Positions 1 through 64,000 of a stretch of DNA of 64,000 nt are shown here, in pieces. Location: positions 1 to 64,000 of IMG/VR virus record IMGVR_UViG_2595698399_000001; one strand, written 5' to 3'. Under the pieces are notes generated by a model. The model did not search any database and was not told the origin of the DNA. It saw only the letters and a program-made list of their open reading frames with translations. The DNA comes from a virus (lineage: Duplodnaviria > Caudoviricetes). Every line of letters begins with the position of its first letter. Within the stretch, counting starts at the first letter, position 1. A program made the position numbers and the translations under genes.

Positions 1-5
1 CTTTT

Positions 6-656
6 TTAAATCTGTATTAAGGACTCTAGAGCCTTGAATACTTTGTAGTGGTCTGAGATATCTTCTGCCACCTTTATTAACCGACCTTTAACGGCGTCTA
101 CCGCCTCTCTAGATACATCTTGGTCTATTGTTACCACAGACCCGCCTAAAGTTAACTGCTCTCCTTTAAAAGGGTTACCATTTCTTTCTATAAGCTCTAC
201 CCAACCTTTAAGGGGAAGTACTCCCGTCTCTTGTTCTATAGCGCCTGCATAGATAGTTACTTGGTCGTAGTCAGAGTCTTGATAAACTTCTTCTTTGTCG
301 AGGGCCCCAGTTTTATAATCGATAATTGTAGTTACTACGCCACCTTTATTATCGTTTGTATCAATGTAACCAAGTACTCCGAAGTCTCCTAAGTCAAATA
401 ATATCTTTCTTTCAAACTCATCTAACCTAGTTACGCTACTAAGCAATCTTACTTCGTGCGGCTCAAATCCGTCAAAGTTATCATTCTCTAAAGCTTCTCC
501 AATCATGCTACCGAACTCGGTGTATGCATTACCTTCAAACTTTTCTCCTAGGAAGTAAGACTTTATATAATCTTTCTTACTCCCTTTCCATTTACTATAC
601 TGACTGTAAGATAGGTAACTCTTACCCGTCTCGTCTTTTTTTGGTAGTTCTATCAT
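6..656 (-). CDS. PD-(D/E)XK nuclease (RecB/Cas4-like exonuclease)
   Basis: N-terminal LSYSQ motif, GYID..D...IIDYKTG catalytic motif, QxxxY. Confidence 0.8.
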   Translation of the reverse strand: MIELPKKDETGKSYLSYSQYSKWKGSKKDYIKSYFLGEKFEGNAYTEFGSMIGEALENDNFDGFEPHEVRLLSSVTRLDEFERKILFDLGDFGVLGYIDTNDNKGGVVTTIIDYKTGALDKEEVYQDSDYDQVTIYAGAIEQETGVLPLKGWVELIERNGNPFKGEQLTLGGSVVTIDQDVSREAVDAVKGRLIKVAEDISDHYKVFKALESLIQI

Positions 657-1132
657 TAAATAACTTTTTTTGATATTAAGTCCACCTCCGTTGGCGACTC
701 TCCGTCATTTAACCCCATTATTAAATCGTCACCTATGTGAGACCTAACACTAAAGTCTACTAGAATCCCCCAAATGAAGATACTAAAATCCGAAAATAAT
801 TTAGTTTGTGCCCTAGACCCCTTGTTATTGGAGTAGGCACTTGAATTACAACTTGCTACACTTTCTTTTATTCGAATTAAAGACTCTTCACTTAGGAAGA
901 CATCTAGTCTTAATTGCTCTGGCTTCTTCCCCAAAAAGCTTTTACTTAGCGTGGGGGAATGTGCTGCAGAGTATTTCAACTTCCTCTCTACATACATAGG
1001 TATAATCTCCTCTAGCCCCTCTACACTAATGTCAGTATCTCTAGTGAAGACATATCCTAATCTTTCTATCCTATCTTTTATAGAGTTTACGACCTCTATT
1101 TGCCTGTCCTCTGCTTCTTTATCTCCTAACAT
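656..1132 (-). CDS. hypothetical protein
   Basis: 158-aa ORF whose stop overlaps the next start in the leftward operon. Confidence 0.6.
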   Translation of the reverse strand: MLGDKEAEDRQIEVVNSIKDRIERLGYVFTRDTDISVEGLEEIIPMYVERKLKYSAAHSPTLSKSFLGKKPEQLRLDVFLSEESLIRIKESVASCNSSAYSNNKGSRAQTKLFSDFSIFIWGILVDFSVRSHIGDDLIMGLNDGESPTEVDLISKKVI

Positions 1133-1133
1133 A

Positions 1134-1307
1134 CTACTTAAGTTTAGTGAAATTCTTTCTCTCTCCCTCTACGTCTGGGTAGTCTTCTACATTTTGCTCA
1201 ATCCTGTATGACCTTACCTCAGATTCCCATTTTCCAGACTTAGCGTCGTATACTTCTACGTAGTATTTGTATTGGCCTTCCCCCGTCTCTCTATCTACTC
1301 TACCCAT
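1134..1307 (-). CDS. small hypothetical protein (57 aa, MGRVDRETGEGQYKYYVEVYDAK...)
   Basis: Read manually; fills the gap between neighbours exactly; below ORF-track cutoff. Confidence 0.5.
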   Translation of the reverse strand: MGRVDRETGEGQYKYYVEVYDAKSGKWESEVRSYRIEQNVEDYPDVEGERKNFTKLK

Positions 1308-2202
1308 TGGCTATTCTCTTTATGTCTTTTTTAGTTATGTAAGTTACCTTACCTTTTGCTTTTGTTGGTATAGCGTTAAGTATCTCTATAGCGGCAGCCT
1401 TATCTTTATCGTTAAAAGTGGCCAACGTCTCTATAAGCTTAGCTTCTACCTCTTCGTTGTACTCGCCACCTTCGTAAAGGTAAGTCAATACACCTTTCTT
1501 CTCTGCCTCAGGGTCTCCCTCTTGGTTGGCCAATGGCAGAGAGTCTTCTTGCCTAAGGGCTGTAACTACATCTACAACCGCCTTAACATCTTTCTCACAG
1601 TACTCGATTATTTCATCTAACCTACCTTCGTAGAATGCCTTACCTACATCTGCCCCACTAATTCCATCTTTAGGGGAATCTAGACCTAGTACAGAAGTAA
1701 GTGACAATAGAGTAGGGTACTTAAATCCGCTATTTTTCCAAAGTACTGCCGTATCTAAGTGAGACATCTCCCAAGGCTTCAAGTGAGCCGTATCGAATAT
1801 TTCAAGTGGTAGTATTCTGTTAACTAGGCATCTCCTCATAATGTAAGGAGCGTCAAATCCAGTTACAACGTGCCCACATAAGTAGGTCTTATTGTTAATT
1901 AATCCAGATACCACTTCGTTGAACTCTTTAAGTAATTCGGCCTCTTCTCCGCTAAAGGTCTTCAACCATACTTCACCGTTTCTAACTACACCTATAGTAA
2001 TACATGCAATAATCCCAAACTCAGCCTCTAGTCCGGCCTTATCGTAGAAAGAGTTTTTTACATCCTCTATGCCGTTCTTAATACAGTAATACTCCCAAGC
2101 ATCCCACATGTGGTGATCTTCATTGAAGTCGTTGGTACAAGGTACTGTCTCTATATCCAAGAAGAGTAAGTCTTCTAAATTTTGTTTCTTTAATAGTCTC
2201 AT
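1300..2202 (-). CDS. DEDD 3'-5' exonuclease (PolB-exonuclease-like)
   Basis: FLDIET (Exo I), GH..TGFDAPYI (Exo II), YCEKDV (Exo III). Confidence 0.85.
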   Translation of the reverse strand: MRLLKKQNLEDLLFLDIETVPCTNDFNEDHHMWDAWEYYCIKNGIEDVKNSFYDKAGLEAEFGIIACITIGVVRNGEVWLKTFSGEEAELLKEFNEVVSGLINNKTYLCGHVVTGFDAPYIMRRCLVNRILPLEIFDTAHLKPWEMSHLDTAVLWKNSGFKYPTLLSLTSVLGLDSPKDGISGADVGKAFYEGRLDEIIEYCEKDVKAVVDVVTALRQEDSLPLANQEGDPEAEKKGVLTYLYEGGEYNEEVEAKLIETLATFNDKDKAAAIEILNAIPTKAKGKVTYITKKDIKRIANG

Positions 2203-2213
2203 ATAATATTATT

Positions 2214-2243
2214 AAACCCCCTCAGGATTTTCCAAGGGGGCTA
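2214..2243 (-). terminator. probable intrinsic terminator after groEL
   Basis: Minus-strand AGCCCCCC/GGGGGTTT hairpin followed by an AT-rich tail. Confidence 0.5.
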
Positions 2244-2250
2244 GGTTAAT

Positions 2251-3816
2251 TTACTGGTTAAACACAACCACCGCTTCTGTGGTCAAGAATGTACCTACTA
2301 CTGAGGCAGCGTTCTCTAAAGCACATCTAGTAACCTTAACTGGGTCAATAATACCTGCCTCAATCATATCAACTAGGTCGCCACTTCTGACATCTACACC
2401 TATTCCTTTAGCAATGTGAGGCTTGTACTCAATTCCGGCATTATTAAGAATAGCCTCTATAGGTGCAATTGCCGACTCTAATACAGAGAGGTATCCAAGA
2501 GAGAATGCGTCTTCTAAGTCTTCGCTTTTATAAGCTCCAAGAACTTCTGCAGATGCATTTGCTAAAGCAACTCCTCCACCTGAAACAATTCCTTCTTCTA
2601 GGGCAGACCTTGTAGCATTAATACTATCCTCTACTCTATCTTGCTTCTCCTTCAACTCACTATCGGACTTTGCCCCTACATAAATAGTAGCTACGCCTCC
2701 TGTTATTCTAGATAACCTTTCTTGAAGGTCTTTCTTATCGAAAGTGTTTTCGGTGATTTTAATCTTCTTTTTAATCTCCTCGATAAGGTCAGATAAGTTA
2801 TCGCTATCTCCTACTAATAAGGTATCTCTGTCAGACATTACTGCCCTTTTAAGTTTGCCTAGTACTCCGGTAGATAATTTAACTCCCTCTACTTCTGAAA
2901 CAACCTTCGCTCCAGTAAGTGTTGCAATATCTCCTAAAAGATCTCTTTCAATCTTAAGAATCTGTGGAGACTTAACTACGCAAATCCTTCCTTTAAGAGG
3001 CCCGTTTGAGTTCTCTACTAAGTTACCTAATGTAACTGGGTCAATATCGTCTGTTATAATCAATAACTTGTTCTTAACAGAGGAGAATACTTGCTTTAGG
3101 AAGTTTGCAGTAACGTCTCCCTTCTCTAACTTACCCTTGTGAAGTAATACAAAAGTGTCCTCTAGCTCACAAACGTCTGTAAGGTTATTAGTCACAAATC
3201 TTGGGTGGTAATACCCTCTATCGAGTACAACACCGTTACGCATCTCTACATAACTTTCCGCTGTATCGGACACTGACGAAATAACTGTACCATTCTCACC
3301 TATCTTACTAAATGCCTTAGATACAATTTCTCCTATAACCTTATCTCCGTTTGCAGAGATAGTAGCGACACTCTTTAAGTTCTTTTTAGAAACTTTAGTA
3401 GAGTTGTTCCTCAACGTTTTAACCAAGTCTTCTACAGCCTTGTCTAGGCCTTTCTTGTACTCTGTTACCGACATATTACTGTCTTCCTTAAGCACTTTAA
3501 AACCTACATTAAATAAGTCTTGAGCTATTACTGTAGCGGTGGTTGTTCCATCACCTGCTTGTGAATTAGCTCTACTTGCAGCCTCCTTAATCATAGACGC
3601 CCCTATATTCTCGAAAGGGTCTTTAGGGGTTACAGTCCTAGCTACAGAGACTCCATCTTTAGTTACAGTATAAACTAATTGTCCATCTTTATTTGCAGGA
3701 ATGATTACATTGCGTCCAGACGCACCGAGAGTTACCTTAACGGCATCTGCAACAGTATCTACCCCTCTTTTAAGCGCCTCTCTTGAATCTAATCCGAACT
3801 TAATTGTTGTACTCAT
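2251..3816 (-). CDS. groEL: phage chaperonin GroEL (Cpn60)
   Basis: AVKVTLG, TKDGVSVA, AGDGTTTATV, EEGIVSGGG, GIIDPVKV motifs; lacks the GGM tail. Confidence 0.97.
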   Translation of the reverse strand: MSTTIKFGLDSREALKRGVDTVADAVKVTLGASGRNVIIPANKDGQLVYTVTKDGVSVARTVTPKDPFENIGASMIKEAASRANSQAGDGTTTATVIAQDLFNVGFKVLKEDSNMSVTEYKKGLDKAVEDLVKTLRNNSTKVSKKNLKSVATISANGDKVIGEIVSKAFSKIGENGTVISSVSDTAESYVEMRNGVVLDRGYYHPRFVTNNLTDVCELEDTFVLLHKGKLEKGDVTANFLKQVFSSVKNKLLIITDDIDPVTLGNLVENSNGPLKGRICVVKSPQILKIERDLLGDIATLTGAKVVSEVEGVKLSTGVLGKLKRAVMSDRDTLLVGDSDNLSDLIEEIKKKIKITENTFDKKDLQERLSRITGGVATIYVGAKSDSELKEKQDRVEDSINATRSALEEGIVSGGGVALANASAEVLGAYKSEDLEDAFSLGYLSVLESAIAPIEAILNNAGIEYKPHIAKGIGVDVRSGDLVDMIEAGIIDPVKVTRCALENAASVVGTFLTTEAVVVFNQ

Positions 3817-3824
3817 ATGTATTT

Positions 3825-4097
3825 CTAATTTAAAATTTTAACTTCTAGTCTTGTGTTTTTGTACCCTTGCCTAACTACCTTCTCTGTTTTTAAGAAGTGG
3901 AAAGGCCCGTACTTAGTTATTACTATTTGGCGGCCCTTCTTGTTAGAAAATGGCCTTGAAGAGGAGGTACCTGAGTCTATTCTCCTTTGTCTTCTATTAG
4001 GCCCTAAAGATCGGTATCCAAAGAGTATTTCATTAATTAAGTTTCCTTCTCCGTCGTATGCCTTTGTGTATGGCGTATTTAATCTGATTCCTTTCAT
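3825..4097 (-). CDS. hypothetical basic protein between groES and groEL
   Basis: 90-aa ORF tightly packed in the operon, contains NRRQRR. Confidence 0.55.
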   Translation of the reverse strand: MKGIRLNTPYTKAYDGEGNLINEILFGYRSLGPNRRQRRIDSGTSSSRPFSNKKGRQIVITKYGPFHFLKTEKVVRQGYKNTRLEVKILN

Positions 4098-4098
4098 A

Positions 4099-4374
4099 TT
4101 ATAATATAGCTACTATGTTTGCTATCGGTATGATATAATGGTCTTTATCCTCATACTGACACTTTCCTTTTTCTCTTGGCCTCACGTAAAAAACTTTATC
4201 CCCGACCTCTGGAATATTTACGAACTCCCCCTTACTCTTTAGCTCCTCAGATACCATGACAACTACCGCAGAGGGTATATTGTCATCATCTGGTCTAAAT
4301 GTCATACCAGAACCTTCGTCCACAGTATTTTCTTTGTAAGGCTTAATCATTATTCTGTCTCCTAGTATCTTCAT
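4099..4374 (-). CDS. groES: co-chaperonin GroES (Cpn10)
   Basis: MKILGDRIMIKP start, VGDKVFY, C-terminal IVAIL; next to groEL. Confidence 0.85.
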   Translation of the reverse strand: MKILGDRIMIKPYKENTVDEGSGMTFRPDDDNIPSAVVVMVSEELKSKGEFVNIPEVGDKVFYVRPREKGKCQYEDKDHYIIPIANIVAIL

Positions 4375-4375
4375 A

Positions 4376-4618
4376 TTAGTCTATAATTGTCTCCATTTTA
4401 ATTACTCCCTCTCTGCCTGCTACTGGCATATCTCTGTCTACCTTTGGTGCCGGTACAGTCACAGGATCCTTAACCATCATTTTAGACGCCTCCGCAGTTT
4501 GAATAGTTACTGCAACGTTGTTTATAGCCGAGGCTATTGTTAATACCTCGTTTACGTTGTAGACTCCCGCCTCTGTTGCCTTGTTGAAGGCTGCGTTAAT
4601 AACTTCTAAATTCTTCAT
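4376..4618 (-). CDS. hypothetical protein
   Basis: 80-aa ORF in operon. Confidence 0.55.
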   Translation of the reverse strand: MKNLEVINAAFNKATEAGVYNVNEVLTIASAINNVAVTIQTAEASKMMVKDPVTVPAPKVDRDMPVAGREGVIKMETIID

Positions 4619-4627
4619 ATGTTTGTT

Positions 4628-5608
4628 TTAAGATGGTATACTTACCGTTATATGTCTTCTTTCGTCTACTGACAATGCTCCTTTTCTACTTCTACCCCAA
4701 GATTGGCAATTGTTACATTGATACGCTCTATAGGCATTAACTGTAGTCTTGTATTCACTACCCCAAAATAGGTTATCGCTTCCACAAGTAGCACAAACCT
4801 CAACGTCGCTTGCAATATGTAATCCTACATTAGGATGAGGTTGAATGTACGGCCTTAGTTTAAGGTAAACCTCTTCTAAAACTCTCACATCTTGGTCACA
4901 GTATAACTGCATTGCTTTTAAAGCTTTCTCGTCACCCACAACACACCTGTTCCACAGATCTGTCTCTGTTCTAATCTTACCCTCTATTCCGAAGAAGTTT
5001 TTAGCTATGTAATCAAGTCTGTTAGATGTAATAGCAAAAGATCTTCTTGCATGCAGTAAAGTGTCAATACCTTTGTATGGAGAAGGTAAACCTAGTTCGT
5101 GTTGTAAAAACCTAGTGTTAGCTTTCTTTCTATCGAACTTATTTAAGTTGTGGGCAATTACAATATCAGCCTCATCCAACATATTCCATAATCCTATAGA
5201 AATCCTCTTATCGTCTCCTTTAAGAACCTCTTCTTTAGTTTGGCACATAGAGTAAATCTTGTCATCAAACAACCACTTACCGCTCCAACAAATCATAAAC
5301 CAATCTCTCACTATCATATTGTCTCCAATATTCACCCCCCATTTCTGGAACGATCGAACCTCCATTGCTGCCGTCTCTATATCGAAACATAGTATTTTTG
5401 CAGGTGAGGTATTCTTGATAGAAGAAACGTTTAATTTCTTAGCCCAATTACGAATAGTCCTTTCTGTTACTCCATGTTCAGATGCCAGTACTTCCTGAGC
5501 TTCTGCCCTAGTCATAGGATCCTTATCGTCGTCTGCTCTCCAATACAGCCCTTTAATAACTTTCTTCTCTACTTCCGTTAAATCTTTATATAATATCGCC
5601 ATGGACAA
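4628..5608 (-). CDS. RNase H-fold/DEDD exonuclease with N-terminal HTH and C-terminal Zn ribbon
   Basis: HGVTERTIRNW (HTH), FDIET, AHNLNKFD, YCDQDV, CATCGS...CNNC. Confidence 0.8.
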   Translation of the reverse strand: MSMAILYKDLTEVEKKVIKGLYWRADDDKDPMTRAEAQEVLASEHGVTERTIRNWAKKLNVSSIKNTSPAKILCFDIETAAMEVRSFQKWGVNIGDNMIVRDWFMICWSGKWLFDDKIYSMCQTKEEVLKGDDKRISIGLWNMLDEADIVIAHNLNKFDRKKANTRFLQHELGLPSPYKGIDTLLHARRSFAITSNRLDYIAKNFFGIEGKIRTETDLWNRCVVGDEKALKAMQLYCDQDVRVLEEVYLKLRPYIQPHPNVGLHIASDVEVCATCGSDNLFWGSEYKTTVNAYRAYQCNNCQSWGRSRKGALSVDERRHITVSIPS

Positions 5609-5780
5609 TCTGATCTTTTAATATGTTAAGCCCTTTTCTAAGGGATTCTATACCCTCTAGGGCTTCTACCCTATTTTTTTCAACCAACGAGTCTCTTAGC
5701 TCTACGCAAGATTGCCTTAGGTCAGTTGTTTGATGGTTGATAGACCGTATACGGGGGCTATCTAAACTCTCTCTAATCAT
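5586..5780 (-). CDS. hypothetical protein
   Basis: 64-aa ORF overlapping both neighbours. Confidence 0.45.
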   Translation of the reverse strand: MIRESLDSPRIRSINHQTTDLRQSCVELRDSLVEKNRVEALEGIESLRKGLNILKDQIVHGDII

Positions 5781-6247
5781 AAATTCTTAATTAAGGTTAT
5801 TGTTTCTTTACAATCTTCTAAATTTCTAGGCATAAAAAGAACTGTGTTTAGTTTGTAATCGACTAGATACTTCTTGAATAGCCTCCAAGTCCTAGGGAAG
5901 TCGGGGAAAGATCTCCCCTTTACTTCTATAAGCCAAGTTAATGGCTTTCCTACTGGCGGAGTAAAGTCAGGGGTGTAGATGGCATCTGTATATACCTTAC
6001 CTCCTCTGTTTTTGTAGACCCCGTTACCATTCATAAACTTCTCATAAGAAATATTAGGAGATGTAAATGCCGCATCTATATTAAACTTCTGTTCTTCATA
6101 AGCAAACGGAATATCGTTTTTTTGTAACAATCGATACATCATCATCTCCAACCTAGACCGGAAAGTTATGCCATCGTACACTATTTTTTTAGCGTTCGTT
6201 TGCCTATTATAGCCTCTAGCTGTTTTAGGTTTAGCTTTTTTCTTCAT
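5777..6247 (-). CDS. PD-(D/E)XK endonuclease (DUF1064/T7 endonuclease I-like)
   Basis: YDGITFRSRLE, YTPDF, IEVKG. Confidence 0.8.
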   Translation of the reverse strand: MKKKAKPKTARGYNRQTNAKKIVYDGITFRSRLEMMMYRLLQKNDIPFAYEEQKFNIDAAFTSPNISYEKFMNGNGVYKNRGGKVYTDAIYTPDFTPPVGKPLTWLIEVKGRSFPDFPRTWRLFKKYLVDYKLNTVLFMPRNLEDCKETITLIKNL

Positions 6248-6310
6248 ACTCTGTAAATATATAGCTTTTTTCCTTTGTTTACAAGGATTTAGTTAATTAT
6301 TTTTACTTTT

Positions 6311-8209
6311 TTAGTGAACATCTGCATAATTATCTCCAAATTGTACGTCAACAGAAATTTTTATGTTTAGTTTAAGTAGTTCATTAACTTTATCCATAGC
6401 TTCGTCTATAATAATCTTCACTTCTTCCCTCCTACCTTTCTCTACAGAAACTACCATTTCATCATGGTACTGCAAGAATGGGGAAAGGCCCTCTAAGGTT
6501 ATGTACTTTAACCAAACATCAAAGATGTAAGCACCTGTACCTTGATTAAGCGTTGAGAATATATCTTTTTCAGACCTAACCGAGTACCAGAAGTTACTAA
6601 CCGGGTTTAGTAACCACATTTGATCTCCTATAGTCTTAACTTTTATATCTCTTGGCAATTGTTTTATACTCCAATTTCTCTCCCAGTAGGCCTCAATAAG
6701 AACTTTTGCTTCTTGTGTGCTCATACCAATAGCTTCTCCAAGCTTCTCTGCTCCAATTCCGTAAATACACCCGTAGTTGGCCATCTTATAGCCATCTCGT
6801 ATAGGTTTAAGTAGGGTTTTAGTAGCTTTATCACCACTCTTATACAAGTCTAATTGTTCTTGGGTAATTGCGCCTGCCCTTAATGCCAAATCTAAGTGTG
6901 GATCGAAACCTTCTGACATCTGTTCTATAACATAGTCAGGGTCGTAGTTAAACATATAGTGCCTTTTGGTGTTATCCTCTAAGGAAACTATATCCGAACC
7001 ACACAGTTCTTGGCCCTCTTTAGCAATAATACATTCTCTGATTATTTGACCGTCTCTAAGGTTAGCTTCTACAGCCTCGGCCTTAGTCATCCCGCCTTTT
7101 ATGGCTTCGTGTATAGCTCCTGTAACCCCCGGTAGATTCACAATAGGCTTAGAGTGTCTAAGTCTTAATGTGTTGGTTAGTCCGGCAGCACTGGCTATGG
7201 TCATTCCATTCTCGTCAGAGCATTCTTGTAAAGATCTAAGTAAAGCAAGTCTGTGATTTATCACAGTAAGGCCATCCAAGTAAAGTATAGCAGGCTCTTT
7301 ATCACTTAGCTCTAATATACTCTCGCATAACTCCCTGTCTTTATTTCTAATCTGAGGTACTGGCCCGTTGGCCCCGTCATTAAATATCTTAGGCTCCCAA
7401 CCTATACTAAACAGCCAATCCTTAAGCTGAGTAGTGGAGCTAGGATTTGCAGGAGCTCTAACCTCCTCTGTTGTTGGGGGAAGGCCATTATCTTTTAAGT
7501 ACTGAAACCACTTAATAGCATTTGCAGAGGGTTGCCTATTCTTTTTAAACATTACCTTAGGCTTAGTTTTAATTATAGCCCCCTCAGGCATAGCTCTTAT
7601 AAGCATTTCCTCCTTTTCTAAAAGCATAGGCTCTAGGATATCTATATTCTCCTTAACCTTATCTAAGTCCACTCTACACATCTCAGATTGTTGAGTGACT
7701 AAGCAATCCATCTTAAACATCAAGTATTTTATAAACTCGAAGGCCGCTTCGGAAGAACCGTACAACTCCATTAACTTAGAGATCAACTCTTCCCAAAGTT
7801 TTATGTTTATCTTTACATCCTCTTGGCATCTGTTCTCATAATCCTCATAAGTAAGTCCTTCCCAATCCTCTATTTTAGGTTTAGGTATACCGTACTCTAC
7901 TCCAAACTGTGCTAACCCGAAGCTAGCTTTTCTCGTTGGAAATAAGTACCAAGCCAATGCCAAGGTGTCTATTACGAAGGCTTTTATTTTGAACCCTAAC
8001 AATCTCTCTAACTCTACCGAATCGAACAATTTAAAGAAGTGGCCGACTATGAAATTATCCTCGTCTTCCATTATACTTTTTATCTTATCCGGATCTTTGG
8101 TAGAAATTACCTGCCAGTCTCCATCTTCGTCTTGGTAACCTACAGATACTACGTGTAATTTAGTGGATTTAAGTCCGTCTGTTTCTATATCAACTACGTA
8201 TGTTGCCAT
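6311..8209 (-). CDS. polA: DNA polymerase family A with 3'-5' exonuclease domain
   Basis: VDIETDG, motif A GSDIVSLE, motif B R...KMANYGCIYG, motif C QYHDE. Confidence 0.95.
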   Translation of the reverse strand: MATYVVDIETDGLKSTKLHVVSVGYQDEDGDWQVISTKDPDKIKSIMEDEDNFIVGHFFKLFDSVELERLLGFKIKAFVIDTLALAWYLFPTRKASFGLAQFGVEYGIPKPKIEDWEGLTYEDYENRCQEDVKINIKLWEELISKLMELYGSSEAAFEFIKYLMFKMDCLVTQQSEMCRVDLDKVKENIDILEPMLLEKEEMLIRAMPEGAIIKTKPKVMFKKNRQPSANAIKWFQYLKDNGLPPTTEEVRAPANPSSTTQLKDWLFSIGWEPKIFNDGANGPVPQIRNKDRELCESILELSDKEPAILYLDGLTVINHRLALLRSLQECSDENGMTIASAAGLTNTLRLRHSKPIVNLPGVTGAIHEAIKGGMTKAEAVEANLRDGQIIRECIIAKEGQELCGSDIVSLEDNTKRHYMFNYDPDYVIEQMSEGFDPHLDLALRAGAITQEQLDLYKSGDKATKTLLKPIRDGYKMANYGCIYGIGAEKLGEAIGMSTQEAKVLIEAYWERNWSIKQLPRDIKVKTIGDQMWLLNPVSNFWYSVRSEKDIFSTLNQGTGAYIFDVWLKYITLEGLSPFLQYHDEMVVSVEKGRREEVKIIIDEAMDKVNELLKLNIKISVDVQFGDNYADVH

Positions 8210-8445
8210 TAGTATTCTCCTTTAAGTGAGTTGAGGTTTATAGGCAATCCTCCATGCCGCATAGAATAATCTATGTCTCTCTCATTAGAGACGCAAATGG
8301 CCTTAATGTCTTTGTGCTTAAACCCGTGCTCCTCTGATAGAAGTAGAAAATCTTCGGCCTCTAATACGTGACCCGAGTCTATAGATACACCGTCCAAATA
8401 AACAGTGTACCAGTCATCTAAGTAAAGTATCTTAACTCTGTGCAT
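8209..8445 (-). CDS. hypothetical protein
   Basis: 78-aa ORF, stop overlaps the polA start. Confidence 0.55.
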   Translation of the reverse strand: MHRVKILYLDDWYTVYLDGVSIDSGHVLEAEDFLLLSEEHGFKHKDIKAICVSNERDIDYSMRHGGLPINLNSLKGEY

Positions 8446-8447
8446 AA

Positions 8448-9377
8448 TTAAATTATATCGTTTATGTTAGTAATCCTTTTAAATCCTACGTCGTACTTAC
8501 GGTTATGGCTCTTATCCATTAAGAAACAGCAAATACCTGCGTTATTAAGTGCTTTAAAGTTTGCGAACGAATCGTCTACGAACACTTCAATACCTTCTCT
8601 CTTGGCAATATCTACTTTAGAAACCCCCGGACGAACTGTGTATACAGGTCTAGCAGGGAATCCATGCATGTCTAACCATCTCTCTGTAATCTTAGAGTCG
8701 ATCGGCCTAGAGGTTATGTAACAATGTACATCAAAGCTTATATCCTTAGGGTCTACTAAAGGTTTAATATCCATGAAGAAAGAGTTCAATACTCCGTCTG
8801 ACTCCATTTTACTAAAGATATCCATTAACTCCCTATCGAAGTACCAATCTTTTGGGTGTGCATCTGAACCCCTTAATTCAGTCCAAGCTCCTAGCCAATC
8901 GGCTAGTACTTCATCTATATCCAATCCTATCTTAACGTTCTCCAAGTATCCATGGGCCCTGTCATCCCCTTGTGGATAAATCTTGTAGTATGCCGATAAG
9001 AAGTGGGCGTTGCATTGTAAGTGATTTATGTGAAGCTCTCCCGTTTCTGGGTCGTAGTCCTCTCCATTCTTAAATGCTGCCCAATGTCGATCTAGAGACT
9101 GAATTACATCGCTCCATTTCATACCCCTTTCCCAATTCCTAGGGGCATACTTCTCTGCTCCCTTAGTTAGAACTTTTACTAACCCCTCGGTTGCAACTGG
9201 ATGCTGTAGGTCGTACCTCAATTTTCCACTGTTGTACCTGAGGCCTCCTCCCTTTCCCTCAGAAGCAGTTCTAGCTACTTTTTCTGCATCTTCTTGAGGC
9301 TTTACTATAGTTATTTCCAAACCTTCAAAAAGGTCGTCTTCCATCATGTCTTCAAATTTCTTTACGCTATCTCCCAT
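8448..9377 (-). CDS. DUF5664 dATP/dGTP diphosphohydrolase-like domain fused to a HAD-family 5'(3')-nucleotidase
   Basis: GLRYNSGKLRYDL...GAEKYAPRNWERG...RH...DPETGELHINHLQCNAHFL, then IGLDIDEVLAD (DxD) and FVDDS. Confidence 0.8.
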   Translation of the reverse strand: MGDSVKKFEDMMEDDLFEGLEITIVKPQEDAEKVARTASEGKGGGLRYNSGKLRYDLQHPVATEGLVKVLTKGAEKYAPRNWERGMKWSDVIQSLDRHWAAFKNGEDYDPETGELHINHLQCNAHFLSAYYKIYPQGDDRAHGYLENVKIGLDIDEVLADWLGAWTELRGSDAHPKDWYFDRELMDIFSKMESDGVLNSFFMDIKPLVDPKDISFDVHCYITSRPIDSKITERWLDMHGFPARPVYTVRPGVSKVDIAKREGIEVFVDDSFANFKALNNAGICCFLMDKSHNRKYDVGFKRITNINDII

Positions 9378-9544
9378 ATTATCTTATTTAATTTTATTCC
9401 TCTTTTTAATTTCGTTTATCCTAGATTTCATCTCCTTATCTTCTCCTTTACTTCTTAAGTACATAGACGATACTTCAAAAGCTTCGTTGTATGATTCTAA
9501 GTAACCTATAAGCGTCTTAATGTCATCTTTCATATTTAATATTT

Positions 9545-11437
9545 TTAAAATGGTCTTACTATTGGTTTAAAGTCATCTCCGAACGCATCCTCTGCAGTCT
9601 TCTTAGGTATAGTCTTCTCCTCAGTAACAATTCCTTGTTTCTTTAAAGACTCATACATGGGGTTTCTATTGGAGCTATCGAAGTAGCCTCTGAATCCATC
9701 TACAGTCTTGTAAGATAGAGCTGTAGACTCGCTAGCAGGTGTTATACTACCTCCTGTATCATAATCTTTTATCTTTGCAGACCTTATATCCATCATCCTC
9801 TTTAAGGCGTCTACTTTATGGTTTGTTATCCTATGATACACTAAGAATCCGTCGCATCTGTTAGCAAACATATTTCCTCCGATTGCATCGTAGTGGTATG
9901 GAGCTTTTAGATATCCGTCTTGGTCTCTAGGTGCTCTAGCCGCCTCCGTGTTAGGGTGGACAGACATGAATACCGCCATAACTTTCTTACTGTAAATATT
10001 AAGCCTTGAAAGAAGGTCGTCGTTATAGTTGTAAGTGTTTGCAGCAGGTTTCTTAAAGTATGAGAAAGGGTCGATAAATAGTCCATCTAAATTGTGGAAC
10101 TTATTTAAAACCTCTGCCCTCTTAAGAATATCCTCTACTGAGAAAAACTCTTCGTTTTTAAAGATAAAGAAGTGAGAGTACATGAAGTCTTTAAACACTT
10201 GCAATTCCTTGTCTCTACCTTTATAGTAAGAAATTTGCTTACCGCAAAGGGCCTCTAAAAGGTACCTTTTTACTGTACCCACATCATTTTCTCCGCAACA
10301 TATAGCAAACTTCTTACCGTAAAGGACAGATAGGCCTACTAATTTGTGAAGAACCATGAACGTCTTCCCTACACCTTCAAAGGCGAGTATAAAGTTTAGG
10401 GTCTTCTCTTTAAATACGTAGTACGGATCTAAGTCAGGCCAACCGAAAGATAATCCTAGTGGAATATCACCCGATATGTATTGGTCTAACTTTTCTTCGT
10501 CTTCGCCTGCCCAAGATATAAAGGATAAGTCGCTGTAATCAGTATCGTCGTCTTCCTCGTCTTCTTTAGGTAGGTCTACACCATACCCCATTTTACGTAG
10601 TTGTCTGTAACCTTTAGCAAAATCTCCGTCTGCATTTATAATAGAATAGATTGCAGAATTACTGTAAGGTTTCTCTGTATCGAATCCGGTAGAGGTTGAG
10701 AATACGTAAAGGAAATTGCCATCTAAGTTGTAAGTGGCAGACACACCATATCTTTGTTTGTCCGGCCTCCTTAGGTAGACCCAGTTTGCATCCTCTCTTA
10801 ATACTTCCCAACCTGCTTCTTCAAGTATGTCTAGCCCTATGTCAGGGTCTTCGTTGTACTTTGGGAAGGGGTCTTTAAATTCTCCATCACCGTAAAAGGT
10901 TTTCTTTTCTCTAATCCTTTCGTCGTATGTCTTACAAGTAGTTATAAGTACATTTCTTTCGTAGTTCTCTATAAACTGTATGTCTAGAATATCTCCGTAG
11001 ATAATCTCGTAACCCTCAGACGGATAGCATTTAATATATCCTCCCTGTCCTCTAGTCTCCATTATGACATCTTTATTTGCCTTAGATGCCAATTTCTGAT
11101 TGCCTTCTACTACGGAAGTTCTATACATTAAGTGGTAGCCGCCACTCTTAGTCTTAGCTACTACTAATTTTCTTAATATGTTATCAGGTATCTTAGACTT
11201 CCAATCTTCCCAAACCTCGTCTTGATTCTCTAAGACATCTAAATCCATATCTAGCACCTCAAGTCCTCCTGATACTGAACCCGTACAAATCCCAATCTCT
11301 TGGAAGTCGAACTCTGATAAGTCTTCTCCTATTGGGAGGCCCCAACCTGATATGTTAGGTATTTTATCTCCTTTATTTAGCGGCACGGGGTTTAGGCCCG
11401 CTTTTAAGTAAGACTCTGCTGTTTCTCTGTACGCCAT
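9545..11437 (-). CDS. primase (Prim-Pol/AEP) fused to DnaB/SF4-like helicase
   Basis: LEVLDMD, TKSGGYH, ETRGQGGY (Prim-Pol); AFEGVGKT Walker A, FIDPF Walker B, VHP. Confidence 0.88.
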   Translation of the reverse strand: MAYRETAESYLKAGLNPVPLNKGDKIPNISGWGLPIGEDLSEFDFQEIGICTGSVSGGLEVLDMDLDVLENQDEVWEDWKSKIPDNILRKLVVAKTKSGGYHLMYRTSVVEGNQKLASKANKDVIMETRGQGGYIKCYPSEGYEIIYGDILDIQFIENYERNVLITTCKTYDERIREKKTFYGDGEFKDPFPKYNEDPDIGLDILEEAGWEVLREDANWVYLRRPDKQRYGVSATYNLDGNFLYVFSTSTGFDTEKPYSNSAIYSIINADGDFAKGYRQLRKMGYGVDLPKEDEEDDDTDYSDLSFISWAGEDEEKLDQYISGDIPLGLSFGWPDLDPYYVFKEKTLNFILAFEGVGKTFMVLHKLVGLSVLYGKKFAICCGENDVGTVKRYLLEALCGKQISYYKGRDKELQVFKDFMYSHFFIFKNEEFFSVEDILKRAEVLNKFHNLDGLFIDPFSYFKKPAANTYNYNDDLLSRLNIYSKKVMAVFMSVHPNTEAARAPRDQDGYLKAPYHYDAIGGNMFANRCDGFLVYHRITNHKVDALKRMMDIRSAKIKDYDTGGSITPASESTALSYKTVDGFRGYFDSSNRNPMYESLKKQGIVTEEKTIPKKTAEDAFGDDFKPIVRPF

Positions 11438-11463
11438 ATTTGTTTTTTTGATAGTTTTATTTA

Positions 11464-11952
11464 TTATAGAATAATTGATACATCCTCTCTCCCGATTAAT
11501 TCAGACTCCGATACAACTGGACTTGAAGGGTCTACTTTTAAGAACCTTCTAAGTTGGATAGAGTAGACAAACACCTCTGAACTAGCCTCAGAACATGGAA
11601 TAGCCCAGTTATTCCTACTCCCGTAAAATTTAACTTCCTCTAAATTATATTGGTGAGCTTCATTCGGGTCTAGTGTAGTTCCTTGATAAGGGCTTTTATA
11701 AAAAACTCCGTTTGGTGGGTTGTATATTAAAAACTTTGTGTTTGATGCATATAATTTACTCTCTTTAACTAAGTCATGACCCTTAAGGTCAATATAATCA
11801 AGGGGCACTGGTACTACTCTCCCACTTAACTCACTCATTGCATCTGCTACATCTTTAGCTTCATAAACTTTTGCTTGCATTTTAAATGGAACTAGTATAC
11901 CATCGTCTCCTATAAACAAACTTTTATTGTATATTTTTATATAGAACTTCAT
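11464..11952 (-). CDS. hypothetical protein, paralog of 11980..12468
   Basis: 162 aa; MKFYIK...RFLKVD..P..SESELIGREDVSIIL. Confidence 0.7.
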   Translation of the reverse strand: MKFYIKIYNKSLFIGDDGILVPFKMQAKVYEAKDVADAMSELSGRVVPVPLDYIDLKGHDLVKESKLYASNTKFLIYNPPNGVFYKSPYQGTTLDPNEAHQYNLEEVKFYGSRNNWAIPCSEASSEVFVYSIQLRRFLKVDPSSPVVSESELIGREDVSIIL

Positions 11953-11979
11953 AATTACTTTTTTTGATAGTGTTAATTA

Positions 11980-12468
11980 TTATAGAATAACTGATATATC
12001 CTCTCTCCCGATTAATTCAGACTCCGATATATTTGGAATCGAAGTGTCTACTTTTAAGAACCTCTTAAGTCTTTCGGAGTATATAAATAAATCTGAAATA
12101 GGGTCAGAGCATGGAATAAACCACATACTTGACCCCGAGAAATAATCGACCCCTTTAAGATCGTACTTGTAGGCTAACTCAGGGTTTTGTGTAGTTCCCT
12201 CACAAGGCGCTCTATAAAAAAGCCCCGAATGGGGGTAGTATATCAAGCACTTTGAATCTTTTGGATACGGGATAGAAAGGTCACTTAAGCTTACATCGCC
12301 GGGTTCTAAGTAGTTAACAGGAGATGCTACCACGGGGTTATTTAATTCAGATATTACTTTATATACGTCCTCTGATTCGTAGATATTTGCCCCTTCCTTG
12401 GTTGGTAAAAACACTCCGTTCTCACCTAAGTACCTATCTCCGTAATTTTCTTTTATGTAAAACTTCAT
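11980..12468 (-). CDS. hypothetical protein, paralog of 11464..11952
   Basis: 162 aa; MKFYIK...RFLKVD..P..SESELIGREDISVIL. Confidence 0.7.
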   Translation of the reverse strand: MKFYIKENYGDRYLGENGVFLPTKEGANIYESEDVYKVISELNNPVVASPVNYLEPGDVSLSDLSIPYPKDSKCLIYYPHSGLFYRAPCEGTTQNPELAYKYDLKGVDYFSGSSMWFIPCSDPISDLFIYSERLKRFLKVDTSIPNISESELIGREDISVIL

Positions 12469-12470
12469 AG

Positions 12471-13202
12471 TTATTTTTTTGATTTTTCAAACTCTCTTCT
12501 AAGAAGCTCGGCCATAATATAATTACTATGCGTAGGTATTCCATCCCTCCAACCTTTTGGAGAAACTCTTGTACCATCGTCCGTGGTTATGAAGAAATAT
12601 TCATACCCTTTAGGAGCTCCATCTACGGCCTCTAACTTGTTTTCCTCTCGACACCATACTTTTTCTAGCGTGAGTTTCCAACTTCTTATTTTCTTATTAT
12701 TTTTATTATACCAGTCATTACTGGCGTAGTAGTCAACGAAAGTCTTTCCGTTTACTATGTAGCCTTTTTCCAATGCGTATTGTGTAGCTTCCTCAGGTGT
12801 TGGAGGTGTAAACGCTAATGGTGGCTTGAAGTCATCTTCTGTGTAGATCTCTAATAGTTCATCCCTATATCGAGAGGCCTTCCCCTCTTCTATAGCCTTA
12901 CGGATGTTAAGTTTTGATTTAGATAGCGATAAGAAATGTTCTTTTATTATAAAAACGTTAAATAAACCATCTTTGAAATGAACTAAATACCCACTCTCTT
13001 TTAATTCTTCTATACTCTCTTCTATTTCAACTTTGCCAGTAATCCCTATGTTTAAGTCTGTATTTAAAGACTCGTCTCTCAAAACCAACACTCCTAGAGT
13101 GCTTATTTGAGGTTGGGTTACTAAGTAAACATACAAGAGTTTAGAATGGGCAGACAACGTAGAAAAATACGCATCCGCCCATAATTTACCTATTGGTACC
13201 AT
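12471..13202 (-). CDS. putative replication initiator/replisome-organiser-like protein
   Basis: N-terminal wHTH-like LWADAYFSTLS..SKLLYVYL; C-terminal FTPPTPEE...FVDYYASNDW...KIRSWK. Confidence 0.55.
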   Translation of the reverse strand: MVPIGKLWADAYFSTLSAHSKLLYVYLVTQPQISTLGVLVLRDESLNTDLNIGITGKVEIEESIEELKESGYLVHFKDGLFNVFIIKEHFLSLSKSKLNIRKAIEEGKASRYRDELLEIYTEDDFKPPLAFTPPTPEEATQYALEKGYIVNGKTFVDYYASNDWYNKNNKKIRSWKLTLEKVWCREENKLEAVDGAPKGYEYFFITTDDGTRVSPKGWRDGIPTHSNYIMAELLRREFEKSKK

Positions 13203-13210
13203 CTATATCC

Positions 13211-13951
13211 TTAGAATGGTTTATTGCTCTTTGGTTTGTCCTCTTTAGCGTCAGTAGCCTTGGCCCTTTTCTTACGCTCAGGCTTAGCCTTTACTTCCTC
13301 TTTAGGAGTAGAGTCTTTATCTCCTGCATCCTCAGAAGGTGCGCCATCTTTAAAGTTTTCTTTGATGAAGTCAACTAAGTGGTCATAGATGAAAGTTTCT
13401 TGCTCTGAGTAATCCCACTCTGTAAGACGTCCTTTTTTCTTTTGGACTGGCTCAGGCATCTCGTCATAAGTAAGGAAGTAATCTACCTTCTCATCATCTT
13501 GATACATTTTTACACCGCTTCTAGAGGATTTTCCGGTCTCTTCTGCAGTCATGTTCCATAGACCAAAGTCCACTTCCTTGGTTAAATCTAAATTACCGAT
13601 TCTTCTAATGAAATCTTTAGAAGTTCTACTGAACACATCCCCAAGTGAGATAACATATTTGTCATCTACGTCAGTCATGCTAACCTCTACCATATCGCCC
13701 CAATCAGCTTCGTTGATAGAAATTCCGGTAATCTTAGCCTCTAAGTTTCTTAAGATGTAGTAATATACTACCTGACCTTCGTTCTTACCTTTAGTCTTCT
13801 TTCTTTCAAGAATATCTTCCGGATTAAGGCCTAAAGACTCTAACTTTGAGGTTAACTTCGCCTCATCGGTGTTCTCTAATACTAATTCGCTTGCGTAAAC
13901 TCCTACGTAAGTCGTGTTTGAAGCTCCCGCTCCCCTTGTGTTAATCGCCAT
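13211..13951 (-). CDS. putative ssDNA-binding protein
   Basis: Replication-module context, charged flexible tail ending in PF. Confidence 0.4.
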   Translation of the reverse strand: MAINTRGAGASNTTYVGVYASELVLENTDEAKLTSKLESLGLNPEDILERKKTKGKNEGQVVYYYILRNLEAKITGISINEADWGDMVEVSMTDVDDKYVISLGDVFSRTSKDFIRRIGNLDLTKEVDFGLWNMTAEETGKSSRSGVKMYQDDEKVDYFLTYDEMPEPVQKKKGRLTEWDYSEQETFIYDHLVDFIKENFKDGAPSEDAGDKDSTPKEEVKAKPERKKRAKATDAKEDKPKSNKPF

Positions 13952-13963
13952 ATTTAATTGAAT

Positions 13964-14476
13964 TTAATTGTTATATGATTTTATTCTGCTTTCGTAATAC
14001 TCGAAGTCTGAACTTAAAGACTCTTTATTTTCTTTAAGCAGTCTCCTTTTCTTCTCATACAGTTTTTTAGACCTTTCGTATGATTTAATAAGCTTGTCTG
14101 TGTTAGACCCCTGCTTCTGGATCCCCTTTTTCATATTTGAATACGCTAAGGTGGCCTGAACTGTCCAATAATTAATCTCTGTATCAATAGTTATTATTTG
14201 CCTGTTTATACTGGTAAGCTTATCTTGGTCATTATGAACCATAACCATTAGCAAAGTCTTTACAAAACCTAATCTTAGAATATTCTCTGTAATCTTAGGA
14301 TCTACTTCGTCGTAGTAGTCGCTAAATCTGACATCCTTCCAACCGTACTCCCCATTATGTCTCTTTGATATTTTGAAGCCCTTATAAATATAGGCTAAAT
14401 GGTCACCAAAATCAAACGGCTTTTTTTGCAGCTCTGATTCTGCCATTTTGTAAATCCTTTTATAAGTATCTTGCAT
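13964..14476 (-). CDS. hypothetical protein (coiled-coil C-terminus)
   Basis: 170-aa ORF preceded by minus-strand TATATTTGC -7 box near 14496-14504. Confidence 0.6.
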   Translation of the reverse strand: MQDTYKRIYKMAESELQKKPFDFGDHLAYIYKGFKISKRHNGEYGWKDVRFSDYYDEVDPKITENILRLGFVKTLLMVMVHNDQDKLTSINRQIITIDTEINYWTVQATLAYSNMKKGIQKQGSNTDKLIKSYERSKKLYEKKRRLLKENKESLSSDFEYYESRIKSYNN

Positions 14477-14530
14477 ATTTGTAATTTATATATTAGCAAA
14501 TATAGCGAAACTAAATGGAAATTCCAAATC

Positions 14531-14905
14531 TTACGGTACTATTCTAGATAGCTCTACAGTCTCATCTTTTAAACCCTTTACTACTTTTACTCTAAGAGCG
14601 TCTACCTTATCTAGTAACTCCTTTACTTTAGATTCTATCCTATTTACGGTAACCTTAACCATTTTATCCGCTATAGCTTCGTTTACTGATAGTAGTATTA
14701 TATTTCCGTTTTGTATCAACTCTACGACCCTGCCTCCGACTGTTATACAACAACCTTCGGACTCATTTAGGATTATGTACTTGTTTATACCTTTTTGGAA
14801 AATCTTACTACCATTTTTGTTTATTATCCTTAGAAACTTTTTGTATATCTCAAAGTCTGACTCTGTTTGGCCCGACCTGAAAATCTTTTCTATCTGCTCT
14901 TTCAT
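14531..14905 (-). CDS. hypothetical protein
   Basis: 124-aa ORF preceded by the ACACTATCAAA motif. Confidence 0.6.
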   Translation of the reverse strand: MKEQIEKIFRSGQTESDFEIYKKFLRIINKNGSKIFQKGINKYIILNESEGCCITVGGRVVELIQNGNIILLSVNEAIADKMVKVTVNRIESKVKELLDKVDALRVKVVKGLKDETVELSRIVP

Positions 14906-14926
14906 ATCCTGTATTTTTGATAGTGT

Positions 14927-15658
14927 TTATCCCCTTCCTTTAGAATCCGGATAGAGGTCTTTACTTCTATCTGATAACCAAAACTCTCTGGTGTTCATAT
15001 CCATTATACAAAGTTGTCCGTTCCAACCTGCTCCGGTGTCCATGTTACATAAATTACCCACCCAAAAAGGTTCTCCTTTGTCATGTGAAGTGTGGCCAAT
15101 GTATACCTCCTTGAATTGCTTAAGTGGTTTGAAGCTATCTAACTCCCTTCTATTTCTAAGAGATAGTGCAGATCTGTATAATTCTCTATCCCAATGGCAT
15201 TCTCTGGATATAGAGCCTGCGTCAACTCTCAGGCTTGCTTGCCTTTCAAAATCTCCGTGGTGAGTATAATCCCAACCTGCGTGTACAAAGAGCCTATTTT
15301 CATCGTCTATATACCAATCTACTTGGTCTTCCCAAAACTTTACGTGCCTTTCGTCTTGTATTAATTTCTTATCTACGTAAGAGCGTACTGTAGCCTCTCC
15401 TCCTTGTTTAAGCCAATTGTTTGGGGCATCTTTATACTTAATCCAATCGTGGCACCACACATCGTGATTACCTCTGATAGCCACTAAATTCTTTATACTT
15501 AGTAGTATTTCTACACACTCGGGAGTATCATCCCAACCGTCTGCAACATCTCCTAGCTGTATTAACTTATCTACATCTTTATCAAACCCCGACCTTTCCA
15601 AACATTGCTTTAAGGCTCTTGCAGATCCGTGGATGTCTCCCATTACAAATACTCTCAT
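14927..15658 (-). CDS. calcineurin-like metallophosphoesterase (PPP-type)
   Basis: GDIHG, LGDVADG, RGNHD, VHAG, GHT, DTGAG. Confidence 0.92.
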   Translation of the reverse strand: MRVFVMGDIHGSARALKQCLERSGFDKDVDKLIQLGDVADGWDDTPECVEILLSIKNLVAIRGNHDVWCHDWIKYKDAPNNWLKQGGEATVRSYVDKKLIQDERHVKFWEDQVDWYIDDENRLFVHAGWDYTHHGDFERQASLRVDAGSISRECHWDRELYRSALSLRNRRELDSFKPLKQFKEVYIGHTSHDKGEPFWVGNLCNMDTGAGWNGQLCIMDMNTREFWLSDRSKDLYPDSKGRG

Positions 15659-15680
15659 AATTTTTGTTTTTAATTATTAG

Positions 15681-15750
15681 TGGAGGTGCCGGAGTTGAAC
15701 CGGTATAGGCGCTTGTGAGGCCCCTGTTTTCCACATATGCATCTACCTCC
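15681..15750 (-). ncRNA. degenerate tRNA-like element (CAC in loop position)
   Basis: GGAGGT/ACCTCC acceptor-like stem, CCGG-TTCAACT-CCGG T-arm, GGGGC-CTCACAA-GCGCC arm, no proper D-stem. Confidence 0.55.
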
Positions 15751-15762
15751 TTACCAAATTGA

Positions 15763-16113
15763 TTACTGGTTGTCTAAAACATCTTTCAAGAAGCTTATCT
15801 TATCTAAATGGTCTTGTAGATTTTGCTCTGCATCCGTTAAGTCGTTCTTAGCTGTTAGTAATACTGTAATGTAATCCTTTCTGTCTGAGATAGGGTTTCC
15901 AAAGTTTACTTTAGAGCCTTCTAAACGCTCTTTACTCTTTGTTACCATGTCTTCAAAGTCTATTGTATCACCTTCGTAAGAAGAGATATGAGATTTTAAA
16001 GAGCTTTGCGCTTGCCTGTAAGCTTTTTCCGCTAATACTGAATCGTCGTCTCCTTTTAAAAACGCTTTAAAACTCGTTAAGAAAGACTCTGTTGTTGTTT
16101 TTGTTTTGCTCAT
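15763..16113 (-). CDS. coiled-coil hypothetical protein
   Basis: 116 aa, helical; similar style to 28736..29008 and 29673..29963. Confidence 0.6.
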   Translation of the reverse strand: MSKTKTTTESFLTSFKAFLKGDDDSVLAEKAYRQAQSSLKSHISSYEGDTIDFEDMVTKSKERLEGSKVNFGNPISDRKDYITVLLTAKNDLTDAEQNLQDHLDKISFLKDVLDNQ

Positions 16114-16132
16114 AGTTGTATAATTTACTTAG

Positions 16133-17083
16133 TTAATATTTTAATTTTGATTTTCTAATTTTTTTAAGTTTGACGTCAGACGTCTCTATGCCTTTGTGGA
16201 CTACGGTGGTAGGAGTTGTTGTGCTAGGGGTTTTTATAAATGACTTATCCGAACCCTTATAAAGCCCTTCAAAAGGATTTCCCTGTACCGTCACGCCTTT
16301 ATCGCCTAATAAAACACCCCATTTTCCATTGCTGTGTATGAACCCTTTCTGGTTATACGTCCAAATATCTCCCTTACTATTGGATCTTATATCTCCGTTA
16401 GACTCAACTGTAACTCCTTCCATACCACTGAAACCTCTAACAGGTCTGTATAATACGCCTTTTCCGTATATTTTTCTGGCTTTATCTAGATTAATGTCTA
16501 AGATCAAGGCTTCTATATCTTTTTCTGGATTATCTACTATATCTGACCATACTCCATCTTTGTAGATGAACCCTTTTTGACCCCCCACCCAAATATCTCC
16601 TCTACCATTAGACTTTATAATACCGCTAGAGATACTTGTAAACTTACTTTCAGGGCCTTTAAACGGCCTGTATACCACTCCTTTTTTGTATAATCTCTTG
16701 GCTTTTTCTAAAATTTCTTCTTTAGCGACTTTAACTAAACCCTCAAGAGTGGTGGTAGGTTTTGATCCTTTTACTACACCTGCAATATCTTTTCCTGTCT
16801 TCTCTTTACTGATACTGTACTGACTTAGTATAGCACTTATTACAGATAGTACGTCTGCTTTTGAATCCTTGGTGCTAGTGTATACCGAAGACCAACTTAT
16901 ACCGTGGTCTAAAGACTTCATCCAATTTATTTTAGAGAATATTACTGAGGACAATGGTCTATCTAGTAAATTAGACATATCTACACCTTTATTAGTGTCT
17001 TTTACACAGAACTCCAATACGCTATAAGCGATTAAACTGTTTTCTAATACATCTCTTACTTTTATATCTATCCCTTTTTTCAT
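16133..17083 (-). CDS. hypothetical protein with tandem duplicated domain
   Basis: Two copies of L.KA...Y.KGV.YRP...S.G.I.SN..GDIW...QKGFI...G.W. Confidence 0.65.
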   Translation of the reverse strand: MKKGIDIKVRDVLENSLIAYSVLEFCVKDTNKGVDMSNLLDRPLSSVIFSKINWMKSLDHGISWSSVYTSTKDSKADVLSVISAILSQYSISKEKTGKDIAGVVKGSKPTTTLEGLVKVAKEEILEKAKRLYKKGVVYRPFKGPESKFTSISSGIIKSNGRGDIWVGGQKGFIYKDGVWSDIVDNPEKDIEALILDINLDKARKIYGKGVLYRPVRGFSGMEGVTVESNGDIRSNSKGDIWTYNQKGFIHSNGKWGVLLGDKGVTVQGNPFEGLYKGSDKSFIKTPSTTTPTTVVHKGIETSDVKLKKIRKSKLKY

Positions 17084-17094
17084 ACCTCTTTGTT

Positions 17095-17502
17095 TTATTG
17101 GTTAATAAAGTACTCTATTAGATAGAGCCTTGGTGCAATTAGAACCTTTAAAAGGCTGTACACTCCGTCAATCAAGCTGTAAAATGATAAAGGTGCTGCA
17201 ATTGCTGTAAAAATACAAAGGAGGGCAAACATAGGGCCTCCTTTTTCGTAATACCTTCCCATAATCAGGCTGTCGTAGCGATTAGACTTCTCCTTCCTTC
17301 CTAATAAAATAAATATCTTGTATATTAGGAAAAGGTATAAGGATGAAAAAACTATCCCTAAAACTTCCGAGGCTATATGCCACCTATAAAACTCTTTCAA
17401 CAGGATTGGTGCCTGCTCTATTACAAAGTCACCTGTAGACTCCGCCACCTCTATACCTTTCTTTACTAATTTTGCTAATTCTGAATCTAGATTATCTTCC
17501 AT
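17095..17502 (-). CDS. membrane protein
   Basis: Two hydrophobic segments; EQAPILLKEF.RW and IAPRLYLIEY termini. Confidence 0.65.
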   Translation of the reverse strand: MEDNLDSELAKLVKKGIEVAESTGDFVIEQAPILLKEFYRWHIASEVLGIVFSSLYLFLIYKIFILLGRKEKSNRYDSLIMGRYYEKGGPMFALLCIFTAIAAPLSFYSLIDGVYSLLKVLIAPRLYLIEYFINQ

Positions 17503-17524
17503 ATAACTGCCTTATTTTTTCTGT

Positions 17525-18304
17525 TTATAAGTTTTCTTTAACCCAATTTTCTAATCTTACACATCTATCTACATCTCTTCCTTGATACCAAGTGCATAGG
17601 TGTTGAATATCGGATTTTAATACTTGCAACTCTGACCTACTATAAGTCTTTTCTTCTACAAATTTAATTGTGATAGTGTTGTATACTAGGTCTACTTTAA
17701 GTTTATAAATATTATTTTCAGAAAAACTTGGAGTCCAGTATCCTAGCCCCTTATTTTTAAAGTTTAATCTAGTATTATATTCATCAAATTCATACTCAAT
17801 TAACACCTCATCAATACCACCGAGCTCACAATACTTCTTGATGAACTCTTGTGGTGGCGATGGTAAATATGCAGTTTGAACTTTATCTCCTTGACATATA
17901 TCACACACCCTTTGTGTAGTGTACGTTCCAGAAAATGTTGTTTCTCCTGTACCATTACATTGAAAACACTGCTTAGTTTTTATTAATGATGTATCAGTTG
18001 TAGCTATTATTTTAACTAATGAAAATATATTAGTTTTAATTTCATATTCTCCATTTGTAAAATGATAAGATTCTGAAGTTACCATTTGTACTTGAAGTAT
18101 TTCTTTCTGATTATAGAGTACCCAATTACCCGCTTCAATATCCTCATCTACAGTTAGGTATAGATGTTGATTTGTATATTGCTTCTTTTCATTTGCTTCC
18201 TTGACATTATCATAATAGTATAAATTCTTACTGTTCATGTGTGCTATAATGCAGGTCTTTCCTTTTGTTGGCAACATCGCTACTCTACTCTTTCTATACT
18301 CCAT
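17525..18304 (-). CDS. hypothetical protein with DnaJ-type zinc-finger insert
   Basis: NQHLYLT.DEDI..G.W, KIIATTD.SL, CFQCNGTG...CDICQG. Confidence 0.65.
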   Translation of the reverse strand: MEYRKSRVAMLPTKGKTCIIAHMNSKNLYYYDNVKEANEKKQYTNQHLYLTVDEDIEAGNWVLYNQKEILQVQMVTSESYHFTNGEYEIKTNIFSLVKIIATTDTSLIKTKQCFQCNGTGETTFSGTYTTQRVCDICQGDKVQTAYLPSPPQEFIKKYCELGGIDEVLIEYEFDEYNTRLNFKNKGLGYWTPSFSENNIYKLKVDLVYNTITIKFVEEKTYSRSELQVLKSDIQHLCTWYQGRDVDRCVRLENWVKENL

Positions 18305-18492
18305 GTTAGCAAATTTAATTTTTTAAAAATCTATGTACTTAATATCTGGCAAAAGGCCAAGATAGACTACAGGCCGTTCATCGACCTCTTTAGTAATCAT
18401 CTTTAGCCAGTGCCACTTACCTTCAATGCACTTAACTGGGTGCCATGCAAACCATCTATAGCTGCTTATATATTTACTTCCGTTCATTTAAT

Positions 18493-19230
18493 TTAAAGAT
18501 TATAATAGCTATATGCTGCTTTGTACACTTCTTCTTTTACCGCTCTTCTGATATCTTTTAGAGAGTTTATAGTCTCTAGGTCTCCATCAAGGTATTTTTT
18601 GGCATAATAGCTAGAGATTAACCCCCTATCTAGTAAAATTGAAATATAAGGATCTCTACCCTCTTTGAACTCGGCAACATCGGCCATAATGCCTCCTTTA
18701 GTCATTAACTTAGCTCTTAAAACACCTCCATTTGATTGAGCCCAATATCCTGACGAACCTTTTACTACGTTATCATCGTTTATGACAATAGGCGTAGAGT
18801 TAAGTAGGCAAATTACCTCTTTTGCATCTCCAAACACCCTTTTTATATACGCATCTACTTCCGATCCACTAATCCTATTGTTTACTTTAGACATATTTAA
18901 AGGCATATAATCTACCCCTCTTAATAATCCGTCGTCTTCTGACCTTAAGATTGAACCTCTGTACATCATGCTCTCTAAAGAATTTTGAGACTCCTCTATT
19001 AAAACCATTATCCTATCGTCTAAATTTTTAGAGCATGCCATGGTAATAGAGAACGCCATTAATTTACCTAAAGCCTCTGCCAATTTATCGGGGTCTTTGT
19101 CTAATGCATCTGAGTAATCTCTTAAAAGAGACTCCATAAACTTCTTACTGTCCTCCGATGCTAGTCCTCCCGCTCTACCTCTTGCTAAAAATGATGATAA
19201 TCTGCTCGCTTTTTTTATTATTTCTTTCAT
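18493..19230 (-). CDS. hypothetical protein (start probably MKEIIKK at 19230)
   Basis: ORF 18493..19284; the later ATG follows the ACACTATCAAA motif and avoids overlap with rtcB. Confidence 0.6.
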   Translation of the reverse strand: MKEIIKKASRLSSFLARGRAGGLASEDSKKFMESLLRDYSDALDKDPDKLAEALGKLMAFSITMACSKNLDDRIMVLIEESQNSLESMMYRGSILRSEDDGLLRGVDYMPLNMSKVNNRISGSEVDAYIKRVFGDAKEVICLLNSTPIVINDDNVVKGSSGYWAQSNGGVLRAKLMTKGGIMADVAEFKEGRDPYISILLDRGLISSYYAKKYLDGDLETINSLKDIRRAVKEEVYKAAYSYYNL

Positions 19231-19246
19231 GTTTGATAGTGTTTTA

Positions 19247-20650
19247 TTATTTCTTTTTCCAAGGTTTAAATCTGTCGTAATCACCTGCCATTATGCTTCC
19301 ATAAGGCATTATTTTATCTAATACGTCTCCAAGTCCAAAACTCTCCATTTGGTCTTGTACTGTATCTGCGTTCTTATAAGCGGATGGCAACTCAGAGATA
19401 TCTATCTCTCCTGAGAAGAATCTTATATCTAACCCTGCAGTCTCGTCTTTGAATATCTGAGGGTTGCTCTTGGCTGACATACTTCTCTTATGTGCTGCTC
19501 TACTTACATTTCTACCTGCACCGTGTGGAGCAAATCCTAAGTTTGTTCTTGTAGTTTTTCCTTTTACTATTAGTATAGGCTCTGCCATGTTTAAAGGTAT
19601 TAGTCTTAGACCCTCTGTAGAATCCGGTACAAACTTATCATCTAAAGGGGTTGCGCCTTTGGCATGGTAGAACTTATCTCCGTCCTTGAATACAAAATTG
19701 TGCTCATTCCAAAAAGATCTTATTGGAGTAGTCTTCAACTTGTTTGCTACCCTATTGTGTATAGAAGAGTGGTTTAATTTAGTCCATTCTCTTAGTATTT
19801 GCAAAGCCTCCCAATACAACTCTCCTTCTTTTTCTTCAAAAGGTATCCAAGCATTCATCGGGTCTGTTTTAGGGCTTAATTGCTTTCTAAATCTCTCTGC
19901 GGTATGCATCCCTTTTTTATAGACACTAGAACCAAACCCTCTAGACCCATGGTGCGTTACCATCATCGTTCTTCCGGTAGCTTCTGACACCCCTACGAAT
20001 AAGAAGTGGTTACCGTCTCCCTGTGTTCCCATGTGCATCCTAGCCTTCTCTATGTAATCTTTAGTGAAGTAGTTCTCTTCTATTCTACTTGTAAGTAGAG
20101 ACTCTCCATCTAATATAGATGACCAACCTCCTAATCCTCTCCTACCCCCTGGGCCAAATTGAGTTGTCTCAAATGCAATATCCATAACATCTTTTGGTTT
20201 AACTCCTTCGGCAAACTCCGTGGCGTACACAGAGCAGCAAATATCTGCTGAATGAAAACCGGGATGTATTGCGTTTTTAGTTACTACTACAGAGCCTACT
20301 GGTATCTGACCTAGCTTCCCTGTGGGGCATGCATCTGGCATTATAGTTCCGTCTACAATAGTAGGAGTCTTCATAAGACTGTCCATGGACATCTTTACTA
20401 GATCTACATTGTCTTGCTCCTTTTCGTTGGTTGGTAAAATGTTGATAGTGTAACTCACAGGATTTTTATGTAGTCCTATAGTTGGGGGAGGTAAGTACTT
20501 ATTACACGAAAATACTATTTCGTCGTCCGTTAACCTCCTACCTAATATTTTTAGAAATTGCTTCTCTTGGGCGTTAAGCTCGTCAATAGCTTCTCCAAAC
20601 CATTTACTTGGCTTATACCCTAATTCAATCAGAGTTTTTCCTGTTACCAT
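19247..20650 (-). CDS. rtcB: RtcB family RNA ligase (3'-phosphate/2',3'-cyclic phosphate to 5'-OH)
   Basis: MPDAC, SADICC, GTQGDGNHF, HHGSRG, EHN, HAKGAT, HGAGR, ELPSAYK. Confidence 0.93.
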   Translation of the reverse strand: MVTGKTLIELGYKPSKWFGEAIDELNAQEKQFLKILGRRLTDDEIVFSCNKYLPPPTIGLHKNPVSYTINILPTNEKEQDNVDLVKMSMDSLMKTPTIVDGTIMPDACPTGKLGQIPVGSVVVTKNAIHPGFHSADICCSVYATEFAEGVKPKDVMDIAFETTQFGPGGRRGLGGWSSILDGESLLTSRIEENYFTKDYIEKARMHMGTQGDGNHFLFVGVSEATGRTMMVTHHGSRGFGSSVYKKGMHTAERFRKQLSPKTDPMNAWIPFEEKEGELYWEALQILREWTKLNHSSIHNRVANKLKTTPIRSFWNEHNFVFKDGDKFYHAKGATPLDDKFVPDSTEGLRLIPLNMAEPILIVKGKTTRTNLGFAPHGAGRNVSRAAHKRSMSAKSNPQIFKDETAGLDIRFFSGEIDISELPSAYKNADTVQDQMESFGLGDVLDKIMPYGSIMAGDYDRFKPWKKK

Positions 20651-20677
20651 TCTTATTGATTTAATTGATTTATATTG

Positions 20678-20817
20678 TTCCTTAGAGAGGATTCGAACCT
20701 CCGTGTAAAAGCCTGCCCATAACTATATATCTCGTTATAGGCAGACACAGTTTACATTTCTATAAAGCCTTGTACTTCGGCCTTAATCATAGACTATAAC
20801 CACTTGTCTACTAAGGA
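20678..20817 (-). ncRNA. 140-nt enlarged tRNA-like RNA directly upstream of rtcB
   Basis: TCCTTAG/CTAAGGA acceptor stem, GAC-AAGTGGTTATA-GTC D-arm, GGAGG-TTCGAAT-CCTCT T-arm; central ~90 nt form two long hairpins. Confidence 0.75.
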
Positions 20818-20828
20818 AGTCTTTTTAA

Positions 20829-21236
20829 TTAGTCACAACCGCAGTCGTCACAATCTCCTTTATCACAACCTTTTTTTGAAGGCGATACGAAGCTTATCCC
20901 TCCATCGGGATCTATGTCTACAACTTCGTCTCCAACTAACATTCCTAGAGACTTTCTAAGATCTTTCTCTCTAAAGGCGGCCATAAGACCTTGCTCTGTC
21001 ATAGATGCTAAGAATTGGCACACGATTAAGTCTACTTCTTTTTCCTCGAACTCTAAGTGGAAGTCGTTGAAGATATCTGTCGTATCTAAGTTGTTTGTAT
21101 CTTGAAGCAAGATGTCTATCTTACCTGCTAAGAACCCCTGAACTCTAGTTAATACCCCAGTTGCCTCCTCGTCCGTGTACCCTAAGTGCTCTAAGATAGT
21201 TGGTGTTTTCGTCTTGTCTACTTTAATTTTTGCCAT
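20829..21236 (-). CDS. hypothetical protein
   Basis: 135 aa, Cys/Asp-rich C-terminus (CDKGDCDDCGCD). Confidence 0.6.
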   Translation of the reverse strand: MAKIKVDKTKTPTILEHLGYTDEEATGVLTRVQGFLAGKIDILLQDTNNLDTTDIFNDFHLEFEEKEVDLIVCQFLASMTEQGLMAAFREKDLRKSLGMLVGDEVVDIDPDGGISFVSPSKKGCDKGDCDDCGCD

Positions 21237-21250
21237 AATTTTAAATTTAA

Positions 21251-21682
21251 TTAATTGATTCTACTGTCTAATTTTTCTCTTACTTTTTTGTACTTCCTAT
21301 AGTACCCCTTAGTGGCTTCTATCTTATATCCTTGGTATACACCCCCATTATGGTTTCTTACTATAACCTCTGCTGTAGGGCTTTTACCATACTTCTTTAG
21401 GTATCTCTCTATACCAATGGTGGCATATAACTTGAACACCTCTTCGGCACACTCTACGTTAAACATATCTTTGTGCCTGTATGATGTTCCGAACCTCCTG
21501 TTTACGTCTTTAACACAGGCCTTTTGTATTTGTAGTATCCCGAACGACCTCCCGTTGTCGCCTATTGCATCTGGGTTATTGTTGGATTCGATATACTTTA
21601 AAGCCTCTATTATCTTGTCTAAATCCGCTGCATGAGACTCAACGCTGAACAAAACTACGGATAATAATATGAATAATCGCAT
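21251..21682 (-). CDS. lysozyme-like/lytic transglycosylase with signal peptide
   Basis: Signal-peptide-like N-terminus (ESHA-A); IESNNNPDAIGDNGRSFGILQI; RNHNGG. Confidence 0.75.
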   Translation of the reverse strand: MRLFILLSVVLFSVESHAADLDKIIEALKYIESNNNPDAIGDNGRSFGILQIQKACVKDVNRRFGTSYRHKDMFNVECAEEVFKLYATIGIERYLKKYGKSPTAEVIVRNHNGGVYQGYKIEATKGYYRKYKKVREKLDSRIN

Positions 21683-21694
21683 AATTTATTACTT

Positions 21695-22231
21695 TTATTT
21701 TTTAGGTAACATCCTAATGATCGGTTTAAGTCTGTCCTCTATAATACTTAATTGCTCTGAGTTCAACCCTTTTAACTGCATTAGAATATTGAATACTTTT
21801 TCGTTCCTAACCTGCCTTAATATGTAGTCTGTCTCTAATCTCACGGTGTCTTCTAACCCGTTAATCTCTTTGTCTAGCTTATCTCTAGCTTCGTATAAAG
21901 ACCTCATAGACTCACTTAAAAAGGAGTTAGATTTACTTATTTTCATAGAGAATGGATTGAAGGATTTTATAGCCCTATCGTACTTGTACAGCACCCTCTC
22001 TTCTCTTCTTTGTAGCATCTTTGAAACAGATACTCTATCCCTACCGTCCGCAATCATTCCCATCTCTGCGTGGGAAGCTTTGGTGTAGTTGCAAGATAAT
22101 ATGTAGTACATGGTCAGCGCCTCTAAAAAAACCACTTTTCTAGTTCTACTCCTTGTTGATATATCTTGACCAGTCGCCTTTTTAACGTAGTCCTTTATAG
22201 AGTTTAACTCTGCCCTAAGTTCGTTATCCAT
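21695..22231 (-). CDS. hypothetical protein (possible DnaA C-terminal-like HTH)
   Basis: SRTRKVV...SHAEMG...RDRVSV pattern. Confidence 0.45.
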   Translation of the reverse strand: MDNELRAELNSIKDYVKKATGQDISTRSRTRKVVFLEALTMYYILSCNYTKASHAEMGMIADGRDRVSVSKMLQRREERVLYKYDRAIKSFNPFSMKISKSNSFLSESMRSLYEARDKLDKEINGLEDTVRLETDYILRQVRNEKVFNILMQLKGLNSEQLSIIEDRLKPIIRMLPKK

Positions 22232-22610
22232 TATACTCTATTTCACTAGGTCTTACCACACTTTTAACATATTGACTACAGGAATGGCATGAGTAGTAAG
22301 CAGTTGGGTCTATAGCGCAATCTTTTATCCATTTAAAACTTTGAGACCCGTATCTAGACTCATCTACTGAAAACTCTTCCCAATTTCCGCACTCACACTT
22401 TATAGTCTGTCTCCAATCTAGGGAATCTATCCAAGATACAATATTAGAGCTAATAGAGGTGTGTTCTGTGCCCTTAGGAAAGTATTCACTACTTTTGAAC
22501 AAGTCATACACCCTATGTATAATAGTATATTGATACTCCGGACTAAAATTCTTAAATTCTGTGTCGTATTTTGAGTATATTACCGAGAATATGTATAGCT
22601 CTAATTCCAT
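22224..22610 (-). CDS. hypothetical Zn-ribbon protein
   Basis: CECG and CHSC. Confidence 0.55.
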   Translation of the reverse strand: MELELYIFSVIYSKYDTEFKNFSPEYQYTIIHRVYDLFKSSEYFPKGTEHTSISSNIVSWIDSLDWRQTIKCECGNWEEFSVDESRYGSQSFKWIKDCAIDPTAYYSCHSCSQYVKSVVRPSEIEYNG

Positions 22611-22772
22611 ATCTTTTATTTAAGTATTATATTTTCCCTTATCCATTGATTAGCTATCCTATAGGCCCTCTCTAATAAGGGGGCCTCTTTAGGAAGAACT
22701 GGCGATATATTCACCTCTTTATCAGCTTTGTGGTGTATGTAAATCTGTACGATGGCTATTTTCTCCTCTACA

Positions 22773-23045
22773 CTAGTCCTTAACATTGATAGTGTTTTTT
22801 AGGTCTACGTATACCATCTCTCTGGCGTCGTGATCGAAGTATTCAAACTTCGTTACCCTACCCGTAACCACCACCTCTTTTGAGATAGGGAAGGGTATTA
22901 ATCCGGTATCGTCAAAGGTACTACCAATGTCTCCACCTTTGTGGAATAAAGGGTTTACTAATTTGCCATTTACGAAATGGTTTCCTGTACTGTCTAACTT
23001 GTGTATGTCTTTTAAAATGACATCTTCGAATTTTTCTGTATACAT
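22773..23045 (-). CDS. hypothetical protein
   Basis: 90-aa ORF in operon. Confidence 0.55.
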   Translation of the reverse strand: MYTEKFEDVILKDIHKLDSTGNHFVNGKLVNPLFHKGGDIGSTFDDTGLIPFPISKEVVVTGRVTKFEYFDHDAREMVYVDLKNTINVKD

Positions 23046-23069
23046 ATATTTGTTTTAATTATTACTTTA

Positions 23070-24398
23070 TTATACCTCTTCTTCTACTTCTTCGTCTTCT
23101 TCTAACTCTTCTACCCAATCTCCGTCAGAGTTTTTAAACCACCCTCTATCTTCGTAAACTTCGTCTATGTAATCTGTATGTACACTAACGTCTAAGTCTT
23201 CTAGGTACTCTATTTCTTCGTTAGGTTGAAGTCTTTCACTCCACTCGCAAACAGAGTAGTCCTCTAGATGGACGTATTCTAACCTATATTCGCAGAAGGC
23301 TATCATTTCGTCCTCTTTATAATAATTTCTTGAGTAAATTTCTCCTACTCTAGTTATTGATACAACATCATCGTTTAAGTAATATTCTCCATCTACCTCT
23401 GAGCAATTATCATAGTGAGTGTATAGCTCTCTGTATTCTATGTATACTGCATCTTCCTCGTTTATATTACACTCGTCGATTTCATCCCAAATTTGATTCA
23501 TTTGTTGGTCTGGCTCTTCTTGTGCGAAAAATACTGATCTTGAAACACAGTCAGAGAAGTTTCTAACTCCGTCTGTAGATACATAAGAGAACGTGTCCAT
23601 GTAAGGGTAAACTGAGTATGATACTTCACTTAATGGTATAGTAACCTCATCATTTGTAGTAGAGCCGTCAGGATTCACCCAAGAGTTATTTGTTCCGCAG
23701 TTTTGGTGGAGTTTGTGACTCCATCCTTTACTTTTAGCGTATATTTTAAAGGCCTCTGTTATATGGTCGTTTGCATAGATTCTATCTAACCAAGTACGAC
23801 CCTCTGAACACTTCCAAACCAAGGCTCTACCCCTAACCATACCATCGTCGTTCAATAGGACTAATATACTACAATGATCTTCGTTGTCTACGTATATACT
23901 ACAAGCATCTTGGCAGTTGTCATACCTCATACAAGAACTTCCTAAACTACCTATATTAAAGCCGGATTCGTCGTAGTTATCTTCTAAGTATGCCCATCTT
24001 ATATCCTCTCCTGATAAGACTTTAAAAGAGCCTTCTAATTTATACTTAGCCTTAATTAAATTTACTAGAGCCTCTAGCTCGCTAAGTACTAAAAGTTCTT
24101 CCTTACCTCTCTCTTTCATTAGCTTAGATAAGATTTTACCATATCTACCTTCTTGCCTATCCTCGTTTGAGTAAGCAAGCCCTCCTACGATTAACTTAAC
24201 TTCTTTACCTTTAGGAAGGAATCTCATAACCCCCATTGCATCTATATCTATACACTTTATTCCGTCAACGTCGTCCGGCGCTTCTTGGTGGTATATGTCA
24301 ACCAAATGCTCTACTAACTTACCTACTTTAGGATTTCCGTGGTGAGACATAAGCTCAATCATAAAATCTCTAGCTATGTATTTTTTATCTATACTCAT
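23070..24398 (-). CDS. conserved-type phage protein with acidic repeat C-terminus
   Basis: GSLGSSCMRY, RGRALVW, WLDRIY, YPYMDTF; acidic Cys/His-containing repeats. Confidence 0.6.
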   Translation of the reverse strand: MSIDKKYIARDFMIELMSHHGNPKVGKLVEHLVDIYHQEAPDDVDGIKCIDIDAMGVMRFLPKGKEVKLIVGGLAYSNEDRQEGRYGKILSKLMKERGKEELLVLSELEALVNLIKAKYKLEGSFKVLSGEDIRWAYLEDNYDESGFNIGSLGSSCMRYDNCQDACSIYVDNEDHCSILVLLNDDGMVRGRALVWKCSEGRTWLDRIYANDHITEAFKIYAKSKGWSHKLHQNCGTNNSWVNPDGSTTNDEVTIPLSEVSYSVYPYMDTFSYVSTDGVRNFSDCVSRSVFFAQEEPDQQMNQIWDEIDECNINEEDAVYIEYRELYTHYDNCSEVDGEYYLNDDVVSITRVGEIYSRNYYKEDEMIAFCEYRLEYVHLEDYSVCEWSERLQPNEEIEYLEDLDVSVHTDYIDEVYEDRGWFKNSDGDWVEELEEDEEVEEEV

Positions 24399-24428
24399 TA
24401 TACTTCTTTTTTTGATTTGATAGTGTTT

Positions 24429-25499
24429 TTATCTTTCTTGGTAATTGTTATACTTATTTGTATACTCTCCGCATGAGAAGCACCAATCGGCGTCTTCGTT
24501 TGCATCGTACATTAGGTCAATTCCGTCGCATTGTTCGCAAAGGCACATTAGCCCTAAAGGCTCTCCTTTTGAGTTAAATGGATTCTCTTCTTGGCTACTA
24601 CTAGGATACTCTTTTTCAGAAGATTTACTACTGCTAAACTCTACCCAATTACCTTTCTTATTAAAGTACCCATTTTCAAACTTCCCCGGCAACTCTTCTT
24701 CTCTGTAAGATTTAGGGTATCTAGATTTACTCTTTAGAGAGTTTCTCCAAACTGTTCCAGAGATAGATTTTACTATTTCGTCTACTAAATCTCTAGTTCT
24801 AAATACATCTTCTATTATAATGATCTCATCATCACAATGTGGTCTATAGTATCCACATGATATATTTGCAGAGCAAACCTCTAAGCCGTTCAGGCATAGT
24901 TGGTATACATCTGTCATACCCCCTTTTGTAGTCTCTACTTTTCCGTACTTTTCAAGTATTCCTGAGATTGCGTTAGAGAATGCCCTATCCGATAGAACCA
25001 CTCCGTATATCTCTGTTACGAAGTCTTTATATCCTTGTCTATCACATTGTAGTACAAACTCTACATCTTTAAAGAACCTCATATCTGCATCCATTGAACC
25101 TAGGCACCCCATTTCCTCATCTCTAAAGAAGGCTACCTTAATGTAATCATTGTTTCTTAAGGCTTCTAAGGCTATATAAATACCAACCTTGTCATCTCCT
25201 CCTATACCCATTTGCAAGCCCTTTCTCATGTTCATTGCGAACATTGTTATACCGTCGTCGAATACCGTCATGTCAGACTGTATTTCGTGTACTGTATCCG
25301 TGTGGGCTACAACACATGGATAAGTGTCTGCATAACCTTTAGTTATGTAGATGTTCTCGTCCTCAATTACAATGCAGTAATTGTCAGGATCGTCTGCTGA
25401 GATAGATTCAAACTCGTCTGAGATAAAGTCTATCATGTCTTGTGTTTCGTAGGACTCTGACTGAATAGCCATCACCTTTTTTAATCTTTCTTTACTCAA
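24429..25499 (-). CDS. M20/M28-family zinc peptidase-like protein
   Basis: VAHTDTVH, GGDDKVG, DEEMGC, QCDR, GYYRPH; C-terminal Zn ribbon; TTG start. Confidence 0.8.
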   Translation of the reverse strand: MSKERLKKVMAIQSESYETQDMIDFISDEFESISADDPDNYCIVIEDENIYITKGYADTYPCVVAHTDTVHEIQSDMTVFDDGITMFAMNMRKGLQMGIGGDDKVGIYIALEALRNNDYIKVAFFRDEEMGCLGSMDADMRFFKDVEFVLQCDRQGYKDFVTEIYGVVLSDRAFSNAISGILEKYGKVETTKGGMTDVYQLCLNGLEVCSANISCGYYRPHCDDEIIIIEDVFRTRDLVDEIVKSISGTVWRNSLKSKSRYPKSYREEELPGKFENGYFNKKGNWVEFSSSKSSEKEYPSSSQEENPFNSKGEPLGLMCLCEQCDGIDLMYDANEDADWCFSCGEYTNKYNNYQER

Positions 25500-25562
25500 T
25501 TTAATTGTGTTTATAGTTACGTGATTGCAATATTGCCTTACACGTTAATATTTTGATAGTGT

Positions 25563-26189
25563 TTATATGATCCCTTCTCTCTCTAGGGCATTTCTTATAG
25601 CATCCATACTGCTTTTGTCTATAAACACTCCGCTGCTCAATGTCATATGTTTGATGTACCTGTTTAAATGACCCTTAAAAAACTCTACACTTATCTTAGC
25701 GCACCCGTAGTCAACTGTCTTTTTATCAAGAGAGATAGACCCCGTGTATCCGTTTACCTTGGGTAAAGAATTAATAGCCTCTATTTCCGCTATTGTTGCA
25801 AGCCTTACATTTTTGTCTATATCAACTCCACCTAATTCGGTCTTGTACATATATCCACCTATGTAGACACTTATTGGGCCGGTTATTTTGAAAGTCCTAT
25901 CCTCTGTATTGTTCATCCAGTAGTTCTTCTTATCCCCTCTCTCGTATCTAACTGTTATATAGTCGCCTTCCTTGTACTTATTGATAAAGTTAAGAGCTTC
26001 GTGTATTTCATTCAAACTGGCTAAATACTCTCTATCCTTATTTCTAATTAAGTTTTGAGCCCTTTTATAGATAGATTTAGATAACGGATTGTATACTATT
26101 ATACCTCCGTCAGAATTTCGTAAGCAGGTCATCCGAACCGTATTATCTTGATAATCTAAATCTGCTGTAAATATTTCTGATATCTCCAT
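25563..26189 (-). CDS. hypothetical protein
   Basis: 208-aa ORF, VRLATIAEI motif. Confidence 0.6.
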   Translation of the reverse strand: MEISEIFTADLDYQDNTVRMTCLRNSDGGIIVYNPLSKSIYKRAQNLIRNKDREYLASLNEIHEALNFINKYKEGDYITVRYERGDKKNYWMNNTEDRTFKITGPISVYIGGYMYKTELGGVDIDKNVRLATIAEIEAINSLPKVNGYTGSISLDKKTVDYGCAKISVEFFKGHLNRYIKHMTLSSGVFIDKSSMDAIRNALEREGII

Positions 26190-26296
26190 GTCTTTGTTTT
26201 AAAGGTTTGATACTATGTAAAACATTACTGCTAACACTAGTATATTAATTACTGTTATTACTGCCACTACCTTTCGGTCTTCTTTACTTGCCTTCA

Positions 26297-26782
26297 TTAA
26301 TACTTGCTTATTACTTTACTAATTAATGGTTTATCCCAATCTATCCAATCTGCAAAGTCCTGTGTAACATCTCCGCTAAAGATTACTAAATCTATCTTAG
26401 ATACATTAGACCTTTTGATTGCATTCTTATAGACTTTCCCTATAGTCTTTCCGGACTCTACAAAATCATCTACTATTATATTGAATGCATTGTTTTTACA
26501 GTCTACTCTACTACTGTGAGATTTTTCTCCATCTTTCTTTACGTGTATGATCCATATATCATTACTTTCGTTAGATATCTCATTCAATATTATGGCGGCT
26601 GTTATAGCCCCAGAGGATCCCATACAGAATATGTTCATCCTTTCTAACTTACTCTTACTAAACTCGATATTTACTATTTTAGCCATCGATTTAAGAGTGT
26701 TTAGGGATTCGTTAAGTACAGCCCCTAATGGATACCCTAAATGGTGTAACCTTCCGTCTTTTTCGTAAATAGTTTTTGACAT
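26297..26782 (-). CDS. phosphoribosyltransferase-fold protein
   Basis: PRPP-binding loop IIVDDFVESGKT; GSSGA. Confidence 0.8.
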   Translation of the reverse strand: MSKTIYEKDGRLHHLGYPLGAVLNESLNTLKSMAKIVNIEFSKSKLERMNIFCMGSSGAITAAIILNEISNESNDIWIIHVKKDGEKSHSSRVDCKNNAFNIIVDDFVESGKTIGKVYKNAIKRSNVSKIDLVIFSGDVTQDFADWIDWDKPLISKVISKY

Positions 26783-26805
26783 CTTTATTGTTTTGTGATT
26801 ATTAG

Positions 26806-27164
26806 TGGAGGCGGAGGGAATCGAACCCTCGTCCAGAGCACTTAATCGTTAATGTTTTATACAGCTTTTGCGTAGTATCGTTACACACGGCATTTCTTTA
26901 GACTCTTTATGCTAGAGGGGCCAACCATAGTTATGATTGAAGCTCCACCAAACTGTTTTGAGAAAACAGATAAAACGGTCAGCTTATACCCCTACTGCTA
27001 CTTCAAGGTTAAGGATAGCGTTTACCGCTTCCATATTAGCTTCGATCTGTGCGTTTACCGCATTCGTGTTGTTTCCGTTTAAAGAATTTCACCTTAGTTT
27101 GTGCAGTTATCTCTCTGCGCTGAACATTAACGACTGTTATACCCTGTCAAAACCAGTCGCCCCC
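26806..27164 (-). ncRNA. ssrA: tmRNA (SsrA); predicted tag GNNTNAVNAQIEANMEAVNAILNLEVAVGV* (26984-27076)
   Basis: 5' GGGGGCGACTGGTTTTGACAG, 3' GGACGAGGGTTCGATTCCCTCCGCCTCCA; G3.U70 alanine identity pair; TAAAC|GGA resume context. Confidence 0.92.
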
Positions 27165-27457
27165 TTTTTTAACTCATTGAGATACCTAGCGTATCCAATT
27201 CCTTTTTTAAATATTTCGTAAAAGCTTGTACCTCTATCGCTGCCATCCATACTTCAAATGGCATTTTCTCACCTTTCTTTTTATCTTCGCTCATATAAGT
27301 CCTCCCTCTTTTCTATTAACCTGTTTACAGTTATGTTTATTAACCCTATTAAAAATGCAGCTACAGAATACTCAAGGTTATCCGAGTCTGATAGGTACAT
27401 TAATGCCGCTGAAACGAAGCATATTTTAGATATAATTTTACGCATTTTGATAGTGTT

Positions 27458-27706
27458 TTAATCTCTCTCTTCAAATAATAGTCTATACAACCCTACTACA
27501 AGTGCGGTCAGTATTGAAGACCCAACAAATACGAGGAATACTGACGCTATAATAGAGGTTAACATCCCCAATCCCCCTATAACAGATAGTACAGGGCTAC
27601 TATTTAAGTAGTCTTCATCTAGGAAGAGGTACATAGCTAGGGGAGATGCTACAGAACATACTATTAAGAAGTCTACAACCCATTTAATAATCTTTCTATT
27701 TTTCAT
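27458..27706 (-). CDS. small membrane protein
   Basis: Two hydrophobic helices. Confidence 0.55.
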   Translation of the reverse strand: MKNRKIIKWVVDFLIVCSVASPLAMYLFLDEDYLNSSPVLSVIGGLGMLTSIIASVFLVFVGSSILTALVVGLYRLLFEERD

Positions 27707-27879
27707 AGCCTAATATTTTGATAGTATTGCATCAGCCATACTATTAATGTCGTCTGCTATTTGTTCCCTCTCTCCGTGTGGAATACTGTCTAACTTTTGC
27801 TCTAGTTTTTCTATAGCTTCCATTGCAAATACGTAATCTAAATCCATTGCCATAACTTTATTTGTGTTTATTATATTAA

Positions 27880-28584
27880 TTATTGTATGTAAGAGAAAAT
27901 ATCTTCTGTACCAATTATGTTGTGCTCTACATCCTCCGAAGCGAATGATATACTTTCTATCGCAGCCTTTTGACCGTGATTCATTATTATTGCCTTTGCA
28001 AGGTCTTTTACTAAGCCTCTTGTGTTTAATAAATTTAAACCTATTTCAAAATGACTTTCCCCGTTATCGAACATCTCTAAAAACCATTCGTATGTAGAGT
28101 CTCCGTTAAGGTGAGCCGCAGTGAGTATATCCTCTTCGTAAATCGATCCAATAGTCTCTGCATCAAATGTCATTAAATCTTCGTATACTAAATCAGTGCA
28201 TGAACCCCCTTTTAACATGAATAAGTCTCTACTTGAACTTCCATCGATCTCTACTTCTACATAATCCCGTCTTGTGCCCCTTCTTAAAAACTTTTCTATA
28301 GACTTCACCACACTACCTAAATTAAGCACCTTGTTTAAATCTAAGTGACTAGATATGATCGATAGGGCTTCGTGTCTAAGCGATCCTTCGGCTTCACTAA
28401 CCTTTATTTTTTTGGATCCTAGTTTATTCCACTCCACTACTTCATTAAAGACTTCATTGAGCATCTCATCAGTAATGTCAATCCCTTTCTTAACGCCCTT
28501 TTTTATATCTACTACTGAACCAATCGGAACAGAACTCCCTATTACTCTAGGGGTGTATAAAGTGTTTAGTCTTATTATTCCCAT
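27880..28584 (-). CDS. hypothetical protein
   Basis: 234-aa ORF directly downstream of tRNA-Glu. Confidence 0.6.
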   Translation of the reverse strand: MGIIRLNTLYTPRVIGSSVPIGSVVDIKKGVKKGIDITDEMLNEVFNEVVEWNKLGSKKIKVSEAEGSLRHEALSIISSHLDLNKVLNLGSVVKSIEKFLRRGTRRDYVEVEIDGSSSRDLFMLKGGSCTDLVYEDLMTFDAETIGSIYEEDILTAAHLNGDSTYEWFLEMFDNGESHFEIGLNLLNTRGLVKDLAKAIIMNHGQKAAIESISFASEDVEHNIIGTEDIFSYIQ

Positions 28585-28604
28585 GACTAGTTTGTATTAA
28601 TTAG

Positions 28605-28676
28605 TACTCTCTATAGGATTCGAACCTATGTTTTTCGGATGAAAACCGAATGTCCTTACCGCTAGACGAAAAGAGC
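28605..28676 (-). tRNA. tRNA-Glu(UUC), copy A
   Basis: GCTCTTT/AGAGAGT, TTCGG-TTTTCAT-CCGAA, ATAGG-TTCGAAT-CCTAT. Confidence 0.9.
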
Positions 28677-28678
28677 AG

Positions 28679-28710
28679 AAAAAGCTAGTAAACATTGCTA
28701 CTAGCTTTTA
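28679..28710 (-). terminator. terminator-like hairpin immediately upstream of tRNA-Glu copy A
   Basis: Minus-strand AAAAGCTAGTA-GCAATGTT-TACTAGCTTTTTT. Confidence 0.55.
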
Positions 28711-28735
28711 TTATATATGTATTTGATAGTGTTTC

Positions 28736-29008
28736 TTAAGAGTCTCCGAATAATTCCTTAACTTCTTTTTCGGCTATTTCATACCCTTTTTGATAATCGG
28801 ATACTACCATAGTTTGCTCTACGATTTTAGATAGAGATAAGCTCTTGCTTGACCTTAAATTCTCCAACTTTTGCTTTTCTTTGCTTAACTGCAATTTTGT
28901 TGCCAATAAGTCTGCCTTGGCTTGCAACTCTGCCTGTTCCACGTCGTGCGCTAATTGCTCTGCCCCCGTCTGTCCTTCCGTCTTCTGTAATCTGCTCTTG
29001 TAATTCAT
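28736..29008 (-). CDS. coiled-coil protein, paralog of 29673..29963; overlaps 28827..29642
   Basis: EQAELQAKADLLATK vs QEASLQADSSILETK; both end in ..FG(DS/A). Confidence 0.65.
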   Translation of the reverse strand: MNYKSRLQKTEGQTGAEQLAHDVEQAELQAKADLLATKLQLSKEKQKLENLRSSKSLSLSKIVEQTMVVSDYQKGYEIAEKEVKELFGDS

Positions 29009-29642
29009 CTTTTTTATCTGATTTAATTTGCCCTTCGTTGGGTCTTGTTTTACTAACCTTGTTTAACCTTGTTTGTATTTCTTGGATAACTCTAGAGGCT
29101 GCTAACATATCGTCTTCCTTATAACATGGAAACGACCCTTTATCTGGGTAATAACCGTAAGCCTCTTTACAAAGCTCCATCTTACCCTCTGGTAAAAGTC
29201 CTTTATCTCTTAATACACAGAATATCAATTCGTTTGAACCCCCTGTAGATGATAAATGGTCGTATGAAACCCTGTACTTAAAAACTTCTTCGCCTAATTC
29301 AAACTTTACAATATCTCCCTTTGAATACCTTTTTGTAGATACATCTTCTTTAGGTCTTAAGATTTCCTTACTCTCTAAGTCCTTTAGACTCTCCACCAAT
29401 CTTGTCAATGCTTCGTAGTCGCCTGTCCTACACTCCGGACACATTCCGAATTTTGCTCTATAGCCGTAGGCCTTTGTACAAAAGGCTTCCCTTTCCTCGT
29501 CATCGTACATACCAAACATTTTGAATATCTGTTCATTGCCATTCTTTACACTAGAGAGGTGATTATCAAAAACAATTACTTCCAACTCATCCCCTTGATA
29601 ATTTTTGAGGGTTACTCTTTGTCCATGTTTTAATGTCTCCAT
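28827..29642 (-). CDS. hypothetical protein with duplicated domain
   Basis: Two copies of HLSS..G.NE.IF.....C..AYGY....G..P. Confidence 0.65.
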   Translation of the reverse strand: METLKHGQRVTLKNYQGDELEVIVFDNHLSSVKNGNEQIFKMFGMYDDEEREAFCTKAYGYRAKFGMCPECRTGDYEALTRLVESLKDLESKEILRPKEDVSTKRYSKGDIVKFELGEEVFKYRVSYDHLSSTGGSNELIFCVLRDKGLLPEGKMELCKEAYGYYPDKGSFPCYKEDDMLAASRVIQEIQTRLNKVSKTRPNEGQIKSDKKDELQEQITEDGRTDGGRAISARRGTGRVASQGRLIGNKIAVKQRKAKVGEFKVKQELISI

Positions 29643-29672
29643 AAGTAAAGTTTTTAAGATTTTTGATAGTGT

Positions 29673-29963
29673 TTACGCCCCGAATCTGCTCTTTTGAATA
29701 CTCTCGGCTATACTAAGACCTTCTTCAAGGTTCTTTACCTCTATTGTCTTAGAGATTTCTTTGTCGAAGCTGTAAGGGATTGCTCTTTTTAATTCAGTAA
29801 GCTCTCTCTTTGCCGTTGCGATTGCTTTCTTAGTCTCTAAGATTGAAGAGTCTGCTTGAAGAGATGCCTCTTGCGCTCTAAATTGTAATTGCTCTGTCTC
29901 TACATCTTTAGAAGATTGAGAGATTAAATCGATGTACTTTTCTGATTGTGCCTTGTTTGCCAT
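29673..29963 (-). CDS. coiled-coil protein, paralog of 28736..29008
   Basis: 96 aa, helical, shares motifs with its paralog. Confidence 0.65.
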   Translation of the reverse strand: MANKAQSEKYIDLISQSSKDVETEQLQFRAQEASLQADSSILETKKAIATAKRELTELKRAIPYSFDKEISKTIEVKNLEEGLSIAESIQKSRFGA

Positions 29964-30107
29964 AATTAATTTTAGTACGATGCTCTACAGCTTTGATTAT
30001 TAATTGATTTTTGTTTGTATGTAAAATATTAAAGGTGTTCTGTTTGGTCATATGGTTCTTTGAACTATTATCTACCCGTGTCTCCCCTAATACCCCCATT
30101 GTATTGT

Positions 30108-30554
30108 TTAATATACTTTGCTTATCCTTTCAATAGCTTCTTTACACTCTATCTCTAATGCTAATTTAGAGGCCTCTGTACCCTTCCAATTCGCTGAATC
30201 GTCGTGTATTATTTGAAGGAACTCCCAAACAATTACTGGATAACCTTTATACTCGTCTTTAAGGTATATATCTAATTCGGGTAAAGGCTTGGACTTATCT
30301 ACCGTTGATATCTTTACACCTGCCAATGAGTAAAGACCCCCTCTATTGTTTAACTCCCCATAGTCCAACCCATCTAACATACATCTACCTACAGCGCACA
30401 TTCCTCCGCCTTCTGCACGGTATTTGCAAAAATTAGATCCCTTGCTCTCTACACCCCTTCTACTCAAATCCTCGGAGTAGTATTGTACAGTCTCGTTTAA
30501 CAATCTTACCATGTCTTCTTTAGACCTTGCGGTTTCTACTTTTACTTCTGACAT
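30108..30554 (-). CDS. hypothetical protein, paralog of 31380..31799
   Basis: ETVQYYSEDLSRR...C.Y...G.MCAVGRCM...LQ..HD..NW. Confidence 0.7.
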   Translation of the reverse strand: MSEVKVETARSKEDMVRLLNETVQYYSEDLSRRGVESKGSNFCKYRAEGGGMCAVGRCMLDGLDYGELNNRGGLYSLAGVKISTVDKSKPLPELDIYLKDEYKGYPVIVWEFLQIIHDDSANWKGTEASKLALEIECKEAIERISKVY

Positions 30555-30574
30555 CTCTTAAATTTTAATATTAG

Positions 30575-30646
30575 TACTCTCTATAGGATTCGAACCTATG
30601 TTTTTCGGATGAAAACCGAATGTCCTTACCGCTAGACGAAAAGAGC
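30575..30646 (-). tRNA. tRNA-Glu(UUC), copy B (identical to copy A)
   Basis: Base-for-base identical to 28605-28676. Confidence 0.9.
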
Positions 30647-30653
30647 TTTGTAC

Positions 30654-31052
30654 TTATTGTTTTACCCAATCACCTTTACCTTTATCTTTGAAGATGTATA
30701 GCCTGCCCATAATATCATATGCACTCCCACCGCAGTAGTTCTCTTGCTCCCACTCTGTCCAATAATGGTAACCGCTGTCGTAGCTATCTTGAAGAGACTC
30801 GTACCCATTCTCTTTAGCCATTTTCTCGGCGTCAGATCGGTACTTTATGTACATTGTGTCATGGAATAGGTAACCCTTATCCATACCCTCTCCTGTTACG
30901 TCGCAACGTCTTGGATACAGCCTAGGTTCATTGGTTCCTTCTGTAATATTACGACGCTTCCAGTCTTCCAATTTTGATTCCAACTCTTCTATAGCAAAGG
31001 CTACGGAAGATATGGAGTATATTATCATTTCTATCAACTGTCTTTTAATCAT
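30654..31052 (-). CDS. hypothetical protein
   Basis: 132 aa; RCDVTGEGMDKGY, YWTEWE. Confidence 0.6.
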   Translation of the reverse strand: MIKRQLIEMIIYSISSVAFAIEELESKLEDWKRRNITEGTNEPRLYPRRCDVTGEGMDKGYLFHDTMYIKYRSDAEKMAKENGYESLQDSYDSGYHYWTEWEQENYCGGSAYDIMGRLYIFKDKGKGDWVKQ

Positions 31053-31089
31053 AATTTCCCTAGGTTTTGGATAGTGAATAGGTCTCCTT

Positions 31090-31383
31090 TTATAGACCAG
31101 TTATTTTTATATATTGCTTATACTCTTTTCCGGACTTCTTACTAGTCCTAAGAATGTAGTAACTACCCCTAGTACTTTTATACACGGGGTACTCAACACC
31201 TTTCACGTCCATGGTGTATTTGGTCTTTGTAGCTTCGGATGCAGATTTACCACCTCCTACTTTTACTATTTTGTCACCTTGTACCACATAGGTAGGCTCT
31301 GTACTTTCTTGTGCAGACGCAACTATTGTTACAAATACTAATGTCAGTACTAATATTAACGATAACCTTTTAACTCTTCTCAT
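31090..31383 (-). CDS. secreted hypothetical protein
   Basis: Signal-peptide-like N-terminus (ASA-Q); YPVYKSTRGSYYILRTSKKSGKEYKQY. Confidence 0.6.
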   Translation of the reverse strand: MRRVKRLSLILVLTLVFVTIVASAQESTEPTYVVQGDKIVKVGGGKSASEATKTKYTMDVKGVEYPVYKSTRGSYYILRTSKKSGKEYKQYIKITGL

Positions 31384-31799
31384 AACTCTCCTTTTTCTAT
31401 ATCTGATTTAATTTGATTTAACTTTGCCGACCCCATTCTCGAAAGTCCTCTCCCTTCCCAATTAAGACTTTGGTCATGTAAACTTTGCAGAGACATCCAA
31501 AAGGTCATGTTTACACCTCTGTACTCATCCTTTAAGAGGGTGTCTAATTTCTCATCTTGCTCTTCAACTTCTACATTACGGAATATCTCTAAAGAAGTTA
31601 ATTCGCCCTGTGTGTTAAGGTCTTCAAATGGTGCGTCATCTCGCATACATCTACCCACAGCACACATATTCCCATGAGGAGTCTTGTATAGACACATGAA
31701 GTTTTCGTCGAGCGCCCTTCTACTTAAGTCCTCGGAGTAATACTTTACAGTTTCGTCTAGTATCTGTAGCTTTTTATCCCTTAATGCTTGGTTGTTCAT
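31380..31799 (-). CDS. hypothetical protein, paralog of 30108..30554
   Basis: DETVKYYSEDLSRR...CLY...GNMCAVGRCM...LQSLHD..NW. Confidence 0.7.
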   Translation of the reverse strand: MNNQALRDKKLQILDETVKYYSEDLSRRALDENFMCLYKTPHGNMCAVGRCMRDDAPFEDLNTQGELTSLEIFRNVEVEEQDEKLDTLLKDEYRGVNMTFWMSLQSLHDQSLNWEGRGLSRMGSAKLNQIKSDIEKGEL

Positions 31800-31833
31800 T
31801 TCGTCCTGTTTTTGATAGTGGATACTTGTTCTT

Positions 31834-32088
31834 TTATACTATTTCCCATGCCTCGTGCAACTCACCGAATGCATAAACTAAACAGTAGTCCTCACCTTCT
31901 AAGTCGTCAGTATCCCAAAAGTTGGTGTTTACGGCTATTTTTTCAGGGTGATAAGCTGCTATAATAGTATGGTCTCCACCATAAAGAGGGTGTTCATACA
32001 AAGATATAGTTTGCCCCTCTCTATTTATAACTTCTGATAATAGTGTAGGATTTAGAGACATTAATTTCTCGTAGCTAATTCTTTTCAT
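31834..32088 (-). CDS. hypothetical protein
   Basis: 84 aa; LYEHPLYGG. Confidence 0.55.
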   Translation of the reverse strand: MKRISYEKLMSLNPTLLSEVINREGQTISLYEHPLYGGDHTIIAAYHPEKIAVNTNFWDTDDLEGEDYCLVYAFGELHEAWEIV

Positions 32089-32112
32089 AACTTGTTTATT
32101 TTTGGGGTTTTA

Positions 32113-32226
32113 TTAAAGATTTGATGTGTTCACTGCTCCCGATAAGATAGCGACCAATAAACTTAATGCAGTTACTACTATAATAACTACCAATACATTT
32201 ACGAATACTTTTTTTGCAAGTTCCAT
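32113..32226 (-). CDS. small membrane peptide (37 aa, MELAKKVFVNVLVVIIVVTALSLLVAILSGAVNTSNL)
   Basis: Read manually; single hydrophobic helix; fits better than the track ORF 32096..32311. Confidence 0.5.
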   Translation of the reverse strand: MELAKKVFVNVLVVIIVVTALSLLVAILSGAVNTSNL

Positions 32227-32247
32227 ATCTTACTATTTTAAAATTAG

Positions 32248-32309
32248 GGGCAATTAGTGGGATCGAGCCACCTACCAAGAGTAAATTCAAGGTGTTACCA
32301 AACATTACC
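32248..32309 (-). ncRNA. miniature degenerate tRNA-like element
   Basis: GGTAAT/ATTGCC acceptor-like stem, TGTT-TGGT-AACA D-like arm, GGTGG-CTCGATC-CCACT T-arm, broken anticodon stem. Confidence 0.4.
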
Positions 32310-32313
32310 ATAT

Positions 32314-32350
32314 AAAAAACCCGTGATAACTGTCAAGGATTACCACGGGC
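32314..32350 (-). terminator. intrinsic terminator after the first early gene
   Basis: Minus-strand GCCCGTGGTAA...TTATCACGGGT-TTTTT. Confidence 0.7.
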
Positions 32351-32393
32351 AAAATGAAAAAAATACTGTTTAATCGTAAACAGCATACCTTAA

Positions 32394-32879
32394 TTATGCC
32401 ATTACAGGCTCTAATACTTCTTTTTTAGCTTCTGCTTTTTTAGCCGCTTCTTTTTTAGCCTTATTAGCTGCCCTTGTTTCAGCCGCTTTTTTAGCTCTAT
32501 CTTTAGCCGCCTTTATTTGTTCAGGAGTTCTCACTTCTGTTGTAGGCTTCGCCACCTCTTTTTTAGCTTCAACTGGCTCTGTGGTCATATCCTTTGCCAC
32601 CTTCAAAGTTCTGTGTAGTGTTTGCAATACGTAGTAAGCCGAGTAAGTTCCTAGGTCTTTACCTTTGTACTTTGAAGTACGAACTGTTTTCTTAAATTTC
32701 TTGAATGCATCGGAATCGTCTCTTATGAAAGTCAATAATTCGATTGCAGGCTCACTTAAGTTTATTTCCTTCTTAAATATTAGTAACATTTTTACACACC
32801 CTCCCAAAGTTTTACCTTCTGCTTTAAGTGCCTTGTTTACATCATTTACATTTTTTTGGTAACTAGATACATTTGCCAT
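32394..32879 (-). CDS. first leftward gene; Lys/Ala/Glu-rich C-terminal tail
   Basis: 161 aa; AAKDRAKKAAETRAANKAKKEAAKKAEAKKE. Confidence 0.7.
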   Translation of the reverse strand: MANVSSYQKNVNDVNKALKAEGKTLGGCVKMLLIFKKEINLSEPAIELLTFIRDDSDAFKKFKKTVRTSKYKGKDLGTYSAYYVLQTLHRTLKVAKDMTTEPVEAKKEVAKPTTEVRTPEQIKAAKDRAKKAAETRAANKAKKEAAKKAEAKKEVLEPVMA

Positions 32880-33538
32880 AACTTTTAATTTTAAGATTAT
32901 TATTTTATTTTATTATTTGATTATTTTGCGTTTCTACGCTTAGGTACTACACAGAATATTCTCTACGTCTGTGTAGCAAGTTGTAATTTCAATTTATTGT
33001 TTATACTTCTATTTTGTCAAATTTTACTCGGTTTGGCTCGTTTTAATATTGCAAAATACTGTTTACATTATTGCCTTTGCTATTGGCTAGTAAAACAGTA
33101 CATAAAACTTATTAAGGTTTTATCGTAGTGCAACACGAAATTGCTAAAATTATCAATTTCAAAGTGTTTTATTACTTTATAAGCACTCAAGTCGTGCCGG
33201 TATAGGAGTGCCAAATATTTTACGGTGGCTTCCACTGGTAACATTCTAAGTTACCCTCCTGACAGTTTCTTATATACCGAAGAACTGCCTTTTCGGTTTT
33301 ATAATTAAAATAGTGTTTATTGTTTGAAATTTAAGGCTGTGCCTACTTTATACAAATTACCCTTGCGTCCTGTTTTAAACGTACACGGTATTTCACCGTT
33401 ATTAAAAAATCAAGTATCTCGATTCTTTCTAACTAATTCGTTAGATTTTAGCAGTTTTAAGGCTGCCACACTTCCGAGGGATTATAAACTACACTAAATT
33501 AAAGAACTTATGTTATAATTAGTTACTTACTAACTACG

Positions 33539-33612
33539 CTACAAATGTATTAAAACAATATTGATTAAAAGCTATTTATTCGACGAACTACCTAAAAATC
33601 GGTTAAACTGTA
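33539..33612 (-). promoter_or_regulatory. leftward promoter copy 1 (TACATTTG -7 box plus upstream direct-repeat element)
   Basis: CTACAAATGTA at 33539-33549 and CGACGAACTACCTAAAAATCGGTTAAAC at 33581-33608, repeated ~238 bp away. Confidence 0.55.
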
Positions 33613-33776
33613 TTTTGTAGACCCTGAGCCAAGTTTTTAGTAGATTTATACATTAAGATACTACTTACTTACTTTTATTGGCAGCTATACACATATACAC
33701 CCTATGATAGGTATTTTCGTCACTTGCTTATCAATATGCTAAAAGAACGTTTGCAGCTTGTTACTCGTTAACTGCC

Positions 33777-33850
33777 CTACAAATGTACGGCGGACTTAGA
33801 GATATTAAACTAAAAATCCGACGAACTACCTAAAAAATCGTTAAACGGTA
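33777..33850 (-). promoter_or_regulatory. leftward promoter copy 2
   Basis: CTACAAATGTA at ~33777-33787 and CGACGAACTACCTAAAAAATCGTTAAAC at 33819-33846. Confidence 0.55.
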
Positions 33851-34024
33851 AAATTGAGGTTTTTGTGGGCTACTATAGGTATTTGCGCACGTGTGCGGGA
33901 TACGTTGTAAAAAAGAAAGGTGGTTTTGTGGGTGGTTTGCGGGGCGGGTTGGTAAGGTCTACCATGTGAATGGCTGCTATTATGATAGTGATATTTTAAC
34001 AGAGTTAGTTATCTGGTAAGCATG

Positions 34025-34132
34025 TGACAGTATGGCAGGTTATGGTGTCAGTTTGTCAGGTGTTGTTATGTGGAAGGTAGAGTCTGACAGGGTGGCAGTA
34101 TGTGGAAGGTATTATATGACAGGGTGGCAGTA
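34025..34132. repeat. short direct repeats TGACAG(GG/TA)TGGCAG x3 and TATGTGGAAGGT x2
   Basis: Seen directly in the G/T-rich part of the strand-switch region. Confidence 0.7.
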
Positions 34133-34562
34133 AAACAATAATTATTTATAGAATAGCAAGCAGCAAATAAATATCCTAATCAAATAAACTATGTTAAACA
34201 GGTATTAAACAGACTTTATTTATAGCAGATTGACCCGTATAAAATGATGCGGAGAAAGTTAAGGAGTTTAATGTAAGTGACTGCAAACCAAGTAATTAAC
34301 AGCCTAGAAAAGCTAAAAACTATACGCAAATTTGAAAAAATGCGAACCCCACCCCGTTAAAAAAATCGGGTTTGCCATAGCAGCGTGAGGCCCGTGGGTA
34401 TAGTATGTCTTAAAACAGAAAATGCAAGAGAACTTCGAAAGTTGGTGCAAAAACATGCATAAAATGGCCCCTAAAGTACGTGACAAACTTTTTACCGAAT
34501 TATTTACTTGCACCCCTCGAAAGATTTTACTACCTTTATATCTCATTTAAACAAGGATTATT

Positions 34563-34856
34563 ATGTCAGATAAATTACTAGGAGCGATCGAATTAAAAAC
34601 TATTAGAATAGATACAGTATTCTACGATTATGAGGGTCAAGATTTAGGAGACGAAGAAGTAAGGGAAAGTATCCTCGGAGGAGACTATGGAGCAGTTAGT
34701 GTTTATGTAAACGACGTCTTAGCATCTTCTTACGGTGACTACTACCACGAGAAGGGTGATGTAGCAGCAGATGCTTTTGCAAGTGGCCTGTTATTTGCAT
34801 TAAACGCCCCAGAAGACTTCGAGATACTCTATACAAATTCAATAGAGGTGTATTAA
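34563..34856 (+). CDS. acidic hypothetical protein (first rightward gene)
   Basis: 97 aa; upstream TACCTTTA -7-like box. Confidence 0.6.
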   Translation: MSDKLLGAIELKTIRIDTVFYDYEGQDLGDEEVRESILGGDYGAVSVYVNDVLASSYGDYYHEKGDVAADAFASGLLFALNAPEDFEILYTNSIEVY

Positions 34857-35061
34857 TAGTGGTAATTTTATAAAATATGGCACGTACATGGGAATCATTC
34901 GGGGAGTTTTGGTCTGAACTATCAAAAGATCAGAGGACGTACTTAAAAGAGTACATAAATAAGAAAACACGACAGGCCGTCGAACAATATAAAGAAAGTC
35001 TCGAATAACAGCTCGAATACTTTTACTATATTTGCACCTAACACTATAAACATTATAAACT

Positions 35062-35208
35062 ATGATTACATTTTTAGTAGGAGTATTGGCCGGAGCGGCA
35101 GGCTTCGCATTAATCTTGAAGAACAACCCTAAATTACAAGCATATTTCAATAGTGCTGCAGACGAGTTGGAGCGAAAGATTGAAGAAAAAACCGGAAAAG
35201 ACATCTAA
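35062..35208 (+). CDS. small membrane-anchored protein (48 aa, MITFLVGVLAGAAGFALILKNNPK..., YtxH-like)
   Basis: Read manually; upstream TATATTTG box at ~35027. Confidence 0.55.
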   Translation: MITFLVGVLAGAAGFALILKNNPKLQAYFNSAADELERKIEEKTGKDI

Positions 35209-35227
35209 AACAAAAATTATTTACAAG

Positions 35228-35263
35228 TAAGTTTTTTTATATCAAAAAAAAGTTGTATATTTG
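35228..35263 (+). promoter_or_regulatory. tRNA array 1 promoter (repeat copy 1)
   Basis: TAAGTTTTTTTATATCAAAAAAAAGTTGTATATTTG; Bacteroidota -7 box TAnnTTTG; repeated at 36705 and 37947. Confidence 0.8.
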
Positions 35264-35282
35264 TATCAAAGCAATAAGATCG

Positions 35283-35360
35283 ATGAAAACAATTATGAAC
35301 ATAGCGACAGATATTAGAACCAAGGGAGTGAAACTCTTGGGGAGGAGCCGTGTACTATAA
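35283..35360 (+). CDS. attenuator leader peptide 1 (MKTIMNIATDIRTKGVKLLGRSRVL)
   Basis: 16 of the first 17 codons are M/K/T/I/A/D/R/G/V, the amino acids of tRNA array 1. Confidence 0.8.
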   Translation: MKTIMNIATDIRTKGVKLLGRSRVL

Positions 35361-35388
35361 TTTCTTTAGATATAAGATGTTTATTACA

Positions 35389-35415
35389 GCCCTCCCCTAA
35401 AAAGGAGGGTTTTTT
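35389..35415 (+). terminator. attenuator terminator 1
   Basis: GCCCTCC/GGAGGGT stem plus U-run, 3 nt before tRNA-Ala; leader GGGGAGG can pair with CCTCCCC. Confidence 0.85.
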
Positions 35416-35418
35416 ATT

Positions 35419-35493
35419 GGGGCTGCATGAACCAAGGCAAGGCGACTTTGATTTGCAATCAGAGTGAGATGGGTTCGATACCCATGAGTTCCA
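35419..35493 (+). tRNA. tRNA-Ala(UGC)
   Basis: Loop TTTGCAA, GGGGCTG start with G3.U70, ATGGG-TTCGATA-CCCAT. Confidence 0.8.
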
Positions 35494-35521
35494 CAATAAG
35501 ATCCCTTACTGACACCAAATT

Positions 35522-35594
35522 GCCCTTGTAGCAAACAGGTTGTAGGCAACCGTCTTTTAAACGGTGGGGCTAGGTTCGATTCCTAGCAGGGGCA
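35522..35594 (+). tRNA. tRNA-Lys(UUU)
   Basis: ACCGT-CTTTTAA-ACGGT; GCCCTTG/CAGGGGC. Confidence 0.9.
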
Positions 35595-35643
35595 CATAAG
35601 TAAATTAGCTTATATAATGGATTATAAGCGAATAAGGTAATAT

Positions 35644-35716
35644 TGGAGTATAGCTCAGCGGTTAGAGCACTCCCCTGATACGGGAGATGTCGTAGGTTCG
35701 AAACCTTCTACTCCAA
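35644..35716 (+). tRNA. tRNA-Ile(GAU)
   Basis: CTCCC-CTGATAC-GGGAG; TGGAGTA/TACTCCA. Confidence 0.9.
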
Positions 35717-35804
35717 CGAGGCGGAAGACTACCGAAAGAAGGAAAAAGGAAAAAAGTTGGACTAAGAGATTGTTTTTACCTCAACTCTATAAAAAGAGGA
35801 ATTT

Positions 35805-35877
35805 GCGTAAGAGGCCATAGTGGAATGGCGCCTGCCTTCCAAGTAGGAGATAGCGAGTTCGAACCTCGTCTTACGCT
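35805..35877 (+). tRNA. tRNA-Gly(UCC)
   Basis: CCTGC-CTTCCAA-GTAGG; GCGTAAG/CTTACGC. Confidence 0.9.
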
Positions 35878-35887
35878 CTTTTAAAAT

Positions 35888-35956
35888 TGTGGGTGGTCGT
35901 GGTGACCAGAGGGCCTCATAAGTCCTTATAGATGGGTTCGACTCCCATACCCGCCA
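35888..35956 (+). tRNA. tRNA-Met (or Ile2) (CAU), atypical short D-arm
   Basis: AGGGC-CTCATAA-GTCCT; 1:72 mismatch; ATGGG-TTCGACT-CCCAT. Confidence 0.7.
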
Positions 35957-36031
35957 CAAAAGTCGTTTCTACACTCTTCGGGATAAAGGGTGTTCGTACG
36001 ACACTCGGCAGTTAATCGACATCTGCCAACT

Positions 36032-36108
36032 GGTCTAATAAGCGTGTTTGGTAACACGAATTGCACTGTCACTGCTCTAAAACGAGGGTTCGAATCCCTC
36101 TTAGACCG
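36032..36108 (+). tRNA. tRNA-Asp(GUC)
   Basis: GCA-CTGTCAC-TGC; GGTCTAA/TTAGACC, G73; GAGGG-TTCGAAT-CCCTC. Confidence 0.8.
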
Positions 36109-36118
36109 CTTTAATTAT

Positions 36119-36192
36119 GCACTAATGACTGAATAGGAAATGGTACTTCATTTGTAACGAAGATAATTCGGGTTCGACTCCTGATTAGTGCT
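36119..36192 (+). tRNA. tRNA-Thr(UGU)
   Basis: Loop TTTGTAA; GCACTAA/TTAGTGC. Confidence 0.85.
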
Positions 36193-36401
36193 CAACATAC
36201 TTAATCCGCCTATCGAGAAGTTTTGAAGCGCATTAGATTAAGTGTTTTCTGAAAAAGGGGCTTAGCGAATACTAGATATCGTTAACAAAGGCCCCTTTTT
36301 ATTTATCAGGATAAAAGTATTGTAATGGAGTTTTGAGTTATGGAAATAAGCTTCTCCACGTTAAAAACAAAAAAGTAGGTGTAGTAATATGCTTACCATA
36401 T

Positions 36402-36475
36402 ACCAGATTAGCTCAGCGGTTTAGAGCAGCTCTTTTACAAGGAGAAGGTCGATAGTTCGAATCTATCATTTGGTA
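36402..36475 (+). tRNA. tRNA-Val(UAC)
   Basis: Loop TTTACAA; ACCAGAT/ATTTGGT; canonical D-arm. Confidence 0.88.
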
Positions 36476-36536
36476 CGACAGTACCTACCACACTTCTAGG
36501 AGAACGTCTCAAAGTGTCCAAGGGTAGGTCTTTTTT

Positions 36537-36607
36537 ACCTCTATAGTTTAAAGGAAGAATACGGCGCTTCTAACGCTATGGTCGGGGTTCGAATCCCTGT
36601 AGAGGTT
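36537..36607 (+). tRNA. tRNA-Arg(UCU)
   Basis: GGCG-CTTCTAA-CGCT; ACCTCTA/TAGAGGT. Confidence 0.88.
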
Positions 36608-36612
36608 CTTAT

Positions 36613-36683
36613 TGGAGTAAGCCTAGGTAGGTTAGCACGTCTTATATGCGTGTGGAGATGGGTTCGATTCCCTCTATTCCAAC
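36613..36683 (+). tRNA. tRNA-Ile(UAU), atypical D-arm
   Basis: CACGT-CTTATAT-GCGTG; TGGAGTA/TATTCCA; GGTTCGATTCC. Confidence 0.65.
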
Positions 36684-36704
36684 TATTTATAAAATAAAAA
36701 GATA

Positions 36705-36740
36705 TAAGTTTTTTTATATCAAAAAAAGTTGTATATTTAC
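36705..36740 (+). promoter_or_regulatory. tRNA array 2 promoter (repeat copy 2)
   Basis: TAAGTTTTTTTATATCAAAAAAAGTTGTATATTTAC directly before the leader ATG. Confidence 0.8.
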
Positions 36741-36743
36741 AAT

Positions 36744-36833
36744 ATGAAAACAAACATGACATACAATAATTTCTCTTGGTATTCGAATTGTAGCTTTAGT
36801 AGCTATAATGTCGAGAGGTTGTACTTGTCTTAA
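36744..36833 (+). CDS. attenuator leader peptide 2 (MKTNMTYNNFSWYSNCSFSSYNVERLYLS)
   Basis: Codons 7-22 are exclusively Y/N/F/S/W/C, the amino acids of tRNA array 2. Confidence 0.85.
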   Translation: MKTNMTYNNFSWYSNCSFSSYNVERLYLS

Positions 36834-36882
36834 AAATATATTCATTTCTTTTATTAATTTTTGATTATTAATTTTGATTTTT

Positions 36883-36917
36883 ACCCTCTTGGTCTTTCAT
36901 AGCTAGGAGGGTTTTTT
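36883..36917 (+). terminator. attenuator terminator 2
   Basis: ACCCTCTTGGT/GCTAGGAGGGT stem plus U-run before tRNA-Tyr; leader GTCGAGAGG can pair with CCTCTTGGT. Confidence 0.85.
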
Positions 36918-36930
36918 GTTTTTTATAACT

Positions 36931-37012
36931 TGCAACGTAAAGCTAGTGGTTCTAGCAGGCTGTCTGTAAAACAGTTCTTGAGAGGGGAGTGGTTCGATTC
37001 CGCACGGTGCAA
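36931..37012 (+). tRNA. tRNA-Tyr(GUA)
   Basis: GCTGT-CTGTAAA-ACAGT; long variable arm. Confidence 0.85.
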
Positions 37013-37019
37013 CAATAAT

Positions 37020-37109
37020 GGAAGAGTAAGCCAAGTAGGTCTACTGGTCGCTGTCTTGAAAACAGTTGGGGTTTAAAAGCCCGTGTGGGTTCGAGCCCCA
37101 CTTCTTCCG
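37020..37109 (+). tRNA. tRNA-Ser(UGA)
   Basis: GCTGT-CTTGAAA-ACAGT; long variable arm; G73. Confidence 0.9.
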
Positions 37110-37114
37110 CATTT

Positions 37115-37199
37115 AGAGAGGTGTCTGAGTGGCTTAAGGTACTACTTTGCTAAAGTAGTGGGGTTAACGCCTCCGAGGGTTCGAATCCCTTCTTCTCTA
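37115..37199 (+). tRNA. tRNA-Ser(GCU)
   Basis: CTACT-TTGCTAA-AGTAG; long variable arm. Confidence 0.9.
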
Positions 37200-37208
37200 C
37201 AAACACAC

Positions 37209-37280
37209 GGCTAGGTAGCTCAGAGGAAGAGCAGGCGCCTGTTAAGCGTCAGGTCGAGATATCGTAATTCTCCCTAGCCT
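37209..37280 (+). tRNA. tRNA-Asn(GUU), non-canonical T-loop
   Basis: GGCGC-CTGTTAA-GCGTC; GGCTAGG/CCTAGCC; T-loop ATCGTAA. Confidence 0.85.
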
Positions 37281-37287
37281 CTTTAAT

Positions 37288-37359
37288 ATGTCTCAGCATA
37301 AGGTATGCAGTCGGTCTCCAAAACCGTACATGGACAAGGTTCGATTCCTTGGGGGCGTG
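37288..37359 (+). tRNA. tRNA-Trp(CCA)
   Basis: CGGT-CTCCAAA-ACCG; CAAGG-TTCGATT-CCTTG; G73. Confidence 0.85.
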
Positions 37360-37439
37360 CAATAAAACAACAGAGCATCCTATAATGTAAAGGAGCCGCC
37401 ATAAAATCCGAGAGAAGGTCTTGGCTGTTGTTTTTTAAT

Positions 37440-37512
37440 GCGTTAGAAGCTAACTTGGTAGAAGCACTGGCTTGAAATCCCAGAGGAGTAGGTTCGATTC
37501 CTACCTATCGCA
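37440..37512 (+). tRNA. tRNA-Phe(GAA)
   Basis: Loop TTGAAAT in a CTGG/CCAG stem; GTAGG-TTCGATT-CCTAC. Confidence 0.85.
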
Positions 37513-37517
37513 CTTAT

Positions 37518-37589
37518 ATCGGAGATCCTGACGGAGAAGGGGCCTGTCTGCAAAACTGCGCTATACCGGTTCAATTCCGGTCTCCGATT
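37518..37589 (+). tRNA. tRNA-Cys(GCA)
   Basis: Loop CTGCAAA; ATCGGAG/CTCCGAT; U73. Confidence 0.8.
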
Positions 37590-37640
37590 CTTATGTTTGT
37601 ATTTTTCGTACCTTTACTACTTAACGTTAAACAAACAACA

Positions 37641-37934
37641 ATGAGAAGAACTACAAGAAAAACTGTGCCAACTAATAAAACTGCGCCTAAGAAAAACGTA
37701 ACAATCAAATCTGATAAGAGTAGTGTTGCAAGTACCAAGGCTAAAAAATACACTGTTAAGACAAGTGGCAAGCTTAAGAAAGAAGAAGAAGCTAGAGGAA
37801 CTAGGGGTCGTAATGACGCCAATAGATCTGCAGCCTTTAAGAAAGATGTAGAGAAGGCCGGAGGTATGAGTGCATATACTAAGAAATTAACTGATGCAAA
37901 GAAGAGGGTCAAGAAGAATCCAACAAGAATCTAA
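37641..37934 (+). CDS. highly basic Lys/Arg/Thr-rich protein (start probably MRRTTRK)
   Basis: Part of ORF 37593..37934; ATG after A-rich AAACAAACAACA and a TACCTTTA box. Confidence 0.6.
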   Translation: MRRTTRKTVPTNKTAPKKNVTIKSDKSSVASTKAKKYTVKTSGKLKKEEEARGTRGRNDANRSAAFKKDVEKAGGMSAYTKKLTDAKKRVKKNPTRI

Positions 37935-37946
37935 TATAAAACAGTA

Positions 37947-37983
37947 TAAGTTTTTTTATATCAAAAAAAAGTTGTATATTTAC
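37947..37983 (+). promoter_or_regulatory. tRNA array 3 promoter (repeat copy 3)
   Basis: TAAGTTTTTTTATATCAAAAAAAAGTTGTATATTTAC directly before the leader ATG. Confidence 0.8.
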
Positions 37984-37986
37984 AAT

Positions 37987-38076
37987 ATGAACGTAACGCT
38001 ATTACATCAAGAGCCCTTAGAACAACTTCGATTACCATCGAGGGTGCCTTATTATGGGATTGATGAACTATCATAG
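37987..38076 (+). CDS. attenuator leader peptide 3 (MNVTLLHQEPLEQLRLPSRVPYYGIDELS)
   Basis: Codons 5-17 are exclusively L/H/Q/E/P/R, the amino acids of tRNA array 3. Confidence 0.85.
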   Translation: MNVTLLHQEPLEQLRLPSRVPYYGIDELS

Positions 38077-38100
38077 TTTACAACGCACAATATCCTATTA

Positions 38101-38136
38101 AGAGCCCCTTTGGTATAAACCATTGGGGCTTTTTTT
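38101..38136 (+). terminator. attenuator terminator 3
   Basis: AGAGCCCC-TTTGGTATAAACCATT-GGGGCTTT plus U-run 4 nt before tRNA-Pro; leader 38038-38062 is complementary to 38088-38113. Confidence 0.85.
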
Positions 38137-38140
38137 ATTT

Positions 38141-38212
38141 CGAGTAGTGACAAAATTGGCACGTGCCGACCTTGGACGTCGGAGAATGCAGGTTCGATCC
38201 CTGCCTACTCGA
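38141..38212 (+). tRNA. tRNA-Pro(UGG)
   Basis: CCGAC-CTTGGAC-GTCGG; CGAGTAG/CTACTCG. Confidence 0.9.
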
Positions 38213-38221
38213 CTTTGATTT

Positions 38222-38296
38222 GCTATCGTCTTCTAAATGGAATAGGAATCCACCCTTTCAAGGTGTGCAATGCGAGTTCAAGTCTCGTCGATAGTA
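38222..38296 (+). tRNA. tRNA-Glu(UUC), distinct sequence from copies A/B
   Basis: CACC-CTTTCAA-GGTG; GCTATCG/CGATAGT. Confidence 0.88.
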
Positions 38297-38342
38297 CGAA
38301 GGTTGTTTGCTAGTATCTCCCAACAAAGTAGAAACTAGACAT

Positions 38343-38414
38343 TGGAGTATGATGTAACGGTTAGCATGACTGGTTTTGAGCCAGTTCGTCGGGGTTCGAA
38401 TCCCTGTACTCCAT
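38343..38414 (+). tRNA. tRNA-Gln(UUG)
   Basis: ACTGG-TTTTGAG-CCAGT; TGGAGTA/TACTCCA. Confidence 0.9.
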
Positions 38415-38425
38415 CTTATAAGAGT

Positions 38426-38499
38426 CCTCCGTTGCGCCAAATTGGAAAGGCGGTCAAGCTGTGAACTTGATTACATGGGTTCGATTCCCATACGGTTGT
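38426..38499 (+). tRNA. tRNA-His(GUG), mismatched acceptor stem
   Basis: TCAAG-CTGTGAA-CTTGA; ATGGG-TTCGATT-CCCAT. Confidence 0.75.
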
Positions 38500-38538
38500 C
38501 CAACACGGGGTAGTGTCATAATGTCATACCCCTTTTAT

Positions 38539-38621
38539 GCCGGAGTGAGTAAAAAAGAGAATGGCAGATCATTGGGTCTTAGAAACCCAGACTTTTGGGG
38601 GTTCGAATCCCTCCTCCGGTA
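38539..38621 (+). tRNA. tRNA-Leu(UAG), atypical (short variable arm, long D region)
   Basis: TGGGT-CTTAGAA-ACCCA; GCCGGAG/CTCCGGT; A73. Confidence 0.75.
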
Positions 38622-38630
38622 CTTATTAAT

Positions 38631-38713
38631 GCATCCATGGTGGAAAGGGCTATACACTACAGGCTTAAAACCTGTCGCCGAAAGGATTGGGGGTTCGAAT
38701 CCCTCTGGATGCA
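38631..38713 (+). tRNA. tRNA-Leu(UAA)
   Basis: ACAGG-CTTAAAA-CCTGT; long variable arm; GCATCCA/TGGATGC. Confidence 0.9.
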
Positions 38714-38720
38714 CTTTCAC

Positions 38721-38792
38721 ACTTCTATAGCTTAACGGAAAAGCGTTCCGCTACGAACGGATAGATTGGGGGTTCGAATCCCTCTAGAAGTT
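38721..38792 (+). tRNA. tRNA-Arg(ACG)
   Basis: TCCG-CTACGAA-CGGA; ACTTCTA/TAGAAGT. Confidence 0.9.
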
Positions 38793-38800
38793 CTTAAACA

Positions 38801-38832
38801 AAAAAAGCCATCTAATTAAAGGTGGCTTTCTT
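38801..38832. terminator. terminator closing tRNA array 3 (probably bidirectional)
   Basis: AAAAAAGCCATCT-AATTAA-AGGTGGCTTTCTT. Confidence 0.7.
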
Positions 38833-38853
38833 ATTTTCAACTGGTGGTTGGTG

Positions 38854-39006
38854 CTAGGCTAATTTGGATTTGCCCCTAATTTTAAAAGATAGGGCATCCT
38901 TCACCTTGCTATTTTTTCGTTTATAAACTCGAGCAGTCGAATCTTCTTTCTTAGAATCCAACTTACTATTCTTCTTACTTTCTATTTTATGGTCTTTATA
39001 TCTCAT
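38854..39006 (-). CDS. small basic protein (50 aa, MRYKDHKIESKKNSK...IRGKSKLA)
   Basis: Read manually; converges on the 38801-38832 terminator. Confidence 0.4.
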   Translation of the reverse strand: MRYKDHKIESKKNSKLDSKKEDSTARVYKRKNSKVKDALSFKIRGKSKLA

Positions 39007-39583
39007 ATCTTATCTCGGGGCTAGGTTATCTATATTCTATTATATCTATATTTATTATCTAATAATATACTTTAGGTAATCCTCTCTGGATATAGCTTCG
39101 CTAAAGAGTAAAACCCGTTAGAGTGATACAATTTAGACGAAAACATATAACTTAATTTGGTTTAGAAGCTTGCGCTCTTTAGTATAAACCTCCTGTTATA
39201 ATGGGAGCCATAAATGGCGGAGGAATTGCCTCTCTTACTCCAAACACTCCTCAGTGTTCCTTCGCTCGAATAACTATCTTAGCACGCCTATCCTTGGCCA
39301 GAACGATATGTAGCCCGACTAACTACTTCCCTATTCGCTAGGTTCTTTATCTTCGGTACTTAGTTTGAGTAAGTCAAACCCTTAGAAACTCTTCGTATGT
39401 AATATGTTGTAAATATAGTAAAAATAAAGCGTGTATGCAAATATACAAATAATTATTTTATACTTTTTTACCCCCCCCAAATAATTTAATTATGTAAAAC
39501 GCTAATAGTCAACAACTTATAAAATAAATTAAAAATAATTGAAAATAAATTAGGTTTAACAGACTTTATGTACTATCTTTGTA

Positions 39584-39814
39584 ATGAGCAAAACAAAAAC
39601 AATTTGTATTATGAAAGATTTTATAGGCGTAGGATTAAAGATTGGAGATAAGGTAGGATTTGTTGTACCGAGGTACAGAACCCTTAAAGAGGGTACTATA
39701 TTAAAACTAGGTAATAAGATGGCCACCATAGGATATCCTGATAGCAAAGGAAAAGAAGTTAAGGTTACTAGATACTACTCACAAGTAGTTTTCGTAGGGA
39801 GTGCCACTAAGTAA
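39584..39814 (+). CDS. small SH3/KOW-like hypothetical protein
   Basis: KDFIGVGLKIGDKVGF...GTILKLGNKM. Confidence 0.6.
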   Translation: MSKTKTICIMKDFIGVGLKIGDKVGFVVPRYRTLKEGTILKLGNKMATIGYPDSKGKEVKVTRYYSQVVFVGSATK

Positions 39815-39843
39815 TCAAATAAAATAATCAAAAATTAATAAAG

Positions 39844-40557
39844 ATGGATAATAAGAAATACGTAGCATACTACAGGGCGTCGACAGAAAGCCAAAGAGAT
39901 GGAATAGGTCTAGAAGTTCAAAAGAGTTCGGTAGAGGCGTTTGTTAAGTCTTACGGCGGAACTATAGTAGAAGAGGTTAGCGAGATAATCTCGGGTGGGG
40001 CCCAAGTTCGAGAAGGATTTGATAAGGCATTAGAACTTTGTAAGAAACACTCTGCGGTATTACTGGTTCACCGCATAGATAGATTATCTAGAGCAGGGTT
40101 TATGACCATAGCAAAGCTAGAGGAGAAGGGTGTTCCTTTTATAGAAGCTGATTCACCTCACGATAGCGAGTTCTCTAAAAACATCAAGTTCTTAATTGCT
40201 AAAGAAGAAAAAGATAAAACTCAGAGAAGGGTAAAAGACGCCTTAGGCCAGATAAAGGCCAATATAGAATCTGACGGATACCATATTACTAAAGCCGGTG
40301 ATCGAATCACTTCTTTAGGCAACCCTCAGAATCTCTCTGATATGGCCAGAGAGCGCTCTAAAGTAATTAGAAAGGCAAAGGCCATTGCTAACGAGAACAA
40401 CCGTAGAGCGTACGCTATGGCATCTAGAATGAAGTCTAACAAGAGTACTTTAAAGCAGATAGCAGATTACCTTAATAAAAACGGATTTGAAACATCTAAA
40501 GGAAATAAATTTTACCCAATACAAGTAAGCAACTTAATCAAATTATATGAAAACTAA
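39844..40557 (+). CDS. serine recombinase (resolvase-type catalytic domain with C-terminal DNA-binding helix)
   Basis: YVAYYRASTESQ (catalytic Ser), EIISG, IDRLSR, TLKQIADYLNKNGFETSKG. Confidence 0.9.
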   Translation: MDNKKYVAYYRASTESQRDGIGLEVQKSSVEAFVKSYGGTIVEEVSEIISGGAQVREGFDKALELCKKHSAVLLVHRIDRLSRAGFMTIAKLEEKGVPFIEADSPHDSEFSKNIKFLIAKEEKDKTQRRVKDALGQIKANIESDGYHITKAGDRITSLGNPQNLSDMARERSKVIRKAKAIANENNRRAYAMASRMKSNKSTLKQIADYLNKNGFETSKGNKFYPIQVSNLIKLYEN

Positions 40558-40729
40558 TATGAAAGTTAATATAGAGAATTTAATCGATAAGAGTCCTAGG
40601 GAGTTGAACATCCTTAAGAAAGAGTATTTAGATAACATGGATTTCGTAAGCGCTTGCGAGGTAAAGAGCTTCGCTAGGCATTGTACAAAAATAAAAATGT
40701 TGGTGAAAAGGGGGGGTCAAGAACAATAA
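40547..40729 (+). CDS. hypothetical protein
   Basis: 60-aa ORF overlapping the recombinase stop. Confidence 0.4.
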   Translation: MKTNMKVNIENLIDKSPRELNILKKEYLDNMDFVSACEVKSFARHCTKIKMLVKRGGQEQ

Positions 40730-40778
40730 AATAAAAGGGTTATCTTTGTAGTGTAACAAATTATAAACAACACAAACA

Positions 40779-41321
40779 ATGGGAAAAGGAATAGCAGCAT
40801 TATCGTACTTACCTAAAGTAGATATTTTATTCCCTGCAGAAAACGCAGCTTGTTCAACTGACGCTCTTAAAGGGGCAGCATTCTTAGTTTCAAAACTACA
40901 AGCAAACGGTACCGCAGACGGAACATACTCTAACTTAATATCAAAAGGTAACTCTCCTTACAGCACATCTAAGTGGACTGTAGTGGTAGCAGACTCAGGA
41001 ACTACATTTACATGTACTTTCGTAGAAGAAGAAACAGTTCAATCAGGGGCTAGCGGTAGATCTGCATTGACTACAAGACGTCCTGTAAGTTTAGTTAGAG
41101 CTACCGGAGGTACTTTCGACTTTAACACAAGGTCAGTATTGGCACTTATAAACTTCATTGAGAAGATGGAGGATAAGGTAGCACAGACAGCCGACGATAA
41201 CGCAGGAGATGGCACTTTAACAGAGCTGACTCTAAGAGGGTTCACACCTTTCGACGCATTTGTTTGGACTATCACTAAGCTAGACGATGTATATACAGTA
41301 GTGTCTACAGAAGGATCATAA
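40779..41321 (+). CDS. hypothetical protein, possibly an abundant virion protein
   Basis: Own TATCTTTG box, A-rich leader, own terminator; Ala/Thr/Gly-rich. Confidence 0.6.
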   Translation: MGKGIAALSYLPKVDILFPAENAACSTDALKGAAFLVSKLQANGTADGTYSNLISKGNSPYSTSKWTVVVADSGTTFTCTFVEEETVQSGASGRSALTTRRPVSLVRATGGTFDFNTRSVLALINFIEKMEDKVAQTADDNAGDGTLTELTLRGFTPFDAFVWTITKLDDVYTVVSTEGS

Positions 41322-41342
41322 TAACATAAACACCAACCAACC

Positions 41343-41377
41343 AAAGAGTTAAGGCCAAAAGCTTTAGCTCTTTTTTC
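41343..41377 (+). terminator. intrinsic terminator
   Basis: AAAGAGTTAAGGC-CAAAA-GCTTTAGCTCTTTTTT. Confidence 0.75.
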
Positions 41378-41415
41378 ATTTGTATATGTCAGGTAAATTA
41401 CTTACCTTTACTACA

Positions 41416-41961
41416 ATGGATGACAAATTAATTAAAAGGAGAGAGCACGAAGGCTTCGTCCATGAGAGGATAACAGAAGATATCTTATTTAAAAGGATGG
41501 CATTAAAGAAGCAGAAAGATTATAAGAAGAAGGTAAGGGTTGCTAATTTAGATTACAACTTCTTGCAGTACTCTTATATGGTAAGGGAGTGGGCTAAGAG
41601 AAACCACAACCTGACAGATAGGCAGATAGGGATACTCTTCTACATATATCCACTACAAATATTTACAGTCCAACAATTTAAAGACGCTATTAAAGAGATG
41701 GGAATAAGTGATTATACTCAGTTCGGAAAATTACGTAAAGAGGGTTGGATAATAGAGTGGGCCAAATCTGAGAGAATAAAGTACTTCGTATTAAGCCACA
41801 AAGGAAACGAGCTAATGAAGAGGTGCCACAAGATGTTCATGTTGGAGGAGGAGATACCAATGAGCGCTAGGAGAAATGTAATAGTGAGGAGTAACAAAAA
41901 AGCAGACGAAGGGTTAATAGGGCTTTTCAAATTATTTAACGACAAAGTAAAAAACAAGTAG
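41416..41961 (+). CDS. winged-helix (MarR-like) DNA-binding protein
   Basis: LTDRQIGILFYI...KLRKEGWI...FVLSHKG; start probably MDDKL. Confidence 0.55.
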   Translation: MDDKLIKRREHEGFVHERITEDILFKRMALKKQKDYKKKVRVANLDYNFLQYSYMVREWAKRNHNLTDRQIGILFYIYPLQIFTVQQFKDAIKEMGISDYTQFGKLRKEGWIIEWAKSERIKYFVLSHKGNELMKRCHKMFMLEEEIPMSARRNVIVRSNKKADEGLIGLFKLFNDKVKNK

Positions 41962-41962
41962 T

Positions 41963-42424
41963 ATGGCAACAGCAAAAAACAGTAAAGCAAAGACAACAGC
42001 AGCGACAAAGGCAGAAGATAAGGTAGAGGCTAGCCACAAAGCTAAGCTAAAGGAGGTAGACAACACTCCGGAGAAGTTAGAAAGTGACAGATTAAGCAAC
42101 ATCGCAAAAACGTGTCACGAGGTGAACCGAGCGTATTGCGAGGGTCATAATGATATGTCACAAGCCCCTTGGGAAGAGGTTCCAGATAATATTAAAAACT
42201 CTGCTATAGACGGTGTTAAGTTCGCACTAGCTAATCCAAAAGCAACATCAAAATCTATGCACGACAACTGGCTTGCGTTTAAGATAGAAGACGGTTGGGT
42301 GTACGGAGAGACTAAAGATATTGAGAAAAAAGAACACAATTGTTTAGTTGCATATGAGGAACTTCCTCTAGCTCAGAGGGTTAAAGACAGTTTGTTCCTA
42401 ACAGTAGTTAGAAGTTTTGAGTAA
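41963..42424 (+). CDS. RyR-domain protein
   Basis: HDNWLAFKIEDGWVYGETKD.EKKEHNCLVAYEELP..QRVKD. Confidence 0.8.
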   Translation: MATAKNSKAKTTAATKAEDKVEASHKAKLKEVDNTPEKLESDRLSNIAKTCHEVNRAYCEGHNDMSQAPWEEVPDNIKNSAIDGVKFALANPKATSKSMHDNWLAFKIEDGWVYGETKDIEKKEHNCLVAYEELPLAQRVKDSLFLTVVRSFE

Positions 42425-42521
42425 TATAAACCTATTTTAGAAAGGAGGTTAACTAGAGGCAAGGGGGGTTCATTTATGTTCCTCCCTTTTTTTGTACCTT
42501 TACATTAAAATTTATATAAAT

Positions 42522-42797
42522 ATGGCACCACCAAAAAAGAAGGGCGCTTTAAGTAAATCAGCTAAATTTTATAGGGATAATCCTACAGCTAGAAAGAAAA
42601 AAGCAGCCGACGATAAAAAAATAAACGCAAGACCAGAACAGAAAAAGAAAAGATCTGAATCAGGGTCGAAGAGATACGCTGCTAAAAAGTCCGGCAAGAA
42701 TATTTCTGGAAAAGACTACGATCATGCGGTAGGGAAGTTTGTTTCTTCTTCTACTAACAGAGGTAGAAAAGGAGAAGGCGGACGGAAGAAAAAATAA
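42522..42797 (+). CDS. small very basic protein with minimal HNH-like motif
   Basis: GKDYDH...S.TNRGR; start probably MAPPKKK. Confidence 0.5.
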   Translation: MAPPKKKGALSKSAKFYRDNPTARKKKAADDKKINARPEQKKKRSESGSKRYAAKKSGKNISGKDYDHAVGKFVSSSTNRGRKGEGGRKKK

Positions 42798-42800
42798 CTA

Positions 42801-43166
42801 ATGAATACATTGATAGCTAAACTTAAACAAAAAGAAGATAGTTTAATTACATACGATGTAGCTAGTACCCATACAACCGGAAAGAGGATAGAATTGGTAA
42901 GCGGACTTTTTACAGAAAGGTTGCCAAGCATGGATGACACATTATTCTTTAGGGGTGAGTTAAAGGCAGGTAAAATAGTCGAGTCTCACCACCATGATTG
43001 CATAGAGGAGTTAGTAGTTTACAGCGGAGTGTTAAGAGAATTGGTCACAGGATTAGAATTAAAGAATTTTGGAAGGCTGATAATACCTATAGGACAATGT
43101 CACATACTGTACGCCGAAAAAGATTGCGTTTTTTACGCCCACCTACATAAACCCCAAACAAAGTAA
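42801..43166 (+). CDS. cupin-fold protein
   Basis: HHHDCIEELVVYSG...IPIGQCH. Confidence 0.7.
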   Translation: MNTLIAKLKQKEDSLITYDVASTHTTGKRIELVSGLFTERLPSMDDTLFFRGELKAGKIVESHHHDCIEELVVYSGVLRELVTGLELKNFGRLIIPIGQCHILYAEKDCVFYAHLHKPQTK

Positions 43167-43561
43167 TGGAATTTGAAGTAATAGAAAAAATAGGTATTGG
43201 AGTACTTGGATTAGTCTCTACGATAATAGCCCTTAACAAAGATATGATACAAAGCTCTTTCAGTAGGAAGAGTAATACCGTATCCATAGATGTTAGTAAA
43301 GAGGATTTAGAAAGCATGCAACTAAAAAATGTAGAGCACGAGATCAACATTTATAGGGGGCTACTAGATGATATGGTTACCCGTCACAAGGCGACCATAA
43401 TAGATTTACAAGACAGCTTCGCAGAGTCTCTTTCTAGATTAGAAGGTAAGATAGAAGAGCTTAATAACTTGGTACTAGAGCAAAAAGGGTTTATAGAAAA
43501 GCAAAGTAAGAGGTTGCACTTCTATGAAAAGAAATTCGGAAAGATAAACGACCATATATAA
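43166..43561 (+). CDS. putative holin/lysis membrane protein
   Basis: N-terminal TM helix plus coiled coil, directly upstream of the endolysin. Confidence 0.5.
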   Translation: MEFEVIEKIGIGVLGLVSTIIALNKDMIQSSFSRKSNTVSIDVSKEDLESMQLKNVEHEINIYRGLLDDMVTRHKATIIDLQDSFAESLSRLEGKIEELNNLVLEQKGFIEKQSKRLHFYEKKFGKINDHI

Positions 43562-43570
43562 AAAAGAAAG

Positions 43571-44197
43571 ATGATAAAGAACGTAGTATTAGACCCCGGA
43601 CATGGAGGGATAGACAGGAACGGTAAATACACAACAGCTCCGGCTAAGATGTACAAATTCCCTAACGGAGAAGTGGCCTATGAAGGGGTTCTTAACAGGG
43701 CTATAGCTAAAGAGGTCGCTAGATGTCTAGAGGGTGAAAGTGGTATAAATGTAATATTTACAGTATCGCCAGAGGATCCTAAAGACGTATCATTAAGCGA
43801 GAGGGTTAGAATTACGAATAAGTACAACTCTAAGGAGACGGTATTCATATCCATTCATTGTAACGCATCTGCATCACACAAAGGTGAAGGATTTGAGATA
43901 TACACGACCAAGGGAACTACTAAAAGTGATAGACTAGCAGAATTGATAGCAGACTCGGCAGAGGTGTCTATTAAAGATGTGAGCATGAAACTTAGGTACG
44001 ACTTATCAGACAAAGATAAAGACAAGGAGTCCAACTTCAAAGTAATAAGAGAAACCAACTGCCCTGCGGTTTTAATAGAGTGTGGGTTCTTTGATAACGA
44101 GAAAGACTTCAAGAACTTGAAAGATCCAAAATTCCAATCGGATTTAGGGTCTAGGATTTACACAGGAATTTTAAACTATATAAATGAAAATAGGTAA
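43571..44197 (+). CDS. endolysin, N-acetylmuramoyl-L-alanine amidase (Amidase_3)
   Basis: LDPGHGG, E..LN, SIHCNA, PAVLIECGFFDN. Confidence 0.93.
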   Translation: MIKNVVLDPGHGGIDRNGKYTTAPAKMYKFPNGEVAYEGVLNRAIAKEVARCLEGESGINVIFTVSPEDPKDVSLSERVRITNKYNSKETVFISIHCNASASHKGEGFEIYTTKGTTKSDRLAELIADSAEVSIKDVSMKLRYDLSDKDKDKESNFKVIRETNCPAVLIECGFFDNEKDFKNLKDPKFQSDLGSRIYTGILNYINENR

Positions 44198-44783
44198 CAC
44201 GGAAATAACCGTAAATTTAATACCATGGGTGATTGCTATAATAAGCTCTATGATGCTATTTACGGAGTGCAATAGAAAAAGTGGTATAGAATATATAGAA
44301 AAAGAAGTAAAGGTCTTAGTGCCGTCCGTAGAGGGCTCCTTCGAGGAGGTGAAGCCCGTTAAAATAAACACTACGGTAGTTGAGATAGATTCTACCTACT
44401 ACGAGAGGTATGTATCTTTAAAAGATAGCGTAAGTAAGTTAGAGTTGTTCAAGGAGGCTATAGAGATAAATGAATACTCAGAAAAGTTCACAGACTCATT
44501 ACAAACTATTGAAGTGTACACTAAGACGAGGGGAGAGATACTAGGGCAGTCTGTAAAATATAAGACTAACCCATATTACATAGAAACCGAAGTAAAGATA
44601 CCTATAGAAGCTAAGAGGTACTTTTCAATAGGTACAGAAGTAGGAGTATCTACAATAGAGCCATTGACAACTACTCCGGTAGTAAAAGGTAATCTACTTT
44701 ACACAAATAAGAAAGGAAACACAATCTCAATATCTTACGATACAGAAGGAAGAGCTTGGATTGGAAAAACATGGAAATTATAG
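44184..44783 (+). CDS. putative spanin-like membrane protein
   Basis: N-terminal TM/Cys, C-terminal beta-strands ending in WKL; overlaps the endolysin stop. Confidence 0.45.
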   Translation: MKIGNTEITVNLIPWVIAIISSMMLFTECNRKSGIEYIEKEVKVLVPSVEGSFEEVKPVKINTTVVEIDSTYYERYVSLKDSVSKLELFKEAIEINEYSEKFTDSLQTIEVYTKTRGEILGQSVKYKTNPYYIETEVKIPIEAKRYFSIGTEVGVSTIEPLTTTPVVKGNLLYTNKKGNTISISYDTEGRAWIGKTWKL

Positions 44784-47714
44784 ATGGCTAGAATAAAGAA
44801 TACCGACGTATATGTATTTGACAACGTACCTGAATCATCGTCGTTTTTAGTTGGGTCAGACCAAGGAGACGGTAGGATAACTAAGTCATACAGAATAGAT
44901 ACCATATTTGGGATACTTCCCTCATATGGATATTTCACAGACGCACCTAGAGATGGTCAGCCTTACCTAAGACAAAACGGGTCTTGGGCATTAGTGCCTG
45001 CATCTGGTGTAGGTAGTGTGTTCTCGGTGTTTGGTCAAACAGGTGCTATAGAGGCAAAAGAAGACGATTACAAGGACTTCTACTCTTTGCTAGGACATAC
45101 GCACACAGAGAGCGAGATAATCGATCTAGGAGACTATTTAGAGTCTGTAAACATATCTGATATAAATGCCACAGGGAGCGCAAACTCAAACACGTTCCTT
45201 AGGGGAGACGGAGTGTGGGCAGACGCCTCTAATATAAATAGCGTATTTGGAAGAGGTGGAGAAGTTACAGCAGAAGAAGGAGACTACTCAGGATTCTACT
45301 CTTTGCTAGGGCATACTCATAACTCTTCTGAAATAGACGACTTTAACTCAGAGCTATCCGGAAAAAATAACACTACAGCTTATACTCCAACAGGGGATTA
45401 CAACGTATCAACTAAAAAGTACGTAGATGACTCTATATCTTCATACAATCGAGTTACCGGAGTATTCGGTAGAGATGGAGAAGTTACAGCAGAAGAAGGA
45501 GATTACTCAGGATTCTACTCTTTATTAGGACACACTCACTTAGAATCAGACATCACAGATTTAGGGAACTACCTAGAGTCTGTAAATATTGGAGATATAA
45601 ACGCACTAGGTACACCTACCTCAGATAATTTTCTTAGGGGAGATGGTAATTGGGCAAGCATAGCTACCTCATTATCAGGACTTTCTGACGTAACCCTAGG
45701 ATCTGTATTGTCAGGAGAAGTTTTAAGACATAATGGAACAGTTTGGGAGAATAAAAAAATAACTATAGCAGACATAGATAATTTCCCGTCTTACGAGTTA
45801 TTATCAAATAAGGGGGCATCTAACGGATACGCACCCCTTAACGCATCTGGACTTATAGATTCAGGATACTTACCATCTTTCGTAGATGATGTTTTAGAGT
45901 TCAATGACTACGCCAGTTTCCCATTAACAGGAGAGACTGGTAAAATATACATTGACCTTTATGAGAATAATCTTTATAGATGGGGAGGGTCTAACTACAT
46001 ACCAGTAGGCGGAACAGAGGCTATTAACTGGGGAGCAATCACAGGTACCTTATCTAATCAAACAGATTTACAATCGGCATTAGATGGTAAACTAGGAACT
46101 CTTGGAACAGCCTACAACTCAAATTTACTAGGTGGGTTTAACTCAGGTCAGTTTTTAAGAAGTGATACTAGTGATACTATGAATGGTACGTTAGGTGTGC
46201 TTCAAAACATAAATGTCGGAGGTAGTTTAGATGTAGACGGTAATTCTAATACTTCTGGTATATTGGCAACTCAGGAGTATTTAATAACTAAAGGATCATC
46301 AAATGGACTAAGATTGCAGAATCCGATAAGTGTAGGAGATGCAGCAGATATCTATATGTCTTACTATGATTCAGTAAACACTAGGATGGGTTATGTTGGA
46401 TTTGGATCTCAAAGTAGTTCAGACTTTATTATCAGGAATGACATGGCCGATAGTACCCTAACACTCTCTTCCACAGGAACAAAAGACCTAAAATACTCAA
46501 GTAACGGAATTACTGGCACTGTATGGCATTCTGCTAATGATGGGATTGGTTCTGGATTAGATGCCGATAGATTTAGAGGACTTACTAAATCTAGTTCAGG
46601 AGATCGATTTAACATAGTACCAGTAGTAAGTCCAACAGGCGTAATGGAAATTGGAAGGTATGTTGATTTTCACGATTCAGATGAAGATACATCCGATTAT
46701 AGTAATAGATTGTCATCGAATGGAGCAAGTGGGTTGACTGCATCAGGTAACTTTACTTCTTCTAAAGAGCTTCGTAGTGAAAACTCTGGGGAAAATGCAA
46801 GGTTATTGTACCTTGCTACAGAACGTCCTTGGTATTTTAAACAAGGATTAACAGGGGGTACAACTAGATTATCATTAATATCAACATCTGCTTCTAAGGT
46901 TTTTACAATAGGAGACGAGACAAATGATGACAACTTTATTGTAAATGCATCAAGCGGTTCAATTACAACACAAGGAGAAATTACCGCAAATGGTAATAAT
47001 ATATATACAGAAAACTGTAGAATTAGAGATAATGGAATAGGTGCGCTTATTGTTAGTGCATCAGGAGATGGTGTATACCTGAGACCAAATGGAGACGGCT
47101 CGGTTGCAGGTCAGTTTGAAATTTCCTCAAGTAAAGTGGTGACATCAAATCACATTGAAGTAACAGCAGCCGAGAGAAGAGTTGCTTACTCAGTTTGGTC
47201 AGGTAGTACATATGGTATTGGAATGGGGTCTGGCTATACTTATGGTGCATTGAGTGGATATGCAATGACTTTTCAAATGAACTCTGACGCAGGCAGAGGT
47301 TGGTGGTGGGGGAAATCAACCCACAGTAACGCACAAGGAGCTATGTCCTTAGCTAATGATGGAAGATTAACAGTAGGTAGCACGGTAACTGCTACTAACT
47401 TTATATTATCATCTGATAAAAGGTTAAAAGAAAATATAAAAGAGTATAAACCTCTTGACCTAAGCTTCAAGGCAGTAACATTCGATTGGATAGACAAGGA
47501 GCACGGGGGTACTCAAACTGGATATATAGCACAGGATGTAGAGATGAGTAATCCTCAATTTGTAAACACAGATAATAATGGATTTAAGTCTGTAAAGTAC
47601 ATAGATGTACTAGTTGCTAAAATGGCAGAGAAGGATATTCAAATAGAATCTTTGGAAGAGAGGGTTGAAATATTAGAAGAAAAACTAAACTTAATAGTAG
47701 ATAATTTATTATAA
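44784..47714 (+). CDS. tail fibre/spike with C-terminal intramolecular chaperone (peptidase S74)
   Basis: DAPRDGQPYLRQNGSW, HTH-type repeats, FLRGDG.W, SSDKRLKENI...GYIAQDVE...YIDVLVAK. Confidence 0.88.
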   Translation: MARIKNTDVYVFDNVPESSSFLVGSDQGDGRITKSYRIDTIFGILPSYGYFTDAPRDGQPYLRQNGSWALVPASGVGSVFSVFGQTGAIEAKEDDYKDFYSLLGHTHTESEIIDLGDYLESVNISDINATGSANSNTFLRGDGVWADASNINSVFGRGGEVTAEEGDYSGFYSLLGHTHNSSEIDDFNSELSGKNNTTAYTPTGDYNVSTKKYVDDSISSYNRVTGVFGRDGEVTAEEGDYSGFYSLLGHTHLESDITDLGNYLESVNIGDINALGTPTSDNFLRGDGNWASIATSLSGLSDVTLGSVLSGEVLRHNGTVWENKKITIADIDNFPSYELLSNKGASNGYAPLNASGLIDSGYLPSFVDDVLEFNDYASFPLTGETGKIYIDLYENNLYRWGGSNYIPVGGTEAINWGAITGTLSNQTDLQSALDGKLGTLGTAYNSNLLGGFNSGQFLRSDTSDTMNGTLGVLQNINVGGSLDVDGNSNTSGILATQEYLITKGSSNGLRLQNPISVGDAADIYMSYYDSVNTRMGYVGFGSQSSSDFIIRNDMADSTLTLSSTGTKDLKYSSNGITGTVWHSANDGIGSGLDADRFRGLTKSSSGDRFNIVPVVSPTGVMEIGRYVDFHDSDEDTSDYSNRLSSNGASGLTASGNFTSSKELRSENSGENARLLYLATERPWYFKQGLTGGTTRLSLISTSASKVFTIGDETNDDNFIVNASSGSITTQGEITANGNNIYTENCRIRDNGIGALIVSASGDGVYLRPNGDGSVAGQFEISSSKVVTSNHIEVTAAERRVAYSVWSGSTYGIGMGSGYTYGALSGYAMTFQMNSDAGRGWWWGKSTHSNAQGAMSLANDGRLTVGSTVTATNFILSSDKRLKENIKEYKPLDLSFKAVTFDWIDKEHGGTQTGYIAQDVEMSNPQFVNTDNNGFKSVKYIDVLVAKMAEKDIQIESLEERVEILEEKLNLIVDNLL

Positions 47715-48166
47715 TGTCAGTACCAAACACAACAACATTTAACCTGATAAATGTAACAACAGAGTTAGGCTTATCGTCTAACTCTAGTTTACAGGAGTGC
47801 TTTTCGGTGTCGTCTGCAAATGGATTTGACTCTAGCTATGCAGGCAGCAAGAACGGACTATTGAACTTTAGAAACTATAGCAATGTAGCAACGGAAGTCA
47901 CAACTAGAATTGTAATGTCAAATACAGGAACATCCGCATTACCTAACGCATGTAGCACCTTAACAACAAGTGTTTTCAGGTATTTCAGAAGCACTGTAAG
48001 TTACCCTAGGATTGGAGATATAATATACGGAGATTCAAACCTAAACTTCCCAATGAACGGACTTAATAATTATTTTAAGTTTGAGTACACAACAGGAACA
48101 GGTTCATATTTAATAAGAGTAAGCTCACAAGGGCAAGTGGTTAGTAGTGTAGCACTATGTTCATAA
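47714..48166 (+). CDS. tail-fibre-associated protein (possible adhesin tip)
   Basis: Coupled to the fibre gene; VPNTTTFNL..V..EL, LLNFRNY, C-terminal IRVSSQGQVVS..LC. Confidence 0.55.
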   Translation: MSVPNTTTFNLINVTTELGLSSNSSLQECFSVSSANGFDSSYAGSKNGLLNFRNYSNVATEVTTRIVMSNTGTSALPNACSTLTTSVFRYFRSTVSYPRIGDIIYGDSNLNFPMNGLNNYFKFEYTTGTGSYLIRVSSQGQVVSSVALCS

Positions 48167-48191
48167 TTAACAGAAAACAACAATAAAAGTA

Positions 48192-49523
48192 ATGGCAAGA
48201 ATAAAAAATACACAGATATACGACTATGATGCATCTCCTTCACCGGAAGACTATTTAATAGGAACGGATAGCCAAGATAATCTAAGAACTAGAAGCTACC
48301 TGATTGGAGATATAATAGCCTTAAGAAATAGTTTTCTAGGTTTGCCAGATACACCCAATAGTTTTGAAGGACAATCTGGAAAAACTTTAATAGTAAATGA
48401 CGACGAAGATGGACTAATATTCGGGGAATCAGCATCCTCATTTTTAAGTTTATTAGACACTCCCGACACTTTTACAGGTCAATCAGGTAAGTCTATAATA
48501 GTAAACAACGACGAGGATGGGGTAGTGTTTGGAGAGGCAATATCTAAGTTTTTAAGTTTATCAGATACACCGTCCTCTTACGTAGCACAGGCCGGAAAGT
48601 CGGTATTAGTAAATGCCCAAGGAACTGGATTGACATTCGGAGAGTCTACCTCTACGTTTTTAAGTTTATCAGATACACCTGACGATTACGAGTTCAGAAA
48701 AGGTTGGATATTGAAGGTAAATGATGACGAGGATGGAATAAAGTTCCAACAAGATAATTACGTAACATTAGATACAGTTCAAACAATAAACGCTGCAAAA
48801 ACTTTCAATGGAGTAGTTAGGACAAATAATATAATAGCAGACGACCTTATAACCGCAAATAGCTCTGTGTACATCACAGGTGGTCTTAGAGTAGGTAAGT
48901 CGGGATCAACGGGCAGTATTACTATTTTTCCATCGACATCTTTGTTAGCACAAAACACTACTACCTCACATAGTTACTTTTCAGCAGTAGGTACTGGTTC
49001 TGGAATAGAGGGGTTTACCTTCAAGCCAGGCGGGATCAAGTTTGCCGGAACACTTAATTTTGATGGATTTACGTCAAATAGAGTTCACTCGTTCCAAGAT
49101 AGAGACGGAACGGTGGCTTATCTTGATGATGTAATTTCTCAGGAGTCTGGCAGTTTTACTGCAACATTAGGGGATAGTAATGGTAGGTATAGTTATTCTC
49201 AAGGTTCTTCTGTAGGAAGTTATGTGAAGACGGGTAAGGTTATAAATTTCTCAATTAATATAAGAACAAGCGGAACTACTGATAATGGCGGAACTGCAGG
49301 ATTACTGTCAATAAGTGGTTTTGATTTCTTGGATGACGAGCTTTTTGAGTATAATCAGGTTTTCGCTTGCTTATTCAATAACAAACAGTATCACGGTACA
49401 ATACACGGAGATAATACTATTATCTTTAGGGAAATTGGAGGAAGTATATCAACAGCGGTTATAGCAACTAGTTTACCCAACAGCACTCAGGTGTATATGA
49501 CAGGGTCTATAGTATTAAATTAA
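48192..49523 (+). CDS. second tail fibre protein
   Basis: MARIKNT N-terminus shared with 44784..47714; 4x FLSL.DTP..(F/Y).GQ.GK...VN....G..FGE; VTLDTVQTINAAKTF. Confidence 0.75.
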   Translation: MARIKNTQIYDYDASPSPEDYLIGTDSQDNLRTRSYLIGDIIALRNSFLGLPDTPNSFEGQSGKTLIVNDDEDGLIFGESASSFLSLLDTPDTFTGQSGKSIIVNNDEDGVVFGEAISKFLSLSDTPSSYVAQAGKSVLVNAQGTGLTFGESTSTFLSLSDTPDDYEFRKGWILKVNDDEDGIKFQQDNYVTLDTVQTINAAKTFNGVVRTNNIIADDLITANSSVYITGGLRVGKSGSTGSITIFPSTSLLAQNTTTSHSYFSAVGTGSGIEGFTFKPGGIKFAGTLNFDGFTSNRVHSFQDRDGTVAYLDDVISQESGSFTATLGDSNGRYSYSQGSSVGSYVKTGKVINFSINIRTSGTTDNGGTAGLLSISGFDFLDDELFEYNQVFACLFNNKQYHGTIHGDNTIIFREIGGSISTAVIATSLPNSTQVYMTGSIVLN

Positions 49524-49602
49524 CGAGTCGCCGAGCACATAATATTAGTGTAAGGCGATTTTCTTTATATTTGTATAAGTATTAATTTAATAAAATCTAA
49601 CA

Positions 49603-49845
49603 ATGGCAACGAAACAATTTAGAAAAATAACAGTAGGAGATAATTTCTCTAACTGCATAGCTTACGTAAAAACTATAAAATACTTAGGACGTTCGGTAGA
49701 AATTACTGACATTATAGAAGAAGAAGAAAATAAAGGTTACATAGATATTTACGTCACTGCAGACGATGGTAGAACCACAGTTATATGGAAGACTATACCG
49801 TACAGTAAAGTGATAGAATTTGAATACGATGTAAACTTCAAGTAA
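49603..49845 (+). CDS. conserved hypothetical protein upstream of terminase
   Basis: RKITVG...WK......EYDVNF. Confidence 0.6.
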   Translation: MATKQFRKITVGDNFSNCIAYVKTIKYLGRSVEITDIIEEEENKGYIDIYVTADDGRTTVIWKTIPYSKVIEFEYDVNFK

Positions 49846-49846
49846 T

Positions 49847-50431
49847 ATGAAAGCAACTATATATTTTATAGTACACGTGGAAAATTCTTATAATAACCAC
49901 GTGGAACTAAACGACTCTCAAACAATGGCCGTAAACAACTCAATAGAGAGTGTAGAGCACATTAACAGAGTAGGAAAAGTGATAAGCTCCCCTAAAGGCG
50001 CTCTAGTCAAAGAGGGAGATTTAGTCTTATTTCACCACAACATCTGCAGAAAATCTTGGGGCCTCAAAGGAAAAAAGAAGCCTAGCGAGTACTCGATCAC
50101 CGAGAATGAATACTACGTTCCGACAGAAGAGATATTTATGTACATGAGTGAGGGCGATAGTGATTGGAAAGCTATAGACCCTTTCGTATTTGTAAGGCCT
50201 ATAGAATCCGAGCCTAAGGTTCTAGATAACGGACTAAGGGTGATAGAAGAAGAGTACAAAGGGATGGTTCCTCTAGTGGGAATAATGGCCTATCCAAACA
50301 GAGAGCTCCTAGATAAGGGAGTCAAGGCAGGGGATAAAGTAGCTTTTCAACAAGATTCAGAACACGAGTACATGATTAAGGGTGTACTACATTATAAAAT
50401 GAGAACTAACGACATTTTAGCAGTTATATGA
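49847..50431 (+). CDS. tandem GroES-like protein
   Basis: GKVISSP...VKEGDLVLFHH and FVFVRPI...GVKAGDKVAF....EYMIKG..HYKMRTNDILAVI. Confidence 0.6.
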   Translation: MKATIYFIVHVENSYNNHVELNDSQTMAVNNSIESVEHINRVGKVISSPKGALVKEGDLVLFHHNICRKSWGLKGKKKPSEYSITENEYYVPTEEIFMYMSEGDSDWKAIDPFVFVRPIESEPKVLDNGLRVIEEEYKGMVPLVGIMAYPNRELLDKGVKAGDKVAFQQDSEHEYMIKGVLHYKMRTNDILAVI

Positions 50432-53067
50432 TAGGATTAAGCCATGACATAGAATTAGCACTAGACATAGTTATAGAAGGTCTAGATTATCAGATGGTAG
50501 TAGATGCCATAGAACCTGATAAGGTTAAGGCTGCCATGGAGTCAAAATTAACGTCATTCAAAACAGCTAAGGAATTACTTTCTAAGTGGGTAAATAGCCC
50601 AAATTCTCCATCGGATAAAAAGTTTACAAACTACGTAGAGAAATTAATAAATTCAGGAGAGTCTTCACTTAAGACTTTAAGGAAAGCATTAGTAGCAAAG
50701 ATCGATTACGACTTATTAGATGCACACAAGCATAAGCTAGCTGCCCAGACTAAACTACTTGTACTTAACTCTATAACCGAGTTAGATTCTTCATTAATAG
50801 AGCTTAGGCACCAGTTTGAAACAGGTAAAGTAATCTTAAAAGAAGCAGAATTTACCAGAGGGTTTGCAGAAAAGTTTGCATACGGAGAGTTTTTCCCTTT
50901 AGATAACTACTATAAAAAGTGGTACAATGAAGAGGAAGACGCAGTAGTTATTGACCCAAAGGGTTCTAGAGGTGAGATTATAGAGTTAGACGGGCTAAGG
51001 GTTCAGCTACCAATACCACCTAGAGACAGAAAGAAGATAAGATTCCACGATAAAAAGAAAGAGGATCAGTATTGGAGAAGGGAAGAGTTACCTAAAGGCC
51101 TTACCCCTGACAATGCCGAGCCTTTTACAGAATACATATTAGAGCAGTTTAGAATAAGAAGAGAAGGACTTTGGTTCTACAACAACGGAAAACCTACTTG
51201 GTTGTCTCCTAGACATTGGATGCAATTACAATGGGGAAAGATGTTTGATGACCAGATATACCCTACTTATAGACACGCTCAACTTTTACTTTACTACCAT
51301 AAGGAGGCCTGCTACGTAGATTCTAGGTCTATGGGTCAAATATTCCTTAAGTCTCGTCAAACGGGGTATACTTATGGGATGATGTCAGACTCTTTAGAAT
51401 TAGTAACTAGGGTTATAGGAGCCAGAACAGGATTGACTTCGATGACGGATGATGATGCCAGAGTAGCTTTTGGTAAGATGTCTTATACGTTTCAAGAATG
51501 GCCGTTCTTCTTCCAACCTATTTATAAAGGTAAAGTCGATTCTCCTACTAACTTAGCTTTTGGTAAGCCATCAAACTCTAGTAAGGATGAGAAAAAGAAA
51601 AAGGATACAACTACAGATGGTTATGTGAACAGTATGACTGACTTCGAGGCTACCAAGGTTAAGGCCTATGATGGTAGACACATGAAGTTGTATATTGGGG
51701 ATGAATCAGCTAAATGGGATAGAGCAAGTTACATAGAACACTTAGGTACGCTATTACCTACAACCTTCCGTGGTGGTAGAGTAGTGGGTAAAGTATTCTT
51801 AGGATCTACCATGGGTAAATTAAATGCCGGTGGTGAGGATTTTAAAATACTTTATAGAAACTCTAAGGTTTCAGAGAGACAAGAGTCAGGGTTTACCTCA
51901 ACTAAATTGTACTCTTACTTTATGGGAGCGCATACCAACTACGAAAACTGTATTGATAAATATGGTAAGTGTTGGGAAGAGACCCCTCCAAAAGGAACCC
52001 TTAACGTGTTCGGAGAGCCAATACTTAAAGGATCTATACAGGCTATTAAAGAGATGTACAATGATGCAAAGAATACAGATGATGTAGCTCTTAACGCAGC
52101 ATATAGAGCATTCCCTATGACCGAGTCTCACGCTATGAGGGATGAGGCCGACGAGTGTGTATTCAACCTTACTAAACTTACTGACCAATGGGATAACAAT
52201 GAAGAAGTGTCTATTTTTAAGAGTCAATATGTTAGAGGTAATTTCAAGTGGGAAAATGACATAAGATTCTCTAAGGTAGAATTTATACCAGATGATAGAG
52301 GTAGGTTCAAGATAGCTTGGATGCCGAACAAGGGAGATAACACAGACCACCTTAGAAATAATGTAAAGTCCGTAAGAAACTTATACACTCCGATGAACGA
52401 CTACGGTTGTATAGGAGTCGATTGTTTTGGTTCATACGTACAAGGTAAAAATAAAGCGTCTAAAGGAGCTGCCCACGGGTACTCTAAACCTAACGCACAT
52501 GGAGTTCCGACAAACTTCTTCTTCTTTGAATACTTAGATAGGCCTGCAACACAGGACATATTTAACGAAGATATATTTATGGCGGCATGGTTCTACGGAC
52601 TACCTATATTAGCAGAGAACAACAGGAGGGATTTTGTTAGATACATTTACTCTAACAGATCTAGACCATTCTCAATGAATAGAGTAGACAAGAAGAAACT
52701 AGACGGAGATGATTTAGTATTAGGAGGACAGCCAATGCAGAGTAAGGATATTTTAGATACTCACGAAAACTGTATTAGAACTTTTATACAATGTCACGTA
52801 GGGGTTAGTACAGCGCCAGAGGGTATAAAATACAGACCGGAAGGAGACATGGGTAATATGGTCTTCAACGACACTATTTCCGACTGGATGATATTCAATC
52901 CAAGTGCTAGAACTGCCCATGATGCAACTATCTCTAGTGGATTAGCCATAATGGGATGTCAAAGAGAGAGATACAACCCTATCGAGAAAAAGAATGATAA
53001 GGAAAAAAACGTATCTTTGATAAGAAAATATAAAAATACGGGTTACACCAGTACACTTATAAAATAG
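50428..53067 (+). CDS. terL: terminase large subunit with N-terminal extension
   Basis: LKSRQTGYT Walker A, YIGDESAKW Walker B, GST, IGVDCF nuclease motif, AENN, HDATISSGLA. Confidence 0.9.
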   Translation: MIGLSHDIELALDIVIEGLDYQMVVDAIEPDKVKAAMESKLTSFKTAKELLSKWVNSPNSPSDKKFTNYVEKLINSGESSLKTLRKALVAKIDYDLLDAHKHKLAAQTKLLVLNSITELDSSLIELRHQFETGKVILKEAEFTRGFAEKFAYGEFFPLDNYYKKWYNEEEDAVVIDPKGSRGEIIELDGLRVQLPIPPRDRKKIRFHDKKKEDQYWRREELPKGLTPDNAEPFTEYILEQFRIRREGLWFYNNGKPTWLSPRHWMQLQWGKMFDDQIYPTYRHAQLLLYYHKEACYVDSRSMGQIFLKSRQTGYTYGMMSDSLELVTRVIGARTGLTSMTDDDARVAFGKMSYTFQEWPFFFQPIYKGKVDSPTNLAFGKPSNSSKDEKKKKDTTTDGYVNSMTDFEATKVKAYDGRHMKLYIGDESAKWDRASYIEHLGTLLPTTFRGGRVVGKVFLGSTMGKLNAGGEDFKILYRNSKVSERQESGFTSTKLYSYFMGAHTNYENCIDKYGKCWEETPPKGTLNVFGEPILKGSIQAIKEMYNDAKNTDDVALNAAYRAFPMTESHAMRDEADECVFNLTKLTDQWDNNEEVSIFKSQYVRGNFKWENDIRFSKVEFIPDDRGRFKIAWMPNKGDNTDHLRNNVKSVRNLYTPMNDYGCIGVDCFGSYVQGKNKASKGAAHGYSKPNAHGVPTNFFFFEYLDRPATQDIFNEDIFMAAWFYGLPILAENNRRDFVRYIYSNRSRPFSMNRVDKKKLDGDDLVLGGQPMQSKDILDTHENCIRTFIQCHVGVSTAPEGIKYRPEGDMGNMVFNDTISDWMIFNPSARTAHDATISSGLAIMGCQRERYNPIEKKNDKEKNVSLIRKYKNTGYTSTLIK

Positions 53068-53071
53068 ATAG

Positions 53072-55558
53072 ATGAATAATAAAAGTAAAAACCTTAAAAT
53101 GGCAGCTCACAGAACTCAGCCAGACCCTTTCGCATCTTCCGAAGAAAAAGGAAGTGAAGAGTATGGTTTGAAGTTCGGTAAGTTAATAGAACACGAATGG
53201 TTCTTTATTAAATCAGGAGGCACAGATAGCCAGTTTTATGATAAGCAAGCTAAGTTCCACGAGCTTAGAAAGTACGCTAGAGGTGAACACGATACCGGAT
53301 TAACTAAGAAACTTATTTCAGATGGAGTGGATGGAGAGTCTTATACCAACTACGATTGGAGACCTATTCAAATACTTCCTAAATTTATTAAGTTAGTAGT
53401 AAATCAAATGCTAGAGCGTCTATATGAAATAGATGCCCAAGCTATTGACGGAATCTCGCAAGGCTTAAGAGACGAGTATAAAGACATACTTCAAAAGAAC
53501 ATGGTTGCAAAACCTATGTTAGAAGACGCTAAAAATTTACTAGGTATAGACTTATCCCCAGATGGAATGGGAGAAATACCTGACAGTAATGAAGAGCTAG
53601 ACCTTCACATGAATCTTAACTACAAGCCTGCCATTGAGGTGGCTATAGAACAAGCTTTAAAGTATACCTTAGAGTTAAACGAGTACGATGAGACTCAAAA
53701 AATGATGTTGAAAGATTTGACAGAGATCGGTGTGGCCGCTCTACACCACAGGACTGACCCTACAAAAGGAATAGTAGCTGAGTATAGAGACCCTGCGGAT
53801 ATGGTCTGGTCTTACCCAACAAGGAGTAATTTTGAAAATGTATACTACTACGGATCAGCTAGAAGGTTGACACTTAACGAAGTACAAAGATTATCAGGTA
53901 AGAAGTTCTCTCAGGATGAGCTTGAAAAATATGCCAACGTTTCAAAAGAATGGGGTGCATATAATAAAATATCTAACGAGTTCTGGTACAGAGGTGAGGA
54001 TTTAACAAACTACCAAGTAGACGTATTAGACTTCACATTCAAGACGACTAAGTTAACTAAATACAAAAAGAAGTATAAGAAAAATGGAGGGTTTTCAATA
54101 ATAGAAAAACCTTCTGATTATATCAAACCTCAAAGTATTTTAGACAAAGAAGAAAAGCAAGGGTTTAAAGAGTACGACATCCTAGAGAATGTGGATGAAG
54201 TATGGTACGAAGGTTCTTTAGTAATAGGTACAGATTTATTATTCAACTACGGGGAGTGTACTAATATGCTTAGGCCAGAGGGATACATAAACAATAAAGT
54301 TATGTCTAACTATGTTGTATACGCACCGGAATTATACCAAGGACGTATCCAATCTTTAGTTGGGAGGGTGACTCAATACATAGACCAATTACAACAAATT
54401 CAAGTTAAGATACAACAATTCATTGCCAAGGCTAAGCCTAACGGGATATGGATAGATGTTGACGGTCTACAAGAATTAGATATGGGTGAGGGTAACACCT
54501 TCGGGCCTTTGGAATTAATCAGGTACTACGATGAAACGGGTAACCTTTTAGGTACTTCTAAGTTAGCGGATGGCAATTACAATAACGGAGCTATGCCTAT
54601 TAAAGAGCTTAATAACGGTGGTATGGCAGGTTTAGAGCAGTTAATGAACTCTTACAACTTCCATTTGAACTTATTCAGAGAAGCTATTGGTATAGGACAA
54701 GGTGCCGACGGTACTTTACCAGACCCTAGAACTTCTAACGGAGCTTTAGAAGCACAACAAAATAAATCCAACGTTGCGACTAGGTACATCCTAGATGCTC
54801 AACTTAAAATAACACAGTACTTAGCCAATGGACTTTCATTGAGACTAAAGGATATTTTCAAGTATTCTAATCTTAAGAAGGCTTACATAAATTCTATAGG
54901 TAAAGTTAATGTGGATGTATTGAAGTCTATACAAAACCTTCACTTACACGATTTTGGTATTACTATTAAGCTTAAACCAGACGCACAAGATAGAGCCATG
55001 TTAGAGAATAACATACAGGCCGAGATTGCTGCAGGCGGACTTTCTACAGTAGATGGTATTGACATTAGAAGAATAGGGAATATTACCCTAGCTAATGAAA
55101 TGCTTAAAATAAGAAAGAAGAAGAACATAGAGGAAAATCACAAGAGGGAGCTTGAAAAAATCGAAGCTAACGGAGAGGCATCTGCTAGGGGTGCTCAAGC
55201 AGCAGCGGAAGCTAAGCAAAGTGAAATGTCCATGGAGTTCGACTTTAAGAAGCAAATACTATTATTAGAGAGAGAAAGTGCGGAGCTTAGAACTAACGGA
55301 GAGTTAGAAGCTAAGAGGTTACTTATGGCAGACGAATATTTCTACCAAACAGGTATTCAAGCAGAACTTGATAAGAACACTAAAAACTTGGAGAAATATA
55401 AGGAAGACAGAAAGGACGAAAGAACTAAGATACAAGCAACGCAGCAATCTAAGATTAAGTCAGAGCAAAGTAAAGAAGGTGGAGGAGAGGCCATAGATTT
55501 CAGATCTGGTAACACTAGTATCACAGGTGACTTAGGAATGGACGACTTTACAGCATAA
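53072..55558 (+). CDS. portal protein
   Basis: Follows TerL; LRKYARGE, DWRPIQILPKFI, long C-terminal coiled coil (crAss/P22-like). Confidence 0.85.
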   Translation: MNNKSKNLKMAAHRTQPDPFASSEEKGSEEYGLKFGKLIEHEWFFIKSGGTDSQFYDKQAKFHELRKYARGEHDTGLTKKLISDGVDGESYTNYDWRPIQILPKFIKLVVNQMLERLYEIDAQAIDGISQGLRDEYKDILQKNMVAKPMLEDAKNLLGIDLSPDGMGEIPDSNEELDLHMNLNYKPAIEVAIEQALKYTLELNEYDETQKMMLKDLTEIGVAALHHRTDPTKGIVAEYRDPADMVWSYPTRSNFENVYYYGSARRLTLNEVQRLSGKKFSQDELEKYANVSKEWGAYNKISNEFWYRGEDLTNYQVDVLDFTFKTTKLTKYKKKYKKNGGFSIIEKPSDYIKPQSILDKEEKQGFKEYDILENVDEVWYEGSLVIGTDLLFNYGECTNMLRPEGYINNKVMSNYVVYAPELYQGRIQSLVGRVTQYIDQLQQIQVKIQQFIAKAKPNGIWIDVDGLQELDMGEGNTFGPLELIRYYDETGNLLGTSKLADGNYNNGAMPIKELNNGGMAGLEQLMNSYNFHLNLFREAIGIGQGADGTLPDPRTSNGALEAQQNKSNVATRYILDAQLKITQYLANGLSLRLKDIFKYSNLKKAYINSIGKVNVDVLKSIQNLHLHDFGITIKLKPDAQDRAMLENNIQAEIAAGGLSTVDGIDIRRIGNITLANEMLKIRKKKNIEENHKRELEKIEANGEASARGAQAAAEAKQSEMSMEFDFKKQILLLERESAELRTNGELEAKRLLMADEYFYQTGIQAELDKNTKNLEKYKEDRKDERTKIQATQQSKIKSEQSKEGGGEAIDFRSGNTSITGDLGMDDFTA

Positions 55559-55619
55559 AAAAAGCATATATAATAATTACTATCTTTGTAAGGTAGTTTC
55601 AAACTAAATTCAATTCAAT

Positions 55620-56822
55620 ATGGCATTTTTCAAAAAACAAGGGGATAACCTAAGTAGAGCAGCATCTATTATATCAGGCATTTCCAAAACTCCTTCTGGT
55701 GAACCAAAACCACCAGTAGAGCCAACAATAGAACCAACAGTAGAGCCAACAGTAGAGCCAACAATAGAACCTACAGTAGAGCCAACAATAGAACCAACAG
55801 TAGAGCCTACAGTAGAGCCTACAGATAATATACCACCAGTAGAAGAGGGAGTTGCAGACCCAATTCCTCCGGTGGAAGTAAAACCAGAAGTTCCTAAACC
55901 AGTAGAAACTCCTGAGGTTACGCCAGAAGTTACAGAAGAAGCACTATTATCATTATTGAGCGAGAGGCTAGGTAGAAGTATTAGTAGTGTAGACGATCTT
56001 AAACAGAAGGAAGTTGATCCGGAGGTAGAAGCACTTTTAAAGTGGAAAGAAGACACAGGTTTAAGCTTATCAGATTGGTCTGAATACAATAAAGATTTTT
56101 CAAGTATGAAGGACTTGGACGTGGCTAGAGAGATTCTATCCCAAGAGTTTCCAAACTTCACAGACGAAGAAATAGAGTATTCATTAAAAGACTATATTTA
56201 CGATGAGGACTATGACGACGACGGAGATAAGATGCGTAAAAACATAAATCTTAAGAAGTTCGCCAAAGAGGGGCGGGAAAAGTTAGAGTCTAGTAAAGTT
56301 AATTTACCTAAAGGTAATAAACAACCTAGCCTGACAAAAGAGCAACAAGAGGCTATTAATTTTGCTAATCAGTTTAAGGAAACCCAAGCAGCTAGTGCAA
56401 AAGCTACCGAGGATTATAACTTGAACATTTCAAAACAATCTCAATCTCTTGAAGCTATAGAGCTGAATTTGAAAGAGGGGATGACGTTAAAGTACAGCAT
56501 CCCCGAAGAGACTAGAAGAAATTTACCTAAAATGGTCGCAGAAATGCCTCATTGGTATAATGAAGATGGTTCTTACAATCACGCTAATGTAGTTAAAGAT
56601 GTTGCAAAAGTAACAAACTTCGACGCTATGATACAAGCTGCTTATAATCAAGGAGTTGAATCAGGAAAAGAAGGACAGATTAGAGTAGGGGCTAACATCA
56701 CAATAGATGGATCACCTTCTCCGGCAAAGCCGACAACAAAGAAAGGTAATATAGAAAGTGTTGTAAGCAACATAACAGGGGGTAGACAAGGCTCTAAATT
56801 ACGTTTCAAACGAAAAAAGTAA
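55620..56822 (+). CDS. putative capsid scaffolding protein with EPT(V/I) repeats
   Basis: Acidic, located between portal and MCP; AYNQG near the C-terminus. Confidence 0.6.
   Translation: MAFFKKQGDNLSRAASIISGISKTPSGEPKPPVEPTIEPTVEPTVEPTIEPTVEPTIEPTVEPTVEPTDNIPPVEEGVADPIPPVEVKPEVPKPVETPEVTPEVTEEALLSLLSERLGRSISSVDDLKQKEVDPEVEALLKWKEDTGLSLSDWSEYNKDFSSMKDLDVAREILSQEFPNFTDEEIEYSLKDYIYDEDYDDDGDKMRKNINLKKFAKEGREKLESSKVNLPKGNKQPSLTKEQQEAINFANQFKETQAASAKATEDYNLNISKQSQSLEAIELNLKEGMTLKYSIPEETRRNLPKMVAEMPHWYNEDGSYNHANVVKDVAKVTNFDAMIQAAYNQGVESGKEGQIRVGANITIDGSPSPAKPTTKKGNIESVVSNITGGRQGSKLRFKRKK
55719..55823 (+). repeat. 12-bp tandem repeat (GA[GA]CC[AT]ACA[GA]TA), about 9 units
   Basis: Encodes EPTI/EPTV. 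Confidence 0.9.
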
Positions 56823-56851
56823 GAAACACAACCAAATAACAAATAACAAAA

Positions 56852-58192
56852 ATGGCATTAACAACAGTACCAAGCTATCAAATTTCGCCTAGTTCAGTTA
56901 AGGCACCTAGCCAAACTAACTACATCGACGTATTTGATTACACTAATCAATTCGCCCCAGACGCATACGAGGAGTTGGTATCTATCTATGGAGACCAGTC
57001 TCTTACAGGTATGATTTTCAACCTTGGTAGCGAGGAAGCAATTTCTTCGGATCAATACATCTGGACGGAGAAAGGACGTTTACATACATCTTACGAGTCA
57101 GTAGCTCGTACAGGTAACGTCTTCACACAAGCAGGTCACGTATTCAGAGTAGGTGAAGTAGTAGCTTGTTCAGGTAACGGAGCTTTCCAACTTGGACGTA
57201 TTTCAGCCGTAACACCTAATACATTTACAGCATTACCGTACAAAGCGGCAGGATGGTCTGTAGGTGCGACTGGAATCAAAGCGTTTATCTCTCACACAGA
57301 GTTCTTAAAAGGATCTGGCCCTATGGACGGAAGCCTTGAGACTGACTTCACGGTTCTTAACAACAAGACTATTATCTCAAGAGATAACTACTTGGCGAAT
57401 GGATCAGAGGTTACACAAGACTCTTGGATTGAGACAGATAACGGAGGTTTCGTTTGGTATCTACAATCAGAGTTAGACGGCAGACGTAGATTCGAAGACA
57501 GGATCGAGATGGGTCTATTACAAGGTGAGTCTGCGGAAGCAGGTTCAGAGGCCGGAGCAGCCGGTTTCGATGGTTCAGAAGGACTATTCCAATCTGTAAG
57601 AACTAGAGGAAATATGTTCGAAGGATTAGCAACTACAATTGCTGATTTTGATACTATCTTGAAGCGTTTCGATGCACAAGGTAAGATTAGAGAATACATG
57701 TTCTACGTAGATAGAGACCAGTCTTTAGCTATCGATGACTTACTAGGTGAGTTAAACGCAGGTTACTCAGGAGGTATCTCTTACGGTATGTTCGATAACG
57801 ATGAGCAAATGGCTATCAACCTTGGATTCAGAGGATTCAAGAGAGGTTCTTATAACTTCTACAAGTCTGATTGGAAAATCTTAAATGACCCAACACTTTT
57901 AGGAGCAGTTGACCCTGCAAACGGAAAAGTACGTGGTTTACTTGTACCTCACGGGGATACAGAAGTATACGACGGTTCAAGCCCACAAGCAGACAGAGTT
58001 ACTAAACCTTACTTGTCTATCAAGTACAGAGTTAAGGGTTCTGAGAACAGAAGACACAAAACATGGATCACTGGATCTGTTGGAACTAACGCTCCTACGG
58101 ATGGTAACGATCACATGAGAGTTCACCACTTAGCGGACAGAGGTGTTAGTACCATCGGTGCAAACAACTACATGATCTTCGAAGGGGAGTAA
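56852..58192 (+). CDS. major capsid protein
   Basis: Position, highly biased codon usage, SDQYIWTEKGRLH, NLGFRGFKRGSYNFYKSDWKILND, GANNY; followed by a terminator. Confidence 0.88.
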   Translation: MALTTVPSYQISPSSVKAPSQTNYIDVFDYTNQFAPDAYEELVSIYGDQSLTGMIFNLGSEEAISSDQYIWTEKGRLHTSYESVARTGNVFTQAGHVFRVGEVVACSGNGAFQLGRISAVTPNTFTALPYKAAGWSVGATGIKAFISHTEFLKGSGPMDGSLETDFTVLNNKTIISRDNYLANGSEVTQDSWIETDNGGFVWYLQSELDGRRRFEDRIEMGLLQGESAEAGSEAGAAGFDGSEGLFQSVRTRGNMFEGLATTIADFDTILKRFDAQGKIREYMFYVDRDQSLAIDDLLGELNAGYSGGISYGMFDNDEQMAINLGFRGFKRGSYNFYKSDWKILNDPTLLGAVDPANGKVRGLLVPHGDTEVYDGSSPQADRVTKPYLSIKYRVKGSENRRHKTWITGSVGTNAPTDGNDHMRVHHLADRGVSTIGANNYMIFEGE

Positions 58193-58200
58193 TAAAACTA

Positions 58201-58225
58201 AGGGGGTCTAATCGCCCCCTTTTTT
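58201..58225 (+). terminator. intrinsic terminator after MCP
   Basis: AGGGGG-TCTAATCG-CCCCCT-TTTTT. Confidence 0.8.
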
Positions 58226-58261
58226 AATTTCAATAATTTAACTTTAATTCAACAGAACAAA

Positions 58262-59062
58262 ATGGCAGCACCAAAAAAAGCAGCTACAAAAGCAGCAACA
58301 TCAAAAACAGTATTACAAGAAAAAGAATACAGACTACTAGATTTCCAACCACTTACTTACACTATTAAGACAGGTAGAGATAACAACTTACTTGTGTGGG
58401 ATGAGGAATCACAATCTACAAGAGCTATCAAGCATTGCCCTAACGAAAAATCAATCTTCGTAGACGAGCAATCTGACAAGGCGGTAGTTAGAGCAATTGT
58501 GTTCCTTAATGGACTCTTAAGCACAAAAGCATCAGAAAAAACAACACAAGACTTTTTAGAAAATCACCCAAAAAGAGGTATCTTATTTGAACTAATCGAC
58601 GCAGCAGCAGACGCACAAGTGTTCTCTGACATCGAGGAAATTAAATTAGACGTTAAGCAAGCTATTAGATTAAAAGCTAAAGAAGAAACTGGAATGACTG
58701 AACTACGTTTAATCGTATCGGTATTGAACAATGACTCTTTAAGCGCATCTAAAATGGAGCCTGCAGAAGTTAAGAACGAGCTTTACAGCTTGGTTGAAAC
58801 TAACTTAAATAGGTTCGTAGACATGGAGACTGGCGAGGTTACTGTGTTTGACGACGTAGATATACAAAGAATGGCCCTTGCCCAACACTCATTTGACTCA
58901 GGAGTAATCCAAGTAAGTGCAGACGGAAACAAGGTAATGTGGTCAGATAACAAGAAAACAATTTGCATGATTCCTTCGGGTCAAAACCACTTAGATTTCT
59001 TCGCTAAGTACTTAGGTACAGAAGAAGGTATCCAAGTAGCAAAGGAAATTTCTAAACGATAA
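58262..59062 (+). CDS. conserved virion-module protein
   Basis: Follows MCP; CPNEKSIFVDEQ, FLENHP, LGTEEG. Confidence 0.6.
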   Translation: MAAPKKAATKAATSKTVLQEKEYRLLDFQPLTYTIKTGRDNNLLVWDEESQSTRAIKHCPNEKSIFVDEQSDKAVVRAIVFLNGLLSTKASEKTTQDFLENHPKRGILFELIDAAADAQVFSDIEEIKLDVKQAIRLKAKEETGMTELRLIVSVLNNDSLSASKMEPAEVKNELYSLVETNLNRFVDMETGEVTVFDDVDIQRMALAQHSFDSGVIQVSADGNKVMWSDNKKTICMIPSGQNHLDFFAKYLGTEEGIQVAKEISKR

Positions 59063-59087
59063 AAACAATCACTTACTATTTTAAGAC

Positions 59088-59113
59088 GAGCCCCTTTGGG
59101 GCTTTTCTTTTTT
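59088..59113 (+). terminator. intrinsic terminator
   Basis: GAGCCCC-TTT-GGGGCTT-TTCTTTTT. Confidence 0.7.
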
Positions 59114-59145
59114 CCGTATATTTGTAATACATAAAAATAGATAAG

Positions 59146-59844
59146 ATGATAAACAAAGTATTCGATCTTTTAAAGACGATCGTAAATAAAGAGGTCAGAG
59201 GGAACGTACCTTCTCCTGACGAACTTAACTTAATAGCCAAGCAAGTACAATCAGAAATATTCAGAGCCTATTTTGAGGACGAGAATAGAGATAAGATTAA
59301 ACAGAACAGGGGGGCCACTAGTAGCGGATACTCTAACTTGGCATTCAACCAAAGACAGAAGATAGACCAATTCTCAGATAAAGCTGCCTTAGTTGTATCA
59401 ACTGGATCAGACTTCCTTTTACCAGACGACTTATACCAAATAAAGGATAATGGTCTAGACTACAACGGTAAAGTAATTTCTGAGATGGAGGGGCAGAGGT
59501 TTTCTTTCGCTAACACGTCTCTAATGAAGCCTAGCGAAACATTCCCAACATACGAGAGATACGGTAATAAAATATCAGTATCGCCAAACACAATAACATC
59601 CGGGGTTACTTGCAGGTATACAAGGATTCCTAAAGACCCTAAATGGACTTACTCAATAGCCTTTGACAGAGAGTTCTTCAACCCTTCTGCGGACGACTTC
59701 CAAGATTTTGAGCTACACGAGTCAGAGTTTTCTAACATAGTAGTTAGAATGCTATCTTACTTAGGTATTCACATAAGAGAAGTAGAAGTTACTCAATATG
59801 CTGAGAAACTTAAAGAGAAAACAGAAATAAGAGACGAACAATAA
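59146..59844 (+). CDS. tail ring/tubular protein (P22 gp4/crAss ring-like)
   Basis: NKEVRG...PDELNL.A.QVQ.EIF, Y.R.PKDPKW, DFELHESE. Confidence 0.65.
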   Translation: MINKVFDLLKTIVNKEVRGNVPSPDELNLIAKQVQSEIFRAYFEDENRDKIKQNRGATSSGYSNLAFNQRQKIDQFSDKAALVVSTGSDFLLPDDLYQIKDNGLDYNGKVISEMEGQRFSFANTSLMKPSETFPTYERYGNKISVSPNTITSGVTCRYTRIPKDPKWTYSIAFDREFFNPSADDFQDFELHESEFSNIVVRMLSYLGIHIREVEVTQYAEKLKEKTEIRDEQ

Positions 59845-59855
59845 AATAGAGTACA

Positions 59856-60707
59856 ATGGCATTACATAATTTTACAAATTTAGATGAATACTACAGCGAC
59901 TCTAGCCAGTTCGGTGAGTATCAATATACGACACTAGAAGAGATAATAAGTAACTACATGTTCGGAATGTCCGACGATGATTACACTATAAACTCAGATA
60001 GAAACAGAGTAGCACTATTCGGTAAGAAAGGGGTTAGGGAATTATACTTTGACGTAGTTAACGAGGTTATATCTATAGAACTAGATTTAAGTCCGACATT
60101 AACAATACCACTTCCACATGACTACATAGCATTTACTAGGATTTCATGGGTAGACGACACAGGTAAATTGCACCCTCTTGCAGTAGACAAGAGTAATAAC
60201 TTATCTCAAGCGTTCTTACAAGCAAACGACTACGAATTTTTATACGACGTAAACGGAGATATTTTAAAAGGTAGTCACATACAAAACTTACCGGAGAACA
60301 GTAAGAGAGTAGACTCGCAGTCTCCTAGCGGAAGCTCTCCAACTTTCAACTTGGATAGGTCTAAGATGTATAATAACGGTAGCTATAGGATAGACAAAAC
60401 TAAAGGGGAGATACAATTTTCATCGGCAGTAGACGGGAGAACGATAGTTTTAGACTACATAAGCGACGGACTGTTCCAAAGGGATGATAGTGATATAAAA
60501 ATACATAAGTTCGCTGAGGACGCCTTAGACTCATTTATTTACTACAATTTAGTAAAAAGAAATAGGAGCGTACCGGCCAATGAGAAATACAGAGCCGAAA
60601 AAGAGTGGTGGAATCTTAGAAGGATCGCCAAAAGAAGAATAAACCCTGTTAATTACGACAACATTAAGCAAGTTCTTAAAGGTGGGTCAAGATGGATTAA
60701 AGATTAA
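59856..60707 (+). CDS. tail ring/tubular protein
   Basis: GEYQY..LEEII, LPHDY, LDYISDGL, IHKFAEDA, WIKD end. Confidence 0.65.
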   Translation: MALHNFTNLDEYYSDSSQFGEYQYTTLEEIISNYMFGMSDDDYTINSDRNRVALFGKKGVRELYFDVVNEVISIELDLSPTLTIPLPHDYIAFTRISWVDDTGKLHPLAVDKSNNLSQAFLQANDYEFLYDVNGDILKGSHIQNLPENSKRVDSQSPSGSSPTFNLDRSKMYNNGSYRIDKTKGEIQFSSAVDGRTIVLDYISDGLFQRDDSDIKIHKFAEDALDSFIYYNLVKRNRSVPANEKYRAEKEWWNLRRIAKRRINPVNYDNIKQVLKGGSRWIKD

Positions 60708-60712
60708 AAACA

Positions 60713-63700
60713 ATGATAGAAATTAAAAACTTATTTACATCTGGAAAAATGAACAAGGGTGCTGACTCTAGACTTATGCCTGACGGAGAGTATAGAGATG
60801 CCTTGAATATAAAGCTAAGCACTTCACAAGGTTCAGATATAGGGGCTATAGAGAACTGCCTATCTACAAAGCAATTAACAACGCTTCCTCTTGGAAGTAC
60901 AGTTAATACTTTGGGGGCCTTCTTTGATAGCTCGGCAGATATGATTTACTGGTTTGTTAATTCAAATACAGGGGATTATGTAATAGAGTACGACACTATT
61001 TCAGATTCGTCTACTATAATCTTGACAGACACTACAGCAAACGTATTAAACTTTAACCCTGACTACCTTATTACTGGTGTCGGGGTTATCGTGGATACAG
61101 ACAGTAATAAAAGAATACTTGTTTGGACTGACGGAATTAATCCTGTAAGGTCTATAAATATAAACACAGCAAAAGGGTATTCTGCGAATGGTTTCAACGA
61201 CTCTCAAATATCTCTAGCAAAAGCTCCTCCATTGTATCCACCGACTATGGTATTAGGTACAACGGACACAGAGCAAGAAAATAACTTACTTAATAGATTC
61301 CTTAGGTTTTCTTACAGATACAAGTATGCCGATGGTGAGGTAAGCGCATTCTCTCCATTTACTGAGACTGCATTCTCTCCAAAAAACTTTAACTACGATT
61401 ACTCTATATCTTCTAACGAGTCTATGGAGAATCAATACAATACAGTAGACATCTCTTTCAACACAGGGGTGAGTGAAGTTGTAGGTATCGATATACTTAT
61501 GAAGGAGTCTAGTAGCAGTAATGTATCATTGGTACAAAGCTTTAATAAAGAAGAAGAAAACTGGGGGAATGGAGAAACAAAGACATTCACATTTTCAAAT
61601 AATAAAATATCTACGGTTTTACCGTCAGACCAACTTAGTAGACTTTACGACGCAGTACCACTTTCAGCCAAGGCTTTAGAGCTTATCGGTAATAGAATTG
61701 TATTAGGTAACTACGTAGAGGGCTACAACATAGAGGATGCATCTGGTAACAGAATCAAGATAGATTTTTCAGTAGAGGTGTTATCTACATCTGTACCTAG
61801 CGGACAACCTAGAGCCACTTTAAAAAGTAATAGGGGTTACGAAGTTGGTATAGTTTACTTAGATGATTACGGAAGGATGACGACCGTTCTTACTAGCCCT
61901 ACAAACACTACTCACATTAGTAATGGTAATTGCGTAGACCAAAATAAGCTAAGGGTTACTATTGAGAATGAGGCACCTAGTTGGGCAACTAAATACAGAT
62001 TCTTCTTAAAGCAAACTAGAACTGACTATGAAACAATCGTACCATCTATCTTTTACCAAGATGGCGTATACGTGTGGATTAAAATTGAAGCCGACGAACA
62101 AAATAAATTTGATGTTGGTGATTTTATCTATGTTAAGTCAGACTCTACGCAAGTTTTAGATAAGGCGGTTCAGACTAGAGTATTAGAGCTAGTTAACCAA
62201 GAGGAGAATTTCTTAGAGGATCCTGAGGACGATTCTATAACTACGGTAAACCAGATTAGAGGTACTTACTTTAAAATTAAGCCAGTAGACTTTAGAATCA
62301 GAGAAGAGGATTTCCAAATCTACGAGAATGTTACATACGGTTTTAGGTCTACAAATAGTTCAAATAACTTCAATAACGACAGTCTTTACTATGTAGAGGA
62401 GCCAGTTTATTACGGTACTACTGGTATAGACGATTTATCTTCTGCCGGAACATACACAGGGAGTACAGATATAAGATACATAGTAGATATAAACGCAGTA
62501 GGGGCTACAGATTCATTTAGATGGAGTAGTGACGGAGGACTTACCTATAGCGCTGACATTGCCATAACTGGCGGTAATCAGGTCATGGAAAAAGGAATAA
62601 CTGTAAAATTCGATAACGTTTCAGGTCACTCTTTAGATGATAACTGGATTTTATCTGCAAAGTCAGGGCAAGTTACTATGAACGTTAGAAGTAGTGAAGC
62701 CTCTGGATCGGCAGGTACAACCAAGAGATCTGCTATTATGCATTACGCAGGTAAGCAAAAAACAGCCGTTGGAGGGGAGACTATTAAAGGTGGGGCCAAT
62801 ATCACAATAGTGTACGACGATACAGCTAGTGACGGGGCCAATGACGATAACAGTATTAAATACACACAGTCGTTCAACGCCACTAGAGACTACGCAAACT
62901 TAGAAGAGTGGTTCTACGGTGATAATATTATAGACACTTTACAATACCCAACTTCTGACCAAGCGGATAGAGTTATCTTTAGAAGAGGAGAAGAGGATTC
63001 GGGTAATTCCGAGGGGTCTCAAGTAGTTTCTATATCTGCCACGGGGTCTAGGATGAATATGTGCTTTATGTCTAAGAAAGGATTTAGCGGTGGGGAAAGA
63101 GTTAGAGTTAACAAATTCTCAGAGCCGTCTTTGACTATACTAGAGCTTAACAACAATATAATTTTCGAGACTATACCAGTTAACGACGATTCTCAATTGT
63201 TCTTTGAGGTAGGTAGGACTTATGAAATTTCTAACGGACTGCATAGAAGTACTCACGCAGGGGATGTTAACCAAACATCAAACGCACCGGCCGAGTTGAC
63301 TCTACCAGTATACAACGCATTCGCTTGGGGTAACGCATTCGAGAGCTATAAGATAAAGGATTTATTCAATGAAAAGTCCATGAAGATAGATAGCAGGCCT
63401 TCGGGAGTTATCCAAGACTATAGACAAAATAATAGGATTGCAGACCTTACATATAGTAAGCCATTTGAAAAGTCTACTAATTACAACGGAATAAACGAGT
63501 TTAACTTGTCTACAGCCAACTTCATGCAAATGGATGACAGATACGGAAGTATTCAAAAGTTATTCTCTGCGGAAACAAACTTAGAGGTATACCAAGAGGA
63601 CAAGATACATAACGTACTTTACTCTAAAGATGTCTTATTAGATGCCGATGGAGAGGGTAATATTAAGGAAAGTACTAATGTCTTGGGTGGCACTCCTGTA

Positions 63701-64000
63701 CCATGGTCGGGAGAATATGGTATTTCAAAAAATCCTGAGAGTCATGCGTCATACGGAAACTCTAGATTCTTTACGGATGCTAGGAGAGGTGTTTTACTTA
63801 GAAGAGGTCTAGAAGGAATCACGGAAATAACTTCTGGTATGGAAGATTTCTTAAGCGATAGTTTTAGACTTAGGCCGGACAACAAGAGGTTCGGGGCGTT
63901 TGACCTTAGAGACAAGGAGTATGTAATGCACGAGAAAGGTGTGTTTACAACAGCCTACAGTAATTTAGTTACGGGATATCCTTCATTCTATTCTTTTAGT
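60713..64000 (+). CDS. tail stabilisation/nozzle (muzzle) protein, runs off the window end
   Basis: Absent from the ORF track because it is open at the edge; starts MIEIKNLFTSGKMNKGADSRLMPDGEYRDALNI; RFSYRYKY..GE.SAFSPF, GNRIVLGNY.EGY, GISKNPES. Confidence 0.8.
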   Translation, partial: MIEIKNLFTSGKMNKGADSRLMPDGEYRDALNIKLSTSQGSDIGAIENCLSTKQLTTLPLGSTVNTLGAFFDSSADMIYWFVNSNTGDYVIEYDTISDSSTIILTDTTANVLNFNPDYLITGVGVIVDTDSNKRILVWTDGINPVRSININTAKGYSANGFNDSQISLAKAPPLYPPTMVLGTTDTEQENNLLNRFLRFSYRYKYADGEVSAFSPFTETAFSPKNFNYDYSISSNESMENQYNTVDISFNTGVSEVVGIDILMKESSSSNVSLVQSFNKEEENWGNGETKTFTFSNNKISTVLPSDQLSRLYDAVPLSAKALELIGNRIVLGNYVEGYNIEDASGNRIKIDFSVEVLSTSVPSGQPRATLKSNRGYEVGIVYLDDYGRMTTVLTSPTNTTHISNGNCVDQNKLRVTIENEAPSWATKYRFFLKQTRTDYETIVPSIFYQDGVYVWIKIEADEQNKFDVGDFIYVKSDSTQVLDKAVQTRVLELVNQEENFLEDPEDDSITTVNQIRGTYFKIKPVDFRIREEDFQIYENVTYGFRSTNSSNNFNNDSLYYVEEPVYYGTTGIDDLSSAGTYTGSTDIRYIVDINAVGATDSFRWSSDGGLTYSADIAITGGNQVMEKGITVKFDNVSGHSLDDNWILSAKSGQVTMNVRSSEASGSAGTTKRSAIMHYAGKQKTAVGGETIKGGANITIVYDDTASDGANDDNSIKYTQSFNATRDYANLEEWFYGDNIIDTLQYPTSDQADRVIFRRGEEDSGNSEGSQVVSISATGSRMNMCFMSKKGFSGGERVRVNKFSEPSLTILELNNNIIFETIPVNDDSQLFFEVGRTYEISNGLHRSTHAGDVNQTSNAPAELTLPVYNAFAWGNAFESYKIKDLFNEKSMKIDSRPSGVIQDYRQNNRIADLTYSKPFEKSTNYNGINEFNLSTANFMQMDDRYGSIQKLFSAETNLEVYQEDKIHNVLYSKDVLLDADGEGNIKESTNVLGGTPVPWSGEYGISKNPESHASYGNSRFFTDARRGVLLRRGLEGITEITSGMEDFLSDSFRLRPDNKRFGAFDLRDKEYVMHEKGVFTTAYSNLVTGYPSFYSFS

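Follow-up and report, generated by a model that had tools for sequence, protein, structure and literature searches.

A putative ribosome-mediated transcription attenuator ahead of a tRNA array in a Cellulophaga-type marine phage

Leader-peptide attenuation is a textbook mechanism, known for genes whose products make or charge amino acids, and its classical representatives are the his, trp, leu and pheA leaders together with the multivalent leaders of E. coli ilvGMEDA and thr. T-box riboswitches, which control synthetase and amino-acid genes, bind uncharged tRNA directly through a single specifier codon and use no ribosome. The tRNA arrays carried by phages (vibriophage, T5, mycobacteriophage) are thought to offset codon mismatch, host tRNA degradation or tRNA-cleaving defences. 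Two published accounts describe related systems: a model of pheA attenuation (PMC3082878), and a description of leaderless poly-Cys short ORFs as cysteine-responsive attenuators in mycobacteria (bioRxiv 10.1101/834739). Within the literature searched, no description was found of leader-peptide or attenuator control of tRNA genes or of phage tRNA arrays. As a possible precedent with a Phe-rich leader, pheV and pheU, which encode tRNA-Phe in E. coli, were considered and rejected, the K-12 upstream sequence of both containing a promoter only.

The window, by which we mean the whole 64,000-nt stretch of DNA analysed (positions 1 to 64,000 of IMG/VR record IMGVR_UViG_2595698399_000001), belongs to a 72.5-kb (72,534-nt) genome of a Cellulophaga-type marine phage that carries three units, each composed of a leader and a tRNA array. 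An initial annotation had proposed that the third of these, unit 3, is an attenuator ahead of tRNAs. Our computational analysis supports this proposal, and its sequence-level predictions all hold, namely the ORF, the match between codons and tRNAs, the terminator and a mutually exclusive antiterminator. On the basis of sequence and folding models, we consider it likely that unit 3 is a ribosome-mediated transcription attenuator, and that each tRNA operon of this phage senses the decoding of its own tRNAs' codons.

Like the classical attenuators, unit 3 combines a promoter-proximal short ORF bearing regulatory codons with an intrinsic terminator that would be read through upon stalling, and with a mutually exclusive antiterminator whose 5′ strand would be occluded by the translating ribosome. 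Like the ilv and thr leaders, it would sense more than one amino acid. In contrast to the classical systems, the regulated genes appear to be tRNAs rather than genes for biosynthetic enzymes or synthetases, and the product, a tRNA that decodes the leader, would act directly on its own sensor to give a direct feedback on decoding capacity. The phage leaders also sample 6-9 amino acids along with all isoacceptors of the operon, each by one codon or a few and without long runs, and the element is viral, has a Bacteroidota host and shows no gathering-score relation to Rfam leader families. Moreover, unlike the trp leader, their default without translation would be read-through.

The mycobacterial poly-Cys ORFs are similar in that a short ORF at the transcript 5′ end, probably with no 5′ UTR, sets the signal by its codon content; that system responds to one amino acid and governs protein-coding operons. 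In the phage, leaderless initiation is suggested by a 4-nt gap from promoter box to ATG. As in T-box riboswitches, the status of specific tRNAs would be read and terminator read-through would be set by an antiterminator, but T-boxes do not control tRNA genes and the phage units show no T-box match. Finally, these tRNAs resemble known phage tRNA arrays in being phage-borne and in covering all 20 amino acids, whereas their expression here appears to be conditional on demand.

Layout of unit 3 and its siblings

The features of unit 3 are as follows.

37947..37981, + strand: promoter-like 35-nt repeat, one of 3 copies in the window
37975-37982, + strand: box TATATTTA of the promoter-like repeat
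37987..38076, + strand: leader ORF of 29 codons, with ATG at 37987 and stop codon TAG at 38074-38076
37999..38037, + strand: regulatory codons 5-17, of which 13/13 code for Leu, His, Gln, Glu, Pro or Arg
38026..38043, + strand: small hairpin in minimum-free-energy folds, bridging the end of the regulatory codons and the beginning of the antiterminator strand
38033..38062, + strand: predicted antiterminator 5′ strand (segment 2), spanning codons 16-26 of the ORF
38088..38114, + strand: predicted antiterminator 3′ strand (segment 3), overlapping the terminator 5′ arm at 38100-38114
38100..38136, + strand: predicted intrinsic terminator, with an interrupted stem at 38100-38133 (-20.6 kcal/mol) and seven T's at 38130-38136
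38141..38793, + strand: tRNA array, Pro-Glu-Gln-His-Leu-Leu-Arg
38141-38213, + strand: tRNA Pro-TGG
38222-38297, + strand: tRNA Glu-TTC
38343-38415, + strand: tRNA Gln-TTG
38426-38502, + strand: tRNA His-GTG
38539-38622, + strand: Leu-TAG-like gene, low score
38631-38714, + strand: tRNA Leu-TAA
38721-38793, + strand: tRNA Arg-ACG
38804..38829, + strand: terminator-like hairpin closing the array

The promoter-like repeat of unit 3 is 100% identical to the copy at 35228-35262, and the copy at 36705-36739 is short of one A. Its 16-mer core occurs three times in the window, where 0.29 occurrences are expected, and the 11-mer GTTGTATATTT occurs three times in the entire 72,534-nt genome, solely at the three units. 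The box TATATTTA fits TAnnTTTG, which we take to be the Bacteroidota -7 consensus. Because this box ends 4 nt ahead of the leader ATG, the unit-3 leader mRNA probably has little or no 5′ UTR. The gap between the terminator and tRNA-Pro is also 4 nt, and therefore there is no space for a separate promoter between them. The interval between promoter repeat and terminator contains a sole ATG ORF, 37987-38076.

The initial annotation had listed the array as Pro, Glu, Gln, His, Leu, Leu and Arg. Six of these tRNAs are called, but Leu-UAG is represented here only by a low-scoring tRNA-like sequence (38539-38622; 20.8 bits versus a gathering score of 29), for which ARAGORN gives no TAG-anticodon call, relaxed thresholds included. 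Homologues of this gene in relatives are called Leu-TAG by ARAGORN at relaxed thresholds, and those of Maribacter phage Panino and the G001 contig at default thresholds too.

A promoter-like repeat followed by a single short ORF and then by a terminator adjoining the first tRNA is an arrangement that occurs three times in the window, the other two instances being the sibling units.

35228..36683, + strand: unit 1, with repeat at 35228-35262, leader ORF at 35283-35360, terminator at 35388-35411 plus a T-run, and tRNAs Ala-TGC-like, Lys, Ile-GAT, Gly, Met, Asp, Thr, Val, Arg-TCT and Ile-TAT
35419-35494, + strand: Ala-TGC-like gene of unit 1, low score
36613-36683, + strand: Ile-TAT of unit 1, relaxed call
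36705..37590, + strand: unit 2, with repeat at 36705-36739, leader ORF at 36744-36833, terminator at 36883-36912 plus a T-run, and tRNAs Tyr-GTA, Ser-TGA, Ser-GCT, Asn, Trp-CCA, Phe and Cys-GCA (Tyr, Trp and Cys called at relaxed threshold only)

The three arrays combined cover all 20 amino acids. Elsewhere in the window, two tRNA-Glu genes have terminator-like hairpins upstream and no leader ORF, and a terminator alone before a tRNA is thus not diagnostic.

Five RNA-library runs from two studies contain most of the region, leaders and arrays included, as assembled contigs, which show neither 5′/3′ ends nor expression levels and which we did not count as evidence for the attenuator. In X2 and X4, a contig of ~100 nt covers 37962-38060/38065 at a word depth of 2432 and 2356, compared with 275 and 283 for tRNA contigs and 511 and 982 upstream; contig depth cannot rank the parts of a gene, and contigs break at the 35-nt repeat. 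Among the contigs listed for X2 and X4, 38066-38127 is uncovered, and contig gaps of this kind prove nothing.

Leader codons and their cognate tRNAs

The proposal that codons 5-17 of the unit-3 leader are limited to amino acids of the array was verified in the sequence for all 13 listed codons. These comprise five Leu (three TTA, one CTA and one CTT), two Gln (CAA), two Glu (GAG and GAA), two Pro (CCC and CCA), one His (CAT) and one Arg (CGA), such that all seven downstream tRNA species have at least one cognate codon each within the run. Both Leu families (CTA/CTT and TTA) and a CGN Arg codon (CGA) are present as claimed, and the Arg codon of the unit 1 leader is indeed AGA, at 35316-35318. 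The CCC and CTT codons of unit 3 require four-way wobble by U34. Each tRNA has just 1-5 leader codons, with no long homopolymeric runs as in the his or pheA leaders, and because the codons per tRNA are so few, sensitivity to any single tRNA may be low.

For unit 3, the probability that a 28-codon ORF contains 13 or more in-set codons in succession is 4.5e-7 to 7.5e-6. For comparison we used the 420 short ATG ORFs of 15-45 codons on both strands of the window, among which the unit-3 leader has the longest run for its set, followed by one unrelated short ORF with a run of 11. Scored against the unit 1 and unit 2 sets, the same leader gives runs of only 3 and 2, as opposed to 13 for its own. In the unit 1 leader, 15 of codons 2-17 are in set, the one exception being Asn at codon 6, and the unit 2 leader has 16 consecutive in-set codons (codons 7-22). 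The longest own-set runs of units 1, 2 and 3 are 11, 16 and 13 codons, versus 1-3 for the other two sets, and each leader has the longest own-set run among the 420 ORFs, with a tie in the case of unit 1. The product of the run probabilities for the three units is 4e-18 to 2e-16.

The same design is found in Cellulophaga phages Calle_1 and phi4:1, Maribacter phage Panino, Tenacibaculum phage Gundel_1 and metagenomic contigs, in recurring units whose leader sequences differ and whose amino-acid sets match. Residue order varies while remaining in set in Panino, G001, L133, L135, L138, L139, L143, L148, L174, phi4:1 and Gundel_1. Codons 4-13 fall in set in 99/100 cases for the unit 1 type, 25/30 for the unit 2 type and 68/70 for the unit 3 type, where the background in-set frequencies are 0.53, 0.24 and 0.27, respectively. 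Codons outside the set are an Asn in the window's unit 1 leader and isolated Ser or Tyr residues in relatives.

Across 18 leader-array units, 120 of the 130 tRNA genes have a cognate codon within codons 2-18 of their own leader. This coverage is complete (55/55 tRNA genes) for the unit-3-type units, where the leaders compared (Panino, the G001 contig, L138, L139, L143, L174 and phi4:1) differ in sequence and keep the set. In Gundel_1, an Asn tRNA resides in a Pro/Gln/Leu array, and the leader of that array holds four Asn codons. The 55/55 coverage and the Gundel_1 Asn codons further strengthen the attenuator reading. A short ORF lies between the promoter-like repeat and the genes, contains cognate codons and is followed by a predicted intrinsic terminator, and relatives retain this design with a codon set that tracks the regulated genes.

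Mutually exclusive structures in the leader RNA

The initial annotation had noted that 38038-38062 is complementary to 38088-38113, and this pairing is reproduced at -19.9 kcal/mol, overlapping the terminator 5′ arm (38100-38114). In folding models in which the P-site has advanced no further than codon 14, 38033-38062 forms a pairing with 38088-38115 (-19 to -27 kcal/mol) and 9-14 of the 15 nt of the terminator 5′ arm are sequestered. From codon 18 onwards, the pairing is lost and 0 nt of the arm are sequestered. The antiterminator is therefore governed by ribosome position in silico. Such a fold switch is predicted in 23/23 leaders (9/9 in the first set and 14/14 further leaders), with unit 2 of the window switching later, at codon 22.

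For unit 3, the position-specific switch is seen in 5/300 dinucleotide shuffles and, with equal stability, in 0/300. This test replaced a measure of the folding-energy gain from arm involvement, which gave no discrimination, with 8 to 146 of 200 shuffles at least as good for most leaders. The terminator was missed by a simple hairpin scan because of its internal loop.

The free RNA is predicted to adopt a leader hairpin plus the terminator (-40.1 kcal/mol; z = -4.1; 0/200 shuffles equally stable). In these models the small hairpin at 38026..38043 belongs to the 1:2 (anti-antiterminator) structure adopted by the free RNA, it may serve as an RNA polymerase pause hairpin, and a hairpin at the equivalent position is present in the folds of most other leaders. 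When truncated RNA is modelled without a ribosome, the antiterminator forms too in 8/9 leaders, and therefore the default without translation would be read-through.

Terminator stems vary between units, and the upstream complementary strand varies along with them. In a duplex matrix, 5/9 terminators have their own leader's upstream strand as the best of the nine, which gives only moderate support for between-unit covariation because a GGAGGG core is common to many terminators. The structural parts of homologous leaders are nearly invariant, and thus a formal covariation count would have little power. Unit 3 of Calle_1 has 7 differences from the window between the ATG and the terminator loop, and 8 over the entire aligned stretch, and its antiterminator is kept (-26.5 versus -26.9 kcal/mol).

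The Rfam amino-acid leader families (His, Thr, Leu, Trp, Phe) have no gathering-score match in the window, and the sole leader-family row in an E-value search is Phe_leader on the minus strand at 38798-38856 (19.8 bits versus 55; E = 6.2). The T-box covariance model has no match in the window in either the gathering-score or the E-value search, and no other Rfam cis-regulatory family matches at gathering score.

Proposed mechanism, alternatives and spread of the design

In the mechanism we propose, transcription would start at the promoter-like repeat, a few nucleotides ahead of the leader ATG, and a ribosome would translate the 29-codon leader right behind RNA polymerase, with codons 5-17 sampling all downstream tRNA species (Pro, Glu, Gln, His, both Leu isoacceptors and Arg-ACG). 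If these codons are decoded promptly, the ribosome would move onto codons 16-26 and the stop codon, stripping away the antiterminator strand 38033-38062, whereupon the terminator at 38100-38136 would form and transcription would stop 4 nt before tRNA-Pro. If a charged tRNA is scarce, its codon would be slow and the ribosome would stall upstream, such that 38033-38062 could pair with 38088-38114, sequester the terminator 5′ arm and allow polymerase to enter the array. The outcome would be negative feedback, wherein each operon is on when the decoding activities it supplies run short and off once they are restored. We infer the start site, leader translation, ribosome-polymerase coupling, terminator efficiency and the physiological signal from the sequence.

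Several other explanations would account for some of these observations. The attenuator could be real and yet respond to general translational capacity or to amino-acid starvation, with the leader acting as a generic speedometer that couples tRNA output to the pace of the ribosome. Stalling reports charged tRNA, which drops with either scarce tRNA or scarce amino acid, and each leader mixes 6-9 amino acids much as the multivalent ilv and thr leaders mix theirs. We nevertheless regard this explanation as unlikely, since a generic speedometer has no need for three non-overlapping codon sets, one matched to each array (a 3x3 matrix), nor for having Leu, Ser, Ile and Arg represented by both isoacceptor families in the matching unit, and it does not predict that Asn codons would move with the Asn tRNA in Gundel_1. 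Extra tRNA would also fail to relieve a lack of amino acids.

Very unlikely in our estimation is direct tRNA sensing without translation, either T-box-like or by a codon sponge, or hairpins for processing or stability that happen to contain an ORF. The region is highly structured (z = -4.1) and terminator-like hairpins also precede the leader-less tRNA-Glu genes, as such explanations would have it. However, the codons are contiguous, in one frame, bounded by ATG and stop, and in most units separated from the promoter box by a constant spacing; substitutions among relatives preserve membership in the amino-acid set, which is a property of a reading frame; and neither a T-box nor any other Rfam cis-regulatory match was obtained at gathering score. 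Similarly little credence can be given to the idea that the short ORFs are chance occurrences or encode small functional peptides, and that the hairpins are constitutive, leaky terminators that damp a strong promoter. Short ORFs are plentiful (420 of 15-45 codons in the window), and an unrelated one contains 11 consecutive codons of the unit-3 set, but the joint probability of the three runs is ~1e-16. What is conserved among relatives is the composition of the peptides and not their sequences, and the predicted antiterminator lies exactly where ribosome position would matter in 23/23 leaders.

If the attenuator reading is correct, it would explain how phages control large tRNA arrays and would provide a testable link between phage tRNAs and host tRNA depletion or anticodon-nuclease defences. 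It would also mean that ribosome-coupled attenuation operates in Bacteroidota, probably on leaderless transcripts, and would furnish a small, naturally occurring sensor of how available individual tRNAs are. The three leaders appear to divide all 20 amino acids among themselves. A more speculative extension, which we advance tentatively, is that the three units jointly constitute a demand-driven supply that replaces limiting tRNAs, and a module that moves horizontally between unrelated phages. Each leader might then function as an OR-gate over 7-10 tRNA species, the three together conceivably monitoring all 20 amino acids. Under this extension, tRNAs would run short during infection through host tRNA shutdown, codon mismatch or tRNA-cleaving host defence nucleases, exactly those tRNAs would be replaced, replacement would stop when supply is restored, and promoter, leader, terminator and array would travel as a mobile module among phages of Flavobacteriia.

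The phages to which horizontal transfer would apply are a Pervagoviridae podovirus, a Pachyviridae phage, the 146-kb phi4:1 and unclassified phages. The design is conserved among distant phages: the portal proteins of Panino and Gundel_1 are 34% and 25% identical to that of the window, and phi4:1 is absent from the 84 portal matches. The design is absent from a 123-kb phage contig (G002, L130), which has 28 dispersed tRNAs and no such leaders, and from one tRNA cluster in the chromosome of a Flavobacteriaceae MAG. The 42 kb examined of Cellulophaga phage phi18:3 contain no tRNA annotation, and records MW202828 and elemoA have 2 and 1 tRNA matches, respectively.

A scan of viral contigs with a 14-mer promoter core yielded 117 stretches, nearly all of them chance matches without tRNAs. 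The Calle-like contig was the sole match both for a 22-mer from tRNA-Leu and for a related-locus search with a 180-aa structural protein. A scan with the unit-3 structural pattern recovered L003 along with 10 chance matches without tRNAs. The unit-1 pattern identified 14 stretches in metagenome contigs, eight being chance matches without tRNAs and six being true leaders (L135, L138, L139, L143, L145 and L148), and it further recovered one true match (L171) and nine chance matches in genome contigs, as well as L133, L134 and L006 in viral contigs.

Layout of the three units and their leader codons

The virus record is 72,534 nt long, and the window covers most of it. It encodes phage portal, terminase, DNA polymerase and primase-helicase proteins; among public sequences its closest relative is Cellulophaga phage Calle_1 (Pervagoviridae; 95% nucleotide identity in the tRNA region and 98% portal identity). 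The plus strand of the window carries, at 35228-38829, three units of common build, in each of which a tRNA cluster lies immediately 3' of a hairpin:

Elements of the three units
35228-35262, plus: promoter-like repeat, 35 nt, unit 1
35283-35360, plus: short ATG leader ORF, unit 1
35388-35411, plus: G+C-rich hairpin with T-run, unit 1
36705-36739, plus: promoter-like repeat, 35 nt, unit 2
36744-36833, plus: short ATG leader ORF, unit 2
36883-36912, plus: G+C-rich hairpin with T-run, unit 2
37947-37981, plus: promoter-like repeat, 35 nt, unit 3
37987-38076, plus: short ATG leader ORF, unit 3
38100-38136, plus: G+C-rich hairpin with T-run, unit 3

In the window, three copies of a 16-mer core of the repeat are present where 0.29 would be expected, and the three genome-wide copies of an 11-mer core lie only at these units. 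Between the last unit 2 tRNA and the unit 3 repeat is a Lys-rich 113-codon ORF (37593-37934, plus strand), a placement that would make it part of the unit 2 transcript. The Calle_1 annotation lists the homologue as a structural protein. A gene for a serine recombinase or invertase (39844-40557, plus strand) lies 1 kb downstream of the tRNA region.

The initial annotation proposed that unit 3 is an attenuator whose leader is written in the amino acids of its own tRNA array. The 13 codons it named are all there, at positions 5-17 of the ORF (37999-38037), and none of them specifies an amino acid other than Leu, His, Gln, Glu, Pro or Arg. As claimed, Leu is written in both of its codon families, and the Arg codon is CGA, which fits Arg-ACG, just as AGA in the unit 1 leader fits the Arg-TCT tRNA of that unit. 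The proposed array holds for Pro-TGG, Glu-TTC, Gln-TTG, His-GTG, Leu-TAA and Arg-ACG; the remaining member, Leu-TAG, is represented in the window only by a below-threshold tRNA-like gene (38539-38622, plus strand, 20.8 bits), for which ARAGORN makes no TAG-anticodon call even at relaxed thresholds. Its homologues in relatives do receive a Leu-TAG call at relaxed thresholds, and in Panino and the IMG/VR contig G001 also at default ones. Under standard wobble rules the array reads 11 of the 13 regulatory codons, and CCC and CTT require four-way reading by U34. Each tRNA called in the window (22 of 22) is matched by a cognate codon in the leader of its unit.

How often such a match would arise by chance can be judged from runs of codons for amino acids carried by the array behind the leader (in-set codons). 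For an ORF of 28 codons, the probability of 13 or more such codons in a row is 4.5e-7 under coding codon usage and 7.5e-6 under all window triplets. The two strands of the window together contain 420 ATG ORFs of 15-45 codons; of these, the unit 3 ORF has the longest run for its set (next longest, 11) and the unit 2 leader likewise (16, next longest 9), while the unit 1 run of 11 is tied for longest, against a background of 0.53. When each leader is scored against each tRNA set, the diagonal of the 3x3 matrix reads 11, 16 and 13 and the off-diagonal runs are 1-3. Multiplied together, the three probabilities give 4e-18 to 2e-16.

Folding of the leader RNA and a candidate attenuation mechanism

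Free RNA spanning 37982-38140 folds into a leader hairpin and the terminator at -40.1 kcal/mol (z = -4.1; 0 of 200 shuffles as stable). The complementarity noted between 38038-38062 and 38088-38113, overlapping the terminator 5' arm (38100-38114), is borne out by a computed pairing energy of -19.9 kcal/mol. We modeled the ribosome on RNA before the terminator 3' arm exists, masking from the ATG to 12 nt beyond the P-site codon. With P-site codons 6-10, the fold (about -27 kcal/mol) sequesters 14 of the 15 nt of the terminator 5' arm; with codon 14 this falls to 9 of 15, and with codons 18, 22 or the stop codon to 0. The antiterminator 5' strand (38033-38062) corresponds to codons 16-26, inside the ORF and just 3' of the regulatory codons. 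This position provides the geometry required by a stall-dependent attenuator.

The positional switch arises in 5 of 300 dinucleotide shuffles of the upstream part, and with equal stability in 0 of 300; a first energy measure of terminator-arm involvement failed against shuffles. In the folding models, the switch appears in 9 of 9 leaders examined in detail and in 14 of 14 additional leaders. In unit 2 of the window, with an antiterminator strand at codons 23-25, the switch is accordingly delayed to codon 22, and this unit also exhibits a clear 1:2 pairing of the regulatory codons with the antiterminator strand. Covariation between units is moderate. In unmasked truncated folds the antiterminator forms in 8 of 9 cases, and thus read-through would be the default when the leader is not translated.

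The attenuator reading of unit 3 is supported, in that every testable sequence-level feature that defines a leader-peptide attenuator is present, and we consider it likely, on sequence and folding models, that this unit works by ribosome-mediated transcription attenuation. Transcription would start at the 35-nt repeat. In most units a TATATTTA or TATATTTG box of the repeat lies 4 nt upstream of the ATG; the Bacteroidota -7 consensus is TAnnTTTG, and this spacing suggests that the leader mRNA is leaderless or nearly so. A ribosome would then trail the polymerase. With prompt decoding, it would cover the antiterminator strand and the terminator would form, and slow decoding of any regulatory codon would leave that strand free to sequester the terminator arm, such that the array is transcribed. 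Because its products decode the sensor, each operon would be under negative feedback from its own tRNAs and the host pool. Codon mismatch, host shut-off or tRNA-cleaving defences might each make these tRNAs limiting. Caveats for this reading are that the leaders hold few codons per tRNA, and that outside the three units the window has two tRNA-Glu genes which lack a leader and likewise sit behind terminator-like hairpins.

Recurrence in relatives and comparison with known attenuators

Units of the same design are present in several phages and contigs:

Relatives carrying the design
Calle_1: three units
Maribacter phage Panino: two units
Tenacibaculum phage Gundel_1 (Pachyviridae): two units
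Cellulophaga phage phi4:1: three units
IMG/VR: contig G001
Metagenomic contigs: L133, L135, L138, L139, L143, L145, L148
Lacinutrix MAG, two contigs: L171/L174 and L173

For Calle_1 (L001), annotation-table coordinates run about 52 nt below the same tRNAs in the stored sequence, and sequence positions were used. The Panino portal is 34% identical to that of the window, and the Gundel_1 portal 25%. Phage phi4:1, a Lightbulbvirus with a 146-kb genome that we take to be a myovirus, is absent among the 84 hits of the window portal search. Judged by portal sequence, the phages sharing this design are far apart.

Leader peptides vary between relatives in residue order and length, and their codons remain in the set of their own array. 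Codons 4-13 are in set at 99 of 100 positions for ten unit-1-type leaders, 25 of 30 for three unit-2-type leaders and 68 of 70 for seven unit-3-type leaders. In the 18 units whose arrays lie within the retrieved sequences, codons 2-18 of the unit's own leader, which leave out the start codon, include a cognate codon for 120 of 130 tRNA genes, and for unit-3-type units the count is 55 of 55. The ten unmatched genes are eight Met-CAT and two Val-TAC; part of the Met-CAT group may be Ile2 tRNAs. The second Gundel_1 array comprises Pro, Gln, Met-CAT, Asn and Leu, and its leader has four Asn codons, an ATA codon and one unexplained His codon; a protein-coding gene lies between this second terminator and the array.

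As negative controls, chance matches from three pattern scans had no downstream tRNAs (8 of 14 stretches, 10 of 10 new loci, and 9 of 10). Leaders of this kind are also absent from a 123-kb phage contig, on which 28 tRNAs are dispersed, and from one chromosomal cluster of tRNA genes in the Lacinutrix MAG.

A leader, terminator and array module with the same tRNA order is found in phi4:1, Gundel_1, Panino and Lacinutrix MAG contigs L173 and L174. Its occurrence in phages with portals that are unrelated or 25-34% identical suggests, from sequence comparison, that the whole cassette moves horizontally. In a Panino-like clade (Panino locus L002, 4269-4499; L129, reverse strand; L133, L138, L143 and L174), where a conserved gene of some 40-50 codons encodes a membrane peptide, the unit-1 leader starts at or within a few nt of the end of that gene, at its stop codon, and not close behind a promoter of its own; in G001 the leader start overlaps that stop codon. 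This leader may be translated by coupling to the membrane-peptide gene, whose window homologue is at 35062-35208.

In its working the unit resembles classical leader-peptide attenuators, most of all the multivalent ilv and thr leaders. Covariance-model searches do not place it in the Rfam leader families or the T-box family. What is new relative to known attenuators is the use of tRNA genes as the target, the self-referential logic, the viral and Bacteroidota setting, and the partitioning of 20 amino acids among three leaders. Our search of full-text literature, largely confined to journals outside subscription, found no description of tRNA genes, or of phage tRNA arrays, being controlled by leader peptides or attenuators. 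A supposed E. coli precedent, at pheV and pheU, is absent from the K-12 sequence.

Amino-acid partitioning and other translation genes

The three arrays together cover all 20 amino acids, counting relaxed ARAGORN calls (Ile-TAT, Tyr, Trp, Cys) and two degenerate genes (Ala-like, Leu-TAG-like). Six tRNA-like genes fall under default ARAGORN and Rfam thresholds, and four are called at relaxed thresholds:

Sub-threshold tRNA-like genes
35419-35494: Ala-like
36613-36683: Ile-TAT
36931-37013: Tyr
37288-37360: Trp
37518-37590: Cys
38539-38622: Leu-TAG-like

Like the Leu-TAG-like gene, the Ala-like gene appears degenerate in the window. In relatives its homologues pass relaxed thresholds, and those of Panino and G001 pass the default ones too. 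The split among arrays approximately follows the first codon base, in that C-first codons predominate in unit 3 and T-first codons in unit 2, and unit 1 is A/G-first; Glu, Asn, Ser-AGY and Leu-TTA are exceptions.

The phage has three tRNA-Glu genes, including that of unit 3. The other two are 77-nt tRNA-Glu(TTC) copies on the minus strand (28600-28676 and 30570-30646), 100% identical and 1,970 nt apart; the one copy inspected lacks a leader ORF and lies immediately 3' of a terminator-like hairpin that belongs to the upstream gene. Also encoded on the minus strand are a GroEL-like chaperonin (2251-3816; PHROG 5725, E = 2.6e-162) and a tmRNA (26803-27164; 87.6 bits) whose 22-residue tag is unusual. 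Both Panino and the G001 contig have a tmRNA inside the tRNA region.
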